Positions 1 to 64,000 of a stretch of 64,000 nucleotides of DNA are shown here, one piece after another. A program made the translations under genes and the position numbers. The notes beneath the pieces were generated by a model. The model was not told where the DNA came from. It did no database searches and was given only the letters and a program-made list of their open reading frames with translations. This DNA comes from Chlamydiota bacterium (GTDB lineage: Bacteria; Chlamydiota; Chlamydiia; Chlamydiales; RGXB01). The number at the start of each line of letters is the position of its first letter. The first letter of the stretch is position 1. The stretch spans positions 2,550 through 66,549 of the forward strand of contig VGMG01000001.1 in NCBI GenBank assembly GCA_016866495.1, read 5' to 3'.

Positions 1-304
1 AGGCGTCAACCGCATTGTGTTCAATTTTTGTCGACAAAATCCTTTTTACATTTTTAGCCCGTACATGACCTAGAATTATTGTAGACAAAGATTCTGTGCT
101 AGAAGAGGTGAAATAGAGCTCGTTTGGATGCACTTGGAAAATATCGGCAATTTTATCCCTTGAGCTTAAAAGAATCTCCTTACCCTTCTTCCCTTGTCTG
201 TGAATAGAGGAGGGGTTTAAAGGGCCTAAAGCATAAATCTGGTGCATTGCCTCTTCGACCACAAAGTCGATAGGGGTAGTGGCATTATTATCCAAGTAGA
301 TCAT
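1..304 (-). CDS. Cysteine desulfurase (class V aminotransferase, NifS/IscS/SufS-like), N-terminal part only; gene runs off the left edge
   Basis: My own reverse-strand translation from ATG 304..302 gives MIYLDNNATTPIDFVVEEAMHQIYALGPLNPSSIHRQGKKGKEILLSSRDKIADIF... The MxYLDNNATTP and NPSSxHxxG motifs are typical desulfurase N-termini. The ORF is absent from the track because the window edge truncates it. Confidence 0.6.
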   Translation of the reverse strand, partial: MIYLDNNATTPIDFVVEEAMHQIYALGPLNPSSIHRQGKKGKEILLSSRDKIADIFQVHPNELYFTSSSTESLSTIILGHVRAKNVKRILSTKIEHNAVDA

Positions 305-467
305 AGTGTGGCTATTTTAAACTTTGCAGTACTTTAAAACAAAAAAAATATGAGAGTCTCATAGGGTATTAAAAATCAGTATTTAAGACGAAAGTAGCGA
401 TTAAAAATTTTAAAAAATGAATGCCCCTGCTATTTTCGGTGGTATTTAAAGAAAGAGGTTTTTACAT

Positions 468-929
468 ATGAAAAGGCTTTTATGTTTATTATTATCTGCG
501 ACCATTTTTGGGGAAATATCTGTCGCAAACACGACATTTAGCCTGCCCGCCTGGGAAACGGTCCTTTTAGAAATGAACTACCCGAATCTTTTTGATAAGA
601 GTGTAAGCGTAAAAGTATTTAGAGATCCCCAAAGCCTTACCCTGGTCTATCTGGCTTCAGCAGGTCTACATCTAACACCTAAAGAGATTGCAAATTACCC
701 TTTATTTGGAAAAAAACATTATTTAGCAGAGGAAATTTCTACAGCAAATGGTTACTATTTAATTTTTGAAAAAGATAGTCACAAATGCAAATGTAAATCT
801 TGCAACCTCAATCCGATCACGTTAAAAGTGGACTATTTTGAGGGGAGAACCACTCTTGTGGCTGTCATTCATCAACCCCAGCAAAAAGAGGATGTGAGAA
901 ACGTTTTGGAACTTTTAGAAATCCGATAG
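468..929 (+). CDS. Hypothetical secreted protein (signal peptide), no recognisable family
   Basis: 153-aa ORF. MKRLLCLLLSATIFGEISVA is a signal-peptide-like N-terminus. There is a purine-rich SD-like stretch (aaagaaagagg) upstream of the ATG, and the region is A+T-rich. Confidence 0.5.
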   Translation: MKRLLCLLLSATIFGEISVANTTFSLPAWETVLLEMNYPNLFDKSVSVKVFRDPQSLTLVYLASAGLHLTPKEIANYPLFGKKHYLAEEISTANGYYLIFEKDSHKCKCKSCNLNPITLKVDYFEGRTTLVAVIHQPQQKEDVRNVLELLEIR

Positions 930-987
930 ATGAAGAGTAAAATAAAATTATATTTTGCTTAAAACAAGATTTGATTAATATTCATCT

Positions 988-1419
988 GTGAAATTTTGGT
1001 TTTTTTTGTTTTTTTGGGTTTCCCTTTTTGGAAAAATGGAGGTTGGCGGCATATGCCTTGAAACATGCTTTCAGCCGACTTTACTAAAAAAAAATGAAAG
1101 GGGAGCAGCCTATGTATTTGAGAAAAAATGGTCTTTACTTGTGATGCGTAAGCTCGAAGATCTTGAGGAAGCAGAGAAGATCTTAGAAAAACTTGAAAAT
1201 GCTTTGGCCCCTTTAAAGTTTGCAAAAGTAAAAATGGCTACTGGAAGACTTTTGAAAGTTGGGACCTATACGGATCCTTTTTTATTTCCTTGGATTTTTG
1301 TTGCAAGGGTAATCCAATCAAAAAAAAAGCAAGTTTTAGCATTAGCTCTATTTCATGAGGAGAAAAGCGAATTAGATTTTTTTAGTCTTATAGATCACTT
1401 GCAGATTTTGTCGGTATAG
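988..1419 (+). CDS. Hypothetical protein, possible tandem paralogue of 468..929 (start uncertain)
   Basis: 143-aa ORF with a hydrophobic N-terminus (FWFFLFFWVSLFG). Its C-terminal segment LALALFHEEKSELDFFSLIDHLQI aligns by eye, without gaps, to LVAVIHQPQQKEDVRNVLELLEI of the upstream ORF. The 3' end overlaps the PP2C gene by 32 nt. A competing antisense ORF at 959..1225 looks low-complexity. Confidence 0.3.
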   Translation: MKFWFFLFFWVSLFGKMEVGGICLETCFQPTLLKKNERGAAYVFEKKWSLLVMRKLEDLEEAEKILEKLENALAPLKFAKVKMATGRLLKVGTYTDPFLFPWIFVARVIQSKKKQVLALALFHEEKSELDFFSLIDHLQILSV

Positions 1420-2155
1420 AGATGTTCAGTACTATAGCTGTAATGTTATCGCGACCCCCACGACTTAAAGCAGCATTGATAAGAGCGTGTGTTGCCTCTT
1501 TTGCATCGTTATTCTTAAGCAATAAGAGCTCCATCTCTTTTGTTGTGACATAGTCGGTCAAACCATCTGAACAAACGATAAATCGATCCATCGGCTCTAA
1601 ATCTTCAGAAATTACCCGTGCCTCGCACTCAATAGAAGTACCAATCGCTTGAGTCAGATATCTTCGTCGGATTCTTCCAAGTTGATCCTCATCGACACTC
1701 ACCTCATTTGCATGATCATTTGTCATGAGTGTAAGCATCCCGTTGCGGTAACGATAGATGCGGCTGTCTCCTACGTGAAAAGCAGTGAACTGGTTATTTC
1801 GAATCCAAAGCGAGGCAATAGTCGTTCCCATGCCTTTCTGCTGAGGGCTTTTAAGAGAAGTTTCGTAAATATGTTGAGAGGTCTCTTTTATAATCGATTG
1901 GATGTTATCTTTAAGCTCTTCTTGCCCTTCAGTAATTTTCAGCCGCATGCTCTCTATTTTGTGAGCTATTGTTTCGACGGCCAATTTTGAAGCGACTTCA
2001 CCTGCGTTATGCCCTCCAAGCCCATCTGCGACAATGAATAAATCATGAAAGATTGCAAAATAATCTTCGTTATTTTGTCTAAACAATCCTTTATCCGTAT
2101 GACCAAAAGCGCTGAGCCCAAAGCCTGCATCCATCATAAAGCCCAGATTAGACAC
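1388..2155 (-). CDS. PP2C-family Ser/Thr protein phosphatase
   Basis: PP2C/PPM motifs are present: VADGLGGHNAGEVAS, GMGTTIASLW, VGDSRIYRY, CSDGLTD and GGRDNITAIVL. At 255 aa it matches the length of bacterial Stp/PrpC-type enzymes. Confidence 0.9.
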   Translation of the reverse strand: MSNLGFMMDAGFGLSAFGHTDKGLFRQNNEDYFAIFHDLFIVADGLGGHNAGEVASKLAVETIAHKIESMRLKITEGQEELKDNIQSIIKETSQHIYETSLKSPQQKGMGTTIASLWIRNNQFTAFHVGDSRIYRYRNGMLTLMTNDHANEVSVDEDQLGRIRRRYLTQAIGTSIECEARVISEDLEPMDRFIVCSDGLTDYVTTKEMELLLLKNNDAKEATHALINAALSRGGRDNITAIVLNISIPTKSASDL

Positions 2156-2267
2156 GAGGATTTTATTTTGTAAAGATCTTTTTTTAACAATCTTTTGTTA
2201 AGACAGAACTTTTTAGAGGTTTAAAAATTTTTCAGAAAGAATTTTCAATAACCGATAATTTTTTAGC

Positions 2268-3050
2268 TTAACTCCCCAAAAGCACTTGAACAAAAGTCAA
2301 AGTGTTGATCATCGAGTGATAGGTTATAGAGGTTATCAAGGAGCGCTGCCTCTCATAGGAAAAACCCAGGTACATTGAGGCGGCAAAGGTGGTAATTATG
2401 ACAATTATTTTTCCTGGAACAGTATCAATGGTAAAAAAATGGGATACAGCAAAAAAAAGGGAAGTAACAAAAATTGCCCAAAAAGGGGAGAGATAATTTT
2501 TTAGCCAGGTTTGGATATTAGCGCGGTAAAGGAACTCCTCGTAAGCGGGAACTAAAATACATACCAGCACGAAAAAAAATGTGAGCAAGGGCTTATTTTC
2601 TTTGATTTGACGGATAAAATCGATAAAGAACTGTCTAGGCACCTCCATTTGAAAAAAATAGGTCAAAATCCATTCCAGAGAATTCTGTAAAAAAGAGAGG
2701 AAGGGGAGAGAAACGATAAAAATTGTCAAACCGATTGTCACATCCCATAGCAAGGAGGTTTTCGGTAGCATCATTTTATCTTTTAAAATAGAAATGAACT
2801 GCTCCTTACTTTTAAGGGCAAAGTAAAATAGCAAAAGAATTAAAGGGGCATACCAGGCTATGTAGGGGAAAGGAAAAAGATAAAAAAATATGGATAATAG
2901 GCTAAGAATTCCGGCTAAAACAGGGTAGGGTTTGGTTTGGTAGCTTATTTTCAAAATGCTAAATAGATCTTTTTTGTAGCCTACCCAGTGGGTAAAAACC
3001 GACAAAACAATCAAAAAGAGCCCTTGAGTTATAAAGCTCAGCTCATCCAT
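2268..3050 (-). CDS. CPBP-family intramembrane glutamic endopeptidase (CAAX protease-like)
   Basis: Polytopic hydrophobic protein carrying the three CPBP motifs: EEFLYR (EExxxR), FAVSHF (FxxxH) and YHSMIN (HxxxN). Confidence 0.8.
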   Translation of the reverse strand: MDELSFITQGLFLIVLSVFTHWVGYKKDLFSILKISYQTKPYPVLAGILSLLSIFFYLFPFPYIAWYAPLILLLFYFALKSKEQFISILKDKMMLPKTSLLWDVTIGLTIFIVSLPFLSFLQNSLEWILTYFFQMEVPRQFFIDFIRQIKENKPLLTFFFVLVCILVPAYEEFLYRANIQTWLKNYLSPFWAIFVTSLFFAVSHFFTIDTVPGKIIVIITTFAASMYLGFSYERQRSLITSITYHSMINTLTFVQVLLGS

Positions 3051-3059
3051 AAAAAGCTC

Positions 3060-3722
3060 CTATTTATACTTAGCTACAAGAATATATTCTTCAATTCTCT
3101 CGGCAAGAGTATTGCAAAAGTCATTATGGGCAATTCCCAAAGGGAGTACAGAGAAAGAGGCTGATCCCCAGGTGTTGCTTCTGTAATCTATAAGAGACAA
3201 TGATCCTAAAATATCGGTTTTTTTCTCAAAAAGTTCCTGAAGAATGATCCTGGGGGATTTTCCCCTTAAATCTATGATTCGAACGCGGATTGCCATATCG
3301 AGCTTTTCGGTTAAAGAGACCGACTCTGTCGATTTTTTCAGGTCATGTCTTATGAGCTCCATGAATACGACATATTCCGACTGCAAGGGGAGGTTGTGTA
3401 GCACATTTAGGTCTTGTAAAAAAGGTTTATAATTTCTGTCTTGAGATAGCAGATAATTGACTAAAGGATAATCCTGAACAAGAAAGAGCTGTCTAGATTG
3501 CATGATTTTTTGTTGAATCTGGGTGGTAAATTCCTCTGATAGACTCCAGGGGAGCTCCGACATTGAGGAGTCAAATACCCCAAGTAAGCAGACGATCGGT
3601 TTTTTTCTCCCATCATCATGATATGCGGTCTGGTCTTGAAAGTGCATTTGTGAGCAGCTTATAAAAAAAAGAGAGAAAAATAGGCACCTAAAAATTGTGA
3701 AAATACGCTGGGACAAAAACAT
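3060..3722 (-). CDS. Hypothetical lipoprotein
   Basis: The N-terminus FFSLFFISCSQ looks like a signal peptide plus lipobox (L/F-I-S-C). I recognise no family. It lies 9 nt upstream of the CPBP gene on the same strand. Confidence 0.55.
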   Translation of the reverse strand: MFLSQRIFTIFRCLFFSLFFISCSQMHFQDQTAYHDDGRKKPIVCLLGVFDSSMSELPWSLSEEFTTQIQQKIMQSRQLFLVQDYPLVNYLLSQDRNYKPFLQDLNVLHNLPLQSEYVVFMELIRHDLKKSTESVSLTEKLDMAIRVRIIDLRGKSPRIILQELFEKKTDILGSLSLIDYRSNTWGSASFSVLPLGIAHNDFCNTLAERIEEYILVAKYK

Positions 3723-3808
3723 ATTTTTTACAATAACCTCTTGATAAAAATGTTTCCAACAAATTCCTCAAAGAGATGCATTTTAAAAAAAAAGAGAACA
3801 TTTTAGGA

Positions 3809-5569
3809 TCAAAAAACGGTTTTTGCGATCAACACCGTATTATGTTCCAGGATAAGTGGGTTTTTAGCTGTTGAAACTAGGATATCCCATTTGCCGAATT
3901 CCAAAGCTGGTAGAGAGATCTCGACGGGGTCTTTCCAGCTATTTGCGGCGATAAAAATAGAACATTTCTCGTCTGTTTTTGTAATAACGAAAAGATGGTC
4001 GCTGTGTTGGAGCCTTAATTGGTAAGGGTTTTGACCATGAAATTGCACCAAAGCATGCGGATTGGATAGCGGGCTATTTTTATAGATATCGATGAGTTTT
4101 TTTGTAAAATCTTTGAAACTCGGATAGATCTGTCGATTCCACTCGATATAACTGATACGGTTATCTTGATTGAATGGATTGTTGTTCCCGTAGTGGGTAC
4201 TTAAGAATTCATCCCCAGCATTGATCAAAATGGGACCACTAAAACAAAAAAGCATCGTAAAAATCGTCTCTGCTCGTCGTATTCTTTTTGTGAGGATTCC
4301 TTCATCGGTTGTTTCCCCCTCAAAACCACAGTTGGAGCTAAAATTACCGGTATGACCGTCCCGGTTTTTATAGCCGTTGAAGAGATTATGTTTTTGCTCG
4401 TAACTCACTAGATCAAAGAGTGTAAACCCGTCGTGGCAGCTCACCATTTTTACCGCATTTGGGCTATGAAATCTCTCAAAAATTAGGGGGAGTTGCCCGT
4501 CATCCATCCTTGCAAATCTACGGATCGTATCTCGAATAAGATCATCCCAAACAAACCCGTTTTTTGACGGGAAATTATCGAGCCTGTAGCCGGCTGTATC
4601 CCAAGGTTCATAGAAAATTTTGATCTTTTTTTTGTAGAGATTTTCAAACTGATGAATAAACGGGGGGTTGGAGTAAATTTCGCCGTTTTCATCGCGGCAA
4701 AGGGCTAATCCCAGATCGAAACGGATCCCATCTATATTGTAGACCTCTACAAACCTTTTTACCGCTTGAAGTAAAAGGGTTGTTACAATGGGGTGATTTG
4801 CGTTTAACGTATTGCCACAACCGGTAGCATCGTAGTTTTTGAGATAAAAATTCTCACAGAATGGGAAAAGGACAGACTCCATACTATCAGTATGGTTGAA
4901 TACAAGATCAAGATATATCTCGATCCCTTTTTTGTGTGCAGCATCGACAAGTTTTTTTAAGCTGATGTCAGGTTTTTTGTCATAGGAAAGATGGGGGGCT
5001 AAAGCCATAAAATGGCGTGGCATATACCCCCAAAGCTGTGGGGGATGAAATAAAGTCACAGGCAGAAGTTCAATAGCATTCACACCCAACCATTCCAGGT
5101 AGTCAAGTTTTTCGATGAGCCCTTCCAGTGTCCCCGGATGTTTTACTTTTGACGAGGGATCGTTTGTGAACGAACGAACACACAATTCATAAATCACAAG
5201 TTTATCGGGACAATGGTGGGGATGAGAGGAATCAAATGAATAAGGTTCCTCTAACTTATAAACGCTTTTTGTTCCTGTTGGGTCTGTAAACGGACAGAAC
5301 GGATCTAAAAGATCACAAAAAAAATCTTTCCCTTTAAAAATGTTATAGACGTAATGAAATGGGGGGGTCAATTTTTCAAAAAAGAGGGTATAGGTATGGA
5401 GACGAACGGGCGCCTTTTCCATTGGATACTCGATATCATTGAGGGTGAGGGTGATTGTATCTATATTTTCTGCATAAACCAGAAAACGAAAGCCCCCCGC
5501 CTCGGCGATCACCCCAAACCCACAATGCTCAGTAGAATCTTGTTTCATCCTTAAATCTCTATTAATCAA
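3809..5569 (-). CDS. glgX: Glycogen debranching enzyme GlgX / isoamylase (GH13)
   Basis: GH13 conserved regions are present: DLVFNHT, GIRFDLG, YEPWD and SCHDGFTLFDLVSYEQKHN. The N-terminal GFGVIAEAGGFRFLVYA resembles a CBM48 domain. The start may instead be the internal Met at residue 8. Confidence 0.9.
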   Translation of the reverse strand: MINRDLRMKQDSTEHCGFGVIAEAGGFRFLVYAENIDTITLTLNDIEYPMEKAPVRLHTYTLFFEKLTPPFHYVYNIFKGKDFFCDLLDPFCPFTDPTGTKSVYKLEEPYSFDSSHPHHCPDKLVIYELCVRSFTNDPSSKVKHPGTLEGLIEKLDYLEWLGVNAIELLPVTLFHPPQLWGYMPRHFMALAPHLSYDKKPDISLKKLVDAAHKKGIEIYLDLVFNHTDSMESVLFPFCENFYLKNYDATGCGNTLNANHPIVTTLLLQAVKRFVEVYNIDGIRFDLGLALCRDENGEIYSNPPFIHQFENLYKKKIKIFYEPWDTAGYRLDNFPSKNGFVWDDLIRDTIRRFARMDDGQLPLIFERFHSPNAVKMVSCHDGFTLFDLVSYEQKHNLFNGYKNRDGHTGNFSSNCGFEGETTDEGILTKRIRRAETIFTMLFCFSGPILINAGDEFLSTHYGNNNPFNQDNRISYIEWNRQIYPSFKDFTKKLIDIYKNSPLSNPHALVQFHGQNPYQLRLQHSDHLFVITKTDEKCSIFIAANSWKDPVEISLPALEFGKWDILVSTAKNPLILEHNTVLIAKTVF

Positions 5570-5779
5570 AAATATTAGATTTTGACTAGGATAAAAAAAG
5601 ATTTTTTGTTAATAAAAAATTAGGTTTTAAGATTCTTTATTAAATTCTCCTTGTGAAAAAAAAGGACTTCAATAAAAGAATTCGTAAACAATTTATTTTA
5701 AGTGAATTAAGTATAGAAAACAAAAAGCTAGGTTTACAGTCGCTCAAATCAAGAATTCGTTAAAACAAGCAACAATTGT

Positions 5780-5809
5780 TTGATTTTCATAAATGGTTTG
5801 AGCTATAAT
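5780..5809 (+). promoter_or_regulatory. Putative sigma-70-type promoter for the chaperone gene (TTGATT-18 nt-TATAAT)
   Basis: TTGATT at 5780..5785 and TATAAT at 5804..5809, followed by a strong SD (TAAGGAGGA, 5828..5836) and the ATG at 5845. The -35 element abuts the palindrome AACAATTGTT (5771..5780). Confidence 0.35.
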
Positions 5810-5844
5810 CTCTGTATCCCAATCTCTTAAGGAGGACGACAGAC

Positions 5845-6387
5845 ATGTCTTTGGAAAACGCTACTGCAAATCTTAAGGAGTTCGGAAAAGAACTGAACCT
5901 CGAAGGGCTCGCTTTTGATGAAAACCATACCTGCATTCTTGGCATAGACAATGTTTTTTCATTACACTTAACCTATGAACCAAATTCTCAACGCCTTTAT
6001 CTCTATGCCCCTATTTTAGATGGGCTTCCCAAAGATAAAGAGACACTTTGTTTGCTTTACGAAGTGCTTTTAGAGGGCTCGATGCTAGGTGGCCAAATGG
6101 CGGGTGGCGGCGTTGGTGTTGCCGTCAAAGAGGAACTTATTTTGATGCATGCCGTGATTGAAATGGTAGCAGCCGATACTTCAAGCTTGAGAAGATTTGC
6201 TCCCGTATTTGTAGAAGCCGTTGAAAAATGGCGTGATATTGCAAAAAGAATCTGCGAAAGTCGCTACGATGAGAAAAAAGAGCGCGAAGCTCTTAGACCT
6301 TATCACCAAGGACCTGGTGGATCCCAACAACCCACTCAGGGTCAAAGTCACCAAGGCAAGCCTGGAGATCTCTTCAAAAGAGTCTAA
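5845..6387 (+). CDS. Type III secretion chaperone, CesT/SycE class I family (resembles chlamydial Slc1/CT043-type) with a Q/G/P-rich C-terminal tail
   Basis: NLKEFGKELNLEGLAFDENHTCILGIDNVFSLHLTYEPNSQRLYLYAPILDGLP...LLEGSMLGGQMAGGGVGV...LILMHAV matches the CesT-fold chaperone pattern as I remember it. The size and acidic character fit. It sits divergent to glgX, as I recall for Chlamydia. Confidence 0.6.
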   Translation: MSLENATANLKEFGKELNLEGLAFDENHTCILGIDNVFSLHLTYEPNSQRLYLYAPILDGLPKDKETLCLLYEVLLEGSMLGGQMAGGGVGVAVKEELILMHAVIEMVAADTSSLRRFAPVFVEAVEKWRDIAKRICESRYDEKKEREALRPYHQGPGGSQQPTQGQSHQGKPGDLFKRV

Positions 6388-6494
6388 TTATACCCCACTC
6401 ATTTACAAACACAAAAATGGTTCAGTTTATAAATAAAATTTATAAAATGAGCCTTTTTTGTTTTATTAGACTAGCCAATTTTTTTTGCCTCTTT

Positions 6495-7823
6495 TTAGCC
6501 TAGAGAGACAATTTTTCGTTGAATTTGCCCCATGTGGAACATAAGATCTTGGCTCTGTTTTTCTAACCCTTTAGTTACTTGGCGTATACTGGACATTACC
6601 GTAGAGTGGTCTTTATCAAAATATTTTCCAATTTTCAAATAGGGCATTTTTAATAAAGATCTCAAAAGATACATAGAGATCTGCCTAGGAAGTACCGACT
6701 CTCGTGTTTGGGATTTATTGAGCAAATCGTCCGGCTGTATACCAAATGACTGTGATACGATATCGAGAATTTTTTCTGCATTAAGAACCTCTTTGGTCTC
6801 TTGGACAATCAGCTGGTCGATCATTTTCTTGATCTCTTGGTTCGATTTCATCTGATTATGAGCTAAAGAGAGGGACTGCACCACCTTTTCTATAGATTTA
6901 GGTGTTTTCATCTCAACAATTACTTTATCCACAAGCTCTTCATCGAGGTGTAGCTTAAAGCGTTGCATTTTGAGTTTCAGAACTTGAAGAAGCTCGTCTT
7001 GGGTTTGGAGTCGTTCTACTGAGAGGACAATTCCCCATTCGAATCGGCTGATCAAACGCTCTTCAATCTCCTCTAAGAGTGCAGGGGGGGAGCTTGAGGC
7101 GAGTATAATTTGTTTCTCATGGATGTGTAAATGATTGAAGGTATGAAAGAGCTCTTCTTGCGTCGCAAATCTTTTGGAGAAAAGATGCACATCATCAATT
7201 ATTAGAGTATCTATTTTTCTGTAACAGTTACGAAAATCCTCCATGCGGGAGGAGCGGATAGCGCCCACAACATGCTGAGTGAATGTCTCAGCAGAGATAT
7301 AAAGAACATTTTGTCCTAGCCCCTCTAAAAGCTTTTTTGCCCCCTGTAAAAGGTGTGTTTTTCCCGATCCGCTGGGCCCATACAAATAGATGGGATTCAA
7401 AAATTCAAATGTTTGTAAAAGGGCACTTTTGAGAAGCTTAACCGTCATATCGGTTGTACTGTTTGCGGCAAAAGTTTCAAATGTCTGATCTGGATCTACC
7501 GGATCTGAGACAAATGAAAGAATTTTCTGGCCTGTTTCATGAGTTGTTTTTTGTAGATCCTCTTTTTTTAAAGAACCCTCGGATTGGCTTATTTTGATAT
7601 GGACTTGGATTTTTCGGCCGTTATTGTTCAACAGACTTTTGTCTATTCGAGACTCAATATGCTCTTTATACCAGTTGATCTGGAGAGCATCGTCAGCTTC
7701 TAAATAGAGATTGCAAGAATTAAAGTTTACAATCTTTAGAGGACGCAACCACCTATCAACCACCTCTTTAGAGAGGTGGCTTTCTTGTTCCAAGAGGAAT
7801 TCTTCCCAAATACGCGGTATCAT
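6495..7823 (-). CDS. dnaA: Chromosomal replication initiator protein DnaA
   Basis: Walker A (GPSGSGKTHLL), Walker B (IIDDVHLF), and a C-terminal DNA-binding helix (DHSTVMSSIRQV). Length is 442 aa. The ATG overlaps the yidC stop codon by 4 nt. Confidence 0.95.
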   Translation of the reverse strand: MIPRIWEEFLLEQESHLSKEVVDRWLRPLKIVNFNSCNLYLEADDALQINWYKEHIESRIDKSLLNNNGRKIQVHIKISQSEGSLKKEDLQKTTHETGQKILSFVSDPVDPDQTFETFAANSTTDMTVKLLKSALLQTFEFLNPIYLYGPSGSGKTHLLQGAKKLLEGLGQNVLYISAETFTQHVVGAIRSSRMEDFRNCYRKIDTLIIDDVHLFSKRFATQEELFHTFNHLHIHEKQIILASSSPPALLEEIEERLISRFEWGIVLSVERLQTQDELLQVLKLKMQRFKLHLDEELVDKVIVEMKTPKSIEKVVQSLSLAHNQMKSNQEIKKMIDQLIVQETKEVLNAEKILDIVSQSFGIQPDDLLNKSQTRESVLPRQISMYLLRSLLKMPYLKIGKYFDKDHSTVMSSIRQVTKGLEKQSQDLMFHMGQIQRKIVSLG

Positions 7824-9646
7824 TTCTTTAGGATTTGTATCTTAGATTTTCCTGAAATTTTCATCATCAAAAATTGTTGAGCCACTCCTAAGAAATTTGA
7901 GAAAGCAAAATAAATGTTGAGACCTGCAGCCAAATTGTAGAAAATTAGCGATAGGATGATAGGCGCAATAGTTTGCATGGTCGCTGCCTGTCTTTGACTC
8001 TCCTCGGTAGCTGCAGTCATTTTAGGTGCTGTCATTTTACTTTGAATAAACATAATCAGACCGACCAAGATTGGCAACAGGTGAAACTCATTACCAATAA
8101 AAGGGAGTGGATATCCCCAGCTAAAAAGAATGTCAGGCGCGGCTAAATTGGGAATCCAAGCCGGAATTAAAAAGGAGACACCCCTTAGTTCAAAATTCGT
8201 TTTGAGCAAATCAAAAATACCAATCAAAAAGGGGATTTGTACCAGGTGAGGTAAACATCCCGATAAAGGATTGATCTTTTTTTCTGAGTAGAGTCTCATG
8301 ATCTCTGCACGATATTTGGCAGGATCTTTTTTGTAGCGTGCCTCCAAAGCTTTGATTTCTGGCTGAATTTGCGCCTGAGCTTGCATCGCTTTGGTTGAGT
8401 AGTTATTCAACGGAAAAGTTATTAATCTCAAGACTAATGTGAATGCTAAAATCGAAACACCCCAAGAATTTGTGAACATGTAGCAGATTTTCATGATGAA
8501 AAACATAAAACGGACAAACGGAGCCGATATAAAGCTAAACCAACCCTGTACGGCTTGTGCTTGTTCAAATTGGGGATTTTGCGCATAGTTCTCTGAGGCC
8601 TTTGAGAGCATTTTTTCTTCATAAGGGCCAGCATAAAAACGGAAGGTGAAGGTCCCATTTTGGGGTATTATCTGCTTAGAAACTTGATAGGCAGGATAGG
8701 ATTTTACAGGATAAAGATCGTATTTTTGATCGATTAAATGTAATCGAGTCGGGCAGTTTTCCCCTTCAATTTTTCGAGCCACAAAACCTGTTTGCGATGG
8801 TTTAAAATCGGGACTTAAAATTGTTCCAAAAAATCCGTTCGAACTGGAAATCCATAAAGGATTTTGTGCAGGGTAAAAGCCTAAATCTTTTGAGGGAAGA
8901 GCCGTTTTCTCTAGGTAGGTTTTATCTCCTCTTACTTGCAAAGTCTGGATCATAGGGTCGTAGGCGCCAGAGATGAGCTCAACCTCGCTAATTCCATTAG
9001 ATAGAAAAAGCGGGAGGTTTTGGGCATTTCCAAAACTGATCGACATTTTAAATCCGTAAGGAGAGACTAACTCGTAACTTTTGACGATTTTTTGGCCATT
9101 GACGGTTCCGCTAAATTCTATTGAATCGGCCGTGAGCTTGGTCATTTGAAAAGTCCCCCCCTCATATTCCCCTTCTTCGTTTAGAAGCTGTCCCATGTAA
9201 AATTTAGGAGAAATAAGATAGCTATAGCCTCCGTTTTTCCCTTTTGTGGCACGCCTTAAAAGTGGAGTATAACCCCCTTGCTTTGGAAGATAAGGCTCGA
9301 TAGTGTCTGACTTTTTGTCAAAAAAGGTTGCTGCCATTAATGGGTATTGTGCATTTTGTGGAGACTCTTTTTCTATTTCTCGATCAAATTCTATGGGGCG
9401 GACAATGCTTATATTGTCTTTATTTGAAATGAAGGGAAGATTGATTTCGTTGATTGCTCCTCCAAGATTTGAAAAAACAATTTGCTGTGTATCATTTTCG
9501 AGAACATAAAATCTTTCGCTGGGATTTACCTTTAGGGGAGCAATTTCCACCGTTTGCGGGGGAGCAACGGGGGGTAAAATCCAAACATTAACGAAGAAAA
9601 GAACGATCGAAAGAACCAATATAAAAACAAATGATCGTTTATCCAT
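7820..9646 (-). CDS. yidC: Membrane protein insertase YidC
   Basis: An N-terminal TM helix, a large periplasmic P1-like domain, and a C-terminal polytopic core containing GCLPHLVQIPFLIGIF and NLAAGLNIYFAFSN, which are typical of YidC/Oxa1. Confidence 0.9.
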   Translation of the reverse strand: MDKRSFVFILVLSIVLFFVNVWILPPVAPPQTVEIAPLKVNPSERFYVLENDTQQIVFSNLGGAINEINLPFISNKDNISIVRPIEFDREIEKESPQNAQYPLMAATFFDKKSDTIEPYLPKQGGYTPLLRRATKGKNGGYSYLISPKFYMGQLLNEEGEYEGGTFQMTKLTADSIEFSGTVNGQKIVKSYELVSPYGFKMSISFGNAQNLPLFLSNGISEVELISGAYDPMIQTLQVRGDKTYLEKTALPSKDLGFYPAQNPLWISSSNGFFGTILSPDFKPSQTGFVARKIEGENCPTRLHLIDQKYDLYPVKSYPAYQVSKQIIPQNGTFTFRFYAGPYEEKMLSKASENYAQNPQFEQAQAVQGWFSFISAPFVRFMFFIMKICYMFTNSWGVSILAFTLVLRLITFPLNNYSTKAMQAQAQIQPEIKALEARYKKDPAKYRAEIMRLYSEKKINPLSGCLPHLVQIPFLIGIFDLLKTNFELRGVSFLIPAWIPNLAAPDILFSWGYPLPFIGNEFHLLPILVGLIMFIQSKMTAPKMTAATEESQRQAATMQTIAPIILSLIFYNLAAGLNIYFAFSNFLGVAQQFLMMKISGKSKIQILKK

Positions 9647-9804
9647 GGAGTTTTAACCTTTTTTTTCAAAAATAGTACCAACTTTCGATTAACGTGTACA
9701 TACTGAATGTGCTTGGTAAAAAGGAAAATTGACAAATCTTTTGGGCAATAAAGGTGAGGGAATTCCTCTAAACGAAAAAGAAACCAAAGAAGATCCAAGG
9801 ATAA

Positions 9805-9833
9805 AAAAAGAGGGCTTTTTAAGCCCTCTTTTT
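9805..9833. terminator. Bidirectional rho-independent terminator hairpin
   Basis: AAAAAGAGGGCTT-TTT-AAGCCCTCTTTTT forms a perfect 13-bp stem with A/T runs on both sides. It lies 12 nt downstream of the stop of the TPR gene (minus strand). Confidence 0.6.
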
Positions 9834-9844
9834 AAAGAGAATTT

Positions 9845-11509
9845 TTATGAGTCTATACTATGATTGTTCCACAATGTGAGTAGGTGGTGGAACTCATCAG
9901 TTTTTCTTAGATTTTCAAGCCAGGTGTCTTCCAGAAGCTCTTGCACGGGTGGCAAAGCGCCGATAGCTCGAGCTTTTTTCATCCATTCGAGAGCAAGATT
10001 TTTTTGGTTACGCAACGAGTAAAAACAAGCAATTTGATAGTAGGCTTGATTGTTACCCTGCTTTGCACTGCCCAAAAGCTTCTCTTCTGCCTCTCGCATG
10101 ATTGCATCAGAACGTTCGGTTTCTTGTATACAGTCATTGTAATGGATCAAAGTAAGTGCCCAATCCAGCAAAACAAACTCATGATCGGGATTATTTCGAT
10201 GGGCTAATCGAAAATGGCAAAAAGCACGCATGAAGTGATTGGCATCGCTTGTTATGCAAGCAAGGTGCGAAATAGTCAATCCGATCCGATGGTGCACATC
10301 AGGGATCGAGGGATCAAGAATCAAAACACGATTAAACTGTTCTACAGCGTGTACAAGAAGTGACTCATCATCTTTAGCCTCACCTAATGCATCAAGAAGA
10401 AGTCCGTATTCAAAAATCCACTCGGCAGGGGGGAAGGGTGAGCTTTTTTCTATTGAAAAAGCGGTTTCAAACCAAACTTTAGATTGCTCGAGATGTTCTA
10501 TGGCATGATCCAATTCAAACAATCTTGCATTTGCTATGGCAAGCTGAATAAATGTTTCTGCATCCGGATTATGTTGGATCGATTTTTGGAAAAATTTGAT
10601 AGATAAGCGCAAATGCCTCTCGTCCTCAATAGCTTCAAAGAGGAGAAAAAACGAAATTCCAAGGTAGTGCCAACCTAACGAGAAGCTTCTATCGATAGAG
10701 GTAGAGCGTTGGAAATAATAAATCGCATTTTGGATCTCCTCTAGATCGGAGGAATAGATAGCATAGCAAAGCAGCGCTATCCCTTTAGCATAAAGTTCAA
10801 TAGGAAGGTGCTCTGAAAGAAGCTGACTTTTATAAATCGATTCCGAAATTTTGTCGGCGTCTTCATGAAAAAGAGCAAAAAAAGCGCTAGACACTATACT
10901 TTGAGCCTTGGCTTTTTGATTTTTTGAATCGATGAGAACAATTTTTTCATATTGTTCTTGTGCCAGTTGTAGAAATTTAGGCTCCTTATTTCTTCTGCCA
11001 TACTCTTGATACAGATCGGCTCTGACAAAAAGAAGATCTGTATCCTGGGGATTTTCTTGCAGAAATCGACTGGTTTTTTCTAAAGACAAATGAAAAGTTT
11101 CTTCATCTCTTACTCTGCGATAAAGCTCCAGTAGCGTTTCAGAGATAACATGAGGGTCTTCAGACAACTTAGCGCTAAAAACAGCCTTTTCAAGACTATC
11201 TATTGAGCGGGTCTTTTCATAGATAAGCTGATAGACACCTGTGAGCTTTAGCCAGTCCTCTTTTTTGAGAGGATACTTTTCTTTCAAAAGTTTATCGTAG
11301 AATCTGATCGATGTCAGAGCATCTGTGATCTCTAGAGAGTATAAAGAGGTCAAAGCATAGGCAGATGCGAGTAAAGAGGTATGCGCAAGCTCTTCTTCTT
11401 GTTTAGGTTGGTAATTTTTGAGAACGGATAGGGCTTTTTCGATCAGCTTTCCAGGTTTACCCCTGGAGATAGCATGGAAAAGTTGACCTGTTTTCCTGAA
11501 CGGAGTCAT
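9845..11509 (-). CDS. TPR-repeat protein, function unknown
   Basis: 554-aa all-helical protein with recurring approx 34-aa A/Y/L-rich units (for example AYYQIACFYSLRNQKNLALEWMKKA and AIYYFQRSTSIDRSFSLGWHYLG). Confidence 0.65.
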   Translation of the reverse strand: MTPFRKTGQLFHAISRGKPGKLIEKALSVLKNYQPKQEEELAHTSLLASAYALTSLYSLEITDALTSIRFYDKLLKEKYPLKKEDWLKLTGVYQLIYEKTRSIDSLEKAVFSAKLSEDPHVISETLLELYRRVRDEETFHLSLEKTSRFLQENPQDTDLLFVRADLYQEYGRRNKEPKFLQLAQEQYEKIVLIDSKNQKAKAQSIVSSAFFALFHEDADKISESIYKSQLLSEHLPIELYAKGIALLCYAIYSSDLEEIQNAIYYFQRSTSIDRSFSLGWHYLGISFFLLFEAIEDERHLRLSIKFFQKSIQHNPDAETFIQLAIANARLFELDHAIEHLEQSKVWFETAFSIEKSSPFPPAEWIFEYGLLLDALGEAKDDESLLVHAVEQFNRVLILDPSIPDVHHRIGLTISHLACITSDANHFMRAFCHFRLAHRNNPDHEFVLLDWALTLIHYNDCIQETERSDAIMREAEEKLLGSAKQGNNQAYYQIACFYSLRNQKNLALEWMKKARAIGALPPVQELLEDTWLENLRKTDEFHHLLTLWNNHSIDS

Positions 11510-11770
11510 AGTTCACCTCCGGGGCTTTTGAGCTCAGTATAGGCATGGAGGGGGGTCTTGTCAATTTTGTTTGTGGGATTTTTTTTTCGATTTTTTTTCC
11601 TCGAATAAAAAATAAAATTTTATTATATTTTCCCTTTTTGGTGACCTTTAGGAGGGTTTCAGAAAATAGCTAGACGACCAATATAATCAATTGTTTCGCC
11701 TATTTTTGTAAGGTTTTTTATTTTATTTTGTTGCTGTTTAAGTGCAATTTTTCAATTTTTTGGGTAAATT

Positions 11771-12130
11771 ATGTGGAAAAAATTTTGTTTTGAGGGGGTA
11801 GTTTTTATCCGTGAAACCGATGCAACAGCCAGAGTATTTTGCCCAAGGCCTATAGAATGGGTTATTGAGGCCTTTGAAAGGGTTTGTTTAAAAAAAGGGC
11901 AAAAGGATTCTGATGTTGCAATAGTGAAAGCAGGGGTAGAGTTTTTTTTCCCTCTCACCTGGTTTGATCCCTATAAAATGGAGCTGACTATCCAAAGGGT
12001 TGGTAATCGCTCTTTTGATATAAGAGGGGAGATTTTTAAAGAAGAGAAGCTAGCTATCAAAGTAGACATTACCTTTGTTGTTTCTAAATCGAGTCAGGAT
12101 TTTTTAGATTCGTACTGGGATAAGGGTTAG
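11771..12130 (+). CDS. Hotdog-fold (4HBT/YbgC-type) acyl-CoA thioesterase; candidate DHNA-CoA thioesterase
   Basis: 119 aa. The N-terminal FEGVVFIRETDATARVF matches the 4HBT pattern (hydrophobic-R/Y-x-E/D-T-D) that includes the catalytic Asp. Its stop codon directly abuts the stop of menC/menE in convergent orientation. Confidence 0.5.
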   Translation: MWKKFCFEGVVFIRETDATARVFCPRPIEWVIEAFERVCLKKGQKDSDVAIVKAGVEFFFPLTWFDPYKMELTIQRVGNRSFDIRGEIFKEEKLAIKVDITFVVSKSSQDFLDSYWDKG

Positions 12131-13948
12131 CTACTTAGGGATTTCTTTTGCTTCTATAAGTTTTCTTAGGAAGATGAGTGGGGGTTTGGCAGGGGTTTTG
12201 TCTGGAAGCTTCACCCATTTTTTTGGGATCATGTGCTTTGGGAAAGTTTCTTTAAGAAAGCTTTTCAGAGTTTCGATCTCTTTTTCTTCTAAAGAATCGT
12301 GAGCGATGCAAAGAGCTTCTCCCCAAACAGAATCCTCTACACCAAAGAGAAAAAATGATCCCTTATGGATAAATTTATGTAGTGCCTCTTCTAGGGTATC
12401 GAGGTGAATTTTTTCCCCGCCAGAATTGATTACACGGTCATGCCTGCCCGTTATAGTATAAAGACCATTTTGTATCTCTATAAGATCATTTGTGGAGAAA
12501 AAACCCTCAGAGTCAGCAACTACCGATGAGGATACCCCCTTTTTTTGGATCATAAAGCACCCCCTATGATCCCTCTTTACAACACAATTCCCCACAGGCA
12601 TCCCATCAATGAGACATGTGCCTAGTTCTGTTGAGGAGTAAATTATAATAGGTTTTATATTCCATTTTTCTACTACTTTTAGAAGAGAATCGGAGCATCG
12701 AGCTCCTCCTATCAATAGATTTTGTGCTCTAAACGTATCTTGTAGTTCGACTCTTTTGGATATTTGCGTCGGAACAACACTTTCAAAAGAGGCCTCCACC
12801 TTATCGTCTAAGACTAAAAACCCCTCTCCAAGTAATGGTCTTAAAAAACCCACCAACCCCCCCATGCGGGTTAAATCCAAAGAGGCCTTAAAGGAGGCTC
12901 CTTTAAATGTTGGGAATGTTTTGTATTGCAGATCTATATTGAGAGCCAAATCCTCCCAAGACCAGCATATGGTCTTTGGTACTCCTGTTGTTCCCGAACT
13001 TTTCATGAAGATTTTTGTATCTAAAGGGATGGACTCAAGATTTTGGGGCGTAAAAGAGCACTCAAGGGGAAAATGGATCGGGTTTCCAGCCCTCAGTAGC
13101 CAGAAAAATTTTGCTATGAGCTCAATACGCAGGTCCAATTGGAGTATATCTTCTCTATTTTCCAGCTCCCCTTTTATCAGACAATTTAATTCCCCGTAGG
13201 TGATGTCTTTTGTTTTCGTTTTGATCGCAATCTTTTTAGGATCTGTAGAGGCTAAAGGGCACCTTGAGACTTTTACTTTGTACTTTTCTACGTCAATACC
13301 CAAAGGTTCATCAAAAAGTTTTAGGTGGGTTGCAAGCTTGATAATTGGGGTGGAATCTTCAAGGGTACTACTCAAAACAATCCGTTTTTTCAAAAGTAAA
13401 CAGAGATCGACTATGGGCCGGTAAAAAACTCTGTAGGGTTTTATGACTGCAGCAACAACTTGGCTATAAGCTAATTTTTTTTCCCATCCCGGCTCCAAAA
13501 AACTTTCATCAAGAGCTAAGGGTACGTTGAGATCGAGAACATCTTCTATATTTTGTGTAGGTTCTTCAAAAAAATCGAGCCTGTCTTGAGGGATACACCG
13601 AACCAAAATTTGAACTTGTTCGGGAGTAAGGGTGCGATTTGCATCAATACGAATTTTTGCCTTGATAGAGACGAGTGTTTTTTTTACAAGCTCCATTCCA
13701 TTTTCAAAATCGAGATGAGTAATTTTGATTTTTACTGTTTTAGCATCGTATGCTCTTGGAATATCTAAGGGATCTGCTATGAAAAAAGCTGTGGGAAATG
13801 TTGCCATCTCCTTCAATTGGGCCATCTCTAAGGGGAAAAAAACTTGCGGGTTAAAGGGGAGCTCTATTTTTTCTCCGTTATAATCCAAACAAAGGATGGA
13901 CTTCTCTCCATAAAATGGGGAACTAAGACGGTAATGGTTTATTTCCAT
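12131..13948 (-). CDS. menC/menE: Fusion protein: o-succinylbenzoate synthase (MenC, N-terminal approx 225 aa) plus o-succinylbenzoate-CoA ligase (MenE, C-terminal approx 375 aa)
   Basis: The N-terminal half has enolase-superfamily residues in order: VKIKI (KxK), RIDAN, FFEEP, ALDES, VIKP. The C-terminal half has ANL adenylation motifs: SSGTTGVPK, IYSSTELG and GRHDRVINSGGEKI. The single ORF has no internal stop. Confidence 0.8.
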   Translation of the reverse strand: MEINHYRLSSPFYGEKSILCLDYNGEKIELPFNPQVFFPLEMAQLKEMATFPTAFFIADPLDIPRAYDAKTVKIKITHLDFENGMELVKKTLVSIKAKIRIDANRTLTPEQVQILVRCIPQDRLDFFEEPTQNIEDVLDLNVPLALDESFLEPGWEKKLAYSQVVAAVIKPYRVFYRPIVDLCLLLKKRIVLSSTLEDSTPIIKLATHLKLFDEPLGIDVEKYKVKVSRCPLASTDPKKIAIKTKTKDITYGELNCLIKGELENREDILQLDLRIELIAKFFWLLRAGNPIHFPLECSFTPQNLESIPLDTKIFMKSSGTTGVPKTICWSWEDLALNIDLQYKTFPTFKGASFKASLDLTRMGGLVGFLRPLLGEGFLVLDDKVEASFESVVPTQISKRVELQDTFRAQNLLIGGARCSDSLLKVVEKWNIKPIIIYSSTELGTCLIDGMPVGNCVVKRDHRGCFMIQKKGVSSSVVADSEGFFSTNDLIEIQNGLYTITGRHDRVINSGGEKIHLDTLEEALHKFIHKGSFFLFGVEDSVWGEALCIAHDSLEEKEIETLKSFLKETFPKHMIPKKWVKLPDKTPAKPPLIFLRKLIEAKEIPK

Positions 13949-14766
13949 AGGAAAAATGCGTGCAAAATATACAAAACAGTAAAAAGAAAGAACGCCGCCC
14001 CTATTTTTCCTAAAAGTGCCGGTATATCCTCGTCATTCCATAGCTTTTTAAGGATGTGGGATAACAAAGGTATAAGGCAAATGTTGAGAGGGGAGGGTGT
14101 AATGATAAAAGGGGCTAAAAGGGCCAGGGTGATCTCGATTTTCCCAAATCGCTCTCCATATTTTACCACCAAGGTATTTTTGTTCGTCAATCGATCCTCT
14201 TCAACATCTCTAAGGTTGTTTAAACCAAGTAATGCGACAGAAAAAAAGCCAGGGGAGAGCCCCACTATTAGAGGATAAAAAGAAAATTGTAGCGTTTGTA
14301 AGTAAGTCGTAAAAAAAACAGCTATTGAGCCTAAAAAAAAGAGCACAATAGGTTCACTTAGACCTTTATAAGCATAATTAATGGGACCTTTTGTGTAGAA
14401 AATCCCAAGAAGAACGGCTAAAGCGTACATCCCTACAATAATCCATCCACCCCTATAAACCAAATACAGGCTCAGTAAAAAACCCACAAAAAAGGTGAGG
14501 GCCATCATCCAAAAAAGCGTCGCTTTGCTCACAAGACCCGATTGACCAAGCCGCTTAGGACCTTTTCTTAAATCGGTGTCTTTTCCTTGGATACAGTCGT
14601 AATAATCATTCGCTAAATTGGTCCCCATTTGAATAAACAGGGCACAAAATAGGGTGATTGCAAAAACGAACGGATCAGGTTTTGGAGCAAGCAGGGTCCC
14701 GATGATTACAGGACTGATCGATGCTATCCAAGTTTTGGGACGAGTTCCCTGTATCCAAATGCGCAT
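13939..14766 (-). CDS. menA: 1,4-dihydroxy-2-naphthoate polyprenyltransferase (UbiA family)
   Basis: Polytopic membrane protein with N-terminus [13 protein letters not shown] and the UbiA motif [14 protein letters not shown]. Positioned within the men operon. Confidence 0.85.
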
Positions 14767-15556
14767 GGTTTCCTCTAAAACGTTGAAAATTTGGGGGGCG
14801 TTTTTCTAAAAAAGCCTGTTTTCCCTCTTTTGCTTCATCGGTTTTGTAATAAAGCATTGTAGCAAGCCCAGCTAGCTCCTGAATACCCGCTTGCCCGTCG
14901 ATATCAGCATTAAATGAGGCTTTTAAACAGCTCAAGGCGATCGGGGAGTGGGATAAAAGAGTTTGACACCACTCTTGAGTCGTAGCTAAAAGTTGATCGT
15001 AAGGGACAACCTGGTTGACAAGCCCCATAGCAAGAGCCTCTTTGGCTGTGTATTGTTTGCACATAAACCAAATTTCTCTAGCTTTCTTTTGTCCAACAAT
15101 ATGTGCAAGATAACTTGCCCCAAATCCCCCATCAAAAGAGCCTACTTTCGGACCCACTTGGCCAAAAATGGAGTGCTCAGCAGCTATTGTCATGTCACAC
15201 AAGACGTGTAGCACATGCCCCCCACCGATTGCGTATCCAGAAACCATAGCGATTGTAGGCTTGGGGCAGGAGCGTAGCTTTTTTTGAAAAGTTAAAACAT
15301 TTAAACTTTCACGGCCGTGATCATCTCTATAACCCTCGTCTCCGCGAACACTTTGATCTCCCCCTGAACAAAATGCCTCTTTACCTTGACCGCTCATAAC
15401 AATCACACCAATTGCGGGATCGTCTATGGCGTTATCTAGAGCTGAAATCATCTCGATAACGGTTTTTGGCCTAAAGGCATTACGCTTATTAGGTCTATTG
15501 ATAGTAATCCAGGCAATCTGCGCCTCTTTATGATAAAGGATATCTACATAGTTCAT
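14675..15556 (-). CDS. menB: 1,4-dihydroxy-2-naphthoyl-CoA synthase
   Basis: Crotonase fold with MenB signatures: [22 protein letters not shown] and [45 protein letters not shown]. Carries an approx 30-aa C-terminal extension that overlaps menA. Confidence 0.95.
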
Positions 15557-16281
15557 TCTAATACCTTCTGTAGCAATACTGCTAATTGGGAGGGTTGTTC
15601 TAAGTGCACAAGGTGTCCGCTGTCCTTGAGATTATGTAGGAATATAGGTTCAGGTGAGTCTTTAAAGCAATCCTCCATTTCAATATAGAGCGGGTCCTTT
15701 GCTCCGTAAATCAGGTGTACAGGCTGTTTGAAAGGTTTATCAAACGGTCTTTGTTCTAAAATACTTAAATTCTGAAACTGATTTAAAAGGGTTTTTGAGC
15801 CTATGGCTATTTTTGCTTTCAAAGATTCTTCAGAGGGAAAAAACCCCCCAAATATTGGGAGTGCATACCACCACTTAAAAAATAGATCTGTTGGAAGATG
15901 GGAAAGTTTTTCGGCAACTTTTTGTTCAAAAAGGGCTCTTGAGGCGTGATCAAATTTTTTTGTTTTTACTCTTGAGGATAGACAGATTACCTTTTGGAAA
16001 AGTTCAGGATGACAGCGCGCAAGTTCCAGGGCAATTCTTCCACCCATAGAATATCCTATGATAGGAATAGTTCCTAACGAAAAGGTTTCAAGAAAGTGGA
16101 AGATTTTTTCTGTAACAACATCGATACTCCCCTCCGGTAGAAGTACACAAATGGGACTACACCAGGACTTCATCTTTTCAATTAAAGGATCGAAATCGGA
16201 GTTTGTAGAGCCGAATCCTCCTAAAATAAGAACAGGTTTTCTTATTGATACATGAGCTGGGTTTGTTCCTTTAGATTCCAT
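15553..16281 (-). CDS. menH: SHCHC synthase (alpha/beta hydrolase)
   Basis: Alpha/beta-hydrolase nucleophile elbow GYSMGGRIA and a C-terminal [11 protein letters not shown]. It sits between menD and menB. Confidence 0.75.
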
Positions 16282-17939
16282 TCGATAAGGGTCTTTAATC
16301 TTTGAATATGGTTTAGATCATCTTTTTGTTGGGTTTTGACCTCTAGAAGAATCGGCCTTTTTTTCTCTATCAAACTCTCAATACACACCTCTTCATTTAA
16401 AAAATGGTATTCCAAATGAAACATACTGGCGACTTTTTTGTAATCCAGCTCTTGCGGCATTAAGAAAAGCTCCTCTTTATCCTCAAGCTCTTGCATTCCG
16501 TCTATGTAATTAAAAATCTGACCACCACCGTTATTGAACACAATCAAAACTAGGGGTAGGGGGTTCTTTTTTAAAAAAAATAAAGAGTTCAAATCATGCC
16601 AAAAGGTCATGTCTCCTAATAGGGCCACCGTTGTGCGCTCTTTCTTTAAAGCGATTCCGATTGCTGTAGCTATGTTGCCCTCAATTCCTGAATGGCCTCG
16701 ATTGGCAAAAATATCTCCCCGGAATTCTTCGGGATAAAAAACACGGTCTACATGTCTTATGGGCATACTGTTACCCACAAAAAGATTAAAATAGACAGAG
16801 CTTTTTGAGAGCAGTCGAATAAATGCTATTTCTGATATCAAGGGTTCTTCAAAAAGAGCTTTATCAATCGTATCACGACAGATTACGGAGAGTTCCAAGC
16901 AGTTTTTGATATAGCTTGAGGGAACTCTAGCTGGGGTAAATTGTATAAGATCGTGAATGAACTGACCTGGTTCCATTAATATTCTATGAGTGATGGCATG
17001 CTCAGGGTCGCTTCTTTCTGTATGAGGGCTTACGTAGACAACCTGATCGATACCATTCAGCCAAGGATCGATATTTTTACAAACAAAACGATCACCAAAT
17101 TTTATGGCTATATCGGGTTTGATCTCTTCAAGAATGTTTTCATAATTTTGAAGAACATAACGGGATGAAGCCGTCTTTCTACAATTCGATAGGGGGTCGA
17201 GAATAACTGGCCAGCCTAGGTGTTTAGCAAGCTCGAAAAGGTGCTTGGGTTCCACGTTTAGAGAGTCCCCAACAACTATGACCCCTTTTTCGTAGCAAAG
17301 AATCTTCTTCTGGATCTCAAGAGCCTCTTTATCGCTTAATGTGCGACAAACCGTTTTAAAGATCGTTTTTGGTTTCAAAAAGGGGCGCTCTTTTACCGCA
17401 GCATGAATCAGAGGTGTTCTAAATTGGCAGTTTAAATGAATCGGTCCCCCATTTTCTGCTGTAGCAGTGAAAACGGCGTGGGCTACCATCGATTTTGTAA
17501 AGCTTTCAGGTATTTCTGCTGAAGGCGGAGGAAACTGGAAATGGAAGCGTACAAATGGATCATAAAAATCATATTGTTCTATTGTCTGGTTCGCCATGGC
17601 TTGATGGAGCTCAGGGGGTCGATCGGCAGTCAACAAAATTAAAGGGATACGCGTCTTATAGGCCTCAATTACGGCTGGTAAAAGATGGGCAAGAGCGCTT
17701 CCGGAGGTAACGATAAGAGCTACGGGCTCTTTGAACACCTTACAAAGACCCAAAGCCAGATATCCCAAACCCCTTTCATCAAAATGGGTGTGCACTATTG
17801 CTAAAGGGTTTCTTTTCGCTGCGAGTGTTAATGCAGAGGATCTAGAGCCGGGAGCTATGCAAAAATGACGCACATTTTGCGCAACTAATTCTTCGATAAG
17901 GTTTTCCGAAAAAAGGGTGTTCCAGTACGCGGTATTCAT
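16242..17939 (-). CDS. menD: SEPHCHC synthase (ThDP-dependent)
   Basis: PGSRSSALTLAA at the N-terminus and the ThDP-binding region GDMTFWHDLNSL...NNGGGQIF. Length is 565 aa. Operon context supports the call. Confidence 0.9.
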   Translation of the reverse strand: MNTAYWNTLFSENLIEELVAQNVRHFCIAPGSRSSALTLAAKRNPLAIVHTHFDERGLGYLALGLCKVFKEPVALIVTSGSALAHLLPAVIEAYKTRIPLILLTADRPPELHQAMANQTIEQYDFYDPFVRFHFQFPPPSAEIPESFTKSMVAHAVFTATAENGGPIHLNCQFRTPLIHAAVKERPFLKPKTIFKTVCRTLSDKEALEIQKKILCYEKGVIVVGDSLNVEPKHLFELAKHLGWPVILDPLSNCRKTASSRYVLQNYENILEEIKPDIAIKFGDRFVCKNIDPWLNGIDQVVYVSPHTERSDPEHAITHRILMEPGQFIHDLIQFTPARVPSSYIKNCLELSVICRDTIDKALFEEPLISEIAFIRLLSKSSVYFNLFVGNSMPIRHVDRVFYPEEFRGDIFANRGHSGIEGNIATAIGIALKKERTTVALLGDMTFWHDLNSLFFLKKNPLPLVLIVFNNGGGQIFNYIDGMQELEDKEELFLMPQELDYKKVASMFHLEYHFLNEEVCIESLIEKKRPILLEVKTQQKDDLNHIQRLKTLIEWNLKEQTQLMYQ

Positions 17940-17942
17940 ATT

Positions 17943-28795: not shown

Positions 28796-31246
28796 ATGTC
28801 TTATACGGAAAACGAACAGATTGTAAATCGTAACGTCGAAGAGGAGCTCAAGGAGAGCTACCTTAGATACTCGATGTCGGTTATTATCTCCCGCGCTCTG
28901 CCTGATGTTCGGGATGGGCTTAAACCCTCGCAGCGCAGAATTTTATACGCCATGCGCCAATTGAACCTAAGTCCTGGTGGCAAACACAGAAAATGCGCAA
29001 AAATCGCCGGTGATACCTCCGGTGACTACCATCCGCACGGTGAATCGGTAATTTATCCGACGCTTGTGCGTATGGCTCAGGATTGGGTGATGCGATATAC
29101 ACTAGTGAACGGGCAAGGAAACTTCGGCTCTATTGACGGCGATCCCCCAGCTGCGATGCGTTATACTGAAGCGAGATTGACCCATGCCTCTGTAGCGTTA
29201 ATGGAAGATCTTGATAAAGAGACTGTCGATTTTGTTCCAAACTACGATGAGACAAAGAAAGAACCGACCGTCTTTCCATCCAAATTTCCTAACCTTATTT
29301 GTAATGGCTCGTCCGGAATTGCTGTGGGAATGGCCACAAATATTCCCCCGCACAACTTGTTGGAGCTTTCTAGAGCGGTGCAGATGTTGATCGATGATCC
29401 TGGTATCACAATTGATCAGATCATGGAGGTCATGCCCGGACCCGATTTCCCAACAGGTGGGACAATTTGTGGTTACAGAGGGATCAAAGAGGCCTACTAT
29501 ACCGGACGCGGAAAACTCATGCTCAGGGGAGTGCTTCGCTCAGAAGAGATGGAGGGTGATCGCTCAAGAATTATCATTGATGAGTTGCCTTATAACGTAA
29601 ACAAGGCGCTTTTAATCGAGCGAATTGCGGAGCTTATTAATGATAAAACAATGGCAGGTATCTCTGATATTCGCGATGAGTCGGATAAGGATGGATTGAG
29701 GATCGTTTTAGATCTGAAAAGGGGAGAAATTCCTGATGTAACAATCAATCAGCTTTATAAATTTACCGATTTGCAGGTTACCTTCGGTTGCAACATGCTC
29801 GCACTGGACAATGGTTTGCCAAAAACCATGAACATCAAGCAAATGATGCAAGCATGGGTGGACCATCGAATTGAAGTAGTGCGTCGCCGTACTCGTTACG
29901 AGCTTAATAAAGCTGAGGCGCGTGCGCATATTTTAGAAGGGTATCTTAAAGCTCTTGACCATCTAGATGAGATTGTGAAGATGATACGTCAATCCTCCGA
30001 TCGGCATGTTGCTCGAGTGGAATTGATCCAAACATACCATTTCTCAGAGCGCCAAGCCGATGCGATTTTAGAGTTAAGGTTGTATCAACTTACAGGACTT
30101 GAAAGAGAAAAAATTGAGAATGAGTACAAGGATCTCATTCAAAAAATAGAGCATCTACGCGCAATTCTGGCTGATGAAAAGCTTGTTCGCGGGATAATTA
30201 AAGAGGAATTAGCCGATATTGAAAGAAATCATAAGGGTATTAGAGCAACAAAGATTGTCGCTGCGGAAGGCGAGCTTCAAATGGAAGATCTTATCCCTAA
30301 TGAGACCGTTGTCATAACGATCTCCTCTGATGACTATATTAAAAGAATGCCAATCGATACATTCCGTGAGCAAAAACGGGGTGGAAGCGGGGTGATTGGG
30401 GCAGATCTTAAAAAAGAGACCGATGCCGTCAAAGATGTCTATATTGTAGATACCCATGATACACTTTTAGTATTCACAAATTTAGGACGTTGTTACTGGC
30501 TTAAAGTTTGGCAAGTTCCTGAAGGGAACCGCCGTTCAAAAGGCAAACCCCTTATCAATCTACTGGAGGGATTGACTAAAGATGAGCGTATCGCTGCCAT
30601 CTTGAATATCAAGTCTTTTGAAGATCCCGGAGCTGTGATTTTTGCGACAAAGCAAGGAACAATCAAGAAGACTCTTCTCGATGCTTATAGTTCCCCACGT
30701 AAAAAGGGGGTATATGCTATAGCAATCGATGATGGGGATGAGGTGATAGCAGCAAGACTTGTGCACCCTGGTGAGCAGGTGATGCTGTTTACTAGAGATG
30801 GTATGGCTGTACGCTTTGATGAGGATCGCTGCCGTCCTATGGGCCGTGTTGCTCGTGGTGTTCGGGGAGTGACTCTTAAAGATAAAGAGGATTTTGTTGT
30901 CTCCTGTGAGGTCGTAAAATCGACCGACACGCTCTTGCTTGTTTGTGAAAATGGTTTTGGAAAACGTTCTGATGTTGAAGAATTCCGCCACACAAATAGA
31001 GGGGGTAAAGGTGTGAGAGCAATTATGATCAACAAGCGAAACGGTTACTTAGTTGCCGCGCTCAGGGTCGACGAAAAAGATGGAATCTTGATGATGTCTG
31101 AAGGGGGCCAAACCCTTAGAACCTCGATCAAAGATATTCGGGTTATGGGTCGCTCAACGCAAGGGGTTACTCTTGTGAATTTGGGTGTGGATGATAAGCT
31201 TGTTGCGGTCCAAAGAATCAGCGAGGGTGAAGAGAGTGGCATTTAA
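28796..31246 (+). CDS. gyrA: DNA gyrase subunit A
   Basis: SYLRYSMSVIISRALPDVRDGLKPSQRRILYAM and AAMRYTEARL (active-site Tyr region), followed by C-terminal beta-pinwheel repeats. Confidence 0.97.
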   Translation: MSYTENEQIVNRNVEEELKESYLRYSMSVIISRALPDVRDGLKPSQRRILYAMRQLNLSPGGKHRKCAKIAGDTSGDYHPHGESVIYPTLVRMAQDWVMRYTLVNGQGNFGSIDGDPPAAMRYTEARLTHASVALMEDLDKETVDFVPNYDETKKEPTVFPSKFPNLICNGSSGIAVGMATNIPPHNLLELSRAVQMLIDDPGITIDQIMEVMPGPDFPTGGTICGYRGIKEAYYTGRGKLMLRGVLRSEEMEGDRSRIIIDELPYNVNKALLIERIAELINDKTMAGISDIRDESDKDGLRIVLDLKRGEIPDVTINQLYKFTDLQVTFGCNMLALDNGLPKTMNIKQMMQAWVDHRIEVVRRRTRYELNKAEARAHILEGYLKALDHLDEIVKMIRQSSDRHVARVELIQTYHFSERQADAILELRLYQLTGLEREKIENEYKDLIQKIEHLRAILADEKLVRGIIKEELADIERNHKGIRATKIVAAEGELQMEDLIPNETVVITISSDDYIKRMPIDTFREQKRGGSGVIGADLKKETDAVKDVYIVDTHDTLLVFTNLGRCYWLKVWQVPEGNRRSKGKPLINLLEGLTKDERIAAILNIKSFEDPGAVIFATKQGTIKKTLLDAYSSPRKKGVYAIAIDDGDEVIAARLVHPGEQVMLFTRDGMAVRFDEDRCRPMGRVARGVRGVTLKDKEDFVVSCEVVKSTDTLLLVCENGFGKRSDVEEFRHTNRGGKGVRAIMINKRNGYLVAALRVDEKDGILMMSEGGQTLRTSIKDIRVMGRSTQGVTLVNLGVDDKLVAVQRISEGEESGI

Positions 31247-31856
31247 TTCGCTCTTTATTACCTTTGAAGGGATTGATGGTTGTGGAAAATCGACTCAGCT
31301 TTTGAAGGCTAAGCGATTTTTCACTGAGAATGGCTATGATGTCGTAGAGACTAGAGAGCCTGGTGGAAGCATGATAGGCCGACATTTAAGGGCGCTACTT
31401 TTGGAAGAGGGGGCCAAAATTCAGCGCTCTGAAGTTTTGTTGTTTATGCTGGATCGCTCTGAACATGTGAGGCAGGTGATTGAGCCAGCCCTTCAGCAGG
31501 GAAAGGTTGTCCTTTGTGATCGTTATATTGACTCCACTTTAGCCTATCAGCACGATTTTTCTTTTGAACTTTTGGATACTTTGAATCAATTTGCAACCGG
31601 TGGACTGAAGCCAGATTTAACTTTCTATTTTGATTTGCCTTTGGAGACAGCGATCAGTAGACGAAGATCCCGACCGGAGTCGGATAAGATCGAATCCAGG
31701 CCCCATTCCTACATGGAAAATGTCTTAGCTCGCTACACAAAGGTCTGTTTACGCGAGCCACAAAGAATTAAGGTGATACCGGCTCACCATCCAATTGAGG
31801 AGGTAACCAAGATGATGGAGGTGCATTTGAGAGGTTCTATTGCATCCAGCCCTTGA
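31236..31856 (+). CDS. tmk: Thymidylate kinase
   Basis: FITFEGIDGCGKSTQ P-loop and a DRY motif (CDRYIDSTLAYQ). The preferred start is GTG 31236, which has GAGGGTGA upstream. The track ATG 31185 would add 17 aa inside gyrA. Confidence 0.85.
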   Translation: MAFNSLFITFEGIDGCGKSTQLLKAKRFFTENGYDVVETREPGGSMIGRHLRALLLEEGAKIQRSEVLLFMLDRSEHVRQVIEPALQQGKVVLCDRYIDSTLAYQHDFSFELLDTLNQFATGGLKPDLTFYFDLPLETAISRRRSRPESDKIESRPHSYMENVLARYTKVCLREPQRIKVIPAHHPIEEVTKMMEVHLRGSIASSP

Positions 31857-32508
31857 AAACCTTAAAAATTCATCGGATCTTTTGACCCCTTTACTGATTG
31901 TCTCTGATCTTGAAGAGAATCTTTTGGAAGAGACAAGAGCCCTTTGCCGCTCTTTTTTAAAAAGAAAAGCGGTGGATCACCCCGACGTATTATTTTTTCA
32001 GCCTGAACGTGGCTCAAAAACATACTCGATGGAAACAGTCAGGTCTCTTATCCAGGAGGTAAATCTGCCCCCTTTTGAGGAGAAGTTCCGCTACTTTGTT
32101 CTAGATAAGGTGGAGATGATGCTCCCTGTGCATCAAAATGCACTTTTGAAAGTTCTGGAAGAGCATCCTCTGTTTATAAAATTTATTTTACTTACAAGCT
32201 CCACAGCCTCCTTACTACCGACGGTTCTTTCTAGATTAAAAAAGGTTTTTTTAAACGAAAAAAAATCGGTAAAAGGGGCTTTCCCCGATTTTTCCCTCCC
32301 TTTTTCGGGACTCTACCAAGCATTGCAAAATACTGAGGAGAGCTCATCTTTTGTAGAACTTGAAGGGGGTAGTGAAATTTTTGATAGCTTAGACGAGGCC
32401 TCTTTAGAGTGGACTTTAAAAGGGCAAAGAGCCGAGGAGCTCTACATCAAAAAAAAATATCTTATAGAAGCTCTTTACGCCAGGCTCAAAATACAGAACG
32501 GGTGTTAA
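31840..32508 (+). CDS. holB: DNA polymerase III delta-prime subunit (degenerate, no P-loop)
   Basis: HPDVLFFQPE...ETVRSLIQEVNLPPFEEKFRYFVLDKVEMMLPVHQNALLKVLEEHP...ILLTSSTASLLPTVLSRL matches the clamp-loader delta-prime core (sensor and SRC-like region). It follows tmk, as in many bacteria. The start is a TTG. Confidence 0.65.
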   Translation: MHPALENLKNSSDLLTPLLIVSDLEENLLEETRALCRSFLKRKAVDHPDVLFFQPERGSKTYSMETVRSLIQEVNLPPFEEKFRYFVLDKVEMMLPVHQNALLKVLEEHPLFIKFILLTSSTASLLPTVLSRLKKVFLNEKKSVKGAFPDFSLPFSGLYQALQNTEESSSFVELEGGSEIFDSLDEASLEWTLKGQRAEELYIKKKYLIEALYARLKIQNGC

Positions 32509-32555
32509 AGTATAAATCCCTTGTCTTGGGAGTTTTTGTTGGGTATACTATCCGG

Positions 32556-32972
32556 ATGTCTCTCAATCAATCTAAATTTCGAGAAATCGTTTTTCATTTT
32601 TTATTTGCTCGCCCCCAAACTACAGACGAGGTAGATCTATTAGTAAAATCTTTAATGCACTTTCATAAGACCACAAAAAAAAATGTGATGGAGGCTTTTA
32701 GCCGTTATGAAAAAATTTTGCAAAGTGTAGAAACTATCGATCAGGCTATTCAAAAAACTTCAAAAGAATATGATGCTGATAGAATCACAAAGGCAGAAAA
32801 AGTAGCAATAGAGCTATGCGCTTATGAGATGCTTTATGATGAACAGATACCTGAAAAGGTAGCGATTTCTGAGGCGATTCGATTAACCAAAAAATATGGG
32901 AGTAAGGAGGGCGCCGGATATGTCAACGCGATTATGGATACCCTCTATAATAACCGAGAACAAGAGTCTTAA
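32556..32972 (+). CDS. nusB: Transcription antitermination factor NusB
   Basis: From ATG 32556: MSLNQSKFREIVFHFLF...ADRITKAEKVAIELCAYEMLYDEQIPEKVAISEAIRLTKKYGSKEGAGYVNAIMD, which is the NusB fold pattern. The upstream 49 codons in the track lie inside holB. Confidence 0.75.
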   Translation: MSLNQSKFREIVFHFLFARPQTTDEVDLLVKSLMHFHKTTKKNVMEAFSRYEKILQSVETIDQAIQKTSKEYDADRITKAEKVAIELCAYEMLYDEQIPEKVAISEAIRLTKKYGSKEGAGYVNAIMDTLYNNREQES

Positions 32973-33831
32973 GCCTTACACAACGATGAAAGTAGGGGGG
33001 GAAGCCCGTTATTTTGCAGAGGTAAAAACTGTTGAAGAGCTAAAAGAAGTTCTCTTGTTTAAAAAAAGGGTGAACCTACCCCTTTTTATCCTAGGAAAAG
33101 GTTCTAATCTGATTTTGGGAGAGGGCAATCTTGAGGCGATCTTTGTTCTGAATCGAATCCAATTTTTTTCTTTCGATTCTGATGCAGTGACAGTCGGGTC
33201 TGGGGTAAATGTCTCTTATCTTGCACAGAAAGTTTCGAAAATGGGGCTTGGGGGGCTAGAGTTTTTTTCGGGTATTCCCGGAACAGTTGGGGGGTGTATT
33301 GTGATGAACGCCGGTGCCTCAAAAAAAGAAACTGCGAGCGCTCTTTTAGAGGTTACTACTCTAGATGAGGAGCTAAAAGAGCGTACTTACTCTGTTGATG
33401 AGCTCGAGTTTGGGTATCGAAAAAGCCCTTTTTTGAAAAGAGATGAGAGTATTATCTTTGCAAAATTTCGGCTTTTTATGGATATCGAGGCTGAGGAAAA
33501 AAGGCATGCAATATTAACTCATCGATTAAAGACGCAACCTTATACGGTCCCAACGGCTGGGTGCATGTTTAGAAATCCTTCGGGTCACTCTGCAGGACAG
33601 CTTATTGATTCCTGCGGACTTAAGGGGCTTGAGGTGGGGGGGGTGCGTGTTTCACAAAAACATGCCAATTTTTTTGAAAATGTACAAAACGCCTCTGCAA
33701 AAAATATTCTTGATCTGGTAGAGCGCGTCCGATATGAGGTAAAAAAACAAACAGGAATAGAGTTAGAGTTAGAAGTACTTCCATGTTTTACGACTTGCAC
33801 ACCCATACAACAGCATCCGATGGGCAGCTAA
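32920..33831 (+). CDS. murB: UDP-N-acetylenolpyruvoylglucosamine reductase
   Basis: LKPYTTMKVGGEARYFAEV, GKGSNLI, the FAD-binding domain, and the C-terminal GVRVSQKHANFF. The start is uncertain (ATG 32896 or 32920) and overlaps the nusB 3' end. Confidence 0.85.
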   Translation: MSTRLWIPSIITENKSLKPYTTMKVGGEARYFAEVKTVEELKEVLLFKKRVNLPLFILGKGSNLILGEGNLEAIFVLNRIQFFSFDSDAVTVGSGVNVSYLAQKVSKMGLGGLEFFSGIPGTVGGCIVMNAGASKKETASALLEVTTLDEELKERTYSVDELEFGYRKSPFLKRDESIIFAKFRLFMDIEAEEKRHAILTHRLKTQPYTVPTAGCMFRNPSGHSAGQLIDSCGLKGLEVGGVRVSQKHANFFENVQNASAKNILDLVERVRYEVKKQTGIELELEVLPCFTTCTPIQQHPMGS

Positions 33832-34592
33832 CCCCTTTTGAGCTCATTGACGAGGCTGTAAAAAGGGGGCTTCCCGGTATTTGTATTACAGATCACGATA
33901 CGATTGATGCGTATACCAAGGATGTTTTCGGTTATGCACAAAAAAAGGGGATATTTCTTGGCACCGGGATCGAAATCTCTACAGTTTTTAATGAGACCTC
34001 GGTTCATATTTTAGGATATGATATAGACATCAACTCTTTAGCTATGAACCGTTTTATTCATCAGACGCAGGCGAGTCGTGTGGATCGAAATAGAAAAATG
34101 GTCGAGCTTTTGAGAGAGCTTGGTTATAGACTCGATTGGGAAGACAAAGAGAATTTAGGTCGGCCCCATATAGCACAAAAATTGATTGAGAAGGGCTATT
34201 TTACGAATATGCGTGATGCTTTTGACCTTTTATTAGGTGAAGGTAAACCCGCTTTTGTCATGGGTGAGTTTCCCTCTACATTAGAGGGTATTCAACTCAT
34301 TCACGAGGCGAAAGGGAAAGCTTTTTTAGCGCATCCTCACGTACTCAAACCCAAAAAGCTTGTGCGTAAATTATTAGAGCTCCCTTTTGATGGTATGGAG
34401 GTCAATTATGGGGCTTTTTCCAGAGACGACAATATCTATTTCGAAGTTTTAGCAAAGAGTAAAAAGCTGCTTATAAGTGGCGGAACAGATCACCATGGAT
34501 TACAAACCATTCCTCAGCTGGGAGAACGTGGAATTGGCCTTAAAGAGGTCAAAGAGATTTTCCCCTCAAAATTTGAAAAAGTCCTTACCTAA
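33783..34592 (+). CDS. PHP-domain phosphoesterase (TrpH/YciV-like)
   Basis: MFYDLHTHTTASDGQLTP...CITDHDT...GIEIS...HILGY...AHP...GGTDHHG are the PHP metal-binding motifs, in the expected order. Confidence 0.8.
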   Translation: MFYDLHTHTTASDGQLTPFELIDEAVKRGLPGICITDHDTIDAYTKDVFGYAQKKGIFLGTGIEISTVFNETSVHILGYDIDINSLAMNRFIHQTQASRVDRNRKMVELLRELGYRLDWEDKENLGRPHIAQKLIEKGYFTNMRDAFDLLLGEGKPAFVMGEFPSTLEGIQLIHEAKGKAFLAHPHVLKPKKLVRKLLELPFDGMEVNYGAFSRDDNIYFEVLAKSKKLLISGGTDHHGLQTIPQLGERGIGLKEVKEIFPSKFEKVLT

Positions 34593-35637
34593 GCCCTGTT
34601 TTTTATCCATTCATGTCATCGGCACGAATGGTAAAGGATCGGTAAGCTATAAAATTGCCTACGCATTAGAAAAGGCGGGATTCAAAGTAGGTCTTCTGAC
34701 CTCTCCGCATTTAGAGTGTATAACAGAGCGCATCCAGATCAATCGAAAACCCATAGACTTGAAAACATACCAAAAAATTTGGACTGCAATCCCTTTTGAA
34801 GAGGGCTGGTACATGCATTTGTTTTTAGTCGCGCTCCAGTATTTTCAACAAAATTGCGTAGATTTTGTGGTTTTAGAGGCGGGGATGGGTGCAAGGCTGG
34901 ATCCAATTCGTCTGATCGACCCTTTTTTGACTGTAATCACATCAATAGGATATGACCACACCCAGGATCTTGGGAATACTTTAGAGAAAATTGCTCTAGA
35001 AAAGGGGGCTTTGTTCACAAAAGATCTAGTGATCTCTTCACAGGCTTTGACACCAACAATCCTGACACTGGCTCTTAAAAGGCAAACGAATGTTGCTATC
35101 GCACAAACGGATGAAAACGACTATCAATCTTCAAACACCTTTACAGCCATGAAAGCGATAGAATTTTTTAAAAAAAAGGGGATTATCCCTGTCTCAATTG
35201 ATTTTAAAGAGCTGTACGAGGTCGTTCCAATGGGGAGGTTTGAAGAGATAAAAAAAGGGGTCATTTTAGATGTTGCGCACAATCCACAAGGACTAGAGGC
35301 TCTGATGAAGAAATGTCGTCAAAAATATCCTGTTGGTGGAATGTTGATTATTGGCGGATACAAAGACAAAGATCTGGTTTCAGTACTAAAAAATACCCAC
35401 GAGGTTTTTTCTAAGATCTTTGTGTGCGATTTGGCAAAAAAAGATCCGAGGATGCTAGCTCAAGAAACGCTCAAAATGCAAATAGAAATGATCACAAAAA
35501 GAGAGGTTTTATCAGTCGAAGATCCTTTTAAACAGGCCTATTTCGAAAAAGATGAAGAGAGGTACCTTCTAGTGTGTGGAGGATTTCAAATAGTAAAAGA
35601 GGCAAAAAAAAGGTTTAAAGATTTCCCAGATCGGTAA
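34477..35637 (+). CDS. folC: Folylpolyglutamate synthase / dihydrofolate synthase (Mur-ligase family)
   Basis: IHVIGTNGKGSVS P-loop, EAGMGARLD, ITSIGYDH and DVAHNPQG. The start is uncertain (ATG 34477 or 34495, or a later TTG). The ATG options overlap the PHP gene by 98-116 nt. Confidence 0.75.
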   Translation: MAEQITMDYKPFLSWENVELALKRSKRFSPQNLKKSLPKPCFLSIHVIGTNGKGSVSYKIAYALEKAGFKVGLLTSPHLECITERIQINRKPIDLKTYQKIWTAIPFEEGWYMHLFLVALQYFQQNCVDFVVLEAGMGARLDPIRLIDPFLTVITSIGYDHTQDLGNTLEKIALEKGALFTKDLVISSQALTPTILTLALKRQTNVAIAQTDENDYQSSNTFTAMKAIEFFKKKGIIPVSIDFKELYEVVPMGRFEEIKKGVILDVAHNPQGLEALMKKCRQKYPVGGMLIIGGYKDKDLVSVLKNTHEVFSKIFVCDLAKKDPRMLAQETLKMQIEMITKREVLSVEDPFKQAYFEKDEERYLLVCGGFQIVKEAKKRFKDFPDR

Positions 35638-36181
35638 AATCTTGTTCCATAAGGTCTATTTCTTCTTGAGTTAAATAAGGGCTTCTTGCCCCTTTTGTGA
35701 CAGTAAGCTCAGCCAGTTGTGCCAAAGCCTGTATAATGGGGGTTTTTTGGGCTTGTACTGTGCGTATATCCATAGCCTTGACTAGTTGCACCAAATCACC
35801 ACCTGCTCTTTCTATCTCTTGATAAAGAGCCCATTTGACATCACTTGATAAAAGCTCCAGACGCTGAATAAACTCTAGAAGGTGGTCTTGTAAAATCAGC
35901 TGCAGAAGTTCAAAAAGCATTTCGGCTACGTCCGCTCTTTGAAGATCGTCTAAATCTTCAAAAGGGTCCTCCTCCATTTTATTGGTAGCACGAGCGATGT
36001 CTTGTCGCTCTTGAGAAGAAAGGCTCTCTTTTTTTCTTAACTGTATGACAAGAGCATCAGTAGGTAAACCCATTTTGGCAATTTTCTGAATTTTTTGAAT
36101 TGTCCTACTTACGGCATTTTCCTTTGAGGAAATAGAGTGCGGTTCATCCATAAAATACCCGTGGGGAAACTTTACCATCAT
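35615..36181 (-). CDS. Hypothetical acidic helical protein
   Basis: 188-aa ORF with no recognisable motif. Its 3' end overlaps the folC 3' end by 23 nt in convergent orientation. Confidence 0.4.
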   Translation of the reverse strand: MMVKFPHGYFMDEPHSISSKENAVSRTIQKIQKIAKMGLPTDALVIQLRKKESLSSQERQDIARATNKMEEDPFEDLDDLQRADVAEMLFELLQLILQDHLLEFIQRLELLSSDVKWALYQEIERAGGDLVQLVKAMDIRTVQAQKTPIIQALAQLAELTVTKGARSPYLTQEEIDLMEQDFTDLGNL

Positions 36182-36228
36182 AATTGCTGATCCTAAGCGA
36201 CTTTCCGAGTTATCTGCAATCTAATTTC

Positions 36229-36258
36229 TTGATAAAAAAGGGGGGGTGAGGGTATGAT
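36229..36258 (+). promoter_or_regulatory. Putative promoter of tRNA-Val (TTGATA-18 nt-TATGAT)
   Basis: TTGATA at 36229..36234 and TATGAT at 36253..36258. The tRNA begins 15 nt downstream. The spacer contains a G7 run. Confidence 0.35.
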
Positions 36259-36272
36259 GGTGGGCGACTTTT

Positions 36273-36346
36273 GGGGTGCTAGCTCAGTTGGTTAGAGCGT
36301 TACGTTGACATCGTAAAGGTCAGTGGTTCGAGTCCACTGCATCCCA
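36273..36346 (+). tRNA. tRNA-Val (anticodon GAC)
   Basis: Folded manually. Acceptor stem GGGGTGC/GCATCCC (one G-T pair); D arm GCTC-AGTTGGTTA-GAGC; anticodon arm TTACG-TTGACAT-CGTAA; T arm AGTGG-TTCGAGT-CCACT; discriminator A. The CCA end is not encoded. Confidence 0.9.
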
Positions 36347-36363
36347 AGTTTTCTTAAAGCGAA

Positions 36364-36921
36364 TTAAATAAATTTTTGAACATTCTCTAGAATCCAGGTT
36401 ACTCTTGACTCAATTGTCCCTTTTGGAACCTCGATGAGCTCATAGTGGTATTTATAATAGACGTCTTGAACGCACTTAGAGGCAACCACTGAATCCTCAA
36501 AGCTCTCTTCTCTTTCAGGGTCTGTTTCAAATATCTCTTCCCAGGGGGGGAAAAAAAAGACTTTTTTATTATAGATAAGCTCATTGGACAGCTTATCTAT
36601 ACTTTTGCTATGAGGCGTTTTTCTATAGGCATCAAAGGCAAGAATATCGAGAATACCTCGATCAAAAAAAGCAATTTTTTTAGGGTCGAGGTGCGCTTTT
36701 TTGTAGAATTCAATGTCTTTTTCAAGGACTTTGTCTCTAAATAAAATCAGATCTTTTTTGGGGTGCGCTTTATGTAATCCGGTATTGGCTCCACGCATAA
36801 GGGATCTAGCTGACTCAGGAAAAGTTCGAAACCCTTTTTTGTGAAGCGCTGCCAAAGTGGTCGATTTGCCAACTCCAGGCCCACCTGTGAAGACAAAAAA
36901 AGGGGGAGAACTTCTTTCCAT
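36364..36921 (-). CDS. P-loop ATPase/kinase (AAA_28, NadR-kinase-like family)
   Basis: FVFTGGPGVGKSTTLAALHKKGFRTFPESAR (Walker A followed by E-x-A-R) and FFDRGILD (Walker B-like). The 185-aa size and pattern fit the AAA_28 predicted ATPases. Confidence 0.6.
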   Translation of the reverse strand: MERSSPPFFVFTGGPGVGKSTTLAALHKKGFRTFPESARSLMRGANTGLHKAHPKKDLILFRDKVLEKDIEFYKKAHLDPKKIAFFDRGILDILAFDAYRKTPHSKSIDKLSNELIYNKKVFFFPPWEEIFETDPEREESFEDSVVASKCVQDVYYKYHYELIEVPKGTIESRVTWILENVQKFI

Positions 36922-36965
36922 ATTTCCTTTTTAACCGAATCGGATTTTAGAAAAAAAGAGAAAGA

Positions 36966-53059: not shown

Positions 53060-54831
53060 GAGATTATCAACTAAAAAGATGGCTAGGAAACGGCCCGTTA
53101 GGTCATACGTACCTTGCTGAACACCGTTTTTTAAAAAGGTCTTTTGCCTTAAAAATTCTCGATGAGTCTCTTTCGCAAGATCGCTTTTTTATTGAGCGTT
53201 TTGAGAAAGGGGTGGAACAGCTTTCGAAAATTGAGGGAGAGGGTTTTACCACATTTCGGTATGTGGGTTGCCATGAGGGAAACTACTACGTGGTCAGCGA
53301 CCTTGTTTTGAATGATCAGGGGAATTCACAGACTCTTTTAGACTATCTCAAGTTAGTCAATTTTCAATTAGACCAAGATCAGATAGCAAATATTTTGGGT
53401 CAGGTAGCACAGGCTTTAGATCGTCTGCACCAGCATCGATTTCAGGACCAGCAAATGGCGCACCGCGGATTAAAATTCTCCAATCTTTTGATGGGTAAAG
53501 AAGGGAAAGTAATCTTATCCGATGCGGGTCTAACGGGCCTTGTTTCAGAAGAGAAAATGCTGCCTAGAATTTATAAAGCTGTTGCAGAAGAAATTCCTCA
53601 TCACGATTCTAAGTACAAGGACTCTTTTTTAAGTGCTTTTTACTTTTTTGCTCCGGAACAAAGGCATGGAAGCCATGTAAATTATACTGCCGATCAGTAT
53701 GCATTTGGGTCATTAGCCTATTATCTCATGCAAAAAAAATTCCCTGAGGGGATCTTTGCTTTACCGGAAAAATGGACCGATTTGATCCGGGGTTGTTTAC
53801 AATATAAACCACAGGATCGCCCAGAAAAGCTTTATGCATATTTCGAGCAAAAAAGTGGTTCATTTGCGACCCCAGTGGATGCCATTTCCAGAGTTTTACA
53901 GACGGAAAAACCGGCCATGGCGGCTGCAACTATCACGGAAAAAACGGAAAAGCTGGTTTTCCATTCGATAGACATACCGCAACCTAAATTACAGGAGAGC
54001 GTGATCGCAAGACCTTCATATGATCCGGATCCTTTAGCTAAATTTAAAGTCGACCAGAATGTAGCTCTTTTCAAGCCGGAGACAAAAACCGAGATTGACG
54101 TAACACCGATTCTCACTCAAATGAGTATTGTACCGAATGGTTTTTACTCCCGAGGATCACAAACCGGAGCCAGAGACGAAAGGCCTCAGCACCAGGTTTA
54201 CGTACATAGTTTCGCTATTGATATCCATTCTGTGACAAATGAGCAATTTATCCGTTTTCTTGATGCTATGGGTGGTGAAAAAGATGTCAACAACAACGAC
54301 ATCATCCACCTAAAAGATTCACGCGTAAAAAGACATGCAGGAAAATTTGTTGTAGAACCTGGCTATTCGAAACATCCTGTTGTGGGTGTCACATGGTACG
54401 GAGCGACAGCTTATGCTAAATGGGTAGGTAAAAGGCTGCCAACTGAAGCTGAGTGGGAGATCTGTGCAAGAGGGGGTTCTAGTGAAGCGGTCTATCCGAC
54501 GGGGCAGTTTGTGGAGCGCTCTATGGCAAACTTTTTCAGCTCAGATACCACGGCCGTAATGAGCTATAAAGAGAATAATTTCGGTCTATTCGATCTTGCC
54601 GGAAACGTTTACGAATGGTGTAGTGACTGGTATGAATACAACTACTACGAACTTTCGCTTCAAGAATCGGATAATCCAAAGGGGCCGCAACAGGGAGTCT
54701 ATAGAGTCTTAAGGGGTGGATGTTGGAAAAGCTTGAAGGATGATTTGCGTTGCTCTCATCGTCACAGAAATAGTCCATCAGCCTCGAATAGAACCTATGG
54801 TTTCCGCTGCGCAGCAGATGTGGAAGCATAG
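53041..54831 (+). CDS. pkn1: Ser/Thr protein kinase-like domain fused to FGE-sulfatase (SUMF1) domain, Pkn1-type
   Basis: Kinase part: LGNGPLGHTY, FALKIL, AHRGLKFSNLLM, ILSDAG and FFAPEQ. FGE part: VTNEQFIRFLDAMGG, HPVVGVTWYGATAYAKWVGKRLPTEAEWE, GNVYEWCSDWY, RVLRGGCW and YGFRCA. Confidence 0.85.
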   Translation: MEPRFVGDYQLKRWLGNGPLGHTYLAEHRFLKRSFALKILDESLSQDRFFIERFEKGVEQLSKIEGEGFTTFRYVGCHEGNYYVVSDLVLNDQGNSQTLLDYLKLVNFQLDQDQIANILGQVAQALDRLHQHRFQDQQMAHRGLKFSNLLMGKEGKVILSDAGLTGLVSEEKMLPRIYKAVAEEIPHHDSKYKDSFLSAFYFFAPEQRHGSHVNYTADQYAFGSLAYYLMQKKFPEGIFALPEKWTDLIRGCLQYKPQDRPEKLYAYFEQKSGSFATPVDAISRVLQTEKPAMAAATITEKTEKLVFHSIDIPQPKLQESVIARPSYDPDPLAKFKVDQNVALFKPETKTEIDVTPILTQMSIVPNGFYSRGSQTGARDERPQHQVYVHSFAIDIHSVTNEQFIRFLDAMGGEKDVNNNDIIHLKDSRVKRHAGKFVVEPGYSKHPVVGVTWYGATAYAKWVGKRLPTEAEWEICARGGSSEAVYPTGQFVERSMANFFSSDTTAVMSYKENNFGLFDLAGNVYEWCSDWYEYNYYELSLQESDNPKGPQQGVYRVLRGGCWKSLKDDLRCSHRHRNSPSASNRTYGFRCAADVEA

Positions 54832-54834
54832 AAA

Positions 54835-55758
54835 GTGGAACTAGTTCTTGTTGCCGTCCGTGGTTTTTGTGCTGGTGTCGTGCGGGCTATTGATACTGTT
54901 TATAAAGCGTTAGAGCTTTATGGAGCACCTGTTTATGTTAAGCATAAAATCGTGCACAACCATTACGTGGTCGCCGCCTTGGAAAAAAGGGGGGCGATCT
55001 TTGTAGATGACCTCGATCGTGTCCCTGAAGGCTCTATTTTAATATTTTCTGCCCATGGTGTTCCCCCTTCTTTACGTGAAAAGGCAAAATCTAGGAATCT
55101 CAGAGTGATCGATGCAACTTGTGGTTTAGTCACAAGGATTCACTCCGCTGTTCTAAGATTCAAAAAAATGGGGATTCCTACAGTCGTGATAGGCCATAAA
55201 AATCACGTAGAAATAGTTGGGGTGACAGGGGAATCTTTAGAGACAACTTTTGTGGTAGAAAAAATATCTGATGTGGATCTAATCCCCTTTGATCCCAAAC
55301 AACCTGTTTCGGTTGTAACACAAACTACATTAAGCTTATTTGACCTACAGCCTATCTTAAATAGAATCCATGAGAAATTTTCTGAGGTAAAGACTCTCCC
55401 TACCTCTTCAATTTGCTATGCAACAACAAATCGGCAACAAGCGCTATTGTCTGCCCTTGAAAGAGCCGATTTAGTTTTAGTTGTAGGGGATCGGGAAAGC
55501 TCGAATGCTGTTCGTTTGACCGAAATCGCCCTTCACCAAGGTGTAGATACTCAATTGATTTCAAAACCCGATGCGTTGGATAAAAGTCTTTTTGAGGGAA
55601 AAAAAAGGGTAGTTCTTACATCGGGAGCATCAGTTCCTGAAAAACTTTTTCTAAGTATTGTCCAAAAAATAGAATCTCTTGTGGAAACAACAAAAATCTC
55701 ATTTGGGGAACCTGAACAGGAGGTTTTTTTTGAACTTCCAGCATCTTTATGGGGCTAA
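54835..55758 (+). CDS. ispH: 4-hydroxy-3-methylbut-2-enyl diphosphate reductase
   Basis: RGFCAGVVRAIDTV, HKIVHN, SAHGV, DATCGLVTRIH, ICYATTNRQ and SSNAVRL. All three Fe-S Cys motifs are present. The start is a GTG, 3 nt after the pkn1 stop. Confidence 0.92.
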   Translation: MELVLVAVRGFCAGVVRAIDTVYKALELYGAPVYVKHKIVHNHYVVAALEKRGAIFVDDLDRVPEGSILIFSAHGVPPSLREKAKSRNLRVIDATCGLVTRIHSAVLRFKKMGIPTVVIGHKNHVEIVGVTGESLETTFVVEKISDVDLIPFDPKQPVSVVTQTTLSLFDLQPILNRIHEKFSEVKTLPTSSICYATTNRQQALLSALERADLVLVVGDRESSNAVRLTEIALHQGVDTQLISKPDALDKSLFEGKKRVVLTSGASVPEKLFLSIVQKIESLVETTKISFGEPEQEVFFELPASLWG

Positions 55759-55810
55759 AAAGGTTTCTTTTTTATTGAAGTTTTATTAGTTCTATTCTAC
55801 CTAACGGTTT

Positions 55811-57700
55811 ATGGCTGATAAAATTGCGCAAGTAGACAGAGGCTCGATGCGCCGAGTTCTAGGTGTATTTGATCTATTTGCTGTAGGTTATGGAGACTTG
55901 GGCTCTTCGATTTACTACGCATTAGGTATCACAACCCTTTATGCATTAGGAGCAACACCGATTGCGCTCATGATTGCAGGTTTTGTATTCATGTGCACAG
56001 CTCTTACCTACGCCGAGATGTCCTCTGTACTTCCAGAAGCGGGTGGATCTGCCTCTTTTTCTAGAAAAAATTTCAATGATCTCATTTCGTTTATCGCCGG
56101 TTGGGGTTTGATGTTAGACTACATTGTGACGATCTCTATTTCTGCCTATTCCATTTCACCATATTTGGCGGTTTTTTTCCCGATTCTCAAAATTGTACCG
56201 GTAAAGCTAGGGGTCACAGTATTTTTCATTTCTTTTCTCATGTTCCTCAATTTTTTTGGTGCAAGACACTCTACAAAAATGAGCCTAGTTTTAAGCCTTT
56301 TAGCAATTCTTACACAGGTAATTATCATCGCAATTGGATTGACTACTGTTGTAGACTTTTCTGTATTTTGGAAAAACCTGGCTATTGGGGGAGCTAATAC
56401 TCAATACTCCCCAACTTGGTTTGAATTTGGAAAAGGAGTGGGGATGGCTATGGTGGCATACACCGGGATAGAATCGATGGCGCAGCTTGGTTCTGAAGCA
56501 AAAAAACCGGAAAAAACTGTACCGAAAGCGATTTTGTTAGCGATGGTAACACTCCTTTTAATGTACATCGGGCTTTCCATGGTGGCGCTCTCTGACATGA
56601 CTCCCCAACAGTTATCAGGACAGTATTTAGAGGATCCGATTGCAGGAATTGTAAAAAACCTTCCTTTTGGTACAGAAATTATTGCCCCCTGGGTCGGTCT
56701 TTTGGCAGCGGTTTTGTTATTCGTAGCGGCCAATGCGGGTCTCCTTGGCGCTTCTAGATTAGCTTTCAACCTCGGAGAATTTTTCCAATTACCCAAGTTT
56801 TTTTACACCCTTCATCCCCGATTTAAAAGTCCTTACGTCGCCCTCTTTTTTTTCGGTTTTTGCGCCTCTATGATCGTGATAATCAGCGAAGGTCGACTCG
56901 ATTTTATGGCAGATTTATACAATTTTGGGGCGATGATAGCTTTTTTTTCTGCACATGTCGCCCTTTTAAAAATGCGTTATAAAGAACCAAATCTTGAAAG
57001 GCCCTTCAAAATCCCTCTAAATATCTCTTTTAGACAGAAAAAATATCCGATTACAGCGATTATTGGGGCTATAGCTACTTTGAGCGTTCTCATAGGAATT
57101 ATTATGAGTAAGCCGGACGGTCGATACCTCGGAATGCTTTGGCTTACGATTGGTGTACTCATGTACACTTTTTTACGGAAAAAATACTCTCTTGATATAA
57201 CCGGCAGTGTGAAATTAGAAAAAGTACAGTTAGGGAATTTTAAAGAGATGGAGATCAAGAAAATCCTTGTTCTTTGTACTTTAGATCCTAATTCGGAGGC
57301 TACGCAGGTTGGATTGATGGCTGCTAAAGCGACAGGGGCAAAAATGGATCTATTGTACGTAATTGAGGTTCCGTTCGCCTTTAGCCTACAGTCTAAATTG
57401 GCCTTCAAAGAGGCTAAAGCAAATGCCTCTCTAGATTTTGCTCAGGCTCTTGCCGTAGAAAAGGGGATGAAGCCAGGTACTTTTTTAGTGCGTTCACGCT
57501 CTTACGAAGATGCAATCGTCAATAAAATCGAAGAGGGGGGGTATGATCTACTTATTCTAGCCGTTCCCAAAAATCTCGATTATTCAGAGAGCGTTGCACG
57601 GGTGATCAATCCGGCTGTAGTGATGAAGCGAACTAAGTCCCGCGTTTGGGTAATCGAAGCAGATACTACCTTTCTATTAATGCCCGAATCAAATAAATAA
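55811..57700 (+). CDS. APC-family amino acid permease fused to a C-terminal universal stress protein (Usp) domain
   Basis: FDLFAVGYGDLGSSIYYALG and approx 12 TM segments, followed by a soluble approx 140-aa tail (KKILVLCTLDPNSEATQVGL...GYDLLILAVPKN) with a Usp-like alpha/beta pattern. Confidence 0.8.
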   Translation: MADKIAQVDRGSMRRVLGVFDLFAVGYGDLGSSIYYALGITTLYALGATPIALMIAGFVFMCTALTYAEMSSVLPEAGGSASFSRKNFNDLISFIAGWGLMLDYIVTISISAYSISPYLAVFFPILKIVPVKLGVTVFFISFLMFLNFFGARHSTKMSLVLSLLAILTQVIIIAIGLTTVVDFSVFWKNLAIGGANTQYSPTWFEFGKGVGMAMVAYTGIESMAQLGSEAKKPEKTVPKAILLAMVTLLLMYIGLSMVALSDMTPQQLSGQYLEDPIAGIVKNLPFGTEIIAPWVGLLAAVLLFVAANAGLLGASRLAFNLGEFFQLPKFFYTLHPRFKSPYVALFFFGFCASMIVIISEGRLDFMADLYNFGAMIAFFSAHVALLKMRYKEPNLERPFKIPLNISFRQKKYPITAIIGAIATLSVLIGIIMSKPDGRYLGMLWLTIGVLMYTFLRKKYSLDITGSVKLEKVQLGNFKEMEIKKILVLCTLDPNSEATQVGLMAAKATGAKMDLLYVIEVPFAFSLQSKLAFKEAKANASLDFAQALAVEKGMKPGTFLVRSRSYEDAIVNKIEEGGYDLLILAVPKNLDYSESVARVINPAVVMKRTKSRVWVIEADTTFLLMPESNK

Positions 57701-57771
57701 ACTAATTAGATTCGAGAACAATTTGAAAAAATAAATTTATCATTCTAGAATCTTTTTAAAGGGGTTATTGA

Positions 57772-58731
57772 ATGCGTTTATTTATTTTAACTTTATTGGT
57801 TTTTTTTGGATTGGAATCTAAAGAACATGCGATTGTTTATATTGAAAGTACTGGTGAACATTCCAGTTGTGTCAACAATTCGATACGGCAGGCAAAATAC
57901 TTCAATCATAGCACGCCCGTATATTTCATAGGATCAAAAGCCAAATACAAAAAAAATGCCGATTTTTTCATAGATAATGATGTCTATTTTGTGGATATAC
58001 AAACATTAAAAAAAGGCAACTTATATCAAGATTTGAAGAAAAATTTTTTAGGTCCCATAGAAAGCTCTATGAGTAATAGGACCTTGGATGAATGGAAAGT
58101 CTCTTTATTAGATTTTGCAATATTTTATGAATTCCTCCGGCAATTTTCTTTAAGAAATGTGTTTTATATGAATCATAAAAATATGATTTATATCTCTTTA
58201 GAAGAGGTGCTGGACCAGTTTTTCAAAAATGATAAAGTCTATCTAGCCAACTATAATTTCTCTTGCGCCAGTAAAAATTTCCTTTTTGTAAAGGATGTAT
58301 CTATTTTGGACAAAATCGTTACCGAATTTTATGAGAAAGATTTACGAAGTTTAGAGAGGGTTTTAGGGAGATGTGGCTTAAAAAAATCTGGATATGTTGA
58401 GCCTCTATCGGTAGTCCCTAAAGAGTACCTTGCTTATATTAAGGCGGCCGGTAAAGACGAAGATTTCGGATCGACAAATCCTTATAGGGGTGCGGTTGAC
58501 TACAAAAATGTTTTGTTTGACCCGGGAATTCATAGCGGTTTTTGCTCTAGAGTTCAATACCCCGTAGCCTGCGAAGGGGCTCTTTGTTTTGTAGCTGAGG
58601 ACTTTAACTATACATGGGAGGATGATCATGAGGGGAGACGGATTCCCTATTTGATTTATGGACAAAAAAAATACAAGCTAGCAAACCTGAATTTCAATTG
58701 CGACAGCGTTGAACCCTTTTTGTCGAAATGA
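57772..58731 (+). CDS. Hypothetical secreted protein, A+T-rich orphan
   Basis: 319-aa ORF with a signal-like MRLFILTLLVFFGLES N-terminus. I recognise no family. It is visibly richer in A/T runs than the flanking genes. Confidence 0.5.
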   Translation: MRLFILTLLVFFGLESKEHAIVYIESTGEHSSCVNNSIRQAKYFNHSTPVYFIGSKAKYKKNADFFIDNDVYFVDIQTLKKGNLYQDLKKNFLGPIESSMSNRTLDEWKVSLLDFAIFYEFLRQFSLRNVFYMNHKNMIYISLEEVLDQFFKNDKVYLANYNFSCASKNFLFVKDVSILDKIVTEFYEKDLRSLERVLGRCGLKKSGYVEPLSVVPKEYLAYIKAAGKDEDFGSTNPYRGAVDYKNVLFDPGIHSGFCSRVQYPVACEGALCFVAEDFNYTWEDDHEGRRIPYLIYGQKKYKLANLNFNCDSVEPFLSK

Positions 58732-58744
58732 AACTTTAAGCCTT

Positions 58745-59551
58745 TTAGGTCTCTATAAGTCTGGGTACACTGCTTAGAAGGGCTTTTGTATAAACATGTT
58801 GGGGATTGGAGTAAATGGTATCACTATCTCCTTTCTCCACAATTTTTCCAAAGTGCATAACTGCAAGATCATCGCAAAGGTATTTTACCATCGCCAGATC
58901 ATGGGAAATGAATAGATAATTCAACCCAAGCTCTGACTTGAGTCGTTTCAGTAAGTTAATAATTTGCGATTGGATGGAAACATCCAAAGCTGCAATCGGT
59001 TCGTCGCAAATAATAAGTCTTGGATGTAAGGCTAGAGCTCGAGCTATAGAGATTCTTTGTCGTTGCCCGCCGCTAAACTCATGGGGGAGTCTTTGAGAAA
59101 AATTAGGGTCAAGTCCTACAAGTTCCATCAGGTTAAGGACCTTTTGCCTTTTTTCGGTGAATGTCAGGTTTTTCATGAAAATTTCTAGGGGTTCCATGAT
59201 CACCTCTTGCGCTGTCATTCTCGGATTTAACGCTCCATAAGGATCTTGAAAGATTACCTGAAGCTCCATTCTGACATCCATCATCTCTTTGCGTGAAAGT
59301 TTTAAAAGATCTACCCCTTGAAAAAAAATTTCTCCATCATCGGGTTTTTCTAAACGCAAAATCAGTTTAGCCAACGTCGATTTTCCAGAACCGCTTTCTC
59401 CAACTAATCCAAGCGTCCGATCTTGAAAAAGATCTAGCGAGACTCCATCGACAGCGGTAATAGAATGCTCTTTATGGGTAAAAATCTTTTTTAAGTTTTT
59501 TACACTAAGAAGAGGTGAACAGCTCATACTTGTCCTTAAATCTGGGATCAT
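58745..59551 (-). CDS. oppF: Oligopeptide/dipeptide ABC transporter ATP-binding protein (OppF/DppF type)
   Basis: GESGSGKST Walker A, the LSGGQRQR-like signature FSGGQRQRISIARAL, and Walker B LIICDEP. The alternative start ATG 59527 would reduce the overlap with oppD. Confidence 0.9.
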   Translation of the reverse strand: MIPDLRTSMSCSPLLSVKNLKKIFTHKEHSITAVDGVSLDLFQDRTLGLVGESGSGKSTLAKLILRLEKPDDGEIFFQGVDLLKLSRKEMMDVRMELQVIFQDPYGALNPRMTAQEVIMEPLEIFMKNLTFTEKRQKVLNLMELVGLDPNFSQRLPHEFSGGQRQRISIARALALHPRLIICDEPIAALDVSIQSQIINLLKRLKSELGLNYLFISHDLAMVKYLCDDLAVMHFGKIVEKGDSDTIYSNPQHVYTKALLSSVPRLIET

Positions 59552-60503
59552 ACAACCAACAGGCCACTCGATTGATCATAGGAGGGGAAAATGAGGCACA
59601 TTGGAGTGTTTTAAATTTGCAGCGGGGCTGAAAAGGGCAACCCGGTATGGGTTTGGATAGGTCAGGAGGATTCCCCTCTATCACCTCTAAGGGTGAGCTT
59701 TTGGGTAAATCAAGCCGCGGAATCGACCTAAGAAGCGCTTTTGTGTAGGGGTGCTTTGGATTTTTAAAAAGCTCTTGGATATTTGCTTCTTCTACAATTT
59801 CTCCTGCATACATTACAAGCGCACGATGACAAAAACCCGATAACAGAGAAAAATCGTGAGTGATAAAAAGAATGCTCATCCCAAATTGCTCTTGAATCCT
59901 TTTTAAAAGGTCCAGAATCTGGGCCTGGATTGTAACATCTAAAGCGGTTGTAGGTTCATCAGCAATAAGAAGTTTTGGATCGGGTGCTAAAGCTAATGCT
60001 ATCATCACCCTTTGACACATTCCGCCCGAAAGCTCGTGGGGATATTGACCAAAACTACGAAGGGGATCTTCTATTTGAACGAGTTCAAGCAGCTCTAAAG
60101 CTCTAGATTTTGCCTCTTTTTTTGTCGCAAGGGGGTGATGGTCCATGTAGGCTTCTACGATTTGATCCCCTACAGTGATAAGAGGACTTAATGAAGCTCG
60201 AGCATCTTGAAAAATCATACCAATTTCTCTTCCTCGATATCGTCGCATCTCTTTTTCGGTTAGTGAAAGGAGATTCACACCGTCGTAGAGTACTTTCCCC
60301 TCCTCAATTTTCCCCGCGTGCGAGGGGATAAGTTGGACAAGTGCTCTGGCCATCTGACTTTTACCACAGCCCGATTCTCCCACAATCGCGACCCTTTCGT
60401 TAGGTTTGATGTTGAAAGTCACGCCACGCACAGCCTGGACTTTTCGCCCCTTAGGGGTAAAAGTAACCCGTAAATTGTGCACTTCAAGCTCAGCAGCTTT
60501 CAT
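59505..60503 (-). CDS. oppD: Oligopeptide/dipeptide ABC transporter ATP-binding protein (OppD/DppD type)
   Basis: GESGCGKSQ Walker A, LSGGMCQRVMIALAL, LLIADEPTTALD, and the C-terminal oligopeptide-type extension with CPFQPRC. The preferred start is ATG 60503 (AGGGGA SD upstream) rather than the track start 60560. Confidence 0.9.
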   Translation of the reverse strand: MKAAELEVHNLRVTFTPKGRKVQAVRGVTFNIKPNERVAIVGESGCGKSQMARALVQLIPSHAGKIEEGKVLYDGVNLLSLTEKEMRRYRGREIGMIFQDARASLSPLITVGDQIVEAYMDHHPLATKKEAKSRALELLELVQIEDPLRSFGQYPHELSGGMCQRVMIALALAPDPKLLIADEPTTALDVTIQAQILDLLKRIQEQFGMSILFITHDFSLLSGFCHRALVMYAGEIVEEANIQELFKNPKHPYTKALLRSIPRLDLPKSSPLEVIEGNPPDLSKPIPGCPFQPRCKFKTLQCASFSPPMINRVACWLYDPRFKDKYELFTSS

Positions 60504-60531
60504 GTTTTCCCCTTTTTGTGGGATAAAATCC

Positions 60532-61392
60532 TCATCGACGTAACCTCGGATCAAAGGCATCCCTTAATCCATCCCCTAAAAGATTAAAAGCAAACATGGT
60601 GACACTAATGAAAAACGCCGGAAAAAAAAGACGCCAGGGATAAAAGCGCAAAGCAGGAAGACCGTCACTGGCCATCGTTCCCCAGCTAGCCATAGGAGCT
60701 TGCACTCCCAATCCTAAAAAGCTCAAAAATGACTCGGTAAAAATCGCTCCTGGGATGGTGAGTGTTACCGTTGTAATTATGGAACCCACCGCATTTGTTA
60801 TAAGATGGTGCGTAAGTATGCGAAACCTAGACGCCCCTAATGCTTTGGCAGCCATGACAAAATCGAGATGTTTGATTTGGTGGATGTGTCCCCGAATAAT
60901 TCTTGCCATATTGATCCAGCCGGTAAGGGTGAGTGCTAGGATGATTGTGGTGAGTCCGGGTCCCATAAGAACTAAGAGGATAATTACAATCAAGAGCTGT
61001 GGTAATGAATTCAATATATCGCAAAATCGCATCATCATTTCGTCTATTTTCCCGCCGATAAAACCGGCAAAAGCTCCATAAATGACACCTATGATCATGT
61101 CGATAAAGGCAGCAGAAATTCCGACAAATAAAGAGATTCTCGCCCCAAGCCAGATGCGAGAAAAAACATTTCTACCCAATTCGTCGGTGCCAAACCAGAA
61201 CTCTTTAGAGGGAGGATAGTTTTTAAGGCTTAGATGTGTCTCATAGTAGCTGTAAGGGGTGAAGAAGGGGGCGATGACCGCTGCGATAAATAAAAAAATA
61301 AGAAGCCATAAACCCACCATTGCGGCTCTGTTCTCTTTCAAGCGAAAGATAGATTCCCTGAAGTAGGGCAAAGTGCAATTGGTTGCGTTCAT
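60532..61392 (-). CDS. oppC: Oligopeptide/dipeptide ABC transporter permease (OppC/DppC type)
   Basis: Six-TM BPD_transp_1 permease with the N-terminal OppC-type segment (FWFGTDELGRNVFSRIWLGARISL) and an EAA-like loop (AAKALGASRFRILTHHL). Confidence 0.9.
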   Translation of the reverse strand: MNATNCTLPYFRESIFRLKENRAAMVGLWLLIFLFIAAVIAPFFTPYSYYETHLSLKNYPPSKEFWFGTDELGRNVFSRIWLGARISLFVGISAAFIDMIIGVIYGAFAGFIGGKIDEMMMRFCDILNSLPQLLIVIILLVLMGPGLTTIILALTLTGWINMARIIRGHIHQIKHLDFVMAAKALGASRFRILTHHLITNAVGSIITTVTLTIPGAIFTESFLSFLGLGVQAPMASWGTMASDGLPALRFYPWRLFFPAFFISVTMFAFNLLGDGLRDAFDPRLRR

Positions 61393-62330
61393 TGATTTCT
61401 CCTTATGCGTGGATCAATTGAAAAGGATAATAAATCCACAATGAAGACAGCGATCATCAAAATGGCACTGTAAAAAAGTGTGATACCCATAATCATGGTG
61501 TAGTCACGGTTTGTAATACTCATCACAAACCAACCACCAAGACCGGGGATACCAAATATTTTTTCAATCACAAAACTCCCTGTGATGATACTGGCAAAAA
61601 GAGGTCCAAGATAAGATAAAACGGGTAATATACAATTCTTCACTACATGCCTTAGCAAAATTTTCGATGTCCCAAGACCTCGGGCTTTGGCAGCAACAAT
61701 GTATTCCTGTTCAAGAATTTCCACCATATTACTGCGCACAAGCCTGGCAATAAATGCTGTCGGGAAAGCGCTCAAAGAGACTGCAGGAAGAATCATGTGC
61801 CTGAATTCTCCCCAGCGGGCAATAGGGAGAAGATTGAATTTCATTGCAAAAACGTATTGCAAAAGGGTAGCTAAAATGAAGCTGGGGACGCTCATTCCAA
61901 TCACTGCCATAAGCATCGAGAGCCAGTCTTGCCATTTTCCCCTACATAAAGCTGCAAGTGAGCCTAGTGTTCCCCCCGCTACGATAGAAATAATTAATGC
62001 AAGGGCACCTAAAGTTGCCGACACCCCAAAACCCTCTCGGATGATATCTTGTATCATTCTACCCTCGTATTTAAAAGAGGGGCCCAAGTCAAATCGTATC
62101 AGACCCTTTAAATAGTGAATATACTGCTTGTAAAGGGGCTGATCTAGTTCGTAATGGGACATCAAACTTTTTAAAATTTCTTCAGGGATAGTTTGCTCTT
62201 GAGAAAAGGGATCTCCGGGAATCACATGCATCAAAACAAAGGTTGCGGTTGCCACCAAGAATAAAGAGAATATCAGTGTGAAAAATTTATAGGTGAGGTA
62301 GTAGGCCCAGGACATCGGTCCTATTTTCAC
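61389..62330 (-). CDS. oppB: Oligopeptide/dipeptide ABC transporter permease (OppB/DppB type)
   Basis: OppB-type N-terminus (VIPGDP...) and an EAA loop (YIVAAKARGLGTSKILLRHVVKN). Its stop overlaps the oppC start by 4 nt. Confidence 0.9.
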   Translation of the reverse strand: MKIGPMSWAYYLTYKFFTLIFSLFLVATATFVLMHVIPGDPFSQEQTIPEEILKSLMSHYELDQPLYKQYIHYLKGLIRFDLGPSFKYEGRMIQDIIREGFGVSATLGALALIISIVAGGTLGSLAALCRGKWQDWLSMLMAVIGMSVPSFILATLLQYVFAMKFNLLPIARWGEFRHMILPAVSLSAFPTAFIARLVRSNMVEILEQEYIVAAKARGLGTSKILLRHVVKNCILPVLSYLGPLFASIITGSFVIEKIFGIPGLGGWFVMSITNRDYTMIMGITLFYSAILMIAVFIVDLLSFSIDPRIRRNQ

Positions 62331-62443
62331 CCATTTAGCAATAAAAGGGAAGGTGTGTCCTTAAATCCAGAGTTTATGTTATCCTTAAACCTGTCTTAAA
62401 GGAATTATTTCTCTTTTCAAGTGGGGGAAACCATCAAAAAGCT

Positions 62444-63277
62444 ATGATCAAAGAAATTTTTTTTAAAGTTGGCGAAGAGGAGGTGGAGTGCTTCACCGAT
62501 ACCCTTATGGAGATGGGGGCTCTAAGCGTTTCGGTTGAATGTATTGAAGGAGCTGAGATTATCAAAGATGAAGAAAGTTTCACCAAAGAATACTGGGAAC
62601 TCAATAAAGTCGCAGCCCTTATTCATTCCGAAGACGAGGCGATCTTTCAAGCTTTAAATCCTTTTGATATCCAACAGGTTTTAGACAAGGACTGGGTTCT
62701 TGAAATGCAAAAAAATACCCCGGTACAAGTCATAGCTGATTCTTTATGGATAGTGCCCAGTTGGCATAAAATCCCTAAAGAGGCTAAAACGGTACTTCTT
62801 TTAGATCCAAAAAATGCCTTCGGTACCGGAGATCATCCGACCACCCACCTTTGTTTAGAATGGCTTGTAAAGAATTCTTTAGAGGGAAAAAGGGTAATAG
62901 ACTACGGCTGCGGTTCGGGAATTCTGATGATAGCGGCTAAAAAATTGGGTGCAAAAGAGGTGCAAGGTTATGATATCGATCCGTCGGCTATGAAAGTCGC
63001 CCGCCAAAATTGTGAGGAGAATGGGGTTTTTGACCCGATTGATCTCGATACAGAGGCTGCAGATCTTGTTTTGGCAAATATCCACTTAGGCCCCTTATTG
63101 CATCTTGTTGATACCCTTTATCAGCTTTGTAAACCAAAAAAAACTCTTGTCTTGAGTGGCATACTGCCATTTCAGCTTACGGATCTATTGTCTAGCTATC
63201 TCCCTTATTTTGAATTAGTAAGCGTCGATACTCACAAAGGGTGGATGCGTGTTGTCTTACTAAAAAAAGTTCTATAG
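62444..63277 (+). CDS. prmA: Ribosomal protein L11 methyltransferase
   Basis: DPKNAFGTGDHPTTHLCLEWL and SAM motif VIDYGCGSGIL are the canonical PrmA signatures. Confidence 0.9.
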   Translation: MIKEIFFKVGEEEVECFTDTLMEMGALSVSVECIEGAEIIKDEESFTKEYWELNKVAALIHSEDEAIFQALNPFDIQQVLDKDWVLEMQKNTPVQVIADSLWIVPSWHKIPKEAKTVLLLDPKNAFGTGDHPTTHLCLEWLVKNSLEGKRVIDYGCGSGILMIAAKKLGAKEVQGYDIDPSAMKVARQNCEENGVFDPIDLDTEAADLVLANIHLGPLLHLVDTLYQLCKPKKTLVLSGILPFQLTDLLSSYLPYFELVSVDTHKGWMRVVLLKKVL

Positions 63278-63351
63278 AGGGGGATTTCCCCGCTATCATC
63301 ATTTTTTTTGTCTTATTTTTTACAAATTAATGTTATAATTACGTGGTTGTT

Positions 63352-64000
63352 ATGGTCCAAGATACAATGATTTCAATATCCCCAAAAAAGGGGGGGGTAA
63401 ATGCCCTTCTTTCTAATATATCCTTAGAGGGCGACAATCTTGGGATTGTTCGCCTCAAAGAGGGGCGAGAAAAAACCTTGAAATTGGGTCATCCCTGGAT
63501 TTTTTCAAAGGCAATCGAGAGTTTTTCAGGGCAAAATGGCCATCTGGCCAGGGTCTATTCTCACAAAGGGGAGTTTCTTGGGTTAGGATATGTGAATACC
63601 CATTCTGAAATCCGTTTGAGGATGTTGGGTTTTATGGAAATAGAACCTAAGGGGCTGCTGTTTCGCCTTCTCTCAAAAAGCTTAGAAAAAAGAAAAAATT
63701 TAATTATAGAGTCGAATGCTTATAGGCTTGTCAACGGGGAAAATGATGGATTAAGTGGTCTAATTGTCGATGTATACCAAGACATCATCGTTCTGCAAAT
63801 TGGCACTTATGGAATCGATTTACTCAAAAATGAAATCGTCGACGCGTTGAATGTTTTATTAAAACCCAAGGCAATCTACGAAAAATCAACCTCCTTATCG
63901 AGGCGCCAAGAAAAGCTCTTACCCCAATCGGGATGGCTTTCGTCAAATCCGTTTGATCAACCGGTAGAAATTTTTGAAAAAGATGTCCGCTTTTTGGTCG
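63352..64000 (+). CDS. RlmI-like 23S rRNA m5C methyltransferase (PUA domain N-terminus), 5' part; runs off the right edge
   Basis: My own translation gives MVQDTMISISPKKGGVNALLSNISLEGDNLGIVRLKEGREKTLKLGHPWIFSKAIESFSG...YRLVNGENDGLSGLIVDVYQDIIVLQ. The LKxGREKxLxxxHPWIF and GDGLPGLxVDxY patterns are typical of RlmI/RlmK. The start (63352 or 63367) is uncertain. Confidence 0.75.
   Translation, partial: MVQDTMISISPKKGGVNALLSNISLEGDNLGIVRLKEGREKTLKLGHPWIFSKAIESFSGQNGHLARVYSHKGEFLGLGYVNTHSEIRLRMLGFMEIEPKGLLFRLLSKSLEKRKNLIIESNAYRLVNGENDGLSGLIVDVYQDIIVLQIGTYGIDLLKNEIVDALNVLLKPKAIYEKSTSLSRRQEKLLPQSGWLSSNPFDQPVEIFEKDVRFLV

What the first reader, a model, noticed from the sequence alone, without database searches (positions are those of the whole stretch)
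12131..13948. Single-ORF MenC-MenE fusion with both halves unusually compact
One 605-aa ORF carries a minimal o-succinylbenzoate synthase of approx 225 aa. All five enolase-superfamily catalytic and metal positions are recognisable: KxK, DxN, EEP, DES and K. It is joined directly to an approx 375-aa OSB-CoA ligase (SGTTGVPK, STELG, GGEKI). These enzymes catalyse consecutive steps, so the fusion could channel OSB. Both halves are shorter than typical stand-alone enzymes. The fusion differs from the plant PHYLLO fusion (MenF/D/C/H).
Basis: partly seen in the sequence, partly recalled or inferred. Interest (0 to 1): 0.55.

Follow-up and report, generated by a model that had tools for sequence, protein, structure and literature searches.

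The report
Compact MenC–MenE fusion in freshwater chlamydiae
A chlamydia-like freshwater bacterium makes two consecutive vitamin K2 (menaquinone) enzymes as one 605-residue protein, with the first enzyme cut down to about two-thirds of its normal size; the fusion is real and conserved, only moderately surprising, and current annotation pipelines miss it.

Summary
The 605-codon ORF at 12131-13948 (minus strand) is real. It is the last gene of a complete, translationally coupled men operon (ubiE-menF-menD-menH-menB-menA-menCE). Residues 1-222 are an o-succinylbenzoate synthase (OSBS, MenC)-like enolase-superfamily barrel. It keeps every catalytic position of E. coli OSBS (K73/K75, D102, E129, D147, K170) but has lost most of the capping domain. 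Residues 228-605 are a short-type OSB-CoA ligase (MenE).

It is not an assembly artefact. The identical protein occurs on 8 contigs, and orthologues of 39-93% identity occur in at least six Chlamydiota MAG species with the same synteny. The OSBS half is the most conserved part (dN/dS 0.06-0.15).

Related chlamydial operons carry separate, overlapping menC (272-313 aa) and menE (364-392 aa) genes in the same position, so the fusion is derived. Only MenC shrank; the MenE half matches its unfused relatives end to end.

The fusion type is not unique. Independent full-size MenC-MenE fusions (689-855 aa) and a MenC-MenE-MenH fusion exist in other lineages, and those named by a source are annotated only as "OSB-CoA ligase". 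Substrate channelling, or replacement of the cap by MenE, remains untested.

Verdict: a new variant of a known kind, of moderate interest.

The parts
12131..13948 (-). menCE: a single 605-codon ORF (stop codon at 12131-12133) encoding the fused OSBS-like and OSB-CoA-ligase protein. It equals NCBI MBM3195132.1, annotated 'hypothetical protein [Chlamydiae bacterium]'.
13793..13948 (-). Residues 1-52: the minimal capping region, three beta strands (2-8, 15-23, 26-31) plus one short helix. It is about 38 aa shorter than in unfused relatives. There is no Pfam MenC_N hit and the WxExSPLPG motif of the standalone enzymes is absent.
13292..13792 (-). Residues 53-219: the enolase-superfamily (beta/alpha) barrel of the OSBS half and the most conserved segment of the protein. 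Catalytic codons are K73 13730-13732, K75 13724-13726, D102 13643-13645, E129 13562-13564, D147 13508-13510 and K170 13439-13441.
13229..13291 (-). Residues 220-240: the junction. Strand 224-229 is ordered in the full-length model (block pLDDT 82) but disordered when the N-half is modelled alone (pLDDT below 50). C230-P231 are invariant. This segment replaces the roughly 39-aa C-terminal cap tail of standalone MenC and the first ~13 residues of standalone MenE.
12464..13228 (-). Residues 241-495: the MenE (ANL) N-terminal domain. The P-loop S318-K325 lies at 12974-12997. R370 (12839-12841) aligns to E. coli MenE R195. Also present are Y437-SSTELG and T486-N-D488.
12134..12463 (-). Residues 496-605: the MenE C-terminal (mobile) domain, with hinge motif G501-R502-x-D504 ... 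G510-G-E-K513. Invariant K588-P589 (12185-12187) sits where the A10 lysine is expected.
13939..14766 (-). menA (DHNA polyprenyltransferase). Its stop overlaps the menCE start by 10 nt (ATGGAAATAA), which indicates translational coupling.
14675..15556 (-). menB (DHNA-CoA synthase; NF005637 scores 436 bits against a cut-off of 380).
15553..16281 (-). menH (SHCHC synthase-like alpha/beta hydrolase).
16242..17939 (-). menD (SEPHCHC synthase; TIGR00173 scores 394 bits).
17943..18977 (-). menF (a short isochorismate synthase of 344 aa).
18974..19693 (-). ubiE/menG (demethylmenaquinone methyltransferase), the first gene of the operon.
11771..12130 (+). A convergent 119-aa hotdog (4HBT) thioesterase whose stop codon abuts the menCE stop. 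Its position is conserved in all related men loci. It is a candidate DHNA-CoA thioesterase.

Best explanation
menCE encodes a bifunctional enzyme for two consecutive steps of the classical menaquinone pathway. The N-terminal 220 residues form a Mg2+-dependent OSBS. This is an enolase-superfamily barrel in which K73 (end of strand 2) and K170 (strand 6) act as the acid/base pair and D102, E129 and D147 hold the metal, dehydrating SHCHC to o-succinylbenzoate. The C-terminal 378 residues form a short-type MenE that adenylates OSB with ATP (P-loop 318-325, R370 for the OSB carboxylate, K588) and then transfers it to CoA after rotation of the C-terminal domain.

The gene arose inside one freshwater lineage of Chlamydiota. 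A small deletion across the overlap of adjacent menC and menE genes removed MenC's C-terminal cap tail. Either with it or afterwards, about 50 residues of the N-terminal capping domain were also lost.

What is shown: the ORF, the domain homologies, residue conservation, purifying selection, synteny, and the unfused state in relatives. What is inferred: both catalytic activities, the order of the events, and any kinetic benefit. That benefit could be fixed 1:1 stoichiometry or less loss of diffusible OSB from an intracellular bacterium.
For: Homology and fold.
- The ORF is intact and lies in a complete men operon.
- By sequence, the N-half's best solved relative is E. coli OSBS (E 2e-8), with all six catalytic and metal positions aligned.
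- The AF2 model of the N-half alone reaches pLDDT 87.5 and pTM 0.83. Its nine best PDB fold matches are all OSBS structures.
- The full-length model reaches pLDDT 86.9 and pTM 0.74. Its best PDB fold matches are MenE from E. coli, S. aureus and B. subtilis and the short ligase 4gs5.
- R370 aligns with E. coli MenE R195.

Not an artefact.
- The identical protein occurs on 8 contigs.
- There are 12 full-length orthologues.
- Six GTDB Chlamydiota species carry it, with identical synteny at 44-53% identity.

Selection on the OSBS half.
- The barrel is the most conserved segment: 66% mean pairwise identity and 34% invariant columns, against 47-50% and 18-21% for the MenE domains.
- dN/dS of the OSBS half is 0.078, 0.145 and 0.057 in three unsaturated pairs, against 0.21, 0.16 and 0.19 for the MenE half.
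- It is the only OSBS-like ORF in the 64-kb window.

Derived origin.
- Related operons have separate menC and menE at the same position. L004 and L005 have a 13-nt overlap; the others are L014 (a Chlamydiia MAG) and L015.
- The MenE half aligns end to end with unfused P0013.
Against: - No activity has been measured.
- Both halves score far below the curated family cut-offs. OSBS NF003473 scores 56 bits against 236; MenE TIGR01923 scores 72 against 330; Pfam MR_MLE_C scores 27.1 against 29.4.
- The capping domain, which in the enolase superfamily closes the active site and shapes specificity, is largely missing. An unaided barrel might therefore be a poor catalyst.
- Only 64 kb of the genome is available, so a second menC elsewhere cannot be excluded.
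- The models rest on shallow alignments (11-13 sequences), and the cap is less confident in the full-length model (pLDDT 64-78) than in the N-half model (about 90).
Confidence: 0.8

Rival explanations
1. Artefact: two adjacent genes (menC and menE) were merged by an assembly or sequencing error that removed a stop codon or shifted the frame.
For: In related operons menC and menE are separate and overlap by 13-14 nt, so a single indel could join them. The sequence comes from a metagenome-assembled genome.
Against: The identical 605-aa protein was called on 8 contigs from several sources. Full-length orthologues of 39-93% identity keep the same single ORF. Six different GTDB MAG species from different lakes carry it. 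The junction residues C230-P231 are invariant. The MenC half is about 90 aa shorter than any unfused relative, which one indel cannot produce.
Confidence: 0.01
2. Relic: the N-terminal half is a catalytically dead remnant of MenC kept as a folding or scaffolding extension of MenE. In this case the SHCHC-to-OSB dehydration is done by another protein or occurs without an enzyme.
For: Most of the capping domain has been lost. Scores are below threshold for all OSBS models. Only part of the genome can be inspected.
Against: Every catalytic and metal-binding residue is invariant across the clade, including the 39%-identical P0047. The barrel is the slowest-evolving part of the protein and has dN/dS of 0.06-0.15, lower than the MenE half. 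No other OSBS-like ORF is present in the operon or the window.
Confidence: 0.07
3. Composite enzyme: the MenE N-terminal domain physically takes over the role of the lost capping domain, closing the OSBS active site. The barrel would then be active only within the fusion, and OSB would pass directly into the MenE acyl pocket.
For: The compact barrel is never found unfused. The five closest clusters among 1.84 billion representatives are four fusions and one 158-aa N-terminal fragment, and the next hits are 30 orders of magnitude weaker. There is no flexible linker: junction strand 224-229 is ordered only in the full-length model. In standalone OSBS the chain after the barrel returns to the cap, and that is where MenE is attached here. 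A pTM of 0.74 for a three-domain protein suggests at least one defined domain-domain arrangement.
Against: All compact forms belong to one clade, so 'always fused' may reflect a single origin only. The N-half folds confidently on its own in silico, and its mini-cap is modelled with less confidence in the full-length protein. Independent MenC-MenE fusions keep a full MenC_N cap. No model coordinates or PAE could be inspected, so no interface has been seen.
Confidence: 0.2
4. The N-half has changed reaction, for example to N-succinylamino-acid racemase or another enolase-superfamily chemistry, and is not an OSBS.
For: The OSBS/NSAR family is known for promiscuity (own knowledge), and loss of the cap would alter specificity.
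Against: The gene occupies exactly the menC slot of a men operon that otherwise lacks this step. Its nearest sequence and fold relatives are bona fide OSBS enzymes of the E. coli type.
Confidence: 0.02

Closest known systems
o-Succinylbenzoate synthase (MenC/OSBS), E. coli type (PDB 1FHU/1FHV/1R6W; NCBIfam NF003473), of the enolase superfamily, MLE subgroup
   Same: The same barrel fold is predicted, with the KxK, D, E, D and K catalytic and metal positions in the same spacing. It is the best sequence match (E 2e-8) and the best fold match, and the gene sits in the same operon role.
   Different: The domain is about 220 aa instead of 294-356 aa. The N-terminal cap is reduced to three strands plus one helix, and the C-terminal cap tail is replaced by MenE. 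There is no MenC_N Pfam hit, identity is only 20-27%, and scores fall below all curated cut-offs.
Short-type OSB-CoA ligase (MenE): unfused P0013/P0014 of related operons, PDB 4GS5 (Dyadobacter, 358 aa), NCBIfam PRK07824 (362 positions)
   Same: It has the same length class and aligns end to end with P0013 (28% identity over 370 columns). It carries the P-loop, YxxTE, GRxD..GGxKI and terminal K motifs, and an Arg equivalent to E. coli MenE R195.
   Different: It is covalently joined at its N-terminus to MenC. It is very divergent (TIGR01923 scores 72 bits against a cut-off of 330). It also has clade-specific invariant residues after the P-loop (W329, N337, Q341) that are absent from P0013.
Full-size MenC-MenE fusions in other bacteria (P0018 689 aa; P0078 826 aa; P0118 754 aa; P0193-P0199 806-855 aa, some from Phycisphaerae MAGs) and the MenC-MenE-MenH fusion P0143 (1002 aa)
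   Same: The domain order is the same (MenC then MenE), and where context is known the gene lies in a men operon (L003). Those named by a source are annotated only as 'o-succinylbenzoate--CoA ligase'.
   Different: P0018, P0078 and P0118 keep a complete MenC with a MenC_N cap, and P0078 and P0118 pair it with a long MenE; P0143 has no MenC_N hit. P0078 and P0118 reach the curated MenC and MenE cut-offs. They are not close relatives of the chlamydial form (E 1e-13 to 1e-10 in the N-half profile search, behind many unfused OSBS), so they probably arose independently.
PHYLLO of plants and algae (MenF/MenD/MenC/MenH fusion)
   Same: It is a multi-enzyme fusion of the menaquinone/phylloquinone pathway that contains a MenC module (PMC6189191).
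   Different: PHYLLO joins the four steps up to OSB and excludes MenE, which is peroxisomal in plants. Here only MenC and MenE are joined, and MenF, MenD and MenH are separate genes.

Membership tests
OSBS (MenC) family, enolase superfamily | A (beta/alpha)7-beta barrel domain | tested here: met
   AF2 models (pLDDT 87) show alternating strands and helices from residue 54 to 219. The nine best PDB Foldseek matches are OSBS structures, followed by other MLE-subgroup enzymes.
OSBS (MenC) family, enolase superfamily | Catalytic KxK at strand 2, K at strand 6, and three carboxylate metal ligands at strands 3, 4 and 5 | tested here: met
   K73/K75, K170, D102, E129 and D147 align to E. coli K133/K135, K235, D161, E190 and D213. 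They are invariant in all orthologues.
OSBS (MenC) family, enolase superfamily | A full alpha+beta capping domain (N-terminal ~100-130 aa plus a C-terminal tail; Pfam MenC_N) | tested here: not met
   There is no MenC_N hit. Only about 52 residues precede the barrel. hhalign begins at residue 34, matching column 72 of the standalone profile, and the profile's 39-residue C-terminal tail is missing.
OSBS (MenC) family, enolase superfamily | Score above the curated family thresholds | tested here: not met
   NF003473 scores 56 bits against 236; TIGR01927 scores 39 against 130.55; PF13378 scores 27.1 against 29.4.
OSBS (MenC) family, enolase superfamily | Genomic association with the other men genes, with no other menC present | tested here: met
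   It is the last gene of the ubiE-menFDHBA operon and occupies the slot held by menC in L004, L005, L014 and L015. It is the only OSBS-like ORF in the window. The rest of the genome was not available.
OSBS (MenC) family, enolase superfamily | Conversion of SHCHC to OSB | not testable with these tools
   This needs an enzyme assay or complementation.
MenE (OSB-CoA ligase), ANL adenylate-forming superfamily | ANL core motifs: P-loop (S/T)GTTGxPK, YxxTE, the invariant Asp before the hinge, GRxD...GGxKI, and a C-terminal lysine | tested here: met
   S318-GTTGVPK325, Y437-SSTELG, D488, G501-R-x-D504, G510-GEK513 and K588 are all invariant or nearly invariant.
MenE (OSB-CoA ligase), ANL adenylate-forming superfamily | MenE-specific relationship rather than a generic acyl-CoA ligase | tested here: met
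   The four best NCBIfam hits are MenE models. The best fold hits are E. coli, S. aureus and B. subtilis MenE. R370 aligns with E. coli MenE R195. It aligns end to end with the MenE of unfused men operons.
MenE (OSB-CoA ligase), ANL adenylate-forming superfamily | Score above the curated family thresholds | tested here: not met
   TIGR01923 scores 71.8 bits against 330; NF005877 scores 74.4 against 345; PF00501 scores 17.8 against 29.9.
MenE (OSB-CoA ligase), ANL adenylate-forming superfamily | ATP- and CoA-dependent formation of OSB-CoA | not testable with these tools
   This needs an enzyme assay.
PHYLLO-type men fusion | MenF, MenD, MenC and MenH modules in one polypeptide | tested here: not met
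   MenF, MenD and MenH are separate ORFs upstream. The fusion contains only MenC-like and MenE-like parts.

The most novel reading that the evidence does not exclude
The chlamydial MenCE may be an obligate composite enzyme. Having lost most of its enolase-superfamily capping domain, the OSBS barrel would use the adjoining MenE N-terminal domain as its lid, so that OSB is made and adenylated in one enclosed, shared cavity. That would be the smallest functional enolase-superfamily catalytic unit known, and a case of a foreign domain replacing the specificity-determining cap.
Probability: 0.2. Interest if true: 0.6.

Novelty: new variant of a known kind. Interest (0 to 1): 0.38.

Why it matters
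1. Annotation. NCBI calls this protein 'hypothetical' and IMG calls it only 'OSB-CoA ligase'. The independent full-size fusions that carry a name are labelled only as MenE. Automated pathway reconstruction will therefore score menC as missing and the menaquinone pathway as incomplete in this chlamydial lineage and in the others.

2. Enzyme evolution. The OSBS family is a standard model for extreme sequence divergence with retained function. A barrel of about 220 residues with a vestigial cap, under strong purifying selection, would set a new lower size limit. It also offers a natural test of how much the cap is needed.

3. Pathway organisation. MenC-MenE has been fused at least three or four times independently. 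This suggests a recurrent advantage in coupling OSB formation to its activation, which may matter especially for intracellular bacteria that could lose diffusible OSB to the host.

None of this overturns existing knowledge.

Tried and rejected
- **Genome-collection scans.** The first scan of genome contigs used exact peptide patterns from the single protein and found nothing. A repeat with the alignment found six chlamydial species.
- **Myxococcota hits.** Two hits in that scan (L012, L013) looked like further fusions, but ORF listing shows adjacent, separate menC and menE in different frames. They were rejected as fusions.
- **Literature.** Searches for a described MenC-MenE fusion returned nothing relevant. 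This is absence in the held library, not proof that it is unpublished.
- **Taxonomy of the unfused relatives.** Cluster names did not give the taxonomy of the closest unfused relatives L004 and L005. The unfused chlamydial state instead rests on L014 (labelled Chlamydiia) and on the extended synteny of L015.
- **Is the compact OSBS found only in the fusion?** This holds for close relatives. However, a few distant OSBS-like ORFs of 206-250 aa exist in the metagenome library (P0124, P0128, P0147, P0163). Their completeness is unknown, so I do not claim this is the smallest OSBS in existence.
- **Barrel filling the missing MenE subdomain.** I considered that the long Foldseek alignments to 485-aa MenE meant the barrel occupies the position of the missing MenE subdomain. 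I rejected this, because internal gaps explain the column count.
Full report
**Observation**

The window holds an uninterrupted ORF of 605 codons at 12131-13948 on the minus strand, with an ATG start and a TAG stop. It is the last gene of a tightly packed minus-strand operon:

- ubiE/menG, 18974-19693
- menF, 17943-18977
- menD, 16242-17939
- menH, 15553-16281
- menB, 14675-15556
- menA, 13939-14766

Pfam and NCBIfam identify each of these. The menA stop overlaps the ORF's start by 10 nt (ATGGAAATAA). A convergent 119-aa hotdog thioesterase ends exactly where the ORF's stop codon begins.

**Domain content**

NCBIfam places an OSBS match at residues 67-207 (NF003473, E 3e-15). MenE matches cover residues 313-585 (TIGR01923, E 5e-20; the four best hits are MenE models). 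Pfam gives weak MR_MLE_C and AMP-binding hits. All of these are below the curated cut-offs, so the protein is very divergent.

A profile of the N-half finds E. coli OSBS as its best solved relative (E 2e-8). The alignment pairs K73/K75 with K133/K135, D102 with D161, E129 with E190, D147 with D213, and K170 with K235. From established knowledge of the enolase superfamily, these are the acid/base lysines and the Mg2+ ligands. The PDB entries found here include K133R and E190A mutants of E. coli OSBS.

The C-half's best solved relatives by sequence are the 358-aa short ligase 4gs5 and E. coli MenE. R370 aligns with E. coli MenE R195. From my own knowledge this residue binds the OSB carboxylate, and the PDB holds an R195K-OSB-AMS complex.

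**Structure predictions**

The full-length AF2 model has pLDDT 86.9 and pTM 0.74. The N-half modelled alone has pLDDT 87.5 and pTM 0.83.

The N-half consists of three short strands and one helix (residues 1-52), followed by an alternating strand/helix barrel (residues 54-219). Its nine best PDB fold matches are all OSBS structures of 294-356 residues. The full-length model's best matches are MenE from E. coli, S. aureus and B. subtilis, together with 4gs5.

The junction is not a floppy linker. Strand 224-229 is ordered in the full-length model but disordered when the N-half is modelled alone. C230-P231 are invariant.

**Not an artefact**

The exact protein is NCBI MBM3195132.1 ('hypothetical protein', Chlamydiae bacterium MAG) and was called on 8 contigs. 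Eleven further full-length relatives (597-653 aa, 42-93% identity) keep the single ORF. An exhaustive profile search of 1.84 billion representatives adds P0047 (614 aa, 39% identity in the N-half).

A scan of GTDB species representatives found the fusion in six Chlamydiota MAG species. Loci L001 and L008 have the same gene order from ubiE through menCE, the convergent thioesterase, a TPR protein, yidC, dnaA and a CesT chaperone.

**The OSBS half is under selection**

The barrel is the best-conserved segment. It shows 66% mean pairwise identity and 34% invariant columns, against 47-50% and 18-21% for the two MenE domains.

In three unsaturated gene pairs, Nei-Gojobori dN/dS is 0.078, 0.145 and 0.057 for the OSBS half. 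For the MenE half it is 0.21, 0.16 and 0.19. No other OSBS-like ORF exists in the window. This argues strongly against a decaying relic.

**Origin**

The closest non-fused relatives of the MenE half, P0013 and P0014, lie in operons with the same order. That order is menH-menB-menA-menC-menE with a convergent 4HBT thioesterase. In these operons menC (306 or 313 aa) and menE (383 or 364 aa) are separate genes overlapping by 13 nt.

A MAG labelled Chlamydiia (L014) has menD-menH-menB-menA-menC (272 aa)-menE, also unfused. L015 shares the extended synteny, including the TPR protein and yidC. It has menC (291 aa), an inserted cyclase gene, and menE (392 aa).

The fusion is therefore a derived state within Chlamydiota. 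The MenE half aligns with P0013 from residue 14 to the end (28% identity), so the ligase did not shrink on fusion. It belongs to an already known short class (4gs5; PRK07824 with 362 positions).

The MenC half did shrink. Profile-profile alignment matches residues 34-224 to columns 72-275 of a 314-column standalone profile (probability 99.8%). This implies losses of about 38 residues from the N-terminal cap, about 13 internal residues, and the 39-residue C-terminal tail. The invariant WxExSPLPG motif of the standalone enzymes is gone.

**The fusion type is recurrent**

Independent MenC-MenE fusions exist:

- P0018 (689 aa), in a menF-menD-menB-menCE operon.
- P0078 (826 aa) and P0118 (754 aa), both reaching the curated MenC and MenE thresholds.
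- Relatives of 806-855 aa, some from Phycisphaerae MAGs; those that NCBI names are called just 'o-succinylbenzoate--CoA ligase'.
- P0143 (1002 aa), a MenC-MenE-MenH fusion.

P0018, P0078 and P0118 keep the MenC_N cap, while P0143 gave no MenC_N hit. These fusions rank behind many unfused OSBS in the N-half profile search, so they are most likely separate events. Two Myxococcota hits proved to be adjacent but separate genes.

I found no paper describing a MenC-MenE fusion. The literature does confirm that chlamydiae outside the Chlamydiaceae use the classical Men pathway (PMC5826181). It also confirms that PHYLLO joins MenF, MenD, MenC and MenH but not MenE (PMC6189191).

**Mechanism**

The most likely mechanism (confidence 0.8) is a bifunctional enzyme:

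- The barrel dehydrates SHCHC to OSB by Mg2+-assisted enolisation. K73 and K170 act as the acid/base pair, and D102, E129 and D147 bind the metal.
- The ligase half then adenylates OSB and transfers it to CoA by the usual ANL domain alternation.

Both activities are inferred from homology, residue conservation, selection and operon position. Neither has been measured.

Whether the fusion channels OSB, or whether the MenE N-domain substitutes for the missing cap, is open. In favour: the compact barrel is never found unfused among close relatives, the junction is rigid, and MenE is attached where the cap tail would be. Against: all compact forms come from a single clade, the barrel is predicted to fold alone, and no interface could be inspected. 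I give this reading about 0.2.

**Verdict**

The MenE half is an ordinary short MenE, and MenC-MenE fusion as such is not unique. What is distinctive is a strongly conserved OSBS domain of about 220 residues with a vestigial cap, which annotation pipelines miss. I rate it a new variant of a known kind, with interest about 0.38.

Noticed in passing
window 11771-12130 (+): A 119-aa hotdog-fold (4HBT, weak YbgC/FadM) thioesterase lies convergent to menCE, with the two stop codons abutting (TAG|CTA). A homologue sits in the same place in L001, L004 (28% identity), L008, L015 and L016. It is a candidate DHNA-CoA thioesterase, the remaining step of the pathway.
   Followed up: partly
window 14675-15556 (-): The menB ORF is 293 aa, with a C-terminal tail of about 25 residues that overlaps menA by 92 nt. 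In related loci MenB is 268-279 aa. This could be a mutated stop codon or a sequencing error in this MAG.
   Followed up: no
window 17943-18977 (-): MenF is only 344 aa (GTG start) and barely passes the isochorismate synthase model (225.5 bits against a cut-off of 224.75). The same 344-aa length is conserved in L001 and L008. The operon's enzymes look generally trimmed.
   Followed up: partly
window 5845-11509: Downstream of the operon lie a 554-aa TPR protein (9845-11509, -), yidC (7820-9646, -), dnaA (6495-7823, -) and a CesT-family type III secretion chaperone (5845-6387, +). The order is the same in relatives at 44-53% identity. Cumulative GC skew shows no turning point near dnaA.
   Followed up: partly
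window 19870-21069 (+): This divergently transcribed 399-aa ORF has a long hydrophobic stretch (about residues 66-116) followed by an extended heptad-rich, coiled-coil-like region. Its only hit is a weak bZIP match. It may be an inclusion-membrane (Inc)-like protein.
   Followed up: no
L001 (GCA_013558295.1, contig JACCDN010692138.1): The orthologue P0011 lies on a 201-kb chlamydial-type contig inside an assembly whose contig numbering exceeds 690,000. This suggests a symbiont or contaminant within a very large (possibly host) assembly. P0011 also has a 48-aa C-terminal extension that overlaps the convergent thioesterase gene.
   Followed up: no
P0143, P0154, P0212, P0214, P0216 (database proteins): Other men-pathway fusions turned up: MenC-MenE-MenH (1002 aa), MenC-NUDIX (472 aa), a MenD-fragment/MenH/MenC protein (890 aa) and MenH-MenE (758-776 aa). 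Gene fusion seems common in this pathway and is poorly annotated.
   Followed up: partly
L015 7884-8654: In a related chlamydial-type men operon, a 256-aa cyclase-family (PF04199) gene is inserted between menC and menE, and two unannotated genes sit between menD and menH.
   Followed up: no
P0124, P0128, P0147, P0163 (database proteins): These are distant OSBS-like ORFs of only 206-250 aa that start with Met and have little or no cap. They may be truncated gene calls or genuinely minimal stand-alone OSBS enzymes.
   Followed up: no
window 36273-36346 and 47490-47574 (+): Two tRNA genes are the only Rfam matches above the gathering threshold in the window.
   Followed up: no
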